From: Candidatus Latescibacterota bacterium
Lineage (GTDB): Bacteria; Latescibacterota; UBA2968; SICM01
Assembly (NCBI GenBank): GCA_965217865.1
Contig: CBDCJO010000002.1
Coordinates: 4,864,001-4,928,000, forward strand
Direction: 5' to 3'
DNA: 64,000 bases
Shown: positions 1 to 64,000 of the stretch, piece by piece
How positions within the stretch are numbered: the stretch's first letter is position 1
How the letters are laid out: each line of letters opens with the position of its first letter
Notes under the pieces: model-generated
What the model was told of the DNA's origin: nothing
The model's input: only the letters and a program-made list of their open reading frames with translations
The model's database searches: none
Made by a program: the position numbers and the translations under genes

Positions 1-7
1 GGATTTC

Positions 8-1375
8 ATGGATAATCAATACGATGTTATCGTCATCGGGAGCGGACCGGGTGGGGAGGGTGCGGCGATGAAAGCCTCGAAGGAAGGTCGGCGGGTTGCG
101 ATCGTTGAAGGCCGTCCGAGCGTAGGCGGGGATTGCACGCATATTTCCACCATTCCAAGCAAGGCCCTGAGGCACGCGATTCAAAGGCTATCCGATGTGG
201 GGAAATTTCAATATGCCAATTACCAGGAGCTTTTAAAATCCGCCGAATCGGTCATTCACGACCAGGTCCAATTGCGCCGCGGATTTTATGAAAGAAACCT
301 TGTGGATACCGTACACGGACTGGCGGGTTTTATCGACCCGAATACGATCGAAGTTACGGGTGAAGGCGGTGGAAAAGAGCGATACCAGGCGAAAGCAGTT
401 ATCATCGCGACCGGCTCCAGACCCTATCACCCCGAGGATATTGATTTTTCCGATTCACGCATCGTGGACAGCGAAACCGTGTTGAACCTCAATCAAAACC
501 CTCGATCGATTACGATATACGGCGCCGGGGTGATCGGGTGCGAATACGCATCGATTTTTCGGGGGCTTCGTATAAAAGTGAATTTGATCAACAGCCGGGA
601 TCGGTTATTGTCCTTTCTGGATGATGAAATCATCGATGCGTTAAGCTACCACCTGCGGGAGCAAGGTGTCATAATCCGCCACGACGAGGAATACGAAAGC
701 GTCGGTGTGGATGGCAAAGGGGTTCGAGTCCATCTCAAATCTAACAAACAGATCCACAGCGATATTTTGCTATGGGCGCAGGGTAGGACGGGGAATTCGG
801 ATCATATGGGGCTGGAGACCATCGGGGTCGAGACGGACAAGCGTGGTTACATCGTGATCAACCAAAACTACCAGACGGCTCAAGAACATATCTACGCGGT
901 CGGAGATGTCGTAGGATATCCCAACTTGGCCAGCGCGGCGTTTGACCAGGGGCGTTTTGCCGCCACCCACCTGATCTTTGGAGAATGCGAATATCAGCTT
1001 GTCCAGGACATTCCCACCGGCATCTATACGATACCTGAGATCAGTTCGGTGGGCCTCACGGAACAGGAACTAACGGCGAACAAGGTGCCCTATGAGGTCG
1101 GCCATGCTTTCTTCAGGCATCTGGCACGGGCTCAGATAACGGGAAAAAAGACAGGGATGCTGAAACTCCTGTTTCATCGAGACACCCTTGAAATTCTCGG
1201 CATCCATTGCTTCGGATCTGAAGCATCTGAAATCATACACATCGGCCAGGCGATCATGGCACAAAAAGGCGAAGCCAATTCGCTTATGTATTTCATCAAT
1301 ACGACTTTCAATTATCCGACCATGGCCGAGGCCTACCGCGTTGCGGCTCTTAATGGGTTGAATCGGGTCAAATAG
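8..1375 (+). CDS. sthA: Soluble (Si-specific) pyridine nucleotide transhydrogenase
   Basis: GSGPGG FAD motif, [22 protein letters not shown] and C-terminal [20 protein letters not shown] are characteristic of SthA/UdhA. Confidence 0.95.
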
Positions 1376-1413
1376 GGAATCCGGAATATACAAATTGAAA
1401 ACTTCAAATTGAA

Positions 1414-2249
1414 GCTCTCCGTGGAATATAGTGGACCCCGTCTTCGCCATTGACACCCGGGCCTTCGAGCTAATCCAGACGCCGAGACTAAAGTCAAGGC
1501 CTTCTTTCAGCGCCAACGGCGCGTTGTCCCTCAACCCAGGCGAGCTGCCCTGGGTCCTTGGAAAGCAACAGCGTCGTGCGGCCTGAAGGGCCGCGATAAT
1601 TACCCATCGACATGCCACAATCCCTGTCCCGTATCTTGATTCATCTAGTGTTCATCACAAAAGATCGTATACGCGTCCTCACGTCCACAATAAAGGCCGA
1701 ATTGCATCCTTACCTCGCCGGTACTCTCGCACACATTGATTGTCCGTCGTTGCTGGTGGCCTGCGATGAACAATATGTGTGGGTTAATCCGGATCGCGGA
1801 CCTGGTGGCCCGCTCGGTTCGCACACATTCAAACCCAGCCTGTTGGACTGGGCCAGGAATCACGGGCCGTTGGCCCGCTGATGCGTCGCCTTACAGAACT
1901 TCGGTTGCACAAAAAACCAGGAAGATCTCCATATCGAAAAGCCGAGATTAAAGTCAGGATCTTCTTTCAGCGCCAACGGCGCGTTATCCCTCAACCCAGG
2001 CGAGCCGCCCTGGGTCCCTTGGAAAGCAATATCGCCGTGCGGCCTGAAGGGCCGCGATAATTTCACATCCCCCAACCTGATTCATCTAGCCCTACGATGA
2101 ACAATATGTGTGGGTTAATCCGGATCGACCGTTGGCCCGCTGGATTCGCTCACATTCAATCTCAGCCCGTTGGACTGGGCAAAGGAATCACGGGCCGTTG
2201 GCCCGCTGATGTGTCGCCTCACAGAACCTCACTTTCCACCAAAAACTAG
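1414..2249. mobile_element. IS200/RAYT-derived non-autonomous element with two tandem REP-like units
   Basis: Unit TTTCAGCGCCAACGGCGCGTT..CCCTCAACCCAGG..GCCCTGGG..GCGGCCTGAAGGGCCGCGATAATT occurs near 1505-1600 and 1965-2062; contains a tnpA remnant; same ends recur inverted at about 50715-51018. Confidence 0.75.
1612..1881 (+). pseudogene. tnpA: Internally deleted IS200/IS605-family (Y1/RAYT-like) transposase
   Basis: MPQSLSRILIHLVFITKDR..LHPYLAG is the typical N-terminus, joined directly to the C-terminal DEQYVW; the HUH motif and central region are missing. Confidence 0.75.
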
Positions 2250-2261
2250 GAAAACTTCAAA

Positions 2262-2750
2262 TTGAAAACCGTTCTGGAACGAATTGAGGAGAACCTGGGC
2301 CGGGAGGGGGTGGCATATCGGGTCACTTCGCACAAGGCGGTCTTCACAAGCGCCGAAGCAGCGGAGGCGCGAGGCGCCACACTCTCCTCCGGGGCGAAGG
2401 CCCTCGTGGTGAAGGCGGGCAAATCGTTTGTCCTATTCGTGGTGCCGGGGGACCGAAAACTGGACAGCAAACGGGTTAAGAAGGACCTGGGGGTGAGAGA
2501 CCTGCGGTTTGCAACCCGGGAGGAGGTCCTCGAACTCACGGACCTCGAGACAGGGGCGATTCCTCCCTTCGGGAGTCTGTTCGGGTTGAAGACTATCTGC
2601 GATCGGGCGCTTGGTCAAAACTTAAAGATCAACTTCAATCCCGGATCACACACGGAGTCGCTGGAGATGGCGTTCGAAGACTATGTGCGGAGCGAGAGGC
2701 CAAACCTTGCGGATATCTCGATGTCTTCGGAACGGGTGGCGAGTCCATGA
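2262..2750 (+). CDS. YbaK/ProX-family aminoacyl-tRNA deacylase
   Basis: H..VFTSAEAA, AKALVVK, GAIPPFG, FNPGSHT motifs; TTG start; ATGA overlap with next gene. Confidence 0.88.
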   Translation: MKTVLERIEENLGREGVAYRVTSHKAVFTSAEAAEARGATLSSGAKALVVKAGKSFVLFVVPGDRKLDSKRVKKDLGVRDLRFATREEVLELTDLETGAIPPFGSLFGLKTICDRALGQNLKINFNPGSHTESLEMAFEDYVRSERPNLADISMSSERVASP

Positions 2751-3463
2751 AGGCTTCCCTGATGGTGACCTGTCTGGGGGACTTTTTCTTCCCGGAGTGC
2801 GGTGTGGCTACCGTGAATCTGCTACGACGTCTCGGCGTGGAGGTGGATTTTCCCGGGTCCCAATCCTGCTGCGGGCAACCGCTTTTTAACAGCGGATATC
2901 ATCGGGATGCGCGTGCGGTTGCCCGGCACACCATGAAGGTTTTCGACTCGGATCGGCCCATCGTGGTTCCGTCGGGGTCCTGCGCCGCGATGGTGCGCAT
3001 CGGCTATCCGGATCTGTTTCGAGACGACCCGAAGATGGAAGAGCGGGCCAAGGAGATGGGCGGGCGGACATTCGAGCTTGCCGAATTCCTGGTGAAGGTC
3101 CTGGGGGTGGAGGACGTCGGAGCCCGATTTGAAGGCCGGGCGACTTACCACTATGCGTGCCACCTCCGCGGTCTGGATGCAAAGGACGAAGCGGTCCGGC
3201 TGATTCAAAAAGTGTCGGGATCGGAGTACATACCACTCGAGAGGTGGGACCAGTGCTGCGGGTTCGGAGGTTCTTTCTCCGTTCGCTATCCGGAGGTATC
3301 GGGGGCGATCGTGGGGGACAAGGTCGATTGTATCCTTCGGACGGGCGCGGATGCGGTGGTGTCCACGGATTCGGGATGTCTGATGAATATCTCCGGTGCC
3401 TTGAGAAGACAAGACCGAGAGATCCCGGCGATGCACCTTGCGGAACTCCTCGAATCCAGGTGA
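2747..3463 (+). CDS. lutA: Lactate utilization protein A (CCG-domain Fe-S subunit)
   Basis: VTCLGD, QSCCGQP, SGSCAAM, YHYACH, QCCGFGG, DSGCLMNI. Confidence 0.9.
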   Translation: MKASLMVTCLGDFFFPECGVATVNLLRRLGVEVDFPGSQSCCGQPLFNSGYHRDARAVARHTMKVFDSDRPIVVPSGSCAAMVRIGYPDLFRDDPKMEERAKEMGGRTFELAEFLVKVLGVEDVGARFEGRATYHYACHLRGLDAKDEAVRLIQKVSGSEYIPLERWDQCCGFGGSFSVRYPEVSGAIVGDKVDCILRTGADAVVSTDSGCLMNISGALRRQDREIPAMHLAELLESR

Positions 3464-3470
3464 TGTTGAG

Positions 3471-4889
3471 ATGTCCGGGGAATATGCAAAAATAATCCAT
3501 TCGGATTTCGTGGGGGCGAGCCAAGAGGCCGTTGGTGACGAGCATCTTCAGATCGCGCTCCAACGGTTGACCATTCGTTTGACCGAAGGGCTTCAGGCGT
3601 CGTTTGAAGGTCTGGACCGGGAGGCCATGCGTGAGCGGGCAAGGGGGATCAAGGCGAAGACTTTTTCCAACCTGGATGGCTATTTGTCGGAACTGGAGGA
3701 TTCCGTCGTTCGGGTGGGGGGACGTGTGCACTGGGCGTCAGACGGCGCGGAGGCAAGGAAGATCATTCTTCGGGTTTCCCGTGAGCACGGTGTTCAGAGG
3801 ATCGTCAAGTCGAAGTCGATGACCACTGAGGAGATCCACCTGAACGGGGCACTGGAGGAAGCGGGATTTGAGGTGTCCGAGACCGATTTTGGAGAATTCC
3901 TCCTCCAGTTGGCGGATGAGAGACCTTCCCACCTGGTTGCGCCGGTTTTGCACAAGACACGGGAGGGAATCCGGGCCCTCCTCGCCGAAAAATTAAAGCG
4001 GGACATTCCGGACGATCCCTCAGCGATGGCAGCGATCGCGCGGGAGGTGATCAGAGAACGGTTTCGGAACGCGGATATGGGAATCACAGGGGTAAACTTC
4101 GCGATTGCCGAAACGGGAACGATCGTTCTCGTCAGCAACGAAGGAAATGCCCGGTTGACGACCACGGCACCCAGGGTACACCTGGCCCTGATGGGTATCG
4201 AGAAGGTCATCCCCAAATTCGAGGATCTGGGAATTTTTCTCAAACTTCTTGCCCGAAGCGCTACGGGTCAGGCGATGTCGGTCTACACGACCCTGATCAC
4301 GGGTCCGCAGGGGGGGGGTCAGGTTAACGGGCCCGAAGCGTTCCACCTGGTGGTCCTGGATAATGGACGTTCGAAAATCCTGGGGGGCCCCTTTCAGGAG
4401 AGCCTTTTTTGTATACGTTGCCGAGCGTGCCTGAACACGTGTCCGGTATATCGAAAGGTGGGCGGACATGCCTATGGGGGGGTCTATTCGGGCCCCATTG
4501 GCTCGGTTCTTACTCCGCTCTACGACGGTCTCCCGGAGTATCACCACCTTCCCCATGCCTCCTCTCTGTGCGGGGCGTGTCAGCAGGTCTGTCCTCTCAG
4601 GATCGATATCCCTCACATGCTGATCGCCCTTAGAAACCGGCTCGAAGAGGAGGGCGCATCCCCCCTGCTGGAACGGCTGGCATATCGTACGTGGCGGACC
4701 GGGCTCTGTTCCCCAGCCATCTATCGTTTTGGCACGTGGGCCGCCCGAAAGCTGCTAAGGCTGAAAGGGGATGAAGAAGGATGGATCCACGGACTTCCCT
4801 GGATCGGAGAGGCCTGGACGCGGGTTCGAGATTTTCCGATCCCTCCCGAACGCTCATTCCGGGCGCAATGGAATGCGATGAGGGATTAA
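3471..4889 (+). CDS. lutB: Lactate utilization protein B (LUD + 4Fe-4S)
   Basis: VKSKSMTTEE, ETDFGE, NEGN, CIRCRACLNTCP, SSLCGACQQVCP; start placed at ATG 3471. Confidence 0.92.
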   Translation: MSGEYAKIIHSDFVGASQEAVGDEHLQIALQRLTIRLTEGLQASFEGLDREAMRERARGIKAKTFSNLDGYLSELEDSVVRVGGRVHWASDGAEARKIILRVSREHGVQRIVKSKSMTTEEIHLNGALEEAGFEVSETDFGEFLLQLADERPSHLVAPVLHKTREGIRALLAEKLKRDIPDDPSAMAAIAREVIRERFRNADMGITGVNFAIAETGTIVLVSNEGNARLTTTAPRVHLALMGIEKVIPKFEDLGIFLKLLARSATGQAMSVYTTLITGPQGGGQVNGPEAFHLVVLDNGRSKILGGPFQESLFCIRCRACLNTCPVYRKVGGHAYGGVYSGPIGSVLTPLYDGLPEYHHLPHASSLCGACQQVCPLRIDIPHMLIALRNRLEEEGASPLLERLAYRTWRTGLCSPAIYRFGTWAARKLLRLKGDEEGWIHGLPWIGEAWTRVRDFPIPPERSFRAQWNAMRD

Positions 4890-5014
4890 TTTGGATCGGA
4901 TTCAAATTGCGGAATCGATAGTGGATTGAGAATTTAAAATCCTGGACTGCATCGTGCGCTTCACGCTTCACGTCTTGACTTTGTTACCGGGCATTCTATG
5001 AGGAAAGTTCACAC

Positions 5015-5707
5015 GTGAACCCCCGGAAAGCAATCCTCGAACGGGTCCGGCGGGCGGTTGTCTCCGGACAGGCCCACAGGCCTGGAATACGATTTAAGGT
5101 CGGTCAGGACGTGGGTTATGCCGGGGCCGGGGCGGACCTCCTCGGACGGCTTGCTGCCGAACTTAAGGCCGTCGGGGCTCATCCCGTCAGGGTGAACGGA
5201 ATGGAGTCGGGGATCGAAACGATCCGTGAGATCAGCCGGGGTGCACGGCTGGCGATTCGCTGGTCCTGTCCGCTCCTGGATCGATCGGGCCTTGACTCCG
5301 CCCTTGCGGAGAATGGGACGGAGGTGGTCCCATGGTCCGATGTGGAACGGCTACAGACCACCGATCCCGTAAAGGCCCGGGATTTGATCTTCGGGGCCGA
5401 CCTGGGCATCTCCTGCGTCGACGGGGCGGCCGCCGAGACCGGAACGATTGCCCTGGGGTCTTCCCCTGGACAGGGGCCACCCGTCAGCCTTCTGCCTCCC
5501 ACGCATATCGCCCTGGTTGAAGCCTATCAAGTTGTGCCCGATCTTTTTGATCTGCTGAAGATCTTCGAGTCGTCGTCGGGCAATCTTCCGGGCAACCTGG
5601 TTCTGGTTACCGGACCGAGCAAAACCGGGGACATCGAGTTGCGGTTGACCACGGGTGTTCACGGACCGGGAGACCTCCACGTGATCATTCTGGAGGATGG
5701 TGTTTAA
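5015..5707 (+). CDS. lutC: Lactate utilization protein C (LUD domain)
   Basis: AETGT, SLLPPTHIA, TGPSKTGDIE..GVHGP. Confidence 0.9.
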   Translation: MNPRKAILERVRRAVVSGQAHRPGIRFKVGQDVGYAGAGADLLGRLAAELKAVGAHPVRVNGMESGIETIREISRGARLAIRWSCPLLDRSGLDSALAENGTEVVPWSDVERLQTTDPVKARDLIFGADLGISCVDGAAAETGTIALGSSPGQGPPVSLLPPTHIALVEAYQVVPDLFDLLKIFESSSGNLPGNLVLVTGPSKTGDIELRLTTGVHGPGDLHVIILEDGV

Positions 5708-5719
5708 GGGGAGAGGATC

Positions 5720-6920
5720 ATGGATTCGATTTACCGACACGTTCTCACGGATACCGAGCGGAACCTGTGGTATGGGTCGTGGGCGCTGGATGAGCTTGCG
5801 CTTCCGTTACGGACAGGATCGGCATGGCACGTCCAGAAAACGACGCTGAAGGGGGGTTGCAGGACGGGGTGGACCTGATCCGGGTCGATAACGGGGCGCT
5901 CTCTTTCTATATCGTTCCCACCAGGGGGATGGGGATCTGGAAGGGGGTCTACAAGGGAATTCCGCTGGGATGGGACTCCCCGGTCCGCGACCCCGTGCAT
6001 CCGGGATTCTTGGATCTGAACGATCGGGGAGGGTTGGGCTGGTTAAAAGGGTTCAACGAGTGGATCGTGCGATGCGGGCTGGAGAGCAACGGTGGCCCCT
6101 GCAAGGACATGATCGTCGATAACAACGGGAATCGGTCAGAGGTCGCACTTACCCTGCACGGAAAGGTCGCGAATATCCCAGCCCGCTTCGTTGAGGTCCG
6201 CGTGGAGCTATCTCCGCCCCACCGTATCACCGTTCTGGGTATCTAGAGGAGACCATGATGTTCGGACCCTCACTCCGTTTGACCTCTACGATCACGACTT
6301 CACTCGGATCGAATATGCTGACGATTCAAGATGAAGTCACTAATTTGAACCGGACCCCTGCGGAGCTTGAATTACTCTATCACTGCAATTACGGACCACC
6401 AATCCTAGAAAAGGGGAGCTCTCTGGTCGTGCCTTTCAAGGCGGTCTATCCCAGGGATGCGGTCGCCCGGGAGGAAATCAATGCCCACAACCGATTCTCC
6501 GGGCCGATTCGGGGGTTTGTTGAGCAGTGCTATTCTTACCAACTGGCGGGAAAAAGGGGAAGCGGGGAGACTTGTGTGCTGCTCAAGAATCGGGAGGGCA
6601 ACCTGGGTTCGTCCCTCCAATTCTCGCTGAAGCAGATGCCCTGCTTCACGCTGTGGAAGAACACGGCGCCGATAGAAGATGGCTATGTGACCGGACTGGA
6701 GCCCGCCACGAACTATCCCAACCCAAAATGGTTCGAGAGGCAGCAGGGACGGGTGGTGTCGCTTGAGGGTGGTGAGACCCGGCGGATGGATCTGACCCTG
6801 GCCGTGCACGACAGGAAGCAGCGCGTTAAGGAGGTGGAGGGGGAGATCCGAAAGATCCAGAAAAGGGTTCGGCCGAAGGTGTTCACGGAAATTTCAAAAA
6901 GGCTCTCGGCGGTGGGGTGA
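5720..6920 (+). pseudogene. Aldose 1-epimerase-like DUF4432 protein, two -1 frameshifts (possibly sequencing errors)
   Basis: ATG 5720 MDSIYRH..TTLKGG continues as LQDGVDLI..PTRGMGIW after a G6 run at 5851-5856; second shift near 6243 restores IVEETMMFGP; LHGK, LYHCNYG and GLEPATN motifs. Confidence 0.8.
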
Positions 6921-6946
6921 GGGAGAATCTGTGAAAGAAGGATAGG

Positions 6947-7672
6947 TCAGATCAACCGTTCCCGGATAAATCGATCAACTTCCCCCCAGGCGTGTTCACA
7001 GGCATCTCGTCGGAAGCTTTGCGGTCGAGTGTGGTCGCAAAAAGAATGGGGCGCATCCGGAATGATGTGAAAATCGGTTTCAACACCCGCCGCGGCACAC
7101 CTCTCCTGCAAGGCCCGGACGTCCTCTGGTGAGATCATCTCGTCCGCCCCACCGAAAAGCCCAAGGATCGGACCCTTTGCCCGATCCATCTCCTCCAGTT
7201 CCTCATCTTTGAGCATTCCGTGCCAAACCACTGTCGCTGAAAGCCCCGGGATACGGTCCGCTCCCCGAAGGGCCATAGCCCCGCCCCAGCAATAGCCCCA
7301 AGTGATCAGCCTTTCCTTGTCCACTTCTTTCCGGCTTCTTAGCCAATCCAGCCCCGCCAGGATATCGGCCATACACCTATCGATCGTGATCGATTTTACG
7401 TATGGCTGTGATGATTTTCCCGCTTCCGGATCGATCGAAGGATCAAATGGTCCTGTTCCCCTCAAAAGGTGAGGATAAACGGCAGCTATCCCTTTTGATG
7501 CAAGCCGCCGGGCTTGCTGACGAGCCAGATCGCGCAATCCAAAAATGTCGTGGATCATCACTGCCCCGGGGACCGGTCCAGAACGATCAGGCAAAGCGAA
7601 GAATGCCTGCAATGTCTCATCACCGCTCGTTACGGTCACCTCCGATTCCTGAATTCGAAATTGCTCGGCCAT
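6947..7672 (-). CDS. Dienelactone hydrolase family protein
   Basis: HDIFGL, GYCWGG nucleophile, G.AD, APHSF. Confidence 0.9.
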   Translation of the reverse strand: MAEQFRIQESEVTVTSGDETLQAFFALPDRSGPVPGAVMIHDIFGLRDLARQQARRLASKGIAAVYPHLLRGTGPFDPSIDPEAGKSSQPYVKSITIDRCMADILAGLDWLRSRKEVDKERLITWGYCWGGAMALRGADRIPGLSATVVWHGMLKDEELEEMDRAKGPILGLFGGADEMISPEDVRALQERCAAAGVETDFHIIPDAPHSFCDHTRPQSFRRDACEHAWGEVDRFIRERLI

Positions 7673-7832
7673 TTTGGTTCCCCTCAAGTTTAAGGCTAAA
7701 TTCGGTTTGGTTCAATTCGTGAGAAAATTACACATTATTTCTGTAGGGGGCAATCGAAAGGTGTTTGGTTGAGTCGGGGGTTCCGAGTTATAACACCTGT
7801 TGATCCGGCGTATCATATTATAGGAGGTGAGA

Positions 7833-8603
7833 ATGAAGATCGGACTCTGTACGATCTCGTTCCGAGATCGCCAACTCGATACGGTCCTGGATCTGGCCGC
7901 CCGAAACGGTTTCGATGGGGTAGAGATCTGGGGAAAGCCCGAACATACCCCAGAGATTTACGACAGCAGCCATAATCAAAGGGTCGCAGAAGCCGCCCGA
8001 AACAGGGGATTGGCAATCTCCCAGTTCGGATCCTATGCAAACCCGACCTCGGTTCGTTTTCAAGCTGAGATGTCGGATGCCTTGGGGATTGCGCGTGACC
8101 TGGGAACGGATAAGATACGTGTGTGGGCGGGAGATACCGGCTCTGCGGAGGCCGACAGCCAGCAGTGGGAGACCGCGATCTCCGGTTTTCGGATCTTTTC
8201 GGATCGAGCTTCCGATTCGGGTTTCACCCTGGTCCTCGAGATGCACTCAAATCGGTTGACGGATACGGCCGAGGGGTGTCTTCGCCTTTTGGGAGAGGTT
8301 GACCGGTCCAATCTCCGTCTGAATTTCCAGCCTATGTCCGATCACAACAACAGCCGTGTGATGGAGGAGGTGGGGAAGGTGGCGCCATACGTCACCACGG
8401 TCCACGCGCAGAACGTTGTTCAGGTCGGCGAAACCCGCCGGGGCCTCATCTCAGAGGGCGTGGTGGACTATCCCGGGGTCATCGAAGCGCTCCGTAAGGC
8501 CGGGTTCGATGGTTACGTTGAAGTTGAGTTTGTGCGTGAAGACGATCCGGAAGAGGCCCTCAAAGCGGATGCGAAATTCCTGAAGTCCCTGGTGAGCAAA
8601 TGA
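7833..8603 (+). CDS. Sugar phosphate isomerase/epimerase (xylose isomerase-like TIM barrel)
   Basis: GFDGVEIW, IRVWAG, LEMH, GFDGYVEVE; AGGAGG RBS. Confidence 0.88.
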   Translation: MKIGLCTISFRDRQLDTVLDLAARNGFDGVEIWGKPEHTPEIYDSSHNQRVAEAARNRGLAISQFGSYANPTSVRFQAEMSDALGIARDLGTDKIRVWAGDTGSAEADSQQWETAISGFRIFSDRASDSGFTLVLEMHSNRLTDTAEGCLRLLGEVDRSNLRLNFQPMSDHNNSRVMEEVGKVAPYVTTVHAQNVVQVGETRRGLISEGVVDYPGVIEALRKAGFDGYVEVEFVREDDPEEALKADAKFLKSLVSK

Positions 8604-9022
8604 AAAGCGTTATGTGTTTAAGGCGACATGCGTGTACGGGTGGGGAAAGAGGGGAGTTTCGTTCTCGACCCTGGAACCGGCCTGATCGGCATGGAACCCG
8701 GATCGGAGTTCGGGCTCAACCCGAATCTCCTTTTCGCGACGGCTCGGTTTTATTTTTAAGAACGTGAGGCGTGAGGGGTGAATCCCCTCCGGTGATGTTT
8801 ATCCGGGATCGTGACGTCTCGATGCAGGGGCGGTTCACACCCCGTCCTTGAAGCCTTAGGAAAGTTTCCGGTTTCCAGAGACGGGCAAGGCGGGTTGATG
8901 ATTCGAAAACGCTTTCGACGAATAACCGGGATTGAATGTTTTAAGCCGCATCCATTCAGATGCGGCTCGTTTCGTTGCCCCGAAACCAAATCGTCCGTGC
9001 GATCTCCTGCCTCTTCCCTAAA

Positions 9023-9409
9023 TCAGCCTTCTCTTGTAACATCAATAATGTAGGATAGACCGAACTTGCGATCCTCGGATCTCGTCTGTGTTACGATTCG
9101 ATTTTGTCCAACGGAGAGCGCAATGCGTGGAGATGCCATCCCCGACGTAACGATCGATCCATCGGAAGGCAGCCCCTCCCCGAAGATCAAAATCATCGGA
9201 TTGCCGCTTCTGGCCGTGGGTGTGACGGTTAAACTATCGACGCTATTTGCAAGGGTGAGAAAATACAAACCCTGGAAGCTTGGAGAAAAGGAGGGGTTTA
9301 AGGCCCCTGCCGATGTCGTCAATTCCGAGAGCAGTGAGTCAGAAGCAGGCGAACTGGGGTTGAATAGGCTATTGTCGCTGAGGCAGCCAAAGGCCAACGG
9401 ACACATCAA
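9023..9409 (-). CDS. Small putative lipoprotein with a cadherin-like beta-sandwich domain
   Basis: LAFGC lipobox-like; LSELTTSAGALNPSF..LTVTPTA..LSVGQNRI..SED..YIIDVTR pattern; start uncertain. Confidence 0.6.
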   Translation of the reverse strand: MMCPLAFGCLSDNSLFNPSSPASDSLLSELTTSAGALNPSFSPSFQGLYFLTLANSVDSLTVTPTARSGNPMILIFGEGLPSDGSIVTSGMASPRIALSVGQNRIVTQTRSEDRKFGLSYIIDVTREG

Positions 9410-9448
9410 CAGAATTAAGAATAAGATTGATTTATTGATGGACTATCC

Positions 9449-9835
9449 TCAAGAAGAATCTTCCAGAGCTTCCTTCACGGCGTATAACAATTCAATCCGG
9501 TCCAGCGGTTTTTTCAGAACACGAAGCGCACCGAACGAAGCGGCAAGGGTCATCGCGTTTTTCTGATATTTTCCTTTGAGCTCCGTGCCCTCACCGGAAA
9601 CGGCGATGACCCGGGCACCGGTATAGTCATGGTTCAGGTCCCAGATTAATTCGAGCCCGTCGTTCTCCATCATCATGATGCTCGCGAGAACCAGGTCGAC
9701 GGGTTCCCTTCGATAGATTTTTAATCCAGATTTTCCGTCGGGGGCCTCCAGGACTTCGTAGCCGCCGATTTCGAGCATTTCGCGTGTGGATAATCGGGAA
9801 GGTCCATCATCATCGACCACAAGGATGCGCGCCAT
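9449..9835 (-). CDS. Single-domain response regulator (receiver lacking the phospho-acceptor Asp)
   Basis: ARILVVDDD, DLVLASIMM, IAVSG, LKKP. Confidence 0.85.
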   Translation of the reverse strand: MARILVVDDDGPSRLSTREMLEIGGYEVLEAPDGKSGLKIYRREPVDLVLASIMMMENDGLELIWDLNHDYTGARVIAVSGEGTELKGKYQKNAMTLAASFGALRVLKKPLDRIELLYAVKEALEDSS

Positions 9836-9845
9836 CACCCCCCCA

Positions 9846-10226
9846 TCAATGGAATGAGAAGGTCAGGACTTTCATAGCCGCCCGTTTATCCATTCGGCTG
9901 TAGGTGAACCGGGGGATGCCGATCCCCATTCCTTTTTGGCTGATCCTGAAAAGACCCTGTGAATCAGCTCTCAAGGTCATACTCGCCCAGGTAACGGCAC
10001 CAACAAATGCACCGGAACCCAGGCTCACCCCGACAACTGTCCCGTTGCTCACAGGCTTTTGGCCTCGAGAGTCTTTTTCGTTAAACATAACCAAAGCCCC
10101 CAATGTTACTGTAGCCGTCGCCACACCTGCGATAAGTGAAAATTTCCCCCTTTTTTTGGCTTCAGATCTGGAAGGAAAAGAGATGATGAGCAATGCCGGG
10201 ATCAAGATGCTGACCAATAGTTTCAT
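9846..10226 (-). CDS. Hypothetical exported/membrane protein
   Basis: GGAGG RBS, signal peptide ending SEA, two hydrophobic Gly-rich segments. Confidence 0.6.
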   Translation of the reverse strand: MKLLVSILIPALLIISFPSRSEAKKRGKFSLIAGVATATVTLGALVMFNEKDSRGQKPVSNGTVVGVSLGSGAFVGAVTWASMTLRADSQGLFRISQKGMGIGIPRFTYSRMDKRAAMKVLTFSFH

Positions 10227-10377
10227 ATCGAACCTCCTCCCTCGAAAACCCCGGAGATAGCCTCTCCTTTAATAGACGACTTTGTGTTATGGATTATCGG
10301 CCTGTAGAGGATCGGCTGGATTGTGGAATTAAACCCTTTTTAGAGAGGCCATTTGCTATAAAAAACCGCAGGGGGCC

Positions 10378-10605
10378 TTATCCCGGAACGATCCGAACAC
10401 CATTTTCATCGAATACGGAAAGGGCATCGACCGGGCAGACGGAACAGGCATCGATCAAGCGTTCTCGATCCGCTTCAACCGAATTCTCGAACCTGACGAT
10501 TCCATCTTCGGCTAGCTGGAATACTTCTGGGGCTACTCCGATGCAATCTTTAAAGGCGGCACAGACGGTTCGATCGATTCGAACCGTTAAATCGCCGATC
10601 TTCAT
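10378..10605 (-). CDS. Small single-cluster ferredoxin
   Basis: IDRTVCAAFKDCIGVAPEVF ... ACSVCPVDAL. Confidence 0.85.
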   Translation of the reverse strand: MKIGDLTVRIDRTVCAAFKDCIGVAPEVFQLAEDGIVRFENSVEADRERLIDACSVCPVDALSVFDENGVRIVPG

Positions 10606-10772
10606 TTCAATAAAATCGTCTATGGAAACACTCCTCTGGCTCGATGTCTTATGTGGCTTTTCCTCAATTCTAACGATCTTGGGGAAGTTTGTCAACCCTT
10701 CGTATCGTCTGGATAATGGGCCCATGTATGGGCGGGAAAAGAGTGATTGTATGGGGGGGGGTTATTTTCGGG

Positions 10773-10801
10773 TTGACAGATGAACGAATGTGCAGTATAT
10801 T
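10773..10801 (+). promoter_or_regulatory. Sigma70 promoter with embedded LexA-like box
   Basis: TTGACA-N17-TATATT; GAAC-GAAT-GTGC at 10782-10793. Confidence 0.65.
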
Positions 10802-10843
10802 GGGGAGGTTGTTAATTGGGCCGAACTGAAACGAAGGTAAGCC

Positions 10844-11623
10844 TTGAGCCTCATTCAGATAGAAGAGATCGGGGCCAGATCCATTCTGACCCCACAACCC
10901 GACTGGTCATCTTTGGGCGGAAGCTACGACTTTTCGCTGAACCCCTACCAGGGATGTGGCATGGGGTGTTCCTATTGCTATGTCATTCGATACCCGTTTG
11001 CAGAGGAACACCCCCTCCCGTGGGGGAACTGGGTTCGGCCGAAGTTGAACGCACCTTTTTTGATCGGGAAGGATCGTTTGAAGGTCTGGGGAAGGCGGAT
11101 CTTTATGTCTTCCGCGACCGATCCATACCAGTATGTCGAGCGGAAATATCGATTGACCCGGGGCTGCCTGAAGGTCCTGGTTGAATGTAATTTGCAGCGC
11201 CTGACGGTTCACACCCGAAGCCAACTTGTCCTGGACGATCTCGATCTTCTCAAGGCGTTCGGGGACAGGTTGGAGGTGGGCTTTTCCGTCCCCACGGATG
11301 ACGATGCCGAGCGGAAACGGCTGGAGCCGAATGCACCGACGATCGACGTAAGGCTAAGGACGATCCGAAAGCTTCGCGATGCGGGGATCAAGGTGATCGT
11401 TGCGGTTTCACCATTGCTGAGATGTAATCCCGATCGTTTCGCAGGGCTTCTTGCGGAGGTAGCTGATCGTGCCTGGATGGATAAGGTTCGGTATGAAGCT
11501 CGAACTTACCTGAGACATAGGGGAGAGGACAGGACTTTTTTCTTGAGCCGGTCCTATCGAGAGTTGGGAAGGGAAATGGAAGTGCGATTGCGCAACCTGG
11601 GATTGCTTCGGCCGATCAGATGA
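10844..11623 (+). CDS. SplB/Rv2578c-like radical SAM protein
   Basis: NPYQGCGMGCSYCY, SSATDPYQ..E, T(R)S, LEPNAP. Confidence 0.88.
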   Translation: MSLIQIEEIGARSILTPQPDWSSLGGSYDFSLNPYQGCGMGCSYCYVIRYPFAEEHPLPWGNWVRPKLNAPFLIGKDRLKVWGRRIFMSSATDPYQYVERKYRLTRGCLKVLVECNLQRLTVHTRSQLVLDDLDLLKAFGDRLEVGFSVPTDDDAERKRLEPNAPTIDVRLRTIRKLRDAGIKVIVAVSPLLRCNPDRFAGLLAEVADRAWMDKVRYEARTYLRHRGEDRTFFLSRSYRELGREMEVRLRNLGLLRPIR

Positions 11624-11642
11624 TATGATTGGATCAAAAATC

Positions 11643-12350
11643 TTATAGGATACCGCAGCTCAAGGCCTCCACGAGGCTTGTCAGCTGGAGTTCCGTCGCA
11701 GAGTGGTCCTGATGGGCGGTGAAGAAATTGGGGACGGCGATGACGTCCATCCCGGCTGACCGTGCGGACCGGACCCCGCTTTCGCTATCTTCGAAAGCCA
11801 GGCACGATGAAGGCGGGAGCCCGAGCCGATTTGCGGCCAGGAGATAGATGTCGGGGGCCGGTTTTGTTCTGGCCACGTCGGAACCGGAGAGGATGACCTC
11901 GAAGATCCGGTCAAGGGGATCGCCCTTTTGCAGGTATGTCAGAAGTCCATTCTCCAGGGTTTTCATCATTCTGATTCTCTCTGTTGAAGAGGCCACCCCG
12001 AGACGATAGGGTTTTACCCGAACGAAGTTCAAGAGTTCTTCCAACCCCGGCATCACCTCGATCTTCTCCGGATCCGATATGGCCAGATCGAAGCGGTCCA
12101 TCCAGAGCTTGCTAAAATCCTCAGGTGAGGTATCCAGATCGTAGTGCTCAACGGCATGGCTGCTGTTTTCCTCTATGGGGTGGCCCACATAGGAGATATA
12201 TCCGGGACGATCCAACGAAGCATTGAATTCATGAAGGGTATCGTTAAACGTGCTGTAGTAAAGTTCCTCCGTGTTGAACATCAGGCCATCCATGTCGAAG
12301 ATGACGGCTTCGTAATTACGGTTCTTATCTGATGTTCGAGTGTTACCCAT
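11643..12350 (-). CDS. HAD family phosphatase (beta-PGM/CbbY-like)
   Basis: FDMDG, ASS, KPAPDIY, FEDS. Confidence 0.9.
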   Translation of the reverse strand: MGNTRTSDKNRNYEAVIFDMDGLMFNTEELYYSTFNDTLHEFNASLDRPGYISYVGHPIEENSSHAVEHYDLDTSPEDFSKLWMDRFDLAISDPEKIEVMPGLEELLNFVRVKPYRLGVASSTERIRMMKTLENGLLTYLQKGDPLDRIFEVILSGSDVARTKPAPDIYLLAANRLGLPPSSCLAFEDSESGVRSARSAGMDVIAVPNFFTAHQDHSATELQLTSLVEALSCGIL

Positions 12351-12384
12351 TCTCGTTTGTCTCTGGAAAAGTGAGCCCGGACGA

Positions 12385-12675
12385 TCAAGTTGCCTTCAGA
12401 AATCTGACATTCCCATTCGTGGTTTGGAGGTCGACCATACCTTCTCCAGATCCCAGGGTGCCTTCCAATTTCCTTCGGGTTTGAAGACTTGCTTTGACCG
12501 CCAGGTCAGTCTTCACGGTACCGTTCCGAACCGATGCTTTGACACGCGCAGATATGTTTTCCGCCACGTATAGATTAACATTTCCGTTTCTCGTTATCAA
12601 CTTCGTCTCCGAGCCGGTTTCCCACTTCGAGATCTCAGCCCGTACGTTTCCATTTGTTGTGGAACCGTAAGTCCG
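12385..12675 (-). pseudogene. 3' fragment of a DUF4097 beta-repeat protein truncated by IS1380
   Basis: Repeats TTNGNV/TRNGNV/VRNGTV and G.LGSG..DLQTTNGNV; open frame runs into the IS end, with no 5' part on the other side. Confidence 0.75.
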
Positions 12676-14519
12676 ACTAGTCCTAAAATAAGCGAATAGG
12701 CTTGTTGAGCGGTGTGTTATACAAGATTTCGGAGCATTTCAGACTTGTGACTTGGTGGAGATGATGTCTGGGCTGTTTTTGTGATTGTTTCGGCATGCGA
12801 TTGTCTAATTAACTGAGTTTGCGGACGTGTTTTAGCCGGGGTGGACGGACTTGTCCCTGTGATGTTACGACGACAGGTGCTGACATGGCAGTCAGGCCGG
12901 TTTGAGCCATCTGATTCTGTTCCAGGCCGGGAAGAAGTCAGTCATCCACCGGTTGTAGCCCAAGACACGATAGATGATCTGTCTTCCCCGGGTCACGATC
13001 TGGCAGGGGATCCAGATCAGATTCTGGAGGAAGGCGCGAAACTCCATTCTCAGAAGTTGATCGCGACGCTCACGCTTTCGGATCATCAACGCGAACCAGG
13101 CTTTGAGGTTCCACGCCAGGGCGGTCATGACCATGTAAGCCCAGTTGCTCATCAGGTTGTCGACGGGCATCCGCATGGCGTTGACCCCGTTCTTGAGTTG
13201 TTCAATCACGTTTTCCTGATCGCACCGTCGATTGGCCAGCCTCACGATTTCCGCGGCCGTAAGATCTTTTCGGGTGGTAATGTAGAAGAAACAGCGCTTG
13301 TCATCGAACAGGGCGTTTTCGCCGCGTTCGACGCTCAGGTTCTTTTCGAGGATCACGAGTCGACAGGTCTTCCTGCATCGAGCAGGACGATACGAAACCC
13401 CGGCAACACGTTCACTGGCAAGTCGGATGTTTTTGAAGCCGCGCTCCCGGATGATCCGGGCTTTCACGTTCTCGCGTTTCTGTCTCTGGGAGGTTTTGAC
13501 CTGGTATTTGGGTTGTCGTTCAAAGGGCTCCCAATCGCTCTGTGACAGGGATTTGGCGATCTTGACCAATCCCCGGTAAGCATCCATGCCGAAGACGAAG
13601 TCGACCTTTTCCGACCAACGATCGAAGTGCCGGGTGAGTGAGAAGCCGGTGTCTCCGCGCAGGCAGATGCGTTTGGCGAAAGGGGCGACCAGCGCGATGG
13701 CGCGATCGATCCACTTTACGGCACCGTCGTGGCTGGGCACATGGCCGGGTCGATTCACAAGAAACAACACCTCCCTGGTGTTCGCCAGAGAGACCACGAG
13801 AGGATGGTATCCCCAGATACCGTTGTATGACAGGGCCATGCCCTGCTTGCGTTCTCCGAGGGTGGTGGCCAGGGTGCCGTCGATGTCGATGAGGGCTTCT
13901 TTGAGTTCGCCCCTGGCGCGCTTTTTCCAGATCCGGGTGCGCACCCGGTTGATGCAATCCATCAACGTCTCGATATCCGATGGCCGGAAACGACGTGTAA
14001 AGTCGCCTGCTGTGGCCGGATCCGGGAGACGCTGAGCGCCCAAAGCGTTCAGGAACGTGGCATCCTGCCGGCGCAGCTCAATGTCTTCAAGGCGTTGACC
14101 ACCAACCAGCGCATTGTAGGCGATGTTCAGAACGTGGTCTGATTCGTGACAGGGCAAATGCACTTTCAAAAGATGAAGATGACGGTCAATCTCTTTCACC
14201 AGCCCAACCCTGCGGACCATGTGGTGAAACGCGCCGATCCCCCCACACGTGATCGCCTCGGCCTTCCCACTTATCTCGTAGTGGATGTTTCCCCCAGACA
14301 TCATAGGCTTGACCTGACTGCACCACTGCTTCCGACGCAAACGACGGACAATTCGTGCTTCCCTGTTCCGAAGAATCTTCCTATATTCTCTCATCTGAAA
14401 TGCCCCTTTTGATGGCCTCTTTTTGTCTTTCACACTACAACTATAGGCCTGAAAACTGGGGCATTTTCAACTTTTTTCTACTAAAACCAAGAAAAATTCA
14501 CGCTTGTATAGGGACTAGT
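12676..14519 (-). mobile_element. IS1380-family insertion sequence
   Basis: Imperfect terminal inverted repeats ACTAGTCCTAAAATAAGCGAAT / ACTAGTCCCTATACAAGCGTGAAT around the transposase. Confidence 0.85.
12892..14433 (-). CDS. IS1380-family DDE transposase
   Basis: HESDHVLNIAYN, LIDIDGT, GYHPL, LRGD, RCDQENVIEQLK, NWAYMV. Confidence 0.92.
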   Translation of the reverse strand: MKDKKRPSKGAFQMREYRKILRNREARIVRRLRRKQWCSQVKPMMSGGNIHYEISGKAEAITCGGIGAFHHMVRRVGLVKEIDRHLHLLKVHLPCHESDHVLNIAYNALVGGQRLEDIELRRQDATFLNALGAQRLPDPATAGDFTRRFRPSDIETLMDCINRVRTRIWKKRARGELKEALIDIDGTLATTLGERKQGMALSYNGIWGYHPLVVSLANTREVLFLVNRPGHVPSHDGAVKWIDRAIALVAPFAKRICLRGDTGFSLTRHFDRWSEKVDFVFGMDAYRGLVKIAKSLSQSDWEPFERQPKYQVKTSQRQKRENVKARIIRERGFKNIRLASERVAGVSYRPARCRKTCRLVILEKNLSVERGENALFDDKRCFFYITTRKDLTAAEIVRLANRRCDQENVIEQLKNGVNAMRMPVDNLMSNWAYMVMTALAWNLKAWFALMIRKRERRDQLLRMEFRAFLQNLIWIPCQIVTRGRQIIYRVLGYNRWMTDFFPAWNRIRWLKPA

Positions 14520-14569
14520 TGAATATGGATTAAAAAACCTCGTTCGCGATTCACAATCCCGAATAGAAA

Positions 14570-15766
14570 TCAAGGCCACATGGTCTTGCCCAGGTCCACT
14601 TCTATGTACTTGACCACACAGAAAGCAAATTTCCCCTGGCGGGTTCGATATCCTCGCATATCGAAGACGAGGCCCACGCTGTTCGGACCGGTTGTCAGGA
14701 TGCCACCGTTCCCGGTTGTGTTGGGCCACGTGAGTACGTTACCGATCTCATCCCACTTCTTTCCCGTTCCATCCCGCGAGACGCCAAGGTTGACCTCACC
14801 CATGCGGTATTTGAACTTCAGGTTTAGCGAGGGACGCACGTCGTTGACCTGTTCCGTCACTTCGGGCGGGATGATGCTCTGAACACCGTGGAGCAGGACC
14901 AACGATCCATCCTCCAGCACCGTGAGCTTGGGCAAAGTCCCGGTCGGAAAGGGGGTGGGAACGGGATCGGTCCAGGTTTGTCCCCGGTCTGATGACCATG
15001 CGATGTGGAGTGGACTCTGATGTCCCAATCGCATGACGATTACCAGGTCACCGGTCGGGGTGAGCCGTAGACTGGATTCGTTGAGTCCTTCGTCCTGGTG
15101 AACCGTTCCGACATTTCCACACATTTTCCAGGTGCGGCCCCGGTCTTCGGAGCGGATGATGATCACCCTGGTGAATGCCCATCGGTCCATCCCTATGGCA
15201 ATAGAACCTGCAATCTCGAAATTCTCGCGGTCGATGATCGCATCATCGCCTTTTAACCTGACATCCATAGGGCAGATCAGGGAGCCGTCGCTGAGCTGAA
15301 GCACCTGATCCCAAAAAACGGTACAAATGTCCGTGATTCCATCGCTGTCGTCCATCCGGTCAGGAATATGAAGGTCCCCCTCCTCACGCTCTACGCTTCC
15401 GTTTTTGAAGCGGTTCAGGATGATGGGAATGTGAGATATGTCCGATGGCGACCGTGTCGGGAATGTGCCGAGGACGCAGAATCCCTCGCCGTCTTCAAAC
15501 TCGTGGGTCAACGGTAAAGGGATATCCCAAACCGGGTATTTGGCGCCTGGCCTTTCAGGATTCACGGGGACCCACTCCCAGCTGTTTCCTCCGTTTTCGG
15601 AGATATAGAGTCTGCGATGTCCGAAAGCCTTGCCCTCTTGAGTGAAATACCGCCCGCTGATCACGACCAGCCTGCCATCCGAAAGACGGAAGAGGATCGG
15701 GTAGTCGATGTCGACGTCGACCGTGGATTCTTTTGCTATCGCATACTTTCGGGGACCATCAAACAT
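14570..15766 (-). CDS. BNR/Asp-box (sialidase-fold) protein
   Basis: Asp boxes SENGGNSW, SEDRGRTW, SSDRGQTW; NE..L..G.L..MR; AAAGGA RBS before ATG 15766. Confidence 0.8.
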   Translation of the reverse strand: MFDGPRKYAIAKESTVDVDIDYPILFRLSDGRLVVISGRYFTQEGKAFGHRRLYISENGGNSWEWVPVNPERPGAKYPVWDIPLPLTHEFEDGEGFCVLGTFPTRSPSDISHIPIILNRFKNGSVEREEGDLHIPDRMDDSDGITDICTVFWDQVLQLSDGSLICPMDVRLKGDDAIIDRENFEIAGSIAIGMDRWAFTRVIIIRSEDRGRTWKMCGNVGTVHQDEGLNESSLRLTPTGDLVIVMRLGHQSPLHIAWSSDRGQTWTDPVPTPFPTGTLPKLTVLEDGSLVLLHGVQSIIPPEVTEQVNDVRPSLNLKFKYRMGEVNLGVSRDGTGKKWDEIGNVLTWPNTTGNGGILTTGPNSVGLVFDMRGYRTRQGKFAFCVVKYIEVDLGKTMWP

Positions 15767-15815
15767 TTGTGTCCTTTCTGTACCAAGGCAACGTTTGGAT
15801 CTGATCGTGGTCGCT

Positions 15816-17285
15816 TCACGGTCCCAGCGAAGAATAATCTTCCACGTCGTCGCGGCTCTCAATGAGCCAGGCCGTGCGGTTAAGCGTGAGGTGGTAGGCG
15901 TGGAAATAATCCTGCTCTGCCATCGCAGCATCAAGATTGTGGAAGAAATGCGTGTAGCCCATATCTTGCCGATGGGATCCTATTTGGCTTCGAAGGGTCT
16001 CGATCCTTTTCTCCAACCAGCTTATCTGATCGTCCGGGATCGTTACCTTCGCTCCGAATTGCAACAGGTTGGGTTCGATTCTGTTGATGTTCACATCGTC
16101 CGATTTATTCGTGTAGATGATAAAGGCTTCTCCGCGGTCTTCGAACACCTGGGTGTAGGTGATACCCGTGGACTCTGTACCGCCTGAGGAGAGGTCGTTC
16201 GCGATCAGGGACCGCGGTCGATCGAACTCGAGGTCCAATTCTCCTTCCTGTGTCGCGATCTCACGGCCGACGGCCACCCAGAGGGGAGAGCGGTTTCGGC
16301 GTGTGTCCCATGGGTCCGTTCCGCCGTTGGCATCCCCGGGATTGTTGTTAAAACTGAACACGAACCGTCCATCCTTCAGCTTGACCAGGGGACAGGAACA
16401 ATTCGGCTGTAAAATCGGTTTGCCGCCCGGGGTGAAGGTCATGGGTCTGACGCCACCCCAGGACTTTCCCCGGTCTTTGCTTACAGCGCAATAAGGACGC
16501 CCCGTCGGCGTGCGGAAGGTTGCATACAGATCACCGTTGCTCAAAGGCACTACGCTAGCTTCATCACCGCAGTTTTGCCCGTTGAGCGGATGGGTCGCGT
16601 GCAGGCCGTGAGGAGACTCGGGCGAAACCCGGAATTCCAGTTTCGCGGGATCCGACTCGGTCGCGATGTTCGCGCAGACGAGAAAAAAGGCCTCGGTCCA
16701 GCAGAAATTGTTGTAAAGTTTAATCAGACACTTTGACTCCCGCGGATCCTTAACCATGGAATCCGGGTTGATCTTGTTGAAATTCAACCAGCAGGTGCCG
16801 TCTTCGAGCATCACCCCGGGATTGAAATTCCATCCGTGATAAGGTTTTCCCGGAACATCGATCGCGTGCCGCTCCATCGGGACCGGAAAACGCGCAGACC
16901 ATGTCGCACCCTCATCGTCGCTGTAGCGAAAAACGATCACGCCGGCGTCGCGAATGGGATTCCCGTCAGCATCGTGCCAGTAGAATCCGTAAATGCGATT
17001 CTGAGTCTCAACGTAGACAGGTGAGAGCCAGCATCCCTGCCGATCCCTTTCGATGATGTGAGGTTCCGACCATGTCTTTCCCCTGTCGGTACTTCGAGAT
17101 GAGACTATCCGGTGGTCTCCGGCTGCTTCGCCGACAGCGGACTGGTTCCACACAACAACCCAAGTCCCGTTTCCGGTCACGACCAGATAGCCCTGTTTGT
17201 TGAACCTGATCGCGTCCGTGCGTACGCCCACCTGTCCCACATAATCGGTGTCGTTCTTTGCGAAGAGCGAGCCTGTCAATACCAT
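15816..17285 (-). CDS. BNR/Asp-box (sialidase-fold) protein
   Basis: STDRGKTW, SDDEGATW, SKDRGKSW; RNRSPL. Confidence 0.82.
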   Translation of the reverse strand: MVLTGSLFAKNDTDYVGQVGVRTDAIRFNKQGYLVVTGNGTWVVVWNQSAVGEAAGDHRIVSSRSTDRGKTWSEPHIIERDRQGCWLSPVYVETQNRIYGFYWHDADGNPIRDAGVIVFRYSDDEGATWSARFPVPMERHAIDVPGKPYHGWNFNPGVMLEDGTCWLNFNKINPDSMVKDPRESKCLIKLYNNFCWTEAFFLVCANIATESDPAKLEFRVSPESPHGLHATHPLNGQNCGDEASVVPLSNGDLYATFRTPTGRPYCAVSKDRGKSWGGVRPMTFTPGGKPILQPNCSCPLVKLKDGRFVFSFNNNPGDANGGTDPWDTRRNRSPLWVAVGREIATQEGELDLEFDRPRSLIANDLSSGGTESTGITYTQVFEDRGEAFIIYTNKSDDVNINRIEPNLLQFGAKVTIPDDQISWLEKRIETLRSQIGSHRQDMGYTHFFHNLDAAMAEQDYFHAYHLTLNRTAWLIESRDDVEDYSSLGP

Positions 17286-17309
17286 CTATATACTCCATTG
17301 AATATTTAA

Positions 17310-17476
17310 TATTGAATATCGAAGAATTGAATATTTGAAAACCTTAGGACTTTCTTGTGGCTATATTGATCTCTTCGATATTCAATCTTCAATTCCCACT
17401 GGCCCCTGACTTTGCTTTTCCTGCCACTGCCACTGCTACTGCCCTTGCTTTCACCAGACCTCCGACCCCGGATCTT
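17310..17476. repeat. Heptamer-based intergenic element (ATTGAAT/ATTCAAT arms plus GCCACT and CCCTGAC modules)
   Basis: About 90 bp homologous to the reverse complement of 58211-58300. Confidence 0.7.
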
Positions 17477-17478
17477 CA

Positions 17479-19842
17479 TCAATCCAGGTCATTCAACAGG
17501 CCTAGATCGTCAGCCGCTTTCATGAACTCCAGGGCGTCGGCAAGGTACATGCACAGACCTCCCTCAGGGGCCATGAAATGAGCGTGGTTGAGGCGATGAC
17601 GAAAGTCGTGGGCGCCGTGTTCGACATATTTTCGATCCCCGGTGAGCCTGTAAGCGTATGCCAGGGGCAGCATCATTCTCATACTCTCACAGCCTGAGGC
17701 CTCTCTACGTGATTTATAGAGACCGTTCCCGAAGGTGTATTTCAGGGCGTAACCCTCCGGCAGAGTGCCCTTGGTCATCGCAAACGCAAGGGCTTTGAGG
17801 AGGGCCTCTTTGACGTCTTCGTCTCCTGTGACCTCGTGGTATCGCTTCATTCCGGTCAGGAGCGCGCCTGTCTGCAGGGCGGGGCCGGAGGCCATGACGA
17901 GCCCACGGGACCAGGCCATCTGGAACTCACCCTCTGAGGTCTGACGCTCAAGCGCAATATCGATGACCTTCCGAGCAGCCTTGAGGTATTTCTTGTCCCG
18001 GGTGTGATTGTATACGGACACGAGGCCGGTGAGGCACCATCCGGATGTTCGCTCTTCCCGGTCTCGCCGGGTGTAGCCTTTATCGACCATTCGCACAAAA
18101 GCGTCGGCCGATCCGATGGCGGTTTCGAGGGATCGACGGTATCCGGTCGTATAGTAATAGGTCAGGTTCGTGACCAGCCATGAATGCGACAGCGCGGTCG
18201 TGAAGCGACTGCCATCAGTGGCGTAATGCGATCGGGGGCAGCCCTCCCGCTCAGAGATCTCGGGGGGAACACGGTGCATGACGTCCACGTCCATCAAGTG
18301 AAGCGCGGCGGCCTCTCCCAGCTCACGATACATCATCTCCCCGGTTCGCTGGAACTGGATCAGCATGGAGTGTCCGACGTCGTCGTGCAGGTGACTGAAT
18401 CCTCCGCTCACGTGATTTCGATACCTCGGGCTGCCGTAGTCCCCGAAGTTCAACACCCCCTCGCCGCGTCCACGACTCGCTTGGCCCACGAAGTCGTTTC
18501 GGAAAAAGTTCTCCAGTTCGGGGTATTTCCGCGGCTGGTAGGGCATGATCTCACCGCAGACCTTTGTCTCTGCGAACCAGCCTCCTGGGCAGTTGACGTG
18601 GAGCTCCCCGTCCATACCGAACCCGATCCAGCCCAGCATGCGGCTCTGTGCGCGGGCTTCACGTCCCGTGCCTTCGTGGAAATAAAAGAAGAACACGTGG
18701 GTCTTGGCCACGCCCATGTTGATCGGAAAGGGATCTTCCTCGGAGGTGATCAGGTCCAGGGTCAGCTCACCGGGGGAGAGGTGGAAGGCCTTAGGGGGGA
18801 GATGCTGGCCGCCCAGAAAAGCCAAACCTAACCCCTGCTCTCCGTTGGAGATGTCGGCCCAGCCGTTGATAAAGTTCGAGCCGACGACCAGATCGCCGGT
18901 CGCGTTATAGAGGCCGCAGGGATGTGCCTTGGGGCCCTTATACTCCGGATTGTACATGCTGTGTTCTTCGTACTGTGCGAAGGTGCAGGGCTCGTAGACC
19001 TCGAACTGTTTTCGATTCCCTCCGCCCTCCCACTTTTCGAAGCCCTCGGATTCGAATCGCTCGAAGCGCAGCTTTCCATGACTTTCAGGGATGGCTCGTG
19101 TCCAGTCCGCGTCGAGAAGGCCGACCATTTCACCGGGCCGGGCAAGGTGCGTGCTGAAACGGACCAGACTCAACCGGGTTTCCGGGGTTTCCTCCCGGTT
19201 GACGAAGGTGTAGAACGCTTTGACGAAAGGTGATCCCGCGTAGAAATAGATTCGCACGACCCAATCGAAAAGGGCAGTGCCTTTTTCGGAGAAATGGCGG
19301 CCTTCCGCCTTGACGCAGATTCGGAGGTCCCCCGTCTCCTCGATTTCCGCAGTGGCTTCGGGATCTCCGGAGAGGGAATAGGTGGTCCCGGTTTCGTCGG
19401 TGAGTGCGATGTCCGAACTGCCGGGCTGTAGGAGGGGTTTTCCGTTCAGAGAGACGGACTCGAACAGGTTGAAGCCTTGCTTTCGCAATTCGACGGAGAG
19501 GGGCCCGGTATTCACGTGGATCCGATCCTCTGTTTCCCGGACCTCGAGTGGGGTATCCGGTCCGGGACGTTCTCCTTCGAAGTCGGTTTCGAGTTCGTAA
19601 AAGGCCTCTGTCTGTTTTCCGACGCTGGCCTTAAAATCGAGCAGCACCCATTTGATGGTTCCGTCGGGCCAACGGGCAAGCGCCTTGAACTGGCAGGGTT
19701 GAATATCCCCGGCCTCGTCGAACAGCGCGAGTTGATCCTCACTCCGAACCATGCCTTCTTTCAGCGGCACTCCGGAGGTCACAGGCCAGTCTTCCCGCTC
19801 TACGGCGGAAATCTCCTCGACTCTCAGCTTGATGCGGGACAT
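17479..19842 (-). CDS. PcRGLX/YetA-like protein (RIFT-barrel N-terminus, alpha/alpha toroid), putative polysaccharide lyase
   Basis: WPVTSGVPL, RWPDGTIKWVLLDF, GVAKTH, NFGD, HLMDVD, ERTSGW. Confidence 0.72.
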   Translation of the reverse strand: MSRIKLRVEEISAVEREDWPVTSGVPLKEGMVRSEDQLALFDEAGDIQPCQFKALARWPDGTIKWVLLDFKASVGKQTEAFYELETDFEGERPGPDTPLEVRETEDRIHVNTGPLSVELRKQGFNLFESVSLNGKPLLQPGSSDIALTDETGTTYSLSGDPEATAEIEETGDLRICVKAEGRHFSEKGTALFDWVVRIYFYAGSPFVKAFYTFVNREETPETRLSLVRFSTHLARPGEMVGLLDADWTRAIPESHGKLRFERFESEGFEKWEGGGNRKQFEVYEPCTFAQYEEHSMYNPEYKGPKAHPCGLYNATGDLVVGSNFINGWADISNGEQGLGLAFLGGQHLPPKAFHLSPGELTLDLITSEEDPFPINMGVAKTHVFFFYFHEGTGREARAQSRMLGWIGFGMDGELHVNCPGGWFAETKVCGEIMPYQPRKYPELENFFRNDFVGQASRGRGEGVLNFGDYGSPRYRNHVSGGFSHLHDDVGHSMLIQFQRTGEMMYRELGEAAALHLMDVDVMHRVPPEISEREGCPRSHYATDGSRFTTALSHSWLVTNLTYYYTTGYRRSLETAIGSADAFVRMVDKGYTRRDREERTSGWCLTGLVSVYNHTRDKKYLKAARKVIDIALERQTSEGEFQMAWSRGLVMASGPALQTGALLTGMKRYHEVTGDEDVKEALLKALAFAMTKGTLPEGYALKYTFGNGLYKSRREASGCESMRMMLPLAYAYRLTGDRKYVEHGAHDFRHRLNHAHFMAPEGGLCMYLADALEFMKAADDLGLLNDLD

Positions 19843-19879
19843 GAGGGGTGCTCCTTATGGATTTTGTTTGATTAAAACA

Positions 19880-20065
19880 GAGATTCTTCGCTGGCGCTCA
19901 GAATGACACGACTGTTTTTAGATGTCACCCCTGACACCCTTCTCCGACTCCACTGCGTTGCGCTCAGGACTGTGGCTTCGACAGTGGCCAAAGAACGTCA
20001 CGGCGTTATCCTGAACCAAGTTGAAGGATTCAGGGCAATCTTCGCTTGCGCTCAGTTGGATCTCC
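19880..20065. repeat. Cluster of REP-like short palindromes
   Basis: GATTCTTCGCTGGCGCTCAGAATGACA, GCGTTGCGCTCAGGAC, TCTTCGCTTGCGCTCAG and GTTATCCTGAAC..GAAGGATTC units. Confidence 0.55.
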
Positions 20066-20107
20066 TCGGATAAAAGGTCGTTTTTGAAAAATCAGAGTCA
20101 ATCGATT

Positions 20108-22109
20108 TCAACCCGGCATTTCAAGCTCACCTTTGGTAGGGGATTCCTCGGATTCATCCTCTTCGCTACGGTCTCGAAGGTCCATGGCAACACAGATCGC
20201 CCCACAAGGAATGGTCCTGTTATCGATACTCCGGGCTTCAGCAATTGCAATCACCAGACCCTGGGACCCTTGGTTGCCGGCAGGGATTCGTACAGAACTC
20301 GAAAATTCGATAAGCTCCCCTGCTTCCAGGGTGCGATCCAATTCCAGATCGGAGGGGACGGCCTCCCATCCTTCGGGCGGATGAAGCCGGATGGTTCCTA
20401 TATGATAGGCTTCGTGATTGTGGTTCGTCAGGACCAGTTTGACTTCCGACTCCATTCCAAAGATGCGGAGGGGGTCCTGAAGGAAGGACAGCTCCAGACC
20501 CGATATCAAACTGGCACCGCGGTATGCGTGCTCTCCGGCCACCCGAAAGGCTGAACCGAAGGGGTCGTCGGTCGTGCTCGTGGACCAGGAATGGATCCCG
20601 CCGAGCAACTCCAAAGCGCGATCTGCCTCCCCCGTCCGTGTGTCTGACTTTCCCCCCTCTGCAGGGATCGACTCCAGGAATTCCGCGTCGTTCAACGCCT
20701 TGCCGGCAACATCCGGCCAGGTTTCTCCCCATTGCGGGGGGATGGTCGGATCGCTGCGATCGGGATTCCGTTCAAGCTCGTTTGCGGCCTGTCTCAAGTT
20801 GGCCGCGCATTCCATAAGATGATTGCTTAGCGCATCCCGGAGTTCGACCACGACGCGGCCGGACTCCGGTGGAACGGAGATGAAAGTCTTTCCATCCTTC
20901 ACGGGGAGTCGTCTCCCTGAGTAGAGCTCCACCGGATGTCGGACGCCTGGAGGGGTGGTGAACCAACTATTGAATTCACGGTGAAGATCAGGATTCAAGA
21001 AAACCGCGCCTCCCTCATATTGGCGATTCCACAGAGCACCCTGTTTATTCGTATCCCCCCTCGGTTCGAGGAGTCTGGCTCGATAAAGAAGCCTGACCTG
21101 ATCCACCTCAGGACACATTGCGGTCCACTTGAAGCCGGAGAGCAAGGCGCAGGCAAATGTATAGAAGCAGTTCTCCCGGGCGGTATACCTTGCGGTGGGT
21201 TGGATATAGCTCAGGGCTGCGACAAACCTCCCTTTTTTTACCTCATTTCTATGCTCTTCCGCCCACTCCAGGACTTTCTCCCCAATTGTGTCGGCGCTCA
21301 CCCGTGCCCGAGGTCGCGATGTAGGATTCAATCATGCATCCGTCTCTGATCTGGCTGTACACATTCTCTCGTCCGCCGTTGAGTAAGACGATTTTCTCCT
21401 GACCGTAGCTCTTTACGGCGTTGTATATGCGTTCCGTACAACCTAAATAGGACTTGTCCGTGTTGTCTCCCGGAGGGCGATGCTTGTGTATTCCGAGCTC
21501 TTCCCCATAACAAATAGCCAGCCGCTTTGTGTAGATGTTGTCGATGAAGATTCCATCGAAGCCGATATCCATCAGGGCCCGTGCCCCCCGTTCCACGGCC
21601 TCCAGGTAGCCCTCGGCGCTCGAACACATGTACCACGACAGCCTGCACGGGTTCTTTTGGTCCTGGTACTTCTGGCCGTGCGCCTCCCAGATGCCCCATA
21701 TCACTTCACGATCATCCGGATCTTTTTTCGCATACGAACCGTATCGCGGTGAGGGACGGCCGAATTTGTCGATCAGGATCCACTCGGGGTGAGATCCCGG
21801 ATCCACGCATTGATAGTAAGGGGGGGAACACCCCTTATTCCGATCGATGAATGCTTTCAGCCTTTCCGGTGTGTCGACGGACCAGGCCTTCTCCGGGGAG
21901 AGGTAGGGAAGCACCTTGATGCCCAGGGCGTGTGCTTCTTCGAGGTAGCGTTTCATGTCTTCCGGATCGAGGGGCCAGTCGATATGGCTCAGTAGGGTGA
22001 TCCCGCACCCCTTGAGGGTTTTCAGGTCCATTCCCTGCGGCCAGCAGGAATAGTTGATGTCGGCGAGGAGGTTCGGGTTCAACTTTATAGGCCTCTTTGG
22101 AGAATGCAA
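20108..22109 (-). pseudogene. Putative glycoside hydrolase-like TIM barrel with C-terminal NEW3-like domain, split by a +1 frameshift (possibly an error)
   Basis: AHALGIKVLPY, HPEW, GFDGIFIDN; removing one G at about 21280 joins ..ERRHNW to EKVLEW..; LHPPEGW in the C-terminus. Confidence 0.7.
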
Positions 22110-22154
22110 GTTGCAAAGTGAAAAATGGAAATTTCAAAATTCAAGACTTGGAAT

Positions 22155-22298
22155 ACCCGTGGATCATAATTCGTGACTCGGGGATCGGAATACCCGGGGT
22201 TGGTGATACGTGGATAGTGGATCGGAAAACCGAACCCCTCATTTTGACTATTCCTCAAAAAATTCGCATCGACCATTTGCGAATCACGAATCACGTAA
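22155..22298. repeat. TCACGAA/TTCGTGA heptamer inverted element
   Basis: CCCGTGGATC..TCGTGA..GGGGATCGGAA ... GCGAATCACGAATCACG also present at 29757-29868. Confidence 0.65.
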
Positions 22299-22451
22299 AT
22301 TACAAAGACTGTCAAAGAGAAACCATAATAGGGCGGGATTTTCCGTGTGTCAAGGATTAACAAATGGCAAGATCGAAAAACAACTGGTTTGCTCTGAATT
22401 CTAGAATGGGTTACCTTTGACGTGTTTATTCTATCTTTCACTGGAAGCTTT

Positions 22452-23057
22452 ATGAAACCTAAAAGAGGGATTCCGATATGGGCGGTAAATCTTTTATTGA
22501 TTCTGTTTTCCCCGGAACAAGCGCTCTCCGAGAATGGATTTTTGGTCCTGGGCGGTTACAACTACGCCTCCGCTGCGGCCATCAGGTCGTTCAATAGCGA
22601 TTTGGACGGGGTTGGGACGGGTTATATCCGGATCGAAGGAGAAATATCTCTCACCCCTCGTGTCTCGGCGGTGGTCGTCCTGGATGGTCACGAGGCCGAC
22701 AGCTTCGTTACGGACCCGAGAGGACGGATAGACCTTGAGATCTCAAATATCTCCTCGTCGCTGATGCTGCGAATCCACATTGCTTCGGAAGGGAGACTTC
22801 GCGGATTTTTTGAATTCGGACCAACCGCCAATTATATAGACATCGAGGCTTCGCCAACCGATCTGAGCAGAACGATCAATCTCATCAATGCGAGTCCTAC
22901 AAAACCGGGGGGTTCCTTTTCGGTGGGGATAAGATATCGCTTCGGGGGGAGATTGGCTTTTGAAAGCGTGGCCGGATACCTGGTTGTGCCAAAACACAAC
23001 GGAGTAGACGTTTCGAATATCAGAATCGCATCCGGGATCGGATTTGTTTGGGAATGA
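22452..23057 (+). CDS. Outer membrane beta-barrel protein (OmpW/OmpA-like)
   Basis: Signal peptide, alternating beta strands, C-terminal GIGFVWE. Confidence 0.75.
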   Translation: MKPKRGIPIWAVNLLLILFSPEQALSENGFLVLGGYNYASAAAIRSFNSDLDGVGTGYIRIEGEISLTPRVSAVVVLDGHEADSFVTDPRGRIDLEISNISSSLMLRIHIASEGRLRGFFEFGPTANYIDIEASPTDLSRTINLINASPTKPGGSFSVGIRYRFGGRLAFESVAGYLVVPKHNGVDVSNIRIASGIGFVWE

Positions 23058-23172
23058 AAAACAATCATGTTATTGATATTGAACACGTTACACAATAAAC
23101 CGAGCGATGGGGACCAGGAGTGGTTTGAGAGGATGCAGATCTCTGTCGTTTTTTTTAACCCATAGGGGCTAG

Positions 23173-24918
23173 ATGAGCCGACCGATCTATTTCACGGATA
23201 TGGGGATGTGCGAGCCGAATCACGTGCTGTCGCGTGTGAGCCGCGTTCGTCACTGGTCGCTGTGGGATTATGAGACGGACCCCGATCGGGGCGTCCACCT
23301 GAAAGGAAGGATGCTCTATGCCAGCCAGAGTACGGAATCCCCGCCTGTCACGCTCAAGCTGAATCTGAAGGGTCCTCACGCTATCTACTTGGCCAGCCAT
23401 CACGGCTGGTCCCCGGAGCTCTACATCCTGAAGGCTAAGCTCACGAAGGACCCGTGCTTTCACCGGTTCGCGACTCAGTTGGTCTCGGACAAGGACCTGA
23501 GGACTCTGGGTGTGGAGCAGTTCCCGGAAAGGAACTTCACCAAGTACGATTTGGTCGAATGGTTCTGGCGCTACGAAGACCTGACCGGCCAGGAGATCAC
23601 GTTTGCACGTCCCAACCAAGGAAGCATCAGAGAAGAGAATTGTTCCTTGGCTTACGTCAAGTGCATCCCCCTATCGGAAGGGGAGATCGCTGGGCTGGAG
23701 AAATTGAGATCAGAGAATGAGACGAAGGTTCTGATGGGGGCCATCGACGGAGGGGGCACTTACGGGTGGCTTCCCGAGTCCAGGGAGGACCTGTGGGAGG
23801 AGATCGAGCCGTTTCGCGGAACGGACGTGGGCAGGATCTGTTTTACGATCGCAAGGACAGATGTCTGCGTGTTTCCGACGAAGGTGGGAACGAGGCGGAC
23901 CCGGGAGATGGGTTACTTTCACCCATGTTTTCGGGTGGTGGGGGAGTGTATGGAGCGCCTTGCATCCCGCGGGATCGACCCCCTTAAGGAAACGATCGAC
24001 TACGCACACGATTCGGGGGTGAAGATTCTGGTGACGAACCGACCCGCCGCCCCCCACATGGCGCCTTTTCAGGAGGACATGCACAGTCCATGGTATACCC
24101 GGAATTCCCAATGGCGCTGCCGGCTTGAGGATGGGAGTCCGCTCCAACAGATGAGCTTCGCGTATCCGGAGGTCGCCGAGAAATTCCTCGGGATTTTCAG
24201 GGAGGGGCTTGAGCGGGGTGCGGACGGCATCTGCATGATGTGGTGCCGCGGATGGCCCTGGGTGATGTATGAGGAGCCGGTGGTGGAATCTTTTTCCGAA
24301 AAATTTGGGGAAGATCCCCGAAAGCTCCCAAGAAATGATCCCCGATGGGTGAAACATAAAGCGGATGTCATGACGGACGGGTTCGTCCGTCCGATGCGAC
24401 GGATTCTTGACGAGATCGGCCAGGAGCGGGATGAGCATCTTGAGGCGGCATACTACGTGTTCGGCCGTCCGGAGGATTGTCTGCACAATTCGCTGGACGT
24501 CGAGACGTGGGTGAAGGAGGGCCTGGTCGACCATCTTATGGTTCATCCTGGCACCTGGAGCGAAGGCGCCGGGGGGGAGCGGATATCGATCCCAGTTCAC
24601 GAGGCCGTTCCTCTTTTCAAAGAGATGGCAAAGGGAACGGGGGTGAAGGTTTATGCAGATGTCTATCCCCGAAGGATGCCCGCAGGAAGCTACCTGGATC
24701 AGGCAAGATTATATTTTGACAGCGGGGCGGATGGACTGATGTACTGGGATGTGGACTCACGGACATCCCGCAAGAGCGAGTGGGTCACCGCATGCCGGTT
24801 GGGACATAGAAAATTGATCGACAACTGGCCGCTTGATGTGAGTCCGTACTTCAAGGTGGTTCCGCTGAAGCAGATCGCAGGATTATCGGCTGACCCGAGA
24901 TATGATACGACGGGATGA
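23173..24918 (+). CDS. GHL10-like (family 10 glycosylhydrolase-like) TIM-barrel protein
   Basis: DPLK..IDYAH..G, MSFAYPEV, GADGI, DVETWVKEGLVD, GADGLMYWD. Confidence 0.65.
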   Translation: MSRPIYFTDMGMCEPNHVLSRVSRVRHWSLWDYETDPDRGVHLKGRMLYASQSTESPPVTLKLNLKGPHAIYLASHHGWSPELYILKAKLTKDPCFHRFATQLVSDKDLRTLGVEQFPERNFTKYDLVEWFWRYEDLTGQEITFARPNQGSIREENCSLAYVKCIPLSEGEIAGLEKLRSENETKVLMGAIDGGGTYGWLPESREDLWEEIEPFRGTDVGRICFTIARTDVCVFPTKVGTRRTREMGYFHPCFRVVGECMERLASRGIDPLKETIDYAHDSGVKILVTNRPAAPHMAPFQEDMHSPWYTRNSQWRCRLEDGSPLQQMSFAYPEVAEKFLGIFREGLERGADGICMMWCRGWPWVMYEEPVVESFSEKFGEDPRKLPRNDPRWVKHKADVMTDGFVRPMRRILDEIGQERDEHLEAAYYVFGRPEDCLHNSLDVETWVKEGLVDHLMVHPGTWSEGAGGERISIPVHEAVPLFKEMAKGTGVKVYADVYPRRMPAGSYLDQARLYFDSGADGLMYWDVDSRTSRKSEWVTACRLGHRKLIDNWPLDVSPYFKVVPLKQIAGLSADPRYDTTG

Positions 24919-25135
24919 GAATTTCAAAAATGCAAATTGATCAGGTGGCCGAAAAGGGGGTGACGTTGGGAATCGTTTATTCCGGTTCGTAAACCTGACG
25001 GAATTCGAGATTCACACTTGACAACAGATTGTGTAAGAACAATATTTTAATAGTACCTTAGAAAATTGTTTGTGTGCTTCCATTTGGAAAGGCGATGGAC
25101 GCCGCGGGAATAAAAGCCGGGAGGAACCAGGACGA

Positions 25136-25170
25136 GCCGCATCTGGATCCGTGCGGTTTTTTTTGTTTTT
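25136..25170 (+). terminator. Intrinsic terminator ending a candidate small RNA or leader
   Basis: GCCGCA-N10-TGCGGT followed by TTTTTTTGTTTTT. Confidence 0.65.
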
Positions 25171-25241
25171 AATCCAAAGTCTAAATTTCCGGAAGCTGAT
25201 AGCGGTTGCATCCTTTTTGAAAAAAAGGGAATGGGGATCGG

Positions 25242-27278
25242 TTGGTGATTAGAATTCTAAGAATAATTCTGTTGATCGCTGGCGTGTCGGGAGCCTATAC
25301 AACCAACGGATTGAGTACGCCTCCAAGGTCTATTAAAACCGAACTCGATTCCATGATAAATTCCGTGGGTCCCCCGGATGTGAGGGCCCTCCGGCGAGGC
25401 CCCCGTCAGGCGGAAGTCGATTCGTTGATTCAAGAGGTTACCCAGCAGATTGGGATGGGCAATCTGAAGGGGGCCATATCCCATATCGACACGATCATGG
25501 AGATCGACCCCCATCGACCGATTAGCGCCTACGACATCCAATTCGTGCCCCTGGTCGCTCAAGCCCATATGGAAAACGGTCGATTTGGTGAGGCGGCCAG
25601 GGCGTTCAGAGCCTATTTTCGAAGCTTAAGTCCACAGGAACGTGCGTTGTATGAGGACATCTCCCTGGTGGGAACACCGGATGAGGTCGAAGTATTCAAT
25701 ACCCTCCAAGGGAAAGAGTTGTTGTTTTTCCTGAGGGGATTCTGGGCTCGAAGGGACATGGATCTGGTGGCCGGCATCAACCGAAGGCTTATGGAGCACT
25801 ATCGCCGGGTGTGGGTTGCCCAGACTCAATTCTCCAATTACCAGATTCCATGGGACCGTCGTGGTGAGATCTATATTCGCTACGGGGAACCCTATCTACG
25901 GCAGGGGTGGGGGGACCCCGAATACCAAAGGGCGATGGACCCGAAGGTCCAGGCTGTTCGTCACAGGATGGCGACCCGTCTTTACGGTCTGGCGGTCATG
26001 GATGGTGGGGGTTCCGCGGGGTTTGGGTTGGAGAATATGCAATCGCTTCTGTCTGTGCTGAGCGGGTCTATAAAGGAAAGCGGCACTTTTTCCGACCCCA
26101 TTGACCCTTCGTTGAATCTGCACGGGGGTATCTTCCAACAGGTGCCTTCCAGCATGGTATTGGTCAAGGGCCCGGTCTATCCCCTCCAGAATTCGGGTCA
26201 TGGTTATACGATCGTCGGGGCCGGAGGCACGGCAGGGGTGGACTGGGAGAGCTGGGTCTATCCTTACATCGACGGGGGGATCGAAATCGTTTTCACGGAT
26301 GAATCCGGGAGGGGTAATTATGATTTTGCCCCGATTCCCACAATTAACATCCCCGGAGAATATCGAAAAAGCCGACTGTGGAGAACGTTCAATACAGAGA
26401 TCCGCAGAAACGCACCCGATCAGGTGGTTCGTGGTCTCAAGTCGAAGGCCCCGTCTATTTATATTCCGGGTGGCATAACCGAACCGCTTCTGTCTTTCCT
26501 GGCCGCAACTGATTTTCGGGGGGGCGAAGATGGTACGCGGGTCGAGGTATATTTCGGGGTTCCGGCAGAAGAGGTTTCAACCCAGGATAAAGAATGGATC
26601 GGGGAGCGTACGATGGTGATTTATGACAGCTGGTGGCGGGAGATCCATCGATCGTTCGATCGGTCAAAGATATCGGCACTTTACGGCCCCGATGCGGAGA
26701 TTCTGGACATGGTATCGATCGATTTGCCTCCGGGGGACTATGCGATGGCCGTTAAGCTCATGGACTTTTCATCCAAGCGATCTCAGTTGTTTCGGGGCGG
26801 CCTCCGGGTACCCCGTTACGGCGAAGACAGCCTCAAAGTGAGCGGGATAGAGATTGCAAGGCAGATCGACCCGTCCGTGAAGGAGGGGAAGTTCGTAAAA
26901 CATGGACTTCGCGTGATCCCCAAGCCCTCATTGTCTTTTGGACGGGATCAAGATGTCTTTGTCTACTTTGAGGTCTATAATCTACAGCGAAATGTTCATG
27001 GAATAACACACTACCGGGTCGATTACACCCTTCAAAGGCAAAGGGGTAAGAGAGGTAATCGTCTCCTTGCGGGTCTCAAGTGGCTGGTCAGGCGGAATGG
27101 AAAGGGTGAGATGACAACGGTATCACACGAGGGGGAGGGAAGGGACATCCAGGAGGTCGTACACACGGCGCTGGATATGAGGAATAAGAAAAAGGGGGAT
27201 TATAACCTCCAGGTGAGACTCACGGACCTGAACAGCGGGATGACGTCGGAAAGACAGACCACGTTCAGCGTGGAATAA
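25242..27278 (+). CDS. GWxTD domain-containing exported protein
   Basis: Signal peptide, TPR-like helices, FWARRD..NRRLMEHYRRV..WDRRGEIYIRYGEP, C-terminal Ig-like YFEVYNL domain. Confidence 0.85.
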   Translation: MVIRILRIILLIAGVSGAYTTNGLSTPPRSIKTELDSMINSVGPPDVRALRRGPRQAEVDSLIQEVTQQIGMGNLKGAISHIDTIMEIDPHRPISAYDIQFVPLVAQAHMENGRFGEAARAFRAYFRSLSPQERALYEDISLVGTPDEVEVFNTLQGKELLFFLRGFWARRDMDLVAGINRRLMEHYRRVWVAQTQFSNYQIPWDRRGEIYIRYGEPYLRQGWGDPEYQRAMDPKVQAVRHRMATRLYGLAVMDGGGSAGFGLENMQSLLSVLSGSIKESGTFSDPIDPSLNLHGGIFQQVPSSMVLVKGPVYPLQNSGHGYTIVGAGGTAGVDWESWVYPYIDGGIEIVFTDESGRGNYDFAPIPTINIPGEYRKSRLWRTFNTEIRRNAPDQVVRGLKSKAPSIYIPGGITEPLLSFLAATDFRGGEDGTRVEVYFGVPAEEVSTQDKEWIGERTMVIYDSWWREIHRSFDRSKISALYGPDAEILDMVSIDLPPGDYAMAVKLMDFSSKRSQLFRGGLRVPRYGEDSLKVSGIEIARQIDPSVKEGKFVKHGLRVIPKPSLSFGRDQDVFVYFEVYNLQRNVHGITHYRVDYTLQRQRGKRGNRLLAGLKWLVRRNGKGEMTTVSHEGEGRDIQEVVHTALDMRNKKKGDYNLQVRLTDLNSGMTSERQTTFSVE

Positions 27279-27350
27279 AAGGGCAAAGTAATCCAGGTTC
27301 CACGATTCAAGTCCGGTGTCAATGGCATAACCTAAAACCCCGTTCCATCC

Positions 27351-28163
27351 CTACCTGTCAAGATCCTCCCGGTCATCCTCGTCTTCTTTTCCATAAACAC
27401 CCTTCGCTTTTTCCCTTTTAAAGCTCGTCCCGGCCTTTAAAGACTCATCGACCGTCTTATAGATGAACTCCGTCATGTAAGAGGGCAGGTTCTGCATGAG
27501 GGCATATGCGAGAGATCCCAGGAGGCATAAAACTGTGATGGCAACATAGATTGTCAGATTATTTGATTTTCGCTTCCTGGAAGGGTTGCGATGGCTTCGC
27601 CTTCTCCGTGAATGCTCGTGCGGTTCAGCCTGCTCCGATTCTCGTCGAGGTGGGAGGATTGACGAATCCGCCCCCGGGGTGGGAGGTCTCGGAGGAGGGG
27701 ATGGGGGGGACACCCTCGCCTCTACGGGATCCGCCCGCCTGGAAGGCGATGGTTCCGCAGGGGGGGGAGGCGGCTGTATGCTTGACGGTGAAGACCGGAA
27801 CAGCTTCTGAATCGTGAATTTGATCTCTTCGAGCTGAAACGGCTTAGACAAAAATCCGTTCGCCCCTTTCCGACTAAGTTCATCTATCTTGTCTTTATCC
27901 AGGAAGGCCGAGATGATGACGATCGGCAGGGTCTGATCCTGCTCCCGAATGAAATCCAGCATCTTTTCCCCCTGGATCGTGGGCATTTGCAGGTCTAGGA
28001 GGACAAGGTCCGGAGCGTTGTGGGTTATCATGTCGATGGCCTCTGTCCAGTTCGATGTGGTCAGGATTTCGAAGCCAAGCGAGCCAAGATAGGTTTTGAG
28101 CAGTTTGAGAACATCCGGTTCGTCGTCCAGGACAAGGATGCGCAGATGCTTAGCGGTGTCCAT
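27351..28163 (-). CDS. Response regulator receiver with Pro-rich linker and a transmembrane helix
   Basis: ILVLDDE, LLDLQMP, ISA, KPF; poly-Pro; IYVAITVLCLLGSLAYALM. Confidence 0.85.
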   Translation of the reverse strand: MDTAKHLRILVLDDEPDVLKLLKTYLGSLGFEILTTSNWTEAIDMITHNAPDLVLLDLQMPTIQGEKMLDFIREQDQTLPIVIISAFLDKDKIDELSRKGANGFLSKPFQLEEIKFTIQKLFRSSPSSIQPPPPPAEPSPSRRADPVEARVSPPSPPPRPPTPGADSSILPPRRESEQAEPHEHSRRRRSHRNPSRKRKSNNLTIYVAITVLCLLGSLAYALMQNLPSYMTEFIYKTVDESLKAGTSFKREKAKGVYGKEDEDDREDLDR

Positions 28164-28186
28164 AATTTCCTTAACCCAGAAGGTTA

Positions 28187-28216
28187 AACAAAAAGCCGCA
28201 TCTTTACCGAGGCGGC
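28187..28216 (-). terminator. Terminator-like hairpin in the 5' leader of the receiver gene
   Basis: Minus strand GCCGC-CTCGGTAAAGAT-GCGGC-TTTTTGTTT; promoter TTGACT-N17-TAGAGT upstream. Confidence 0.55.
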
Positions 28217-28364
28217 GTAAAGGGTTCACCGTATGCGTGTTATGTAGGTTTTCATGAAGCTTCCTCCCGAAGAGGAGGTGCAAAACATTACATCAAACCT
28301 TTCTTACTCTATGAACAAGCGGAATTAAAGTCAAGAATAAATCCCAGCTTGGTGAAAGCTAAGA

Positions 28365-29306
28365 TCAGCTTTCTTCCAAAAGATCGAAGATCGATTCGTT
28401 CAATTTCATAGTTTTTAGGCTGTCCTTTAAATCCGGGAAAAGTCTCTTGCGGGCAAGGACACAATCCACGAAATATCGGGTTTCACGGAAGGAACTGCCC
28501 CATTCGAAAGGGTCGGAACCACCGATGATGTCCCTGTCGGACATCGTTTCTTCCTCGGTTTTTGTCCGGGAGACACTCAGGGTCCCTTTCTGGTGGTCGA
28601 TGGATAATGAGATTCCATCGGCGTGTATCTCATAACATTCCAGGGTGATTCCGCAATAGTGTATTTCCTGATAGGTCCCCTGGGACCCGTTTTCAAACTC
28701 CAGGGTTGCCGACAGACTGTCCATTTCCCCCCCCGGCCTCCTGTGAGCTTTTGCAGTAACCCCCCGGACATCTCCACCTAGACAACGCATCATATCCAGC
28801 CCGTGTATCCCCGCGTGTTCACGTTCTAGAGGTGATGCATATGTGCGGTAGAATCTCCCTGTGATCCGCATGCCATCTTCCTTATGAACCATGTCCATCG
28901 CCTTTTGCACCACCGGTGAAAAACGTCTGTTAAAACCGACCATGTTGCAGCAGTCGTTCTTTTCCGCTGCTTCCAGCATCGCGGAGGTCTCGGCTGGGTT
29001 GATGCCGGGTGACTTCTCGACACTGACCGCCAGTCCCTTCTCAAAACAGGGAATCACCACATCCTTTAGCCGGGATGGACGTATGATCACAAAGACAGCG
29101 TCCAGATCCACCTCCTCGATCATTTTTTGAAAATCCGTATATCCCTTTTTTACTCCATATTTTTCCATCGCGGTGTTAAGACGTCGGTCATCCAGGTCGC
29201 ACAGGGCTTCCAGGGATACCTGACCGAGTCTATGGAGCTGGGGAAGATGGGACGAGTTGGCGTGCATGGCCCCGCAGCCGATCAAAGCTAACTTTATCTT
29301 CTTCAC
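28365..29306 (-). CDS. Gfo/Idh/MocA family oxidoreductase
   Basis: ALIGCG, VEKSPG, VGFNRRF, GIHGLD; GTG start. Confidence 0.88.
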   Translation of the reverse strand: MKKIKLALIGCGAMHANSSHLPQLHRLGQVSLEALCDLDDRRLNTAMEKYGVKKGYTDFQKMIEEVDLDAVFVIIRPSRLKDVVIPCFEKGLAVSVEKSPGINPAETSAMLEAAEKNDCCNMVGFNRRFSPVVQKAMDMVHKEDGMRITGRFYRTYASPLEREHAGIHGLDMMRCLGGDVRGVTAKAHRRPGGEMDSLSATLEFENGSQGTYQEIHYCGITLECYEIHADGISLSIDHQKGTLSVSRTKTEEETMSDRDIIGGSDPFEWGSSFRETRYFVDCVLARKRLFPDLKDSLKTMKLNESIFDLLEES

Positions 29307-29398
29307 GTGAGCAGCGTTTCCCTGAATCGAACGGTCCGTCGTGCGGTTTTTCGGTTGATGGTCCACCCAAAGGGTGAGCTTGACGGGATGTAGTGTAA

Positions 29399-29745
29399 TT
29401 ACTTCGATACGGAAATTCGGATGCTGGTTTCCGAAAGGGCAAACACACAGGAACTCCTGTCACCTCCGATGCTCTTACGCCAGATGTCTCTTGGGTAGGG
29501 TCGTCCCGGCACGGGGGCCCCGTCGAGCTCGATCGAAGCAGTGTCGCAAAAAAAGAGCACGGTGAAAAAGTCCAGATCCTCCCTGAAGGTGGGTGCCGGG
29601 CCCTCCGTGATGACCGGGGGTTGGATCTGAGACCATGTTGCAACAACCAGACGGCCATTGGTTTTAATGGACCAGGTCGGCGAGGTTCTAATATCCCCTC
29701 CCCGGGAGATCTCGGCATCGAACAGGGGAAGGTCCCTGTCGAAAG
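29399..29745 (-). pseudogene. Probable 3' fragment of a hypothetical protein
   Basis: Protein-like C-terminal sequence (..SSCVFALSET..), but its 5' end runs into the heptamer repeat element. Confidence 0.4.
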
Positions 29746-29756
29746 GATTCCCCTTT

Positions 29757-29868
29757 CCCCGTGGATCGTGACTCGTGATTCGGGGATCGGAAAAACCCGT
29801 ATCTTGTCGATTAAAACCCTTGACCGTTCCTAAATCATTCGGATCTTCGCGAATCACGAATCACGAGT
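29757..29868. repeat. TCACGAA heptamer inverted element, second copy
   Basis: Homologous to 22155-22298. Confidence 0.65.
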
Positions 29869-31581
29869 TTATCCGTTGGTCTGATAGTACCTGGGATCTC
29901 CCCCCCGGTCTCCGATCCATTTGAAAGTGAGGACGCGGAAGTAGTCGTTCCCTTTTCCGGCCTCCTGCCAGGCCTTCAGCTCTTCCTGGTGGCCAATGCG
30001 CTTCATCATAGCCCACTCGCTGATGCGGAAGACCCGGGAATAGGTGTCCCACATGGTGATGCCGTCGCAGCCGAGATCGTAGAGCGTCTGCGCGGAGTAG
30101 AGAGAAGCGGCCGGGGGCTGGCGGCGGGGATAGAGGTCGGGATAGAGCTTTATGTCGGTTCCTTTGAGCAGATCGACAATCGGTTTCAGCCACTTCTCAG
30201 CGGACATGGCCACGGTAGGATGGGGCATCAGGTAATCGATCAGGCCCTCCTTGACGATGGTCTCCACGTCTACCCCCCACATGAGGTTGCTTTCAAAGGT
30301 GGTATTCACGTTATAAGCGATCTCGAGTTTCTGGCCCCTCTTTTTTCCCCTTTCATCAACCGCTGTTCTGAGCTCGCGGGCGAACTGCGTGACGAAGGAG
30401 GACATCACCTTCCAAAACCTCGGGTCTTCGTCTGGACATTCCCTGGGATCCTCGCCGTATTCCTCGCGAAACTTCTGAATCACCGGCTCCTCGTAAAGCA
30501 CGAACGGCCACGAACGACAGAAGATGACGTGGACGCCGTCAAACCCGTAATCCAGGGATTCGCAACACAGGTCGATCCAGTACTTTCTCACCTCGGGGAA
30601 GGCCAGGCTGAGGTGCGCGATGCTCCTTCCGGCCTTGTCCAGGCAGTGGAACTGAGGATATCGATCGTAGAAGGTTCCCGTCTCCATCTCGAGCGGCACC
30701 GGCTTGGGGCCCTGGAGCCGGAGGCTGGGGAAGATGCGCAGGCCTGTCGCGTGGGCGGCCTTGATCGCTTCGGCCATGAAATCGATGCCGTCGGCCTCAA
30801 GGGCCATTAGATTATGGTGCCAGCGGTCGATGCTGGCGTGGCGGTCGAAGGGATTATATTCCTTGGGCTGGGTTCGTCCGATGCGAGTGCGGTATGAGCA
30901 GTTTTCACCCTTGAAGGTGGCCCAGAGCATGATCCCAACGTCGGTGTCGCGGTAGGGTTCGAACTGTGACCAGATGTCCTCTTTTGTAGTTAGGCTACTG
31001 AAGATTCCGCCGTCGTTCATGGCCATCAACCGACGGGTGTCGTCTCTGGGCAACTCCTCCCGGTACCCTTCAATGTCCTCTTCGGAAAGGGGAACGAGTC
31101 GAACGTGGACAAGGTTGCTGTACATTTCCGCATAGCCCTTGCCCGAATTGAAGCGGCTGATGATCAAATCCTGGCCGGTGAGGTCGGCCACCTTCCAGAA
31201 GGCTTCTGAAAGCTGATGGTCTATGAAGGCTTTGTCGGTATGAAAATGGACAAGATCCGGTGGAATGCTGTTATAATCCTTCAGGGACTGAGACTCTTCC
31301 CGCACCAGTGAGTAGGCCGGGTCGTCGGTAAGGCGCACGCGGACGTGGGCGGAACCGAATTGCCCCGGGTAATGAACCCCCAGGTAGATCGCGTGGTATC
31401 CCTGGACGTTCAGGGGGAGGGTCAGGGGAACGGATTCCATACGGGGGCCGGAATAGACCATGGTTCCCTTAAATTCCTCGGTCTCGTAATCGATCAGCCT
31501 CCAGGTACCGGGTCGGCACTCCCTGTCCAAGGCATAGCCGGGTTGGCACGCGCTGAGGTCGGAGAGAATGACTTCTTTCAA
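29869..31581 (-). CDS. GHL10-like TIM-barrel protein, paralogue of 23173-24918
   Basis: WRLIDYET, LSLAFPEV, GFDGV, DVETIVKEGLID, DLYPRR, GCDGITMWD, DPRY. Confidence 0.65.
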   Translation of the reverse strand: MKEVILSDLSACQPGYALDRECRPGTWRLIDYETEEFKGTMVYSGPRMESVPLTLPLNVQGYHAIYLGVHYPGQFGSAHVRVRLTDDPAYSLVREESQSLKDYNSIPPDLVHFHTDKAFIDHQLSEAFWKVADLTGQDLIISRFNSGKGYAEMYSNLVHVRLVPLSEEDIEGYREELPRDDTRRLMAMNDGGIFSSLTTKEDIWSQFEPYRDTDVGIMLWATFKGENCSYRTRIGRTQPKEYNPFDRHASIDRWHHNLMALEADGIDFMAEAIKAAHATGLRIFPSLRLQGPKPVPLEMETGTFYDRYPQFHCLDKAGRSIAHLSLAFPEVRKYWIDLCCESLDYGFDGVHVIFCRSWPFVLYEEPVIQKFREEYGEDPRECPDEDPRFWKVMSSFVTQFARELRTAVDERGKKRGQKLEIAYNVNTTFESNLMWGVDVETIVKEGLIDYLMPHPTVAMSAEKWLKPIVDLLKGTDIKLYPDLYPRRQPPAASLYSAQTLYDLGCDGITMWDTYSRVFRISEWAMMKRIGHQEELKAWQEAGKGNDYFRVLTFKWIGDRGGDPRYYQTNG

Positions 31582-31604
31582 AAGGAAACTCCTTTCCTGA
31601 ATGG

Positions 31605-32563
31605 TTATGGGTTTTGAAAATCTTGATCGTTTGAAGATTCACAGGAGATCATCACAATTGCCTGAGGGGCCTCGAAGAAGCGCTCCCAGCTTTCCCCGCG
31701 GTCTCCCTGCTCCTGTAGAGTCCCGCATCCACCACAGCCCACGCTGTGCCTTCTGGCGAGAACGCTATATGGAAAGTGTCGATGTTCCCTTCCGTAGAGG
31801 CCGGAAACCCCTTCGTGACGTGTGTCCAGGTTTTACCCGCGTCGTCCGTGCGGTAGAGCTTTCCTCGGGCATCCGTGCTGGTCGGGCCGTCGCTTACAGA
31901 GGCGAGAAGACAGTCGGGATCCCGAGGATGGACGGCGATGGCCCTTCCGTAGCGCTGCTTCAATCCTTTTGATCGGTGCATCCACGCCCCCCCGCGGTCT
32001 TCGCTGATGTAGACGGCGTCCGCCGTGTTGGCGTAGAGGCGATGGTCGGCTTCGGGACAGGTGGCCACCTGGTGGACGTCTTCGTGAAGATCGGGTGTTA
32101 CCGGTTCCCACAAATCCCCTCCATCCTGGGACCGCATGATACTCCCCACGTGGATGTCTGCAAATACCCATCCTTCGCCGGTCGATGCCAGGCTGCGGAT
32201 GGAGGGGGGGCCTCCCCACGGAGTATACCAGCCCCCCCTGCATTCCAGGGCGTCAAACGAAGGGATCCTCTGGACAGACCCGTCATCCCCAAGCCTGTAG
32301 AGATGGGGTCCCTCGGTGCCGATCAACAAGGTCTTCGGGTTTTCCTGGAGGATCAAGAGGGATTCGATGGGTTGCTCTATTTCGGACGTGATGCGTTGGG
32401 ATTCTTTACCGGATATGAAGAGGATGGCCCCTTCCGAAAGGGCGATGGCCGAAAAGCCAGCCCCTTGCGCCACACAAACCACCCTTTCTCCCTCAAACAA
32501 CAAACCGGGTGTATCCTGATTCACCCCCAACCTGTAAACCGCGTCTTTTGTCGATATCAACAT
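31605..32563 (-). CDS. WD40/YVTN/BNR-like beta-propeller protein (probable frameshift near the C-terminus)
   Basis: Asp boxes SQDGGDLW, SEDRGGAW, TDDAGKTW; last box S.DRGESW is restored by a shift at about 31705, giving a stop at 31605. Confidence 0.75.
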
Positions 32564-32777
32564 AAGTCACCCTTCGCTGGTTCTCTCAAAAGGCTTGACT
32601 TCCATTCCCGGCTTCGCGTATCATGGCGGGCGATCAAACCGCTGCGCCCGTCCTTTCAGTATCTGGAATTGTGAAAAACGGGAACCAAGACAAATCTCTC
32701 GCCCTCCCCTCTCATGGTTTCACCCCATCGGGGAATCCTGGAGGAGGAGGATGCCCTTTTAAGAAAGGGGTAAGTTT

Positions 32778-33890
32778 ATGCTTACGGTAGAGGGCTGTAA
32801 GGAACGCCAGCGCCGCCTTCGCGAGCGTCTCTCGGATGAAAAGATCGATGCAATAGCCCTGACAGATCGTCGAGACATTTATTATTTCACAGGTGTGCTA
32901 CTCGAAAAATTCCCGGCCCTCCTCTTTCTGGAGACGGAGGGAGACTCCTGGCTGGCCGCCCACACTGAGGAAGGTGATGCCCTGGTCGACGACCGAATCA
33001 CCTACGAATTTCAGACATTTTTTACCCTGAACCCGGATCCTCTTCGTTTTCTGAATGCGGCCGTCGCCAACCGCATCAAAGGTCACGCAACCGTATCTCG
33101 GGTCGGGCTGCAGGCCGAGGCCATGCCCAAGATCCTGGGAGACTCCCTCGCGGATGTCCTGCGGCCCATTGATTGGATCCAAGTGGATGACATTCTCGCC
33201 GAACTCGAGAAACGGAAGGATCCGGACGAGGTGGTGCTTCTTCGAAAAAACATCCAAACCTGTCTGGCGGCATATAACCGGGCTCAGGAGGTGATCGCCC
33301 CCGGGGTAAACGAACTCGATGTGCTGGCCGCGGGGCAGCAAGCCGCGATGCGAGAAGCGGGAGAGGTCATCTTCCACGGAGGAGACTACCAGTGCGCCGA
33401 GCTGGGCGGACCCGCCCGTGATCGGATAATCGAGGCGGGGGAACTGTATATCATCGACGCCCAGAGCAGCTACCGCGGGTATAACTCGGACATCTGTCGA
33501 ACTTTTCTCGTGGGGGAGAAGCCCACGGACCTTCAAGCCTCGGTCTACGAACATCTGGCAGAGATCCTGGCGGAGATCCCGAACCTTGTCAAACCGGGCG
33601 GCCGGGCAACCGAACTCTGGAAGACCCTGGATTTTCGTATCCGGGAACATCCCCGCTTCACGGATGTGGGCTTGATCCACCACGGAGGACACGGGGTAGG
33701 ACTTCGGCCACACGAAGCACCGGACATCAACCGAGACCGGGAGGGGATCTTCGAGGTCGGAGATGTCTTCTCCTGCGAGCCCGGGGCCTACTGTGATGAA
33801 CTTCGATGCGGTATCCGTGTCGAGAACACATTTTTAATTACCGAAACAGGCGTCGAAAATCTCTCGGAGTATCCACTCAGTCTAAAGTAA
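32778..33890 (+). CDS. Xaa-Pro peptidase (M24B family)
   Basis: IDA..GYNSDICRT, GHGVGLRPHEAP, EPG, GIRVEN. Confidence 0.9.
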   Translation: MLTVEGCKERQRRLRERLSDEKIDAIALTDRRDIYYFTGVLLEKFPALLFLETEGDSWLAAHTEEGDALVDDRITYEFQTFFTLNPDPLRFLNAAVANRIKGHATVSRVGLQAEAMPKILGDSLADVLRPIDWIQVDDILAELEKRKDPDEVVLLRKNIQTCLAAYNRAQEVIAPGVNELDVLAAGQQAAMREAGEVIFHGGDYQCAELGGPARDRIIEAGELYIIDAQSSYRGYNSDICRTFLVGEKPTDLQASVYEHLAEILAEIPNLVKPGGRATELWKTLDFRIREHPRFTDVGLIHHGGHGVGLRPHEAPDINRDREGIFEVGDVFSCEPGAYCDELRCGIRVENTFLITETGVENLSEYPLSLK

Positions 33891-33967
33891 CCGCCCGGAT
33901 TCATGGGCTGGAATCAATGGACCCGTGAAGCTGATGGTTTTTGACTGACGAGAACCGCGTCACAAGC

Positions 33968-34897
33968 TTACAGCAGCCCCTTCTCCTTCAGCAGCTTTCT
34001 CACCCGGCGCCTCCCCGAGGCGTCGAGCACCTCCCCGGTATCCCTGACAGGCCCCCCCGCCATTCCCATCATCTCCAGACCGGCTTTTAACATCGGAGTT
34101 CCAAGCTCCGTACGCAGATCCGTGAGGGGTTCGAAGAAGTCCCTTAAGGCCATGGCACCTTTCCAATCCTTCCGGATGGCCGCCCGATGAAGCTGGATAG
34201 ACACGGGTAGGAATAGGTTGGCCATTCCTGTGGTGAATCCCACGGCACCGGCCAGGTAGTAGTAAGGGACCATGTTTTCACCCCCGCCTGTGATAATGGG
34301 GATTGATCCCCCGCTGATTCGGATCCCGGTTCGCACCCAATCGACCGAACCGCTCTCCTCCTTGATCGCTACGAGATTCGGGAGCTTAATCAGACGTTTC
34401 ACAAGCGCGATGGACAGGGTTTGCTGCGGGGCGCGGAAAGGCAGGACACCGATATCGATCGATCCGGAGATCTCCCGATGGTGTTCCCACAAGGCATCAT
34501 CCCCTCTTTTTACGATGGGTGGATGAGGCATGATAAGCACCGCGTCGCATCCCGCACGCTCAGCGTCACGCGCCATTTTCACGGCGCTGTGGGTGTTCCC
34601 TCCGATTCCGCAGATGATTTTGCACCTTCCCTCTGCACCGGAAACCGCGGCTCGGGCGATGTCGATCACCTCAGATGCGGAAAGAGAGTGAAATTCACCC
34701 GATCCTCCGCATATGACCATGGCCTTCTCGCCTTTTGTGAGGGAAAAGCGGAGGATATTCCCCTCTACTCCGGGGAGATCAATTTGGTATCTTCCGAATC
34801 GGTTCCTTGTCAATTTAAAAGGCGTCATCACAAAAACGAAGACGCCGCGGGCATTGAAATCCGTCCGGAGTTTTGATTGAGAGGTAACTTGCTTCAC
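33968..34897 (-). CDS. DapA-family class I aldolase (KDG dehydratase-like)
   Basis: MTPF, GGSGEFHSLS, NLVAIKEESG Schiff-base Lys; GTG start overlaps upstream TGA. Confidence 0.85.
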   Translation of the reverse strand: MKQVTSQSKLRTDFNARGVFVFVMTPFKLTRNRFGRYQIDLPGVEGNILRFSLTKGEKAMVICGGSGEFHSLSASEVIDIARAAVSGAEGRCKIICGIGGNTHSAVKMARDAERAGCDAVLIMPHPPIVKRGDDALWEHHREISGSIDIGVLPFRAPQQTLSIALVKRLIKLPNLVAIKEESGSVDWVRTGIRISGGSIPIITGGGENMVPYYYLAGAVGFTTGMANLFLPVSIQLHRAAIRKDWKGAMALRDFFEPLTDLRTELGTPMLKAGLEMMGMAGGPVRDTGEVLDASGRRRVRKLLKEKGLL

Positions 34898-36015
34898 AAG
34901 TATCGCTCGATCCGCACCTGGTCGATCGGTATCCTGGGCTTCCGGTCCATCACGAGATCGGTCAGGACCATCGCGGTTCCGGGCGCCTGTTTCATACCGG
35001 ACGCCCCGTGCCCGGCCGCCCATAGATAGCCTCCGCTTGCGCGTGGGTCGGGTCCGATGGTTGGCAACCCGTCGGGTGTGGCAGGTCTCAAACCCGTCCA
35101 GACGTCCAGGATGGGCCGTCCGGAAAGACTGGGCAGAACGTTCTGGACGATCTCGTTCAATTCGCCCATACCCTCTGGTGTGATCTGTTTCAGGAAACCC
35201 CAATCGTCCAGGGTGGCTCCTACCACCACCCGTCCGTCGGGCCTGGGGGTCACGTAACCCCATGCGCTCGTCCGCCAAACGTTGTGACGCAACCCGCAGA
35301 GGGGTCCGGAGACGGACATGATCTGCCCGTGATTCGGGTAGACGGGGTGCGGCAATTTCGAATCGAGCTTTCCCGCCCAGGCGCCGGCCGCATTGACCAC
35401 GATGCCCGCGTGAATCTCATCACCGCCGGAACGGACTCCGATCACCCGATCCCCGTCCCACACCATCCCGGTGACCGGCCATCCTTCATACACGGAAACT
35501 CCTTTCGCCTGGCCTGACAGCGCGATGGTGGCCGTGAAGTCTCGAGCGTCCAGGAATCGACCTTCCGGAAAAAAAGCAGCGGAGACGACTTCCTGGGAGA
35601 GGGCGGGTTCCCGCTTTACCGCCTCCTCCCCGGTCAGCCGCTCTGCTGCAACCCCCGCGCGCGCCTGTGTCTTCACCTCCATCTTCGTTTGCTCGATCTC
35701 AGCATCGGAGAGAGCGATGCTCAGGGAACCCTCACCGCCATAGCCGATCCGCCTGCCCGTTTCGGTGTAGAGACGTTCATTCAGGTCATCGTATATGATT
35801 TTCGAGAGGGAGGTCACCTTCAGAAACCAGGGATCCCCCTCAGGAGAGGATGTCGGTCCGATCATCCCGGCGGAGGCCCAGGATGCCTCCTGGCCGACTT
35901 TTACCCTGTCCAACAGGGTCACCCTCAGACCCTCTTCCCGAAGAAAATAAGCTGTCGTACTCCCGCAGGCCCCTCCGCCCACCACCACCACATCACAGGT
36001 TTCCAGAACAGCCAT
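34894..36015 (-). CDS. FAD-dependent glycine oxidase/DAO-family oxidoreductase
   Basis: VVGGGACG, ASWASAGMI, NAAGAW, WTGLRPATPDGLPTIG, AAGH. Confidence 0.88.
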   Translation of the reverse strand: MAVLETCDVVVVGGGACGSTTAYFLREEGLRVTLLDRVKVGQEASWASAGMIGPTSSPEGDPWFLKVTSLSKIIYDDLNERLYTETGRRIGYGGEGSLSIALSDAEIEQTKMEVKTQARAGVAAERLTGEEAVKREPALSQEVVSAAFFPEGRFLDARDFTATIALSGQAKGVSVYEGWPVTGMVWDGDRVIGVRSGGDEIHAGIVVNAAGAWAGKLDSKLPHPVYPNHGQIMSVSGPLCGLRHNVWRTSAWGYVTPRPDGRVVVGATLDDWGFLKQITPEGMGELNEIVQNVLPSLSGRPILDVWTGLRPATPDGLPTIGPDPRASGGYLWAAGHGASGMKQAPGTAMVLTDLVMDRKPRIPIDQVRIERYL

Positions 36016-36024
36016 AGGGGGTCC

Positions 36025-36816
36025 TCAGGGATAATGGGTCACGATGGTATCCTCCTGTTCGACCTTCTCCCCGTAGAGCCAGTTCCAGATGTCCATCCAC
36101 ATGACCCGGTGCTTGTAGCGGGAGGATGCATCATCATACGGAAGCGCGGATTCGATCATCCGGGTCTTCATCGAGACCCGAAAGTCGGGGTCCGCGTGCC
36201 AACTGGGTTGCCTGGGTTCCTCTGTGCGATCAAACAGGAACTTCAACATAAAGCGAGTCTTGTCGCTGTGGTTGGCCATATTTGTGTGCCATATGTCGTA
36301 GTGTGCCACCACAACGGTTCCGGCCTTTACACAGAGCGGCACCTGGGCTTTTAAATTGACATAACTTTGCATCCGGGTGGTGGGTGTGTTATGATACTGA
36401 GTGCCCGGAACGATCAGGGTGGGCCCCATCTCCTCCGTGACGTCCTGCGGATAGTACATCGCGAGGATACGATTGATATGGTGGTGGCGTGCGTTGACGT
36501 CGTCCTGGTGCCAGAAGCTTCCCTGGCTACCAGGAGGATTCGTATGGCAATGACGGTGGCGATGCATGATATAATTCTGTCCCAAGACGCTGGTCAGAGT
36601 TCCGCGAACTGCCGGATGATCGTAAACCTCATGAAGGTCGGGGACGCGATCCAGGATCTCATTTCCCGGGTTGCCTTCCTTCTCGAACAGGTCTTCGATC
36701 TGCCGGTAAATCGATTCGTGGAATTCCGGGGGAAAATCTGTGTGAACAAGGGCATATCCATCCACGATGAAAGCCCTCATCCCCTCGTCGTCGAGGAGGA
36801 AATCTCTCTCATTCAT
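36025..36816 (-). CDS. Phytanoyl-CoA dioxygenase (PhyH) family Fe(II)/2OG enzyme
   Basis: WHQD, YYPQDV..MGPT..PG, DIWH. Confidence 0.88.
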   Translation of the reverse strand: MNERDFLLDDEGMRAFIVDGYALVHTDFPPEFHESIYRQIEDLFEKEGNPGNEILDRVPDLHEVYDHPAVRGTLTSVLGQNYIMHRHRHCHTNPPGSQGSFWHQDDVNARHHHINRILAMYYPQDVTEEMGPTLIVPGTQYHNTPTTRMQSYVNLKAQVPLCVKAGTVVVAHYDIWHTNMANHSDKTRFMLKFLFDRTEEPRQPSWHADPDFRVSMKTRMIESALPYDDASSRYKHRVMWMDIWNWLYGEKVEQEDTIVTHYP

Positions 36817-37201
36817 TGAAGATCTCCATTTTTTGTAAGATGAATTCAAAGCCTACGAAATCCACCTCCCTGTCGTCAAAAGGGGCCATCAGGTTCGGAA
36901 AATGGATGACATGCCAGCCGTCGGCCATGGCCTCCTGCACCGTGCCAAATGGCCAGTCCTTCCGCGTTCGATGTCGATCCCGCTGACCCACCACAGGCTC
37001 GTGCTCGGCCATGCCGATGATCTCAGAATGCACAGACGGCTCTCGCGTATGGACGTAGAGCAGGCGCTGGCGCGTGTCTTGAGTCACGGATTGGACCGTT
37101 TTTCCGAGTTGATCGAGATCGGATTTTTCCAGCGTTCCCCGGTCAAATTTTCCCCTGGAGTTGTCCAGCCATGCCTCGACAATTTTTCGGAGTGGGTTCA
37201 T
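36809..37201 (-). CDS. Conserved hypothetical protein coupled to PhyH
   Basis: RQRLLYVH ... AMADGWHVIHFP .. EFILQKM; overlaps the PhyH start by 8 nt. Confidence 0.65.
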   Translation of the reverse strand: MNPLRKIVEAWLDNSRGKFDRGTLEKSDLDQLGKTVQSVTQDTRQRLLYVHTREPSVHSEIIGMAEHEPVVGQRDRHRTRKDWPFGTVQEAMADGWHVIHFPNLMAPFDDREVDFVGFEFILQKMEIFNE

Positions 37202-37220
37202 ATCTAAGGGTGTGTGGGGG

Positions 37221-38087
37221 TCAGGTTTCGACGTACTGTCGATACAAATCCTCAATTTTTTCCACTTCCGGCTCTCGATCAAGGATCGCAAAGCCATACC
37301 GGAGTTCAAGAACGTCTCCGTTTTTCAACTCAAGGGTGCCGTTTTTGAGGGGGGCGGTTCCCAGGAGGTTTTTGCGGGTGAACCAGGGGACCGGATGACG
37401 CGGATTCCGAGGGTGATCCATCAGGATCACTGCACCTCCGGAAGCGCCGCCGGCGCACACCCAGCGCGCCTCCCTGCCCATGATGTTTTCGTGGCCCTGG
37501 AGGCCTTCGCTGCTCCGATGGAACGCTTCTGAAAAGGGCTGTCCCATCCGCAAAACCAGACCACTGTACCGGGCGACGGCTTTTGTTGCCCCAATTGAGA
37601 GATGGTCACCGGCCGGTTTTATCTCCGTTTGAATCGTCCAGAGGTAGCCATCTTCACTTTTGTCGAACCCGAAGGACCGGGTCTCGGATGCCATGATTCT
37701 ATCCGCCTGGTCCAACCAGGTAAGGTCCTCTTTTACGGAAATTCCATGACCATCGCTTCGTTCGTCGGAAAAATTATTGTGGCGCTGGATGCCGTGGATG
37801 TTTTCCAAGAACTCATATTTTCCAGTCTCAGGAAGATACCAGGGGCCGCCCCACAGGTTGGCTTCGTTCACGTGGACCCAACCGAAAAACAATCCCGTGT
37901 GCCAGGAGTGGTCAGGGGGCCTGTATTCGGTAATCAAACCTCCCGATGGGGTATAGATCGGGGCGAAACAGGGTTTGGGGGACTCGGCCCGTGGGAGCAC
38001 CTCGTGGGCGCGGTATAGCGCAACCAGACGATCCCCATCGTGCAGTTCGAACCCCAGACAATTTCTCTGCAAACGCATTGACTCCAT
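37221..38087 (-). CDS. PmoA-like (DUF6807) supersandwich protein
   Basis: PIYTPSG..PDHSWHTGLFFG, YSGL..R, DHPRNPRHP.PWFTR. Confidence 0.78.
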   Translation of the reverse strand: MESMRLQRNCLGFELHDGDRLVALYRAHEVLPRAESPKPCFAPIYTPSGGLITEYRPPDHSWHTGLFFGWVHVNEANLWGGPWYLPETGKYEFLENIHGIQRHNNFSDERSDGHGISVKEDLTWLDQADRIMASETRSFGFDKSEDGYLWTIQTEIKPAGDHLSIGATKAVARYSGLVLRMGQPFSEAFHRSSEGLQGHENIMGREARWVCAGGASGGAVILMDHPRNPRHPVPWFTRKNLLGTAPLKNGTLELKNGDVLELRYGFAILDREPEVEKIEDLYRQYVET

Positions 38088-38229
38088 GGCCGCATAAAAT
38101 AGCCCCCCTGTTTTGGAATGTCAAGGAGCATATAAGCGACCGCCATGCCACGATTTTCGAGTAAAACCCGCTTGACGGAAGGGTTTACTTGGAGTAATTT
38201 GAGGCCTGTTCTCCGAGAAGGAATTGCAA

Positions 38230-38392
38230 AGTCAGGGGTTAGAAGTCAGAGGTCAGGGGCCAGAGGAAAGGCAGGATCAAAGGCCAGAGGTCAGGGATTG
38301 AAGATTGAAAAACCTGTAGCAGTAGCGGGCGGTAGTGGCAAGGAAAGCAAGGAAAGATAGCCGAGGCAGTGGCAGAAGCAAAACCCTTTACT
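38230..38392. repeat. Heptamer array (GTCAGAG/GTCAGGG, ATTGAAG, GGCAGT modules)
   Basis: Same modules as 17380-17476 (reverse complement) and 58140-58240. Confidence 0.6.
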
Positions 38393-38409
38393 TGGGAAGG
38401 AGTGTTTCT

Positions 38410-39286
38410 ATGGCAAGTGGTTTGATGGATCGTCTCAAGAGCGGATTCGTGCTGGGGGATGGCGGCTATCTCATGGAGCTTCGCCTCAAGGGGCTTCTTA
38501 AAAAAGAGTCGATGACCCCAGAGGTGATCGCCACTCACCCCGAAGAGGTTCGGGACCTGACAAGGGCCTTTAAAGAGGCCGGGGCCGAGGTGCTCCAGAC
38601 GCTGACCTTTTTTGGGACCTCGAACATGCTCTCCAGGGCGGGATTCGGGGACCGGGCGGAGGAGATCAACCGGACCGCTTGCCAGATCGCGAGGGAGGTG
38701 GCCGGGGGGGAGGCTCTGGTGGCGGGGAATCTGAACAGCCCCTTCTATAATGGTTGGAGATTATGAGGCCGGGGATTCGGCGATGAGGGACCGCACGCGA
38801 GCCTGGTTGGACGAACAGCTGCCGTGGATTCTGGACGAAGGGGTGGATTTTCTGATCCTCGAGACGTTTTCCTGGCTGGATGAGGCCCTGGTGGCCCTTA
38901 AGGTGGTCGGAGAGACTGAAAAGCCGGTGGTGGTGACGGTGAGCCTGGAAGACAGAGGTCGGAGGACACTGGATGGGATTTCGCCCGGTGACTGCGCCCG
39001 GCGCCTGGTCGATGCGGGGGCAGATGTGGTGGGGGTGAACTGTCTCCAGCGACCAGAGGAGATGCTGCCGTGCGCCGTGGAGATGCGAGAGGCCGTGGAG
39101 GCGCCGGTCTGCTGTCAGCCGTCGGCCTGGCATTCGTGGTGGCCCGACCCGGAGGCCGTCACTCCGGAGGGTTTTGCGGCCTTCGCTCAGGCCGGGATGG
39201 AGGCCGATATCCGTTTTCTAGGGGCGTGCTGCGGGGCCGGTTCGGATCACGTCCGGGCGATGGCGGAGGCGATGGGGAAGGGGTGA
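38410..39286 (+). pseudogene. Homocysteine S-methyltransferase family protein with a +1 frameshift (possibly an error)
   Basis: LGDGG, AGAEVLQTLTF, GVDFLILETF, GVNC, GACCG; one extra C in the run at 38739-38742. Confidence 0.8.
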
Positions 39287-39412
39287 GTTTCCGGTAAAAA
39301 AACGGTTCGACGTAGCCCGGGCAGAAGGCGTACTCGACGTCCGGTTCACTACGGCGTTCGACCGGAGGCCGGCCGGCGAGAGATGTTAGGAACAGGTTTG
39401 GGAGGAGGGGAT

Positions 39413-40252
39413 ATGCCCGTTTTAAGCCAAGACGACCGCGCCTTCTGGAAGGAGAACGGTTACGTCGTGGTTCACGACGCTGTGCCTCCGGAGAACGTGA
39501 ATGCGGCTGAGCAGGCGGTCTGGGAGTTTCTCGAAATGGATCGTGATGACCCGAAGACGTGGTATACGGCCCCTCCGCGAAAAAGCATCATGGTCGAGAT
39601 TTATCAGCATCAGGCTCTCTGGGACAACAGGCAGTACCCCCGGGTCCACCAGGCCTTCGCTGAAATCTGGGGAACGGAAAAGCTCTGGGTCAGTTTCGAC
39701 CGGGCGAGCATGAATCCCCCGGAACGCCCCGGACATTCGTTTCCGGGAAAAGTGCACTGGGATATACCCCTGGACCTGCCGATTCCATTTCAGGTTCAGG
39801 GGGTGCTTTATATGAGCGATACCGATGCGAACCAGGGAGCGTTCACATGTGTGCCGGGATTTCATAACAGGATCGAGGCATGGATTCGGAATCTGCCGTC
39901 GGATGCCGATCCGAAACAGCACGACATAAATCGCATGGGCCTCCAACCGATCGCAGGTAAGGCCGGGGATCTGATCATCTGGCACAGCGCCCTACCACAC
40001 GGGAGCAGCCCCAATACTGCCAACCAACCCAGAGTGGTTCAGTACATTACCATGTTTCCCGCCAAAGAGGAGAACGAATTTCCTCCAACAGATGGAAAGG
40101 AAGCTATCCGTAGCCGCCGGATTAAGGGCTGGCAAAACCGTCTGGCGGGCTTCAGCTCTGAGCGGAGAGAGAAGGAACACGAATGTGGGGAGACGGCGGA
40201 GTTGACCCTCCGGGGGAAAAAGCTGTTGGGGTTGGAGCCGTGGGAGGATTAG
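39413..40252 (+). CDS. PhyH family dioxygenase
   Basis: FWKENGYVV, VHWD, QGVLY, GDLIIWHSALPHG. Confidence 0.9.
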   Translation: MPVLSQDDRAFWKENGYVVVHDAVPPENVNAAEQAVWEFLEMDRDDPKTWYTAPPRKSIMVEIYQHQALWDNRQYPRVHQAFAEIWGTEKLWVSFDRASMNPPERPGHSFPGKVHWDIPLDLPIPFQVQGVLYMSDTDANQGAFTCVPGFHNRIEAWIRNLPSDADPKQHDINRMGLQPIAGKAGDLIIWHSALPHGSSPNTANQPRVVQYITMFPAKEENEFPPTDGKEAIRSRRIKGWQNRLAGFSSERREKEHECGETAELTLRGKKLLGLEPWED

Positions 40253-40345
40253 GAAAATGCAAAATGAAAGGTGCAAATTGCAAAATTTGGGATCAAGAGA
40301 CGTTGCATCAAACCGACCCTCTAATAACCAAGAAGAGGCGTCATC

Positions 40346-41107
40346 ATGACCCGTTCAAAACTGGCCGCAACGCTCTACACATTGCGAGCCTATACAAAGG
40401 CTCCCTGGGACATCACACGTACATTGAAAAAAGTCCGGTCGATCGGATATGAGAGCGTTCAGCTGTCCGGTCTGGGGCCGATCGATCCCAGTGAGTTGAA
40501 GACGATTCTGGACGGCGAGGGATTAAGCGTGTGTGCCACACACGTAAGCTATGAGCGTCTCGAGAAGGAGCTGGATGTTGTCGTGGAAGAACATCGCCTG
40601 TGGGGCTGCAGGCATATCGCCATCGGTTCTCTCCCTGAAGCCTACCGCGAGGACGACGGATTTTCGAGGTTTGCTAAAGAGTCCCATGAAGTTTCGGGTC
40701 AACTCAAGAAGGCCGGCATGACGTTCAGTTATCACAATCACAATTGGGAACTGGAGCGGATCGACGGAAGAACGGGTCTGGACATCCTGGTTGAAGAGAG
40801 CGATCCGAGTCTATATTTCGAGATCGATACCTACTGGATTCAAGCGGGCGGAGGCGATCCCGCCTCCTGGATTCGAAGGGTGAAGGACCGGGCTCCGCTC
40901 GTTCATCTGAAGGATATGACCGTCTCCGAGAGAAAGCCTGTCATGGCCGAGGTGGGAGAAGGAAACCTGAACTGGGAGGGCATCCTTGAGGCATGCCGCG
41001 AATCCAATGTGGAATGGTATATCGTGGAGCAGGACTGGTGTGAGCGGGATCCGTTCGAAAGCATCGCAATCAGCCTTCGGAATTTGAAGGAATTAGGTTT
41101 GGCGTAA
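40346..41107 (+). CDS. Sugar phosphate isomerase/epimerase
   Basis: LYTLR, YHNH, EIDTYW, HLKD, VEQD. Confidence 0.9.
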   Translation: MTRSKLAATLYTLRAYTKAPWDITRTLKKVRSIGYESVQLSGLGPIDPSELKTILDGEGLSVCATHVSYERLEKELDVVVEEHRLWGCRHIAIGSLPEAYREDDGFSRFAKESHEVSGQLKKAGMTFSYHNHNWELERIDGRTGLDILVEESDPSLYFEIDTYWIQAGGGDPASWIRRVKDRAPLVHLKDMTVSERKPVMAEVGEGNLNWEGILEACRESNVEWYIVEQDWCERDPFESIAISLRNLKELGLA

Positions 41108-41121
41108 ACCCCTCAACAAAC

Positions 41122-43221
41122 GTGACGAACAGAAAACGTAAAATTCGAATCGGTGCGGACGTAGGCGGAACCTTCACCGACGTGGTGCTCATCGACGAAA
41201 CCGGCAGGGTCTGGACCCATAAGGTCCCGTCCACTCCCCCCGCGTTCGAGCAGGCCGTTCTGTCGGGAATGGAGCATTTGCTGGGAACCGCGAATTCAAG
41301 GGGAAATGCTGTCGGGGAGGTTGCCCACGGAACGACGGTGGCCACCAACGCAGTCCTGGAACAACGCGGGGCCAAGACCGCGCTCATCACCACACGAGGA
41401 TTTCGCGACGTGCTGGAGCTCCGGCGCGTCCGTATTCCCAAGTTGTACGACCTGTTCTTCGATAAACCGCCGGCATTGATCGAGCGTTACCTTCGCCTGG
41501 AACTGAGCGAACGCCTGGACGCCAGCGGAAAAGTGCTGACCCCCCTGGACCAATCCGAGCTCTATCGGCTCAAAGAATTCATGAAAAAAGAACAGGTGGA
41601 ATCGGTCGCTGTATGTTTCCTTCACGCGTATGCATCTCCGCAGCACGAACGGGCGGTGGGAGATTTCCTCAAAGCGCATCTGCCGGATGTTCAGGTCTCC
41701 CTTTCCTCTGAAGTTCTGCCGGAGCGTCGCGAATACGAACGAACGGCCACGACAGCGGTCAACGCTTACGTGCGTCCGGTGGTGCAGAATTATTTAGGTG
41801 CGTTGCGCCTGGGCCTTAACGCCATGGGGGTCAACCCGCCCCTGCTTATCATGCAGTCGGCCGGCGGCTTGACGCCGGAGAAGGATGCGGCACAACGTCC
41901 GGTATTCATGCTCGAATCGGGACCGGCGGCAGGCGTGTTGGCCGCCAATTTTATTTCTCGACGTCTGGGGATCACAAACGTCGTCACGCTCGACATGGGC
42001 GGTACAACCGCAAAAGCCTCCACAATCGAGGAAGGACGAATCATCTACACGCCGCAGTACGAAGTGGGGGCTTCGCTCTCTGCCAGCACCCGGCTGGTGG
42101 GGGGCGGCGGTGAACTGGTGCGTGCACCTACGATCGACATTGCCGAAGTGGGGGCGGGTGGGGGGAGCATCGCCTACCTGGATAAGGCCGGCGGCCTGCG
42201 GGTGGGGCCCCGAAGCGCCGGGGCTATGCCCGGGCCGGCCTGTTATAGGCGGGGGGGAACCGAGCCCACACTCACCGATGCGAATGTTGTGTTGGGCTAT
42301 ATCTATCCCGGAAAACTGGCGGACGGAGAAGTGGAGATTGACCTTGATACGGCGAAGCGGGTTGTGAGCGATCGTATTGCCGGTCCCCTGGGCATGGACC
42401 TTCTTCAGGCGGCCGAGGGCATTCACCGAATCGCCAATGCCCGAACCATGCGCGCCCTTCGCCAGGTGTCCACCGAGCGGGGACGCGATCCTCGCGATTT
42501 CGTTCTTATGGCCTTTGGCGGGGCCGGTCCTATCCACGCCGCGGGCCTTGCCCGGGAGCTCAACATCCGCCAGGTCATCATACCCCCCCTCCCGGGGCTC
42601 TTCAGCGCGATGGGGTTGCTTTTTTCAGGGATCGAACACCACGATGTACGCAGCTGCATGTTTGTAGGCGAGGCGCTGACCGTAGAGGCGGTTCAAAAAG
42701 TTCAAGTTGGGCTGGAGCAGGCTATGATTGCTCAATTTGAATCAGAGGGCTACGCGGCCGGTAGCGTGGAACTCAGTTATAGTGCGGATGTCCGCTTCAG
42801 GGGCCAGACCTCGGAGTTGCGAATTCCCCTGTCGGGCAGTCCATTCACAGACGAAACATTACGTCGGTTTCAGGAAGACTTCGCCGTGGAGCATGAACGG
42901 CTCTACGGCCACCGATCGGATCCGAACAACCCAGTCGAGGTGGTGGCCATTCGCGTAGTCGGCCGCAGCGGAGCGCCGGACTGCGAAAGTCGCCTGGAGC
43001 CTGCGGATTCCCGCCACTCGTCGGAATCCTCTCGCCCGGCTTATTTCGGGCGACAGTGGGGCACTATCCCAACACCCGTCTGCCGGCGTCGAGATTTGAC
43101 CGGCGGGGCAAAAGGGCCTCTGTTCATCGACGAATACGACTCTACGATTGTGGTCCCCCCCGACATGCAGGTGGTTGTGGATGAGCACATGAATGTTCGT
43201 TTGGAGGTTCAGGATGACTGA
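41122..43221 (+). CDS. Hydantoinase A/5-oxoprolinase alpha subunit
   Basis: DVGGTFTD, HGTTVATNA, ESGPAAG, DMGGTT, GAGGGS, FGGAG. Confidence 0.93.
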   Translation: MTNRKRKIRIGADVGGTFTDVVLIDETGRVWTHKVPSTPPAFEQAVLSGMEHLLGTANSRGNAVGEVAHGTTVATNAVLEQRGAKTALITTRGFRDVLELRRVRIPKLYDLFFDKPPALIERYLRLELSERLDASGKVLTPLDQSELYRLKEFMKKEQVESVAVCFLHAYASPQHERAVGDFLKAHLPDVQVSLSSEVLPERREYERTATTAVNAYVRPVVQNYLGALRLGLNAMGVNPPLLIMQSAGGLTPEKDAAQRPVFMLESGPAAGVLAANFISRRLGITNVVTLDMGGTTAKASTIEEGRIIYTPQYEVGASLSASTRLVGGGGELVRAPTIDIAEVGAGGGSIAYLDKAGGLRVGPRSAGAMPGPACYRRGGTEPTLTDANVVLGYIYPGKLADGEVEIDLDTAKRVVSDRIAGPLGMDLLQAAEGIHRIANARTMRALRQVSTERGRDPRDFVLMAFGGAGPIHAAGLARELNIRQVIIPPLPGLFSAMGLLFSGIEHHDVRSCMFVGEALTVEAVQKVQVGLEQAMIAQFESEGYAAGSVELSYSADVRFRGQTSELRIPLSGSPFTDETLRRFQEDFAVEHERLYGHRSDPNNPVEVVAIRVVGRSGAPDCESRLEPADSRHSSESSRPAYFGRQWGTIPTPVCRRRDLTGGAKGPLFIDEYDSTIVVPPDMQVVVDEHMNVRLEVQDD

Positions 43222-44956
43222 GACCACCGACCCCATCACCCGGGAAATCGTGCAAAACGCGCTGGCTGCTGGGGCCGATGAAATGGCCATCGCCCTCTAC
43301 AGGACCGCTTACTCCACGGTCGTGCGGGACTGTCTGGATTTCTCCACATCCCTTTGCGACGCCAATGGAGAGATGATCGCCCAGGGGGTCACCATCCCTC
43401 TGCACCTGGGGGCGGTTCCCTTCGCCATGGAGACGCTATTTGCCAAGTTCGGTGAAGACATGGAAGAGGGCGATGTCTTTATCCTCAACGATCCTTTCGA
43501 AGGCGGAATGCACATCCCCGACATCTTCATCGTCAAACCGATTTTTTGGGAGGGATCGCGAATTGCTTTTGCCGTAAGCACAGCCCACCACCTGGACATG
43601 GGGGGACGTCTCCCCGGCAGTTCGGCGTGCGACAACACCGAGATCTTCCAGGATGGCTTGCGCATTCCCTGGCTCAAACTCCATCGCCGGGGCCGTCCAG
43701 ACGAGGCCATCTTCGCCCTATTGCGCGCTAATGTGCGTGTGCCGAACATGACCATCGGTGATCTGATGGCGCAGTTGGCCTCCTGCCACATCGGGGAGCG
43801 CGCCATACACGACCTGGTCCGGCGTTATGGCCCCCGGACATTCAAGGCGTGCACCGCGGACTTGCTCGACTATACGGAACGACTTGTCCGATCTGAGATA
43901 TCCTCCTGGCCAGACGGAAGCTATAGCTTCACCGACTACATGGACAGCGACGGGGTGGGTGGGCCCCCGGTGAAGCTCCAGGTGACCATCACCGTTTCCG
44001 GAGATTCCCTCACCGCTGATTTCACAGGCACAGCACCCCAGGTGCGCGGGGCCATCAACAACACGCTCTCCTTCACCTTTTCCGTGGTTGCCCTGTGTGT
44101 GCGCGGGGCCATGAAGCAGGACATCCCCAACACAGCCGGCATGTTCAAACCGCTCGAGGTCATCGCGCCAGCCGGGACCGTTCTCCATGGCGTCATGCCC
44201 GCCGCATCGTCCATGCGCGGCATCACGGCCTTCCGCCTGGCAGACGCGGTCTATGGGGCCCTTTCCGGTCTTCTGCCGGACCGAATCATGGCCGCCGGAG
44301 AGGGTGGGAATACCCTGGTCATCATCGGCGGCCAGAACCCGGGCCGCACGCCATATGTCTTCTTCGAACTCATGGCGGGCACCTGGGGCGCTCGGCCGGA
44401 CCGGGACGGAAACGACGGACTTTGCAATCCGGCCAACGTTGCAAGCAATATTCCCGTCGAAGAGGCCGAATGCAGTTACCCCCTGCGGATCGAGCGCTAC
44501 GGTATGGTGCGTGACAGCGGGGGCGCGGGAAAATTCCGGGGCGGTCTGGCGATCGAACGCGAGTGGCAGTTGCTCGACGGAGAAGCACATCTCGCCATCC
44601 GCTCCGACAGGCGCGACCACCTACCCTACGGCCTCTACGGGGGGAAGTCCGGGACGGGTTCGATCAACATCCTCCGCCACGTTGAAGAGGAAGAAGTGTT
44701 GCCGACTATGATTTCGACTTCGATTCGAGCGGGCGAACGTTTCTACCACCGTCAGGCCGCGGGAGGGGGTTGGGGCGATCCCCTGGAACGGGACCCGGAG
44801 TCGATATCCCGGGACGCCAAAAACGACAAGGTTTCCTGTGAAGGCGCTCGTGAACACTACGGGGTCGTGATCGACCCAAACAGTTTCGTTGTCGATAAAG
44901 ACGCCACCGCCGCGCTACGCAAGGAGAAAGCGAAGGATCGCAATCTCCCTGAATAA
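43214..44956 (+). CDS. Hydantoinase B/5-oxoprolinase beta subunit
   Basis: DFST, NDPFEGGMHIPD, HHLDMGG..PGS, GGAGKFRGG, GGGWGDP. Confidence 0.93.
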   Translation: MTETTDPITREIVQNALAAGADEMAIALYRTAYSTVVRDCLDFSTSLCDANGEMIAQGVTIPLHLGAVPFAMETLFAKFGEDMEEGDVFILNDPFEGGMHIPDIFIVKPIFWEGSRIAFAVSTAHHLDMGGRLPGSSACDNTEIFQDGLRIPWLKLHRRGRPDEAIFALLRANVRVPNMTIGDLMAQLASCHIGERAIHDLVRRYGPRTFKACTADLLDYTERLVRSEISSWPDGSYSFTDYMDSDGVGGPPVKLQVTITVSGDSLTADFTGTAPQVRGAINNTLSFTFSVVALCVRGAMKQDIPNTAGMFKPLEVIAPAGTVLHGVMPAASSMRGITAFRLADAVYGALSGLLPDRIMAAGEGGNTLVIIGGQNPGRTPYVFFELMAGTWGARPDRDGNDGLCNPANVASNIPVEEAECSYPLRIERYGMVRDSGGAGKFRGGLAIEREWQLLDGEAHLAIRSDRRDHLPYGLYGGKSGTGSINILRHVEEEEVLPTMISTSIRAGERFYHRQAAGGGWGDPLERDPESISRDAKNDKVSCEGAREHYGVVIDPNSFVVDKDATAALRKEKAKDRNLPE

Positions 44957-45003
44957 TTCGCGTTAATCAGTCTATGCGTGGAACCTATTTCAAAAATCGA
45001 ATC

Positions 45004-47106
45004 ATGAAAAGCGAAGCCCATGTATGGACAACAGGTTTGATCCTTCTGCTATTTCCCATCAGCCTGTACGGTGAAGGCCAACTGACCGAAAATCCGGAGG
45101 TCATCGCCCTTGAGGAGATCGTGGTAACCGCCAGTCGTACGGACCAGAGGCTTAAGGACCTCCCTGCGCACGCAACCATCCTCACAAAACGGGAAATTCA
45201 CCAATCCGCTGCCCAGGCTCTGGATGATCTATTAAGGCAGGTCCCCGGCTTCAGCCTGTTCCGGCGGTCGAGCAGCATTGTGGCTCATCCGACCACACAG
45301 GGCGTGTCGCTGCGGGGAATCGGGGGAAGCGGATCCAGCCGCACGCTTGTCCTCGTCGATGGGTTCCCTTTGAACGATCCTTTCGGCGGCTGGGTCCAGT
45401 GGAGCAAGGTGGGTCTGGTCGGTGTCGAGCGGATCGAGGTGCTCAGGGGCGGGGGATCTCATATCTGGGGAAACTACGCACTGGGGGGAGTCATCCAAGT
45501 TGTCACGGAACAACCCCAAAAAAGGGGGGGAAGTTTATCCGCTGGCGGGGGGAATGGGAAAACCGCATCTATGAGTTTCACTGCAAACGATCGATTCGGA
45601 TCCACCGGGGTAGGGCTTGCAGGAAGCTATTTCAATACGGGCGGATACCCGATCGTCCGGAAGGACCAGCGGGGAAAAATCGACATCAATGCCGATTCGA
45701 AAAACCGAATGGTCCGGTTAAAACTGACTCATGATTTCTCTCCGAACGCGGAAATCAGCTTCCAAAGCAGCTTTTTCAATGAAGAACGGGACAACGGGAC
45801 CCCGTTGACTCAGAACGGGACGGACGCGGGGTTCTTCGGGATCCGTTCTGTGTTAAGAAAGCAGGATGGGAACAAATTGACCTTTACCGGTTTTTCACAC
45901 GTTCAGCGGTTCAAGAGTTTTTTCTCATCCCAATCTTCCGACCGAAATTCCGAAAGGCCTGCTCTGGATCAATTTAACGTCCCTTCAACCGCAATCGGGC
46001 TCTCTCTTGAGTGGTTGCGGCCCACCAAAGACTCGCATTTGTTTACATCGGGATTGGACTTCAGACGGGCTTCGGGCGAAACACAGGAGGATTTTCGATT
46101 TGCAACCGACAAATTTATCAGGAGGCGAAAGGCGGGTGGGGACCAGCAGGGGATGGGATTTTACATCCAGGATATCTTCTATCCTCAGCGCCGCCTTCAA
46201 TTCACCGCGGGGGGGCGGGTCGACCTTTGGCGAAACTTCGGAGGCTTTCGTCGTGAGACGGATCTGGAGACGAATCAGGTCATACGAAACGACGTATTCG
46301 CGGACCGGACCCGTTGGGTCTTCAATCCCAAGGCTGGATTGCTTTTTACTCTGTCCGACGGGGTCTCCTTCCGGGGTTCGTTTTACCGAACGTTCCGCGC
46401 ACCTACGCTGAACGAACTTTTCCGTCCGTTCCGTGTCGGGAACGTGATTACGAGCGCAAACGAAGATCTGGATCCCGAAAGGCTTGTGGGAGGGGATGTT
46501 GGATTGGACTTCGTGACGCCTTTCCTGACGGGGCGATTCACGGGCTACTGGAATGAGGTCGAAGGCTCTATTGTGAACCTGACTATCGGTAGCGGACCCG
46601 GCTCCGTTTCTCCCTGCGGGTTCGTGCCCGCCGGCGGTCTCTGCCGCCAGCGGCATAACCTGGAACGGACCCGGTTCAGGGGTTTCGAAGCTGAATTATC
46701 TTATCGGTTTCGTCGTTTTTTGAGCTGCTCGGTGAGTTATCTGTTGAGTGACAGCAAGATCCTGCGTGCCCCCGGGAAAGGGGGTCTCGAAGGCAAACGA
46801 ATTCCACAAATTCCCGCGAATCAGGTGGTCCTGAAGGTGGGTTTTGTTCATCCGGAATATTTTTCGGCTTCCGTTCAGGGAAGATATGTGGGCACACAAT
46901 TTGAAGACGACTCGAATCTGCTTGAGCTGGGAGGTTTCGGGGTGTTGGACTTTTCGTTTTCGCGAAGTGTCGATTCAAAAAGAGAAGTTTTTTTCACCGT
47001 CGAAAACATGTTGAATCAATCCTACGCCGTAGGCCTGGGAAGCAATGGCCTGGAGACGATCGGGGCTCTTATGCGAATCCAGGGAGGCGTTCGTTTGTGG
47101 ATTTAA
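45004..47106 (+). CDS. TonB-dependent receptor
   Basis: EEIVVTASR TonB box, plug motifs LVDG and RIEVLRG, FRAPTLNEL, ENML. Confidence 0.93.
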   Translation: MKSEAHVWTTGLILLLFPISLYGEGQLTENPEVIALEEIVVTASRTDQRLKDLPAHATILTKREIHQSAAQALDDLLRQVPGFSLFRRSSSIVAHPTTQGVSLRGIGGSGSSRTLVLVDGFPLNDPFGGWVQWSKVGLVGVERIEVLRGGGSHIWGNYALGGVIQVVTEQPQKRGGSLSAGGGNGKTASMSFTANDRFGSTGVGLAGSYFNTGGYPIVRKDQRGKIDINADSKNRMVRLKLTHDFSPNAEISFQSSFFNEERDNGTPLTQNGTDAGFFGIRSVLRKQDGNKLTFTGFSHVQRFKSFFSSQSSDRNSERPALDQFNVPSTAIGLSLEWLRPTKDSHLFTSGLDFRRASGETQEDFRFATDKFIRRRKAGGDQQGMGFYIQDIFYPQRRLQFTAGGRVDLWRNFGGFRRETDLETNQVIRNDVFADRTRWVFNPKAGLLFTLSDGVSFRGSFYRTFRAPTLNELFRPFRVGNVITSANEDLDPERLVGGDVGLDFVTPFLTGRFTGYWNEVEGSIVNLTIGSGPGSVSPCGFVPAGGLCRQRHNLERTRFRGFEAELSYRFRRFLSCSVSYLLSDSKILRAPGKGGLEGKRIPQIPANQVVLKVGFVHPEYFSASVQGRYVGTQFEDDSNLLELGGFGVLDFSFSRSVDSKREVFFTVENMLNQSYAVGLGSNGLETIGALMRIQGGVRLWI

Positions 47107-47136
47107 GTATTGAAGATCGAAATAGGAGGTTGTTCA

Positions 47137-49101
47137 ATGATCCGGAATAATCTGAACCATGCGATCGGGATTTTGATTCTTTTGTGCCTTTGTTCCTGTT
47201 CAAAGCCGATCGATCGAGTGGGTGAATGGCGGTCTTACGGCTCTGACTACGCCAGCACCAAGTTCACACCGCTTGATCAAATCCACAAGGGCAATGTTCA
47301 GGACCTGCAAGTCGCTTGGCGGTGGGAGTCTCCAGACAGCGAAATACTCAAGGCAAATCCGGGGCTCTGGACCATGCTTAACGAAGCGACCCCCCTGATG
47401 GTGGGCGGCGTTATTTACACGAGCACCTCCCTAAGCCAGGTCGCCGCAATCGATGCGTTTTCGGGGGAGACCATATGGGTGTACGACCCTGAGACCTATA
47501 AAGATGGCTCGCCGGCCAATGTGGGTTTTGTGCATCGCGGTGTGGCTTACTGGGAGGATGGGGAGGATCGGCGAATTCTTTACGGAACGGGTGACGCGTA
47601 TCTGATCGCTCTCGACGCCGGGACGGGAAAACCCATTCCCGGGTTTGGGGAAAAAGGGAGAGTCGATTTGACGAAAGGCCTGCGGCGTCCGATCGACCGA
47701 GAACTCTACGCCATTCCGACTCCGCCGGTTGTCTGCCGCGATATGCTCGTCGTGGGATCGACTGTCCTGGATGCTTTCGCGGTCAACCGTATGCCGGATA
47801 AGGCCATGCCGCCGGGGGATGTCCGGGGTTTCGATATCCGAACGGGGCAGCAGCGTTGGGTCTTTCATTCCGTACCCCAGGATGGGGAGTTTGCGAACGA
47901 AACCTGGGAAGCGGGGTCTTGGAAGACAACGGGCAACACGAATGTCTGGACCTTGATGAGCTCGGATGAGGCGCTCGGTTATGTTTACCTGCCTTTCAGC
48001 ACTCCAACGAACGATTACTACGGGGGCCATCGCCCGGGTGATAATCTGTTCGCTGAGAGTCTGGTTTGCCTGAACGCCGAGACAGGGAAACGCGTCTGGC
48101 ACTTCCAGATCCTGCACCACGGGCTCTGGGATTATGATCTCCCCGCGGCTCCTAATCTGGTCGATATCTCGGCGGGTGGGAGGAAGGTCAAGGCCGTCGC
48201 ACAGGTCACAAAGCAGGGTTTCTGTTTTGTATTCGACAGGGTCACGGGAGAACCGATCTGGCCCATCGAAGAACGTGCGGTTCCGCAGTCGACGGTGCAT
48301 GGAGAGAAATCGTCGCCGACACAGCCTTTTCCTACGAATCCCCTTCCGTTCGATCGGCAGGGTCTGACCCACGACGATCTGATCGACTTTACACCAGAAT
48401 TGAGGAAAGAAGCGATCGCAATCGTCGATCGATACGCTTATGGTCCGCTCTTCTCCCCGCCAACCGAGAAGGGTACGATTATAATGCCCGGAATCATTGG
48501 GGGCGCGAGCTGGGCTGGGGCCGGGGTCAATCCGGAGACCTGCGTGATGTATGTTCCTTCTTACACGCTTCCTGTTATCTTGACGCTTACGAAATCGGAG
48601 GGGCCGGATGCGCCTTACGCGTACACGGGGAGATACAAAGTCGGACCGGACGGACCCAGGGAACTTCCGATCATCAAGCCCCCTTATGGACGCATCACGG
48701 CCATAGATCTGAATACCGGGGAACACGTGTGGATGAGTCCGGTCGGAGATGGCCCGAAAGACAATCCTGCGATTCAAAACCTGGACCTTCCCCGGCTGGG
48801 CTGGGATCGGCGCACGTTTGTTTTGTTGACAAAAACCCTGGTGTTCGGTGCTCAACAGGGAAAAGCAAGCGAACGCGGTGTCTCAGCCCGGGGAAACGCT
48901 TTGGAGTTTACGACCGAAACCCATCGTGCCTTTCTGCGAGCGTTTGACCCGGACAACGGAGATCTGATTGCGGAAATACCCTTACCGGGAAACGCGACGG
49001 GATCCCCGATCACCTACATGCGCAGAGACAAGCAGTTTATCGCGATTCCGATCGGGGGGGCCTCTCAGCCGGCTGAACTGGTGGGATTAACAATGCCGTG
49101 A
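47137..49101 (+). CDS. PQQ-dependent (glucose/quinate-type) dehydrogenase, lipoprotein
   Basis: LCSC lipobox, EATPLMV, HRGVAYW, PGDVRGFD, HHGLWDYD, PPYG. Confidence 0.9.
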   Translation: MIRNNLNHAIGILILLCLCSCSKPIDRVGEWRSYGSDYASTKFTPLDQIHKGNVQDLQVAWRWESPDSEILKANPGLWTMLNEATPLMVGGVIYTSTSLSQVAAIDAFSGETIWVYDPETYKDGSPANVGFVHRGVAYWEDGEDRRILYGTGDAYLIALDAGTGKPIPGFGEKGRVDLTKGLRRPIDRELYAIPTPPVVCRDMLVVGSTVLDAFAVNRMPDKAMPPGDVRGFDIRTGQQRWVFHSVPQDGEFANETWEAGSWKTTGNTNVWTLMSSDEALGYVYLPFSTPTNDYYGGHRPGDNLFAESLVCLNAETGKRVWHFQILHHGLWDYDLPAAPNLVDISAGGRKVKAVAQVTKQGFCFVFDRVTGEPIWPIEERAVPQSTVHGEKSSPTQPFPTNPLPFDRQGLTHDDLIDFTPELRKEAIAIVDRYAYGPLFSPPTEKGTIIMPGIIGGASWAGAGVNPETCVMYVPSYTLPVILTLTKSEGPDAPYAYTGRYKVGPDGPRELPIIKPPYGRITAIDLNTGEHVWMSPVGDGPKDNPAIQNLDLPRLGWDRRTFVLLTKTLVFGAQQGKASERGVSARGNALEFTTETHRAFLRAFDPDNGDLIAEIPLPGNATGSPITYMRRDKQFIAIPIGGASQPAELVGLTMP

Positions 49102-49161
49102 AGCGCAGAGGGCAAAATCAAAACTTTGGGTATTTTTAGATTCGCGTCGGCCTTTTTATCC

Positions 49162-49186
49162 GTGGGCGGGAGTTCACTCCCGCGAA
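49162..49186 (+). repeat. REP-like palindrome
   Basis: GTGG-GCGGGAGT-TC-ACTCCCGC-GAA. Confidence 0.45.
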
Positions 49187-49239
49187 GGAGCGGATGAACA
49201 AATTCCTCAAAAAGGATCGAATGGATCGAAAGGAAACCC

Positions 49240-50667
49240 ATGAGCGGTATTTATGAGCCGTTGTCCGATTTTGAGACGCGGGATTTGCCCGAGAAAAAGC
49301 TCTCATTCTGGAAGATGGCCGGTCCGGGGGCCATCCTGGTTGGGCTTTCGATCGGGGCGGGCGAAATCGTGGTGTGGCCCCGGATTGTCGCGGAGTTCGG
49401 GGCAACCATGGTCTGGGCCGCGGTGCTGGGGGTCTTTCTTCAATTGTGGGTGAACCTGGAAGTGGGCCGCTGGACCATTGCCACGGGCGAGACGGTCTAC
49501 ACGGGCTATTGCCGGGTTTGGCGGGGCTTCGCGCCGCTTTTTCTTTTTCTGACGATTTTGAGCTGGCTCGCGCCGGGGTGGGGTCGCGCCTCGGGCCTTG
49601 CCCTCAAAGCCCTCCTGGTGGGTCCCGGAGGACCCGGATCCGACACCCTCTGGACCGTGGTTACGTTCGCCGCGGTTGCTCTGGTTTTGTTCGGTCCGAA
49701 GGTGATCTATCAGTCTGTCGAAAGGACGATCGAGGTCCTGGTTGCGATCGTCACTTTGGGGCTTATCACCGTTGCGGTATTCGTCGGTTCAGGGGACACG
49801 TGGGCAGAGATTGGATCCGGGATCCTGAATGTTGGATACAAGGACCCGGGGATGACGGTCAAGGTGATGTTCATTGCGATCGTATTCGCGGGGGCCGGAG
49901 GGACGGCGAATCTTTTCTACACCTTCTATCTTCGGGATAAGCACATCGGTATGGGCGTCCACCTTCCGAGTCTCCTGAACCCCTTGCGCGGGAGGACGGA
50001 AGCGATCTCATCCACGGGTTTCCGATTTGAGGATTCCGAGGAGAATCGACTGCGCTTCAAGGCCTGGTGGGACTATATTAAGAAAGATCAGGTCCTTTTC
50101 TTCTGGTTTCTGAACACGTTTACCATCCTGCTTTTCATTTTTGGCGCCCTCGCGGTGCTTCATCCCCAGGGGATCGTGCCGGCCAAGGGGACCCTCATCT
50201 GGGACGAGGCTCAGATTCTCGGTGAGATCTGGGGAGGGCCGGGCCGTACTATTTTCCTGCTTGTGGGCATGGCCACCCTTTTCAGCACGCAGCTCGCCCT
50301 GGTGGACGGTGTGTCCCGCTCAGTGGCCGATATCATACACACCAATATCAAAGGGGCACGGAAGCGAGACCTGGGCTGGTGGTATCTCGTGGTTGCAGGG
50401 ACGTGGATCGTCGCGGGATGCCTCATCACCTATGTCATGGAAAGCAGGGGGGTCAGCGAACTGGGTTTTATTTTCAACGCGGCCTATATGGGGGGATTTG
50501 CGATGGCGATTTATGTGCCTCTAACGCTCTATATCAACTATCGGTTTCTTCCACGAGGGGCCAGGCCGAGAACCCTCAACACGGTGATGATGATCATCGC
50601 CTCGCTGGTTTATGTGGGGTTTGCAATATCGAGCATTGCCTGGGAGATCGGGCAGTGGACAGGATGA
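49240..50667 (+). CDS. Nramp/YcsG-like membrane transporter
   Basis: GPGAIL.GLSIGAGE, RWTIATGE, about 11 TM segments, LFSTQL. Confidence 0.82.
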   Translation: MSGIYEPLSDFETRDLPEKKLSFWKMAGPGAILVGLSIGAGEIVVWPRIVAEFGATMVWAAVLGVFLQLWVNLEVGRWTIATGETVYTGYCRVWRGFAPLFLFLTILSWLAPGWGRASGLALKALLVGPGGPGSDTLWTVVTFAAVALVLFGPKVIYQSVERTIEVLVAIVTLGLITVAVFVGSGDTWAEIGSGILNVGYKDPGMTVKVMFIAIVFAGAGGTANLFYTFYLRDKHIGMGVHLPSLLNPLRGRTEAISSTGFRFEDSEENRLRFKAWWDYIKKDQVLFFWFLNTFTILLFIFGALAVLHPQGIVPAKGTLIWDEAQILGEIWGGPGRTIFLLVGMATLFSTQLALVDGVSRSVADIIHTNIKGARKRDLGWWYLVVAGTWIVAGCLITYVMESRGVSELGFIFNAAYMGGFAMAIYVPLTLYINYRFLPRGARPRTLNTVMMIIASLVYVGFAISSIAWEIGQWTG

Positions 50668-50714
50668 TGATGTGTTGAAGTTAAAGAATTTCGTTTTCAG
50701 GATCTTCGTAGTTC

Positions 50715-51018
50715 TTTTTGGTGGAAAGCGAGGTTCTGTGAGCGACGCATCAACGGGCCAACGGTCCGCGATCCGGATCAGTCCCACACATACCGTTCAT
50801 CGAAGGACATGGTTTGGGGCATTACGTTGTGAAATTATCGCGGCCCTTCAGGCCGCACGACGCTATTGTTTCGCACAACCCAGGGCGCTGCCCTGGGTTG
50901 AGGGACAACGCGCCGTTGGCGCTGAAAAAAGGCCTTGCCTTTAATCTCGGCTTATCGATTAGCACGAAGGCCCGGATGTCTATCGCGAAGACAGAGTCCA
51001 CTATATTCCAGGGAGAGC
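50715..51018 (-). mobile_element. Compact MITE copy of the 1414-2249 element
   Basis: Reverse complement matches both the left end (GCTCTCC..GGAATATAGTGGAC) and the right end (CACAGAACCTC.CTTTCCACCAAAAA), plus one REP unit. Confidence 0.75.
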
Positions 51019-51024
51019 ATGTTT

Positions 51025-51509
51025 TTACAATCCCTTAAGCCCCTGCTCAAAGTCTGCACAGAGGTCTTCGGGGGACTCGACGCCCACCGCAACCCGGATC
51101 AAGCGGTCGGAGATGCCGAGTCGAGCCCGATCCTTCGGGATCAGTCCCGAATGTGAGGTGGTGGCGGGTCGGGTGATCAGGGTCTCCACACCGCCGAGGC
51201 TGGGCGCGGAGATCGGGAGCTTCAATCGTGAGATCAGCTTATCCGCCTGTTCCACCCCCCCGCTCATCTCGAAACTCAACCCCCCCCCCGAGCTTCCCCC
51301 TTCTCGATGGCGGCTAACTTGGCGTGCAAAGCCAGGTGATTCGGAGTATTGTTCAGACGGATATATTTCAGGTCGTCATAGCTGCCCTGGCCCGTGTAAG
51401 TGAACGTCGCACTCTGAAAGACCGGCATGCTGACAGCCCCCTCGATCTTTTCCTGGGGTTCTCCCGCGTGGATCAGCATGGTTTGAAGATCTTGATAGGG
51501 TTTACCCAA
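51025..51509 (-). pseudogene. Cys/Met PLP-dependent enzyme (cystathionine gamma-lyase/synthase), internally deleted
   Basis: N-terminus IHAGE..PVFQSATF..YIRLNNTPN..EKGEA joined at a G10 run to LSFE..SLGGVETL..LIRVAVGVE; PLP-lysine region absent. Confidence 0.85.
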
Positions 51510-51747
51510 TGGGACACCCTCCTCCGCTGGCTATCGCATCTGCCAGCGCATGTTCGTCACCTTGCCGCCCTTGAATGTAAACCACTTTGTCCAATCTGAA
51601 TGGGATCCGTCGACTCTCCGATTTTAGGAGAAGAACGACATGACAGGGCTCAGTGGCCCCTTCAAGAATGGCGAGCTCCATATCTGACACCGAAAATGTT
51701 GCGTGAAATCGCAAGTCGCCTTCTGATAGTTTAATAGTTTTCATCAT
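51502..51747 (-). CDS. Small hypothetical ORF (IS passenger or chimeric remnant)
   Basis: AAGGA RBS, 81 aa MMKTIKL..GGGCPIG; stop overlaps the TTG of the downstream gene. Confidence 0.4.
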   Translation of the reverse strand: MMKTIKLSEGDLRFHATFSVSDMELAILEGATEPCHVVLLLKSESRRIPFRLDKVVYIQGRQGDEHALADAIASGGGCPIG

Positions 51748-52751
51748 CCGTATCCTTTTCTTTAGATGTTGCGTAGGTCGGGGCTTGTCTGGTTCATGTG
51801 AAGCATCCTTCAAGAAACGTTCCGAAGGCGTTCTCGTTCTTCCGGTTGTTGTATTTGTAGCAGGCTTCGGCCACGTATAGGGGCATGTAATGCTTTCTGT
51901 AGTGATGATGGGTTCCGTACCACGCTCGCTTGAGCAGGGACCAAAAGCCTTCGATGGTGTTGGTGTGGGTTGCTCCGTCCGCGTAGGCCATGGTGTGGTT
52001 GATGACGGAATGAGGCATGAACCTTCGCACGATGTCATAGGCTTGATATTCGTCTGAAATGAGGATAGAATCTTGAGGATCGACCGTTCTGGTAATAAAG
52101 TCGATGATGCTTCGTCCTGTGGTATCTTCTGCGACGCAGGCCGTGACGTTCCCGGATCGCTCCACCGCCCCCAGAACCGGAGTCTTTTTGGTTCCCCGGC
52201 CTCTCTTGTTCTTTGGTTTTTGGTCATCGTCCTTGCGGTTTCTGCGTCTTCTGGGCCGTCCTCCGACGTAGGTCTCGTCCGCTTCGATGATCCCCTTGAG
52301 CAGGGGGAGTTGTTTGGAGGCCATTGCCGCCCTTATTCGCTGTTGCATATACCATGCCGTGGATTGGATAAGGTTCAGGTCCCGGGCCAGCTGGTAACTG
52401 GACAGGCTTTTCTTGGCGTTAACGATCAATCCGATTGCGCAGAACCATTTTTGGAGAGGAATATGGGTGTTCTGCATGATGGTTTTGGACAATACGTTGA
52501 AGCTGGATTTGCAATCGTGACAGTTCCAACGCCCGATGCGGTTTCGCTCCTTCTTTTGCGCAACATCCATACCCCCGCAGAGCGGGCAGTAAGGCTCGTC
52601 CCCGAACCTGATCCTTTCAAGGTGATCTATGCATGATCTTTGGTTTGGGAACCGGTTGAGTATATCAAATAAATTCATGTGAACCTCCTTAAGTATATAT
52701 ATAATATACTTGATATGGGTCCACTTGTCAAGCCCAAATCGCTTTATCACC
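51505..52751 (-). mobile_element. IS1595-family element (upstream end GGTGATAAAGCG visible, downstream end not identifiable)
   Basis: Transposase with promoter TTGACA-N17-TATATT (52731-52703); interrupts an ORF start at 52775; left boundary uncertain. Confidence 0.6.
51794..52678 (-). CDS. IS1595-family transposase
   Basis: Zn ribbon CPLC..CHDC, IEADETYVGG, LISDE, HTNTIEGFWS, AE..Y.YN.R; AAGGAGG RBS. Confidence 0.95.
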   Translation of the reverse strand: MNLFDILNRFPNQRSCIDHLERIRFGDEPYCPLCGGMDVAQKKERNRIGRWNCHDCKSSFNVLSKTIMQNTHIPLQKWFCAIGLIVNAKKSLSSYQLARDLNLIQSTAWYMQQRIRAAMASKQLPLLKGIIEADETYVGGRPRRRRNRKDDDQKPKNKRGRGTKKTPVLGAVERSGNVTACVAEDTTGRSIIDFITRTVDPQDSILISDEYQAYDIVRRFMPHSVINHTMAYADGATHTNTIEGFWSLLKRAWYGTHHHYRKHYMPLYVAEACYKYNNRKNENAFGTFLEGCFT

Positions 52752-52827
52752 TTGTTTAATATCATCTTCCGTCATCGCCGTTCGGTTCTCCTTTCTGCGA
52801 GGAGGTGAGAGGTTTTAAATTCTGGCA

Positions 52828-52856
52828 AAGATAGTGTAGAAAACATTCGGTGTCAA
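52828..52856 (-). promoter_or_regulatory. Sigma70 promoter of the interrupted minus-strand gene
   Basis: TTGACA-N17-TATCTT, then AAAGGAG RBS and ATG at 52775. Confidence 0.6.
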
Positions 52857-52925
52857 TCTTCATGAGACGTGCGTCCTGTGAATGGTTATCCCAGGGGGCG
52901 TATTCTCCAAGGAGGAGACGGACAT

Positions 52926-53771
52926 ATGGACCGAAAGGGTTATTCCAATCCGGGGCTCCTGATGTCTCCGGTCAAGGTGCTTGAACGCCTGGGTGATCCT
53001 GGCATCTGCATCGTGGATGTCAGACCCACCCACGCCTATGCACGGGGTCATATCCCGGGGGCTGTCCATCTGGACTTTTATGGAATCAGTCTGAACAATA
53101 CGGGGAACGAGGCCTTTCAGGCGTTTATGTGGACCTGTGAGTATCTGCTGGGAAGCCGGGGAATCGACTCGGGAAAGACGATCGTTTTCTACGAGGATTC
53201 GTCGGGGATGCGCGCGGCCAGGGGTTTCTGGATCTGCGAGTACCTCGGACACGAGGATGTCCACGTTTTGGACGGCGGTATGCCCGCCTGGAAGGCGGCC
53301 GGGGGGGAGGTCACGACGGACCACCCAGAACCCCCGCACGCGGAATTTCGGGGGAATCCGGTCCCGGAGAGGCACATCAGCGCGGAGGAGATACGTGAAT
53401 CGCTGGGGCGGGAAGACTTCCTGGTGCTCGACGTGCGAAGAGAAGATGAGTATTACGGACGGAAGGTTCGTGCGGCAAGAGGCGGGGCGATACCCGGTGC
53501 GATCCACGTCGAGTGGACCCGTAATCTGGACGATCAAGGGGCATTCAAATCCGGAGGAGAATTGAAGAGCCTTTACGAAGGGGCGGGGGTTTTACCCGGT
53601 AAGGAGATCGCCTGTCATTGCCAGGGTGGCTACCGCTCGGCCAACACCTATCTGGCGCTTCGTCTGCTCGGGTACCCGAAGGTTCGCAACTATATCGGTT
53701 CGTGGAAGGAGTGGGGGGACAGGATGGATCTGCCGGTGGAGATGCCAAGACCAAAGACCCGCGAAACGTGA
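52926..53771 (+). CDS. Thiosulfate/3-mercaptopyruvate sulfurtransferase (tandem rhodanese)
   Basis: GHIPGA, VLDGG, LDVR, GAIPGA, HCQGGYRS, YIGSWKEW. Confidence 0.93.
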   Translation: MDRKGYSNPGLLMSPVKVLERLGDPGICIVDVRPTHAYARGHIPGAVHLDFYGISLNNTGNEAFQAFMWTCEYLLGSRGIDSGKTIVFYEDSSGMRAARGFWICEYLGHEDVHVLDGGMPAWKAAGGEVTTDHPEPPHAEFRGNPVPERHISAEEIRESLGREDFLVLDVRREDEYYGRKVRAARGGAIPGAIHVEWTRNLDDQGAFKSGGELKSLYEGAGVLPGKEIACHCQGGYRSANTYLALRLLGYPKVRNYIGSWKEWGDRMDLPVEMPRPKTRET

Positions 53772-53857
53772 AGGCTGGGTTTCGGGTAAAATAAAGTTAG
53801 TGACGGGTCCTGAGCTTCGCCCTTTGAAGACAGGGTTTCTGCTTTTTGACGACCTAG

Positions 53858-54790
53858 CTACCCGAAGGTTGTCCTGAGCCGCCGGATGGTATCCTCTGAC
53901 AGCGGATTCCCGGAGGCCTTCACATTTTCAACGACCTGATCCGGCGTTTTTGCCCCGGGGATTACGGTTGAGACTGCGGGATGGGCCAGGGCGAACCGGA
54001 GGGATCCCTCGGTTAAAGTGGAGGCTTCTTCAAGAAGGAAACCGAGCCGGCCGACTTTGGCGGCCATTTTCACGCACCGGCTCATCGGATAGGTCTGGCT
54101 GCGGTGGTCATCCTGAGGAAACGCCGTCTCGGCGCTGTATTTACCCGTTAACCACCCCGATGCAAGCGGCACCCGAACGATGATCCCCACCCCTTTTTCC
54201 TGAGCCAAAGGGAAGATCGTGTCTCCTACCTTCTGCTGGAGGATGTTGTAAACCAGTTGGAGCGCTTGAGCGCCTCCCTCGATGGCCCGCATACCCTCTT
54301 CGATTGAGTCGATCGAGACGCCCCACGAACGAATCCTCCCACCTGTTTTCAAGTCTTCCATCAAACTGAATAACTCGTCCGTCATGACTTCCTCCTCCGG
54401 TCCGTGAAGCAGATAAAGATCGATGCAGTCCATCTCAAGCCGGGTAAGGCTGGCGTCGAGCGAGCCCCGAATATAATCCGGCGAGAAATCCTGGCCTGGC
54501 AGAGACAGCCTGTTTCCCACCTTCGTAGCAATTACCGCGTCTTCTTTGTTCCCGAGTAAACCGAGACCGACCAGCACCTCGCTTTTGCCCCGCCCATAGG
54601 CATCGGCCGTGTCGTAGAAGGTTACTCCCAGCTCCCAGGCTCGTCGGACCGCCTCGAGGGATTGATCGATTTCCGCTCCAGCCCAGCCAGAAGGATGGCC
54701 CCCCCTGAAGGATGCCCCACCGATCCCCCAACAACCCAGACCGATTTCGGAGACACTGATACCGGTTTTTCCGAGTTCGCGGAACTCCAT
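53858..54790 (-). CDS. Aldo/keto reductase
   Basis: IGLGCW, YDTADAYG, IATKVG, DLYLLH, PLASGWLTGK, VIPGAK. Confidence 0.93.
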   Translation of the reverse strand: MEFRELGKTGISVSEIGLGCWGIGGASFRGGHPSGWAGAEIDQSLEAVRRAWELGVTFYDTADAYGRGKSEVLVGLGLLGNKEDAVIATKVGNRLSLPGQDFSPDYIRGSLDASLTRLEMDCIDLYLLHGPEEEVMTDELFSLMEDLKTGGRIRSWGVSIDSIEEGMRAIEGGAQALQLVYNILQQKVGDTIFPLAQEKGVGIIVRVPLASGWLTGKYSAETAFPQDDHRSQTYPMSRCVKMAAKVGRLGFLLEEASTLTEGSLRFALAHPAVSTVIPGAKTPDQVVENVKASGNPLSEDTIRRLRTTFG

Positions 54791-54810
54791 AGTTTATGCC
54801 TTTCTTTTTA

Positions 54811-54839
54811 TTGACATTTTCTGAGCCTCGATGTATCCT
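54811..54839 (+). promoter_or_regulatory. Sigma70 promoter of pfkA
   Basis: TTGACA-N17-TATCCT. Confidence 0.6.
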
Positions 54840-54898
54840 GTTTTATATAAATAATTTTTGCTGATTCCGCAGTTTATACATTTCACAGTGGATTACGA

Positions 54899-56002
54899 GT
54901 GAACGCCGGCATCAAGAAAGTTCTGGTCGTCACCGGCGGCGGAGACGCTCCGGGTCTCAACGCCGTCATCCGGGCTATTGTAAAGCTTGCGGTCCGCGGT
55001 TACGGATGGGAGGTTGTCGGCAGTGCAGACGCATATAACGGTATCCTGTCCGACCCGATGGATGTCTGCCCTCTTACGATGGAGAGCGTCCGGGGTCTCC
55101 TGGCCCGGGGGGGCACGATACTGGGTACGACCAGTAAGGGCTCGCCTTTCGAATTTCCAATCCAGGGACCCGACGGGCAATGGACTGAAGTGGATCGATC
55201 CGACGACCTGATCGAACGGATCAGCGACCTCGAGGTGGATGCCGTGATCAGCATGGGCGGAGAGGGCTCCCAGGCCATCTCGCAGAGGTTGTTTGAAAAG
55301 GGTCTCCCGATCGTCGGGGTCCCCAAGACAATCGACAACGATCTGTCCGCCACGGATATGACCTTCGGTTACCAGACCGCGGTTGAGACTGCCACGGATG
55401 CCGTCGACAAACTCCATTCCACGGCCGAGAGCCACGATCGCGTGATGATCCTTGAGGTGATGGGCCGGGACGCCGGCTGGATTGCCATGGCCTCCGGGAT
55501 CGCGGGGGGCGCCGATGTGATCCTGATTCCAGAAATCCCCTACGACATCGAAAAGGTGGCCAAGCGGGTCAAAATCAGGAGTCGCAGGGGGATCATGTTT
55601 TCAATCATCGTCGTGGCAGAGGGTGCTTACCCGAAGGATGGGGCGCCCATCGGGGAGAAAAGCGACATTTTGGGCCGCCAGCAACCTATTCTCGGTGGGG
55701 TCGGAAGGTGGCTGGTCAAGCAACTCCAGGGTCTCACCAACCAGGAAGCCCGGGTTACGGTCCTCGGCCATCTACAGCGCGGCGGAAGCCCGTGTGCGAT
55801 GGACCGCATCCTGGCATCACAATATGGTGTGGCCGCGGTCGAGCTGGTTGCAGAAGGCAAGTTCGGTCAAATGGTCTCCCTTCGGCACCAGGAGATCGTC
55901 AGCGTTCCGCTAACGGAAGCCATCAAAGAATATCACTACGTTGACCTGAACCATCCCCTGATTCATACCGCAAGGGCTCTGGGGATCAGCCTCGGGGATT
56001 GA
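54899..56002 (+). CDS. pfkA: 6-phosphofructokinase (ATP-type GGxGS)
   Basis: TGGGDAPGLN, GGTILGT, GGEGS, PKTIDND, EVMGR, LGHLQRGG. Confidence 0.93.
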   Translation: MNAGIKKVLVVTGGGDAPGLNAVIRAIVKLAVRGYGWEVVGSADAYNGILSDPMDVCPLTMESVRGLLARGGTILGTTSKGSPFEFPIQGPDGQWTEVDRSDDLIERISDLEVDAVISMGGEGSQAISQRLFEKGLPIVGVPKTIDNDLSATDMTFGYQTAVETATDAVDKLHSTAESHDRVMILEVMGRDAGWIAMASGIAGGADVILIPEIPYDIEKVAKRVKIRSRRGIMFSIIVVAEGAYPKDGAPIGEKSDILGRQQPILGGVGRWLVKQLQGLTNQEARVTVLGHLQRGGSPCAMDRILASQYGVAAVELVAEGKFGQMVSLRHQEIVSVPLTEAIKEYHYVDLNHPLIHTARALGISLGD

Positions 56003-56018
56003 ACCTGTTTCCCGAGGC

Positions 56019-56930
56019 TTACGCCCCGATTTCTTCCCGTTGTTCCCGATTGACGATTGCAATGCCCGCCCCGACGAGGATCATGCTGGCCAGGAGGCCC
56101 GGCGAGATCGTCTCGTGGAGCAGAAGATCGCTCAGGAGGACTCCGAACACGGGAGTACAAAAACCGAATACTCCCAGCCGACTTGCGCTGTATCGTCGCA
56201 AGAGGGTTGTGTGAATAACAAAACAGAAACCGGCGACCACAAGCCCCTGGTAGAGAATGGCCACGATGATGGTGGGATCGAACCGGTAACCGGCCCCACC
56301 TTCGAAAAGCGCACTGAGAAGGATGAAGAACGGCAAGCTCAAGGTCGATTGCCAGAGGAGGAGCTTGTAGGGATGAATCGCCTGAGTGAGGCGCTTACTG
56401 TAGACTTGACGGGCGCCCAGCAGGATGCCGCTTCCTAAAACCATTATGTCTCCGGACAGGTTCGAAAAATCGCCGAGCTTCAGGGATTCCCCGAAGATGA
56501 GGACGACTCCGGAAAATGAGAGAACCATTCCGAACACCTTGAGCCGGCTGAGTCTATCTCCCGGAACGAAAATATGTGCGAAGAGGGCCGTAAAGAAGGG
56601 ATAGATGGTGATCAGCACGATCGATCGGCTTGCGAGGGTATGGTGGGTTCCCAGGTTGAGGAGAAGGATCTGGGCCAGGAACAACAGAGACAATAGGAAG
56701 AGGCGAAGTCGGTCGCACGCCTCCATACGGAGGGAAATACCATTCAGCAGGGACAAGAAAATAACCACAAGGGAACCGATCAAAAATCGGACCCCCGCCA
56801 GCGCTATCGGAGGCAAACCGACCAGGGCCAGTTTGATCGAAACCGAATTGCCCCCCCAGAGTATTGCCGCCAGGATGGCCAGGGCGCCCGCTCGTGGTGT
56901 GATGGATTCATTGAGGACTTTCAAAGGCAT
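56019..56930 (-). CDS. DMT/EamA family transporter
   Basis: LWGGN..K, 10 TM segments in two EamA repeats. Confidence 0.9.
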   Translation of the reverse strand: MPLKVLNESITPRAGALAILAAILWGGNSVSIKLALVGLPPIALAGVRFLIGSLVVIFLSLLNGISLRMEACDRLRLFLLSLLFLAQILLLNLGTHHTLASRSIVLITIYPFFTALFAHIFVPGDRLSRLKVFGMVLSFSGVVLIFGESLKLGDFSNLSGDIMVLGSGILLGARQVYSKRLTQAIHPYKLLLWQSTLSLPFFILLSALFEGGAGYRFDPTIIVAILYQGLVVAGFCFVIHTTLLRRYSASRLGVFGFCTPVFGVLLSDLLLHETISPGLLASMILVGAGIAIVNREQREEIGA

Positions 56931-57058
56931 ATATCCGTCGACTCTTGTGTGGAAAAAAACTTGAATATACAGGCCCCTTCTTAAACGGTCAACCTTTTTT
57001 GACGCGGTGAAATTGTTCTGGGATAATCATCAAGGTGTGGAACAGGCAGAGGTGTTCA

Positions 57059-58096
57059 GTGGATGAGATCAAGGTGATATTCGATGGTGTGCCGACGGGT
57101 ACTCTGGAGGAGGTTGGGTTGAAAGAGGCAGATGTGGAAGTTCCCCTGGAGCGGTTTTGCGCGTCTGTGGGGGCGGATCTGGACGTATCAGAGGGTAAGA
57201 CGGTTGTCTGTTCGGGAGATCTCTGCGTCATGGTGGAGGTCACGCGCACTCATGAGGGGAAGTCCTTTACCTGGTTATCCGGATTGACCCAGGCGCTCGG
57301 ACTGACCTGGGTCTTTCAGGAGGGGGACCGGGAACTCCGGTTGACAACGGAAGTTGAAAGGACAACCGGGGTGAGTCTGCGGGTGGGTGACCTCGCACCC
57401 GAATTCACGCTTCCGGACCTGTCCGGGCGGTTGTGTTCTTCCAGTTCGTTCAGGGGAAGGAAATCCGTCTTTTATGTCTGGGCTTCCTGGTGAGGCTGTC
57501 GAGGCCAGCTGCCCGGGTGGCAGTCCTTCTTTTCAAGGTTCCAAAATTCGATCCGGGTGGTGGTCATCGCGGCGGATGCGCAAGGTCCCGAAGTGGTGAA
57601 GCCGTGGGTCGAAGGGATGGATTTCCAGACACTGGTCGATCGGAACAACCTCCTCGGCAAGTTGCTGAACGTTAAATTCGTCCCCTATATCATCCCTGTG
57701 GATGAAAAGGGGCGGCTTTGCCGGGGGATTGCCGGTTTCGACATCCAGGAGGCGAATCTCAGGGATGACCTTGAGACCTGGGCTGCCACGGGGATGATTC
57801 CCAAGGCCTGGCATGAGGCGGAAGGCAAAAAGGTCCCATCTTGGAACCTGACACCGGATGGCCGGGAGGCAGACGATAGGTATCAGCGTGCGGTCAGGCT
57901 GCTGGATGAGGGAGAGCGGGAGGAGGCGATTGCCGAACTCTACGCGGCTTTCAGACGGGACCCGCAAAACTGGATCATTCGTAAACAACTATGGGCTGTG
58001 GAACATCCCGAGGCTTTCTACAAAGGTCCCGTGGATTACGATTGGCAGCGACGGAGGCAACAGGAGGAGGACAAAAACGTGGAGCGTATCTCTTAA
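57059..58096 (+). CDS. Probable selenocysteine-containing AhpC/TSA (TlpA-like) redoxin with C-terminal TPR-like helices
   Basis: APEFTLPDL..FRGRK..WASW-TGA(57491)-GCRGQLPGWQ is in frame with ORF 57557-58096; hairpin CTGCC-CGGGT-GGCAG lies just downstream; start 57035 or 57059. Confidence 0.82.
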
Positions 58097-58114
58097 AGCG
58101 TGAAGCGGTCAAAA

Positions 58115-58305
58115 CCCGTGGATCGTTATTCGTGAATCGGGGTTCGGAAGTCGGGGGTCAGAGATCAGGGATCGGAGGTCAGGGAAGTCAAAACCGGTAG
58201 TCAGGGGTCGGAAGCCAGGGAAAATGAAGATTGAAAATCGAAGAGATCCAGAATAAGCCCTGAGGTGTTCAAATATTCAATTTTCCGATATTCAATCCTC
58301 AATGA
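58115..58305. repeat. Composite heptamer intergenic element
   Basis: CCCGTGGATCG..TCGTGAATCGGGG, GTCAGAG/GTCGGAA arrays, ATTGAA/ATTCAAT arms homologous to 17310-17402. Confidence 0.7.
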
Positions 58306-58315
58306 AGTTTTTGAG

Positions 58316-58340
58316 GTAGGAGCCGCCTTCTGGCGGCGAA
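58316..58340 (+). repeat. GTAG-type REP palindrome
   Basis: GTAG-GA-GCCGCC-TTCT-GGCGGC-GAA. Confidence 0.55.
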
Positions 58341-58436
58341 TATGAAAAAGGACGTGAAGCGGGAAACCCCATATTCTTCAGGGTTTCGACGAGGTAAGCT
58401 TCACGATTCACGTTTTTCTTCAGGAGATCCTTTAAG

Positions 58437-59054
58437 ATGAATGGGAAATTTAGCCCGATCGGGAATTTTCTCAGTTCAAAAAAAGCAATTTTTGCGATCC
58501 TGGGGATAGTGTTGCTTTTTCCCGTGCAAAACCCTCAGGCCATGAAGGTCGTGGCCTTAAGACTCCAGGAGATGGTCGGACGTGCGGATCGCATCTTCGT
58601 CGGCACCTGTCTGGACGCGAAAAGCGAGGTCGATCCAAACCGAGGGTTTGTGGTAACAACCTATACCTTCTCGGTCGTTCATCCGGTTAAAGGAGATGTT
58701 GAAAAAACCGTACTGTTTCGACAGTACGGAGGAAGGACCGCGAAACGAAGATCGTTTATCGACGGCCTGCCGGTCTACCGACCGGGTCAGGAAGTCGTGC
58801 TCTTCCTGAAACCGGTGAGCGAATGGGGTCTCACGAGCCCTGTGGGCGTATTTCAGGGATGTTTCGGAGTTACCAGATCCAGGGCGGGGAGGCGTTTTGT
58901 GGTCAACAGCCCTTATTCCCGTCACCTTTCCGGCCAGGCATTGTTTCGAACAGCGCACGCCTTTTCCAAGCCCGCCCGACTGTCGCCCGAGGGTCGCATG
59001 GATCTTGAGGATTTCATCGAATTGATCGTGGGTATGGTAGAGGATGGTGAATAA
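58437..59054 (+). CDS. Exported hypothetical protein (matrixin-associated propeptide-like)
   Basis: Signal peptide; L.EMV.RADRIFVG, V..PVKG, GG, P.Y.PGQEVVLFL, VG..QG.F. Confidence 0.72.
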   Translation: MNGKFSPIGNFLSSKKAIFAILGIVLLFPVQNPQAMKVVALRLQEMVGRADRIFVGTCLDAKSEVDPNRGFVVTTYTFSVVHPVKGDVEKTVLFRQYGGRTAKRRSFIDGLPVYRPGQEVVLFLKPVSEWGLTSPVGVFQGCFGVTRSRAGRRFVVNSPYSRHLSGQALFRTAHAFSKPARLSPEGRMDLEDFIELIVGMVEDGE

Positions 59055-60771
59055 GCGAAGAAACCATGGGACTACCATCAGGGAATCAAATCGAAAGCCA
59101 GATCGTTGTTGTTTCGGATTTCGGTTTCTTTGCAACGGATTCTTGATCTTAGTCCTGATCATCCTGTTGTCCTCGCCCGTCTCGGCCTACACCTTCCTGG
59201 TTGTGGACGAGACCGACGACGGGCCTGCCGCCTATCGATGGGACCCTAAAGAAAAAGTGGAATATCTGGTGGACGCGGGGAATCTGAGCCCGTCTATCAA
59301 TAACGCCGACGGGGTGAACCTTATCCAGAGCGCCTTCGATCGATGGGAAAATGGGACATGGAACGGCCGGAAGGTCATGGATCTGGATATAAGCTACGCT
59401 GGATTAACAAACATTGAAATTACGAGGAATAATTTTGAACTGTTCGAGGGGCAATCGGTCATCATCTTTGACAGAGATGGCTCGATCATCGATGCCCTGC
59501 TGGGAGGTGGAAGCTTTGTACTCGGTTTCGCGGAGGTGACAAACGTTGACGACGGGGAGGGAACTATTACGGCCGCCCGCGCTTTCTTTAACGGCACGAC
59601 CGCGGACAGGGCGGATCTGGGGGACTTCGAAGCGACCGTCGTCCACGAGTTGGGGCACTTCCTGGGTTTGGGGCACACCTATGTCGCCCAGGAGTTATTG
59701 AACGGGAACCCTTCTGATGACGGGCCGATACCGACGATGTATCCGACGAGCCTGGACGACGATACACACATGCGGACGCCTGAGTTGGATGACCTCGCGG
59801 GCATGGGCGATCTTTACGGATCGACGGAATTCCGGATGGAACTGGGTATTCTCGCGGGGAATGCCTCCTGGCCAGAGGATCTGCCGGTGCTTGGTGGGCA
59901 CGTCGAGGCGAGAAACCTGTCCGAAACCGGGATCCGGATCGGCGTTATTACGGGCTATCTGCAGGATGGGACCGGAAGTTATCGTATGGTGGGCTTACCG
60001 CCCGGGGATTACAAGGTGACGCTCGAGGCGATCCCGTTTAGTTTCGAAGGCGCATCCGTCATCGGACAGTATGATCCGCCGCTCCGGGATCTATTTCCGA
60101 CCTTGACTCATAAAACGCCGTCGGATACCTCGGACTTTACGACGGTCACCGTGTCAGCGGACAAGGTTTCGACCGTAGATTTTGTCATTCCCGAAGAGAA
60201 CTCAGGCTTCACGGTCGATCGGTTCTCAAGACTCAGTCCGATCTCTCTTGACGACGATGAGGTCACGACAGACACCCTGATGGTACCAAGGGAGATAATG
60301 ATCTCAGACTTTAAGGTCTTTTTAGACATCGTACACACGTACATCGGGGATCTCAAGATCAGTCTCACATCCCCTTCAGGGCGGACGGTTCTCCTGGTCT
60401 CGCAAGTGGGATTTTCCGGCAACCTGATCGAGACGACGTTTACACGGGAGAAGGTGCCGGCACTTTCGGGGTTTATAGATGAAGGCGCTGAGGGGACGTG
60501 GACCCTGGCCGTTGCGGACACGGCGCCTGAGGATGTGGGCACGCTTCGAAGGTGGTGGATCACGATCCTGAGCGAGGGGGCGACGACGCTCCAATCGGAC
60601 TTTAATTCGGACGGAGAGGTGGACCTGGATGATTTCTTCCTGTTTGCTGCGGTCTTCGGAACGGAGACGGGGGAGGCGGGGTTCGATCCGAAGTTCGACC
60701 TGAGCGTTAACGGAAAAATCGACTTCGACGACTTTTTTATGTTTGCGGCGAATTTTGGAAAAAAGGTTTAA
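59044..60771 (+). CDS. Matrixin-like metalloprotease with P-domain and C-terminal EF-hand/dockerin-like pair
   Basis: HELGHFLGLGH, Met-turn PTMYP, HTYIGDLKISLTSPSG, DFNSDGEVDLDDFF and DLSVNGKIDFDDFF. Confidence 0.88.
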   Translation: MVNKRRNHGTTIRESNRKPDRCCFGFRFLCNGFLILVLIILLSSPVSAYTFLVVDETDDGPAAYRWDPKEKVEYLVDAGNLSPSINNADGVNLIQSAFDRWENGTWNGRKVMDLDISYAGLTNIEITRNNFELFEGQSVIIFDRDGSIIDALLGGGSFVLGFAEVTNVDDGEGTITAARAFFNGTTADRADLGDFEATVVHELGHFLGLGHTYVAQELLNGNPSDDGPIPTMYPTSLDDDTHMRTPELDDLAGMGDLYGSTEFRMELGILAGNASWPEDLPVLGGHVEARNLSETGIRIGVITGYLQDGTGSYRMVGLPPGDYKVTLEAIPFSFEGASVIGQYDPPLRDLFPTLTHKTPSDTSDFTTVTVSADKVSTVDFVIPEENSGFTVDRFSRLSPISLDDDEVTTDTLMVPREIMISDFKVFLDIVHTYIGDLKISLTSPSGRTVLLVSQVGFSGNLIETTFTREKVPALSGFIDEGAEGTWTLAVADTAPEDVGTLRRWWITILSEGATTLQSDFNSDGEVDLDDFFLFAAVFGTETGEAGFDPKFDLSVNGKIDFDDFFMFAANFGKKV

Positions 60772-60902
60772 TGTGTATTTCTTGAGAAGTGAAACATATA
60801 TATTCGACTGGGGATAAAACTTGACTTCGTTATGTCAAAGGCCTACTTTCTTAGAACTCTATACAGGCTAAAAGCCTTTCATATTTAGGATTGAACAAAG
60901 AG

Positions 60903-61052
60903 ATGACCGATTACACTACATTCTATCACGAGACGAGGCCGATGGCCGGTCTGACCAGGGGCGTATGCCTGCTTATGGATTGGACCGCGGACCAGGCTAA
61001 TTCAACTATCGTTACTGTCCACGATAGGAAACGACGGTGGGTGGGTCACTAG
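60903..61052 (+). CDS. Putative 49-aa leader peptide
   Basis: MTDYTTFYHETRPMAGLTRGVCLLMDWTADQANSTIVTVHDRKRRWVGH; downstream of TTGACT-N17-TACTTT (60821-60849); overlaps the antiterminator strand. Confidence 0.5.
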   Translation: MTDYTTFYHETRPMAGLTRGVCLLMDWTADQANSTIVTVHDRKRRWVGH

Positions 61053-61076
61053 GATAACCTGAAAATCCAGTAATCG

Positions 61077-61113
61077 AACCCGCCGTCGAGTCAGATTCGA
61101 CGGCGGGTTTTTT
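61077..61113 (+). terminator. Strong intrinsic terminator (attenuator) immediately before the GNAT start
   Basis: 13-bp perfect stem AACCCGCCGTCGA/TCGACGGCGGGTT with a T6 tract. Confidence 0.85.
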
Positions 61114-61114
61114 A

Positions 61115-61693
61115 ATGGTGGATATATTGAAACGACACGACATCACACTTCAGTGCGAGTTAACCGTCTTACGCCCAATGTCGGAGGGTGATTGGGAACG
61201 CCTTCTGCGTTGGAATAACGATCCCGAGGTGCTATATTTCGCCGAAGGTGATGAGGTCATTGATCGAAGCGCGGATGAAGTCAGAAAGTTGTATCGTTCG
61301 GTGTGCAGGAATGCCTTCTGCTTTATGATTGTGTATAAAGGCGTACCGATCGGCGAGTGCTGGCTGCAGAAGATGAACCTGGAGAGAATCCTTAAGGCTC
61401 ATCCCGGTATGGACTGCAGGCGGATCGACCTGATGATCGGTGAAAAGGATTTTTGGGGACAAGGTATCGGAACTCAGGCAATCGAACTGCTCACCAGTTT
61501 CGGATTTGAAGAGGAAGGGGCAGACGTGATCTTCGGCTGTGACGTTGCGGACTACAATCCAAGAAGCATCAAGGCGTTTCAAAGGGTGGGGTTTGAAGTC
61601 TGTAATGAAGTCAGGCAAACTCAAGGGAGCAAGGCCGAGTCGTGTTATGACCTGATCCTGACACGTGAAAAATATATGCAGAAAGGGATTTGA
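61115..61693 (+). CDS. GNAT N-acetyltransferase (RimJ/AAC(6')-like)
   Basis: LRPM..D, W.NDPEV, IDLMIGEKDFWGQGIGT, N.RSIKAFQRVGF. Confidence 0.9.
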   Translation: MVDILKRHDITLQCELTVLRPMSEGDWERLLRWNNDPEVLYFAEGDEVIDRSADEVRKLYRSVCRNAFCFMIVYKGVPIGECWLQKMNLERILKAHPGMDCRRIDLMIGEKDFWGQGIGTQAIELLTSFGFEEEGADVIFGCDVADYNPRSIKAFQRVGFEVCNEVRQTQGSKAESCYDLILTREKYMQKGI

Positions 61694-61763
61694 AAGTCGG
61701 ATATGGGTGGGACTGAATCTTGAGCCTCCAAAATTCCACCCGTGATCAACTGAGGGAGGTATT

Positions 61764-62771
61764 ATGGAAAAATCAAAAAAGAAGGTCCATTGGGGCATTC
61801 TCGGTACCGCGAACATCGCAAAAAAAGTTGGGCGGGCGATCCACCGGGCAAAAGGGACTGAATTGACCGCCATCGCCAGCCGTGACGAGGTCCGCGCCCG
61901 GAACTGGGCGGCCGACCACGATGTGGATCGTGCATACGGGAGCTACGACGCCCTCCTGGACGATGCGGAAATAGATGCTGTTTACATCCCCCTGCCGCCG
62001 TCCATGCACCTGGAATGGACGGCCAAAGCGGCTGAAAGGGGCAAACACGTCCTCTGTGAAAAGCCCCTGGCGGCGAATGCCGAAGAGGCGCTTGCCATGG
62101 CCGAGGTCTGCAAAAAGAACGATGTGCAGTTGATGGACGGTGTCATGTGGATGCATCACGAACGCGCAGAGATGATGAAGAAGGCCGTCGTCGACGGCGC
62201 GCTGGGGGAGCTGCGACGTGTGACCTCGGCTTTCTCCTTTAACTGGGGGGAGCTTCCTGTTGACAACATCAGGATGAAACGAGAGCTCGCGGGCGGGTGT
62301 CTCGGTGACCTGGGTTATTATTGCCTGCGCGCCATCCTCTGGACTTTTGGCGACCTACCAACCAGCGTTTACGCCACCGCCCGTTTTTTAAACGATGTGG
62401 AATTCAATCTGTCGGGAGTTCTCTGGTTTCGAGACAAACGGATGGCATCCTTCGACAGCGCCTTCGATACGACGAGCAGGCAATGGTTCGAGGTCGCAGG
62501 GGATGCGGGTTCTCTTGTGTGCGACGATTTCGTGGTTCCCAAAAGCGAAAAGAAGGCGAGGTTCTGGATTCACGGAAAAGGTGACGAAGATGGGAAACGA
62601 GAGGTCAAAGGCTGTGTCCAGGAGGTGCGGATGATCGAAAAATTCTCTCGCATCGTGCAAACCGGACAGCTCGAAGAGAGATGGCCGAGGATGGCGATCG
62701 AAACCATGCAGGTGTACGATGCGCTGCTTAAATCGGCAGGTGAGGAAAAAAGGGTGGAGATGGGGGGGTAG
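61764..62771 (+). CDS. Gfo/Idh/MocA family oxidoreductase
   Basis: WGILGTANIA, VYIPLP, HVLCEKP, GGCLGDLGYY. Confidence 0.92.
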   Translation: MEKSKKKVHWGILGTANIAKKVGRAIHRAKGTELTAIASRDEVRARNWAADHDVDRAYGSYDALLDDAEIDAVYIPLPPSMHLEWTAKAAERGKHVLCEKPLAANAEEALAMAEVCKKNDVQLMDGVMWMHHERAEMMKKAVVDGALGELRRVTSAFSFNWGELPVDNIRMKRELAGGCLGDLGYYCLRAILWTFGDLPTSVYATARFLNDVEFNLSGVLWFRDKRMASFDSAFDTTSRQWFEVAGDAGSLVCDDFVVPKSEKKARFWIHGKGDEDGKREVKGCVQEVRMIEKFSRIVQTGQLEERWPRMAIETMQVYDALLKSAGEEKRVEMGG

Positions 62772-62875
62772 GAAATGAAAAATGAAAAATGAAAATTGAG
62801 AAATAAGCTTCCTCACTACCTCCAAAGTTGCCAAGCAGATTCAACGACGATCCTAAAGAGATCCAGATTTGAGAT

Positions 62876-63646
62876 ATGTATCTGTTTACCGACACAGACC
62901 TTGCCACTCAGCGGCTGAAATACCTCGCTGAAGTTTATGAAAAATCCACGCGTGAATTTGTTGTCGATGTGATCAAGCATCATCCCCAGTTGCTTTTGGA
63001 CCTTGGGTGTGGTCCGGGATTTACCACGCATCTTTTGGCGGAATTGACTCGATGCGATCGGGCTGTGGGGATTGATAATTCAGAACATTTCATCAAGTTG
63101 GCGGAACAAACCCGGACGGACCGGGTTGATTTCTGTCTTCACGACGTCACGTCCGTCCCATTTCCAATGACCCCGTGTGACGTTCTCTTTTGCCGGTATC
63201 TCCTGACCCATTTGAAGAATCCTCTGGACCTAATCGAAAAGTGGAGCACCCAGTTGGGCCCTACAGGGCTCCTGGTGATAGAAGAGGTGGATTGGATTCA
63301 TTCGGAGAATGAGATATATATCAGCTATCTCAATATCGTAGAAGCGATGCTCGCGGATCAATCTAGCTCGCTTTATGTAGGGCCGGTGATTAACGGACTG
63401 GAAGGCACGGATCTTCTGAAGAAACAATCCAGCCGAGTCGGGAGCCTGGCCGTTTCGAACCGTCAAGCGGCCAATTTATTCCATCTGAATATCCAATCCT
63501 GGAGGCATCAGTCTTTCATAAGGACTCACTATCGGATGGAGATGATCGATGGACTGGAAAGAGACTTGAAAATCCTGGCCGAAGATTCAGGCCAGGTGAG
63601 CGAAATTGAATGGGGCTTGAGGCAACTCGTGTTTGAACGAATATGA
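62876..63646 (+). CDS. Class I SAM-dependent methyltransferase
   Basis: LDLGCGPG, GIDNS, R..L.HL, L.P.G.L. Confidence 0.88.
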   Translation: MYLFTDTDLATQRLKYLAEVYEKSTREFVVDVIKHHPQLLLDLGCGPGFTTHLLAELTRCDRAVGIDNSEHFIKLAEQTRTDRVDFCLHDVTSVPFPMTPCDVLFCRYLLTHLKNPLDLIEKWSTQLGPTGLLVIEEVDWIHSENEIYISYLNIVEAMLADQSSSLYVGPVINGLEGTDLLKKQSSRVGSLAVSNRQAANLFHLNIQSWRHQSFIRTHYRMEMIDGLERDLKILAEDSGQVSEIEWGLRQLVFERI

Positions 63647-63659
63647 TTGAAGTTTCATT

Positions 63660-64000
63660 ATGTTAAATATGAAGAACTCGCTGACACAATTTTACGATCG
63701 ACTTGCCGAGGACTACCATCTCATTTATCAGGACTGGGATCAGGCCATTCATCGACAAGCCCGGGCGCTGGACAACATCATTCAGGATCGTTTCAATGCA
63801 TCAAAAAGATCGTTATCCGTTCTAGACTGTTCCTGCGGCATCGGGACGCAGTCGATCGGTTTGGCTCTGCTCGGGTACAGGGTTCGCGGGACAGACTTGA
63901 GCACAAAAGCCGTTGAACGTGCGAGGAAGGAAGCGAACCGGTTGGGGGCTGTCCTTACTTTTGATGCGGCTGAAATTTGTGAGCTTGAGGACCGTATCGA
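63660..64000 (+). CDS. Class I SAM-dependent methyltransferase (runs off the window; absent from the ORF track)
   Basis: Manual translation: FYDRLAEDYHLIYQDW..VLDCSCGIGTQSIGLALLGYRVRGTDLS. Confidence 0.85.
   Translation, partial: MLNMKNSLTQFYDRLAEDYHLIYQDWDQAIHRQARALDNIIQDRFNASKRSLSVLDCSCGIGTQSIGLALLGYRVRGTDLSTKAVERARKEANRLGAVLTFDAAEICELEDRI

Follow-up and report, generated by a model that had tools for sequence, protein, structure and literature searches.

A predicted translation-slowing attenuator ahead of a GNAT acetyltransferase row in Latescibacterota, and its kinship with a class-wide leader family

The pheST and thr leaders are classical amino-acid attenuators, and the leaders of the ilv, his and trp type belong with them. 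These last systems are described elsewhere (PMC1183508, PMC11550727). In the Actinomycetota, the leader of whiB7/wblC carries a uORF of mixed composition, the efficient translation of which leads to the terminator whereas its slowing leads to the antiterminator, and both drugs and amino-acid shortage are described as acting through it (PMC10274678, PMC11550727). In the Firmicutes, bmrB-bmrCD, vmlR, ermK and rli53-lmo0919 are described as antibiotic-responsive transcription attenuators with demonstrated inducers (PMC5418344).

In this study, we describe a leader from a Candidatus Latescibacterota bacterium, found in a stretch of 64,000 nucleotides (the window). The window leader shares the 1:2 / 2:3 / 3:4 layout of the classical amino-acid attenuators but, unlike them, has neither a significant run of cognate codons nor a matching biosynthetic or synthetase gene downstream. 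Like the whiB7/wblC leader, it has a long uORF of mixed composition and an antiterminator which, by equilibrium folding of truncated transcripts, is available wherever the ribosome lags upstream. However, whiB7/wblC controls a transcription factor, whereas the window leader sits directly on a row of enzyme genes and has homologues among the amino-acid-specific leaders that its genome contains, with no sequence relation to whiB7/wblC seen. With bmrB-bmrCD, vmlR, ermK and rli53-lmo0919 it has in common a ribosome-coupled antitermination, predicted here, before exporters or candidate resistance enzymes, although the one arrest motif that can be recognised in it stands on the unfavourable side of the switch. 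The mechanism of attenuation is already known; the leader family and its apparent reuse from amino-acid to stress control were not found described in the open-licence literature.

Architecture and predicted switching of the leader

The elements of the leader are the following (positions in the window).

60821..60849, + strand: sigma70-type promoter TTGACT-N17-TACTTT (TTGACT 60821-60826, 17 nt, TACTTT 60844-60849), called by homology with related leaders
60903..61052, + strand: leader ORF of 49 codons with the C-terminal end DRKRRWVGH, its translation predicted, its frame and stop position common to the family
61005..61019, + strand: codons T35-I-V-T-V39, the last stall positions leaving the antiterminator strand unmasked in the ribosome-position model
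61032..61042, + strand: antiterminator strand (segment 2) CGACGGTGGGT, the R-R-W-V codons, from folding and covariation
61077..61113, + strand: intrinsic terminator with a 13-bp core stem, a 3-nt loop and T6 (-26.2 kcal/mol; covariation)
61102..61107, + strand: GGCGGG, the best candidate ribosome-binding site of the GNAT, in the terminator 3' arm (anti-SD duplex -6.0 kcal/mol)

The promoter, the 49-codon uORF, the 13-bp terminator with T6 and the 10/11 copy of its arm had been named in an original prediction made on this DNA, and all of them are found at the positions it gave. The -10 box TACTTT matches three of the six consensus bases, and promoter and terminator are both absent from a stock scanner's output for the window; the promoter call follows from homology, a TTGAC-type site being present in 17 of the 29 leaders checked, at -211 in the window leader versus -208 in the two closest exporter leaders. 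Transcription would start near 60856. The upstream gene (59044-60771) encodes a matrixin-like metalloprotease, predicted to be secreted, which carries a proprotein-convertase P domain and, at its C terminus, a calcium-binding-like repeat; from this gene to the leader promoter no terminator was seen.

The terminator stem (61079-61107) comprises 13 bp, or 15 bp counting two A-U pairs with the T tract; the T6 stretch (61108-61113) is followed by a single A and then by the GNAT ATG at 61115. The strand at 61032-61042 is identical to the terminator 3' arm in 10 of 11 bases. When both conformers were folded, as the original prediction had proposed, the 2:3 antiterminator duplex came to -23.0 kcal/mol and the terminator to -26.2 kcal/mol, the two being mutually exclusive. 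The 11-bp upstream pairing to the terminator 5' arm was equalled in 9 of 2000 block shuffles; genome-wide, it is reached by 4 of 112 terminator-like hairpins, three of which are members of the leader family described below. The leader as a whole (271 nt) folds with z = -3.4, and no promoter-like site was detected after its hairpin. The locus has, in sum, a terminator between promoter and first gene, a mutually exclusive and covarying antiterminator, and a uORF overlapping strand 2, and we regard the window leader, with high confidence, as a real attenuator.

The effect of ribosome position was modelled by equilibrium folding of transcripts ending just past the terminator 5' arm, with an assumed footprint of 30 nt. 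The antiterminator has a probability of ~0.93 without a ribosome or for every A-site codon tested up to 39, of 0.69 with the A site at codon 40, and of <=0.02 from codon 41 onward. Codons T35-V39 also take part in a weak 1:2 pairing (-12.6 kcal/mol), and neither the strength of the 1:2 pairing nor the naked-RNA default distinguishes leader subtypes. On the full-length transcript at equilibrium the terminator is favoured in every ribosome case, so that, according to the model, the switch must be kinetic, through co-transcriptional folding, as in known attenuators. A ribosome keeping pace beyond codon 40 would cover 61032-61042 and the terminator would form; with a ribosome lagging at or before V39, 61032-61042 would pair first with 61078-61088 and transcription would continue. 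The logic of the original prediction, in which a ribosome on the R-R-W strand favours termination and an upstream delay favours read-through, agrees with this model. The terminator form would also bury the likely ribosome-binding site of the GNAT, the unpaired probability of GGCGGG being 0.00 in that form and 0.32 in the antiterminator form, a feature that would add a layer of control at translation.

A leader family across the class

A search for the same architecture in relatives, likewise proposed at the outset, recovered a class-wide family of mostly amino-acid attenuators, and kinship with it is the point that the original prediction lacked. A DNA search of 41 genomes matched the 3' part of the leader at 76% identity in one relative (G001), ahead of an ABC-2 exporter and on a different contig from the GNAT orthologue of that genome. 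A pattern made of the strand plus the terminator gave 9 matches in 7 of 132 class genomes, none in controls, and 9 metagenome loci, several of them duplicates; a pattern of promoter plus strand, with a gap too short for the window leader itself, gave one known member and one chance match. Across 19 aligned members, 98.4% of cells are paired in the antiterminator helix and 96.5% in the terminator helix, with 5 and 16 cells, respectively, changed on both sides; the both-side counts of either helix were equalled in 0 of 500 shuffles. Because the members were gathered with a pattern containing both helices, the pairing percentages are inflated, and the compensatory changes are the better evidence. 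The covariance model built from those members has matches at E <=0.01 in 114 of the 132 class genomes, weak ones among which may be plain terminators, and 8 at the same threshold in the window's own genome, two of these being reverse-strand or hairpin-only. At gathering threshold, Rfam 15 gave nothing in the window and, over 14 family loci, no leader match and one unrelated lysine riboswitch; below threshold, Trp_leader scored 20 bits (cut-off 41) and an sRNA model 30.5 bits (cut-off 58). No description of the family was found in the open-licence literature.

Fifty-five model matches were examined, with downstream genes named by family scans for a subset and by N-terminus likeness for the others: 42 stand ahead of a synthetase or amino-acid biosynthetic gene, 3 ahead of the ABC-2 exporter and 5 ahead of a GNAT or methyltransferase, and 5 are without assignment. 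The genes controlled include ilvB, asd, hisG and those of IleRS, ValRS, AspRS, MetRS, LysRS and LeuRS, and the leader codons fit them. Within 12 control codons, all three IleRS leaders have 7 Ile, the AspRS leaders (n=12) have 4-9 Asn/Asp and the ilv leaders (n=11) have 4-11 Ile/Leu/Val, while Met-, His- and Leu-rich leaders precede MetRS, hisG and a LeuRS-like gene, respectively. In 26 of 39 leaders the uORF stop lies exactly 6 codons past the beginning of the strand; over all 39 the distance is 4-10 codons. Since neither the stop position nor the cognate codons were features of the search query, they indicate that the family leaders are read by ribosomes and constitute a classical attenuator family.

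Several members deserve mention in their own right. Tandem double attenuators precede non-discriminating AspRS and ilvB in several genomes (L127, G000:C2:4543447-4543779; L090; L171:15707-16041). At L128 (G000:C2:4570527-4570635, - strand), a family leader with Q-F-Q-Q-Q-Q stands before a divergent MetRS-like protein that falls below both NCBIfam MetRS cut-offs, another MetRS having a Met-rich leader; this paralogue may serve another amino acid or role. An Asn-rich leader in G042 (L092 / L172:8750-8847) is followed by a transposase-like ORF, and a weak member with its own promoter-like site (L130:1657-1750; G000:C2:4582656-4582749) is not immediately followed by any clear gene on its strand, an IS-like ORF beginning ~900 bases beyond.

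The exporter leaders bear on the origin of the window leader. Among 168 genomes, six orthologues of the exporter were found, each immediately preceded by a family leader, one of these leaders having an in-frame stop; exporter-type leaders carry 3-5 Ile/Leu/Val and 6-8 hydrophobic codons of 12, which could mean that they sense Ile, Val, Leu or Met. The 150 nt before the strand of the window leader align best with two ilvB and two exporter leaders (equalled in 0, 0, 0 and 1 of 200 shuffles), and a five-way alignment of the window, ilv and exporter leaders spans the region from the -35 box to the T tract. All gaps inside the leader ORF are multiples of 3. In the control region, the window leader and both exporter leaders are longer by up to 39 bases than the two aligned ilv leaders, and the in-frame insertion that they have in common dilutes the Val/Leu run: only 3 of the 12 control codons in the window leader are Ile/Leu/Val (chance P = 0.49), or 5 of 12 including two Thr (P = 0.22), whereas the Ile/Leu/Val counts of the five ilv leaders nearest to it are 7, 9, 7, 11 and 7. 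The homology with the exporter leaders is clearest at the DNA level, a BLASTP comparison of the window leader peptide with that of the G001 exporter giving no alignment. An ilv leader would have gained about 10-13 control-region codons, lost its Val/Leu run, and been reused before an ABC-2 exporter in relatives and before the GNAT row here; we infer the direction, from ilv to exporter and GNAT, solely from the distribution of the leaders.

A second ABC-2 exporter has a different leader peptide, R-D-T-I-P ... K-L-P-W ... G-R-P, which is kept in G000, G001 and G002 and runs into a terminator (L008:1501-1536, G000:C2:4556899-4556934, - strand; L229; L232). XPW is described as an erythromycin arrest motif (PMC8298421), and as a sequence-specific drug sensor this leader is a stronger candidate than that of the window.

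The GNAT and its row

The genes behind the leader within the window are the following.

61115..61693, + strand: GNAT acetyltransferase of 192 aa with an AAC(6')-Ie/Im-like fold, from sequence and fold match
61764..62771, + strand: Gfo/Idh/MocA oxidoreductase, second in the row; neither a consensus promoter nor a terminator was found in the gap after the GNAT
62876..63646, + strand: class I SAM methyltransferase
63660..64000, + strand: class I SAM methyltransferase, continuing past the window end

Beyond the window, the row goes on with a third methyltransferase, a transglutaminase-like protein, a HAD hydrolase, a GH113 protein, a formyltransferase and an O-methyltransferase. Nine co-directional genes thus follow the GNAT, and for ~8.5 kb neither a consensus promoter nor a strong terminator was seen; we infer from this layout that the row is co-transcribed. 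An integron cassette array was considered and rejected, there being no attC-like site in the window row and no integrase over cut-off in G000.

The nearest solved relatives of the GNAT are AAC(6')-Ie and -Im (PDB 4qc6, 6bff; E 4e-16, TM about 0.78), with 24-27% identity in the structural alignment, and its best AAC(6') NCBIfam score is 59.8 bits for a cut-off of 450. The equivalent of Asp99 is D105, conserved in 58 of 60 GNAT relatives, and the Asp136 position aligns with D143, which is poorly conserved. Tyr34 and Trp54, described as the ring-stacking residues of AAC(6') (PMC5722643), align with A43 and C64, both stacking aromatics being absent; specific to this GNAT family are an invariant R103 and a W83-L-Q-x-M-N motif. 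The GNAT likely acetylates an amine, and aminoglycosides are a possible substrate. The idea of a RimL/MccE-like detoxifier of synthetase inhibitors found no support, neither protein being among the top sequence and fold matches listed. A possible hint at the substrate comes from several Firmicutes-type orthologues in which the GNAT is joined to a longer C-terminal part (320-630 aa) (L042, L048-L050, L054, L058, L061-L063, L070, L076, L079).

Five contigs from four runs span the junction of leader and GNAT, strains of about 4-10% divergence being among them, and both helices are apparently intact in these strains, among the rows listed. Two related strains have Ile at codon 35 (I-I-V-T-V), and one related contig has a 1-base deletion at 61127, early in the GNAT. 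In run X14, positions 60794-60928 of the window, with the promoter and the 5' segment of the leader, are replaced by 134 unrelated-looking bases, both flanks aligning. Elsewhere, the orthologues of the GNAT have unrelated neighbour genes. Against the proposed role, the pairing of leader and GNAT is not a conserved one: at 98 orthologue loci, some of them the same DNA twice, no model match exceeded 22.3 bits within 1.5-3 kb, and upstream of 80 orthologues there was no T-box motif, a terminator-like hairpin being found in 4 of the 80, none resembling the window leader.

A comparable arrangement is found in G041, where two near-identical family leaders without a codon run each head a long row of GNATs and methyltransferases. 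One row includes an AAC(3)-family enzyme together with orthologues of the window GNAT (65%), the transglutaminase-like protein (52%) and the GH113 protein (50%); its leader lies 4 kb upstream of the GNAT orthologue and differs in sequence from that of the window. The placing of this GNAT in an attenuator-headed row appears, from these sequences, to have arisen independently in the G041 relative. Each of the two rows (L171, L193, L191) consists of more than 20 co-directional small enzymes with the near-identical attenuator at its head; the distal part of one has attC-like repeats, with no integron integrase over cut-off in G041. In G042 (L192), a methyltransferase and a GNAT lie between a His-rich leader and hisG, with MetRS further downstream, and in G058/G059 a Val-type leader stands ahead of a methyltransferase; these His- and Val-type cases, which tell against an adaptive reading, show that genes of this sort can come to lie behind an attenuator whose signal is not adapted to them.

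Possible inputs and the meaning of the family

The loss of a run of codons for a single amino acid makes it likely that the leader senses slowing in general, on behalf of a row of modifying enzymes. The best explanation in our judgement, to which we give a probability of about 0.5, is a general sensor of translation slowing, similar to whiB7 and bmrB, derived from a branched-chain amino-acid attenuator and opening the GNAT row. Ribosome-targeting drugs, synthetase inhibitors or shortage of any of several amino acids could cause the lag, and read-through would probably extend across up to ten co-directional modifying enzymes. As regards the translation-stress input originally proposed, its general form is the one judged likeliest, whereas the macrolide motif and Trp/Arg limitation did not hold up as inducers. 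The +X+ motif R42-K43-R44 does occur in the leader (PMC8298421), and one exporter leader ends R-R-K-R-R-W; but macrolide arrest at a motif of this kind is described as holding the second basic codon in the A site (PMC8298421), which here is R44 or R45, past the permissive limit, and by the folding model an arrest there would mask 61032-61042 and lead to termination. A stall for want of Trp or Arg at R-R-W would abolish the antiterminator in the same way. The leader ORF has no +X+ motif before codon 42, and R-R-W/R-R-D codons also occur in Ile-, Val-, Asn/Asp- and Lys-type members, from which it follows that these codons are dictated by the RNA strand; sensing of macrolides, Trp or Arg at this site is thus highly improbable. 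Nearly as hard to sustain is a stand-alone small RNA or small-protein gene, with separate or leaky transcription of the GNAT. It is true that the promoter, the ORF and the strong terminator make a complete unit, which also has the weak sRNA match in Rfam, yet the antiterminator covaries, no promoter-like site was found after the hairpin, and members stand directly 5' of same-strand genes whose product fits the leader codons.

Two further readings accept the attenuator and differ on what it serves. The window leader might still be a classical attenuator sensing Ile, Val or Thr through the T-I-V-T-V codons, in which case the GNAT row and the exporter would answer to branched-chain shortage or to its mimics, such as synthetase inhibitors and toxic analogues. 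Its descent from ilv leaders speaks for this, as do the placing of T35-V39 at exactly the last permissive positions, the I-I-V-T-V of two related strains and the 3-5 Ile/Leu/Val of 12 kept by exporter leaders; however, the counts in the window leader are not above chance, with or without Thr, the residues vary between leaders, and ilvB of the same genome is without such a leader, and we consider specific sensing of this kind a real possibility that the balance of evidence disfavours. It could also be that the attenuator works while its tie to the GNAT is incidental, an earlier target, probably the ABC-2 exporter, having been lost or displaced and the row of small enzymes having come behind a ready-made promoter and leader. 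Consistent with this, one query found no close exporter orthologue in the window's genome (best 42% identity), the GNAT begins right by the T tract and lacks a ribosome-binding site of its own, its orthologues have unrelated neighbours, and accessory genes stand behind His- and Val-type leaders elsewhere. Against it, strains of as much as about 10% divergence retain the junction, its helices apparently intact among the rows listed, and G041 has the same gene types behind two family leaders; an incidental tie appears unlikely.

Amino-acid and antibiotic-responsive attenuators are usually studied apart, and here alignable homologues of both apparent kinds are found in one lineage, which makes the change of input testable through the exchange of some dozen codons. 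The leaders also serve as labels: in uncultured bacteria they single out the GNAT family, the ABC-2 exporter and the enzyme rows as candidate parts of a defence against translation stress, and their codons suggest the amino acid sensed for synthetase paralogues. We put forward, tentatively and as something less likely than the general sensor itself, that a single attenuator chassis has spread through the class and been retuned only by rewriting of the leader codons, its Ile, Val, Asn/Asp, Lys, Met, His and Leu versions governing synthetases and biosynthesis, and its run-less versions being general ribosome-stress switches on an exporter and on long rows of acetyl- and methyltransferases. If this were true, such rows would amount to an inducible regulon for detoxification that needs no transcription factor, and the passage from sensing starvation to sensing antibiotics would be preserved in the family.
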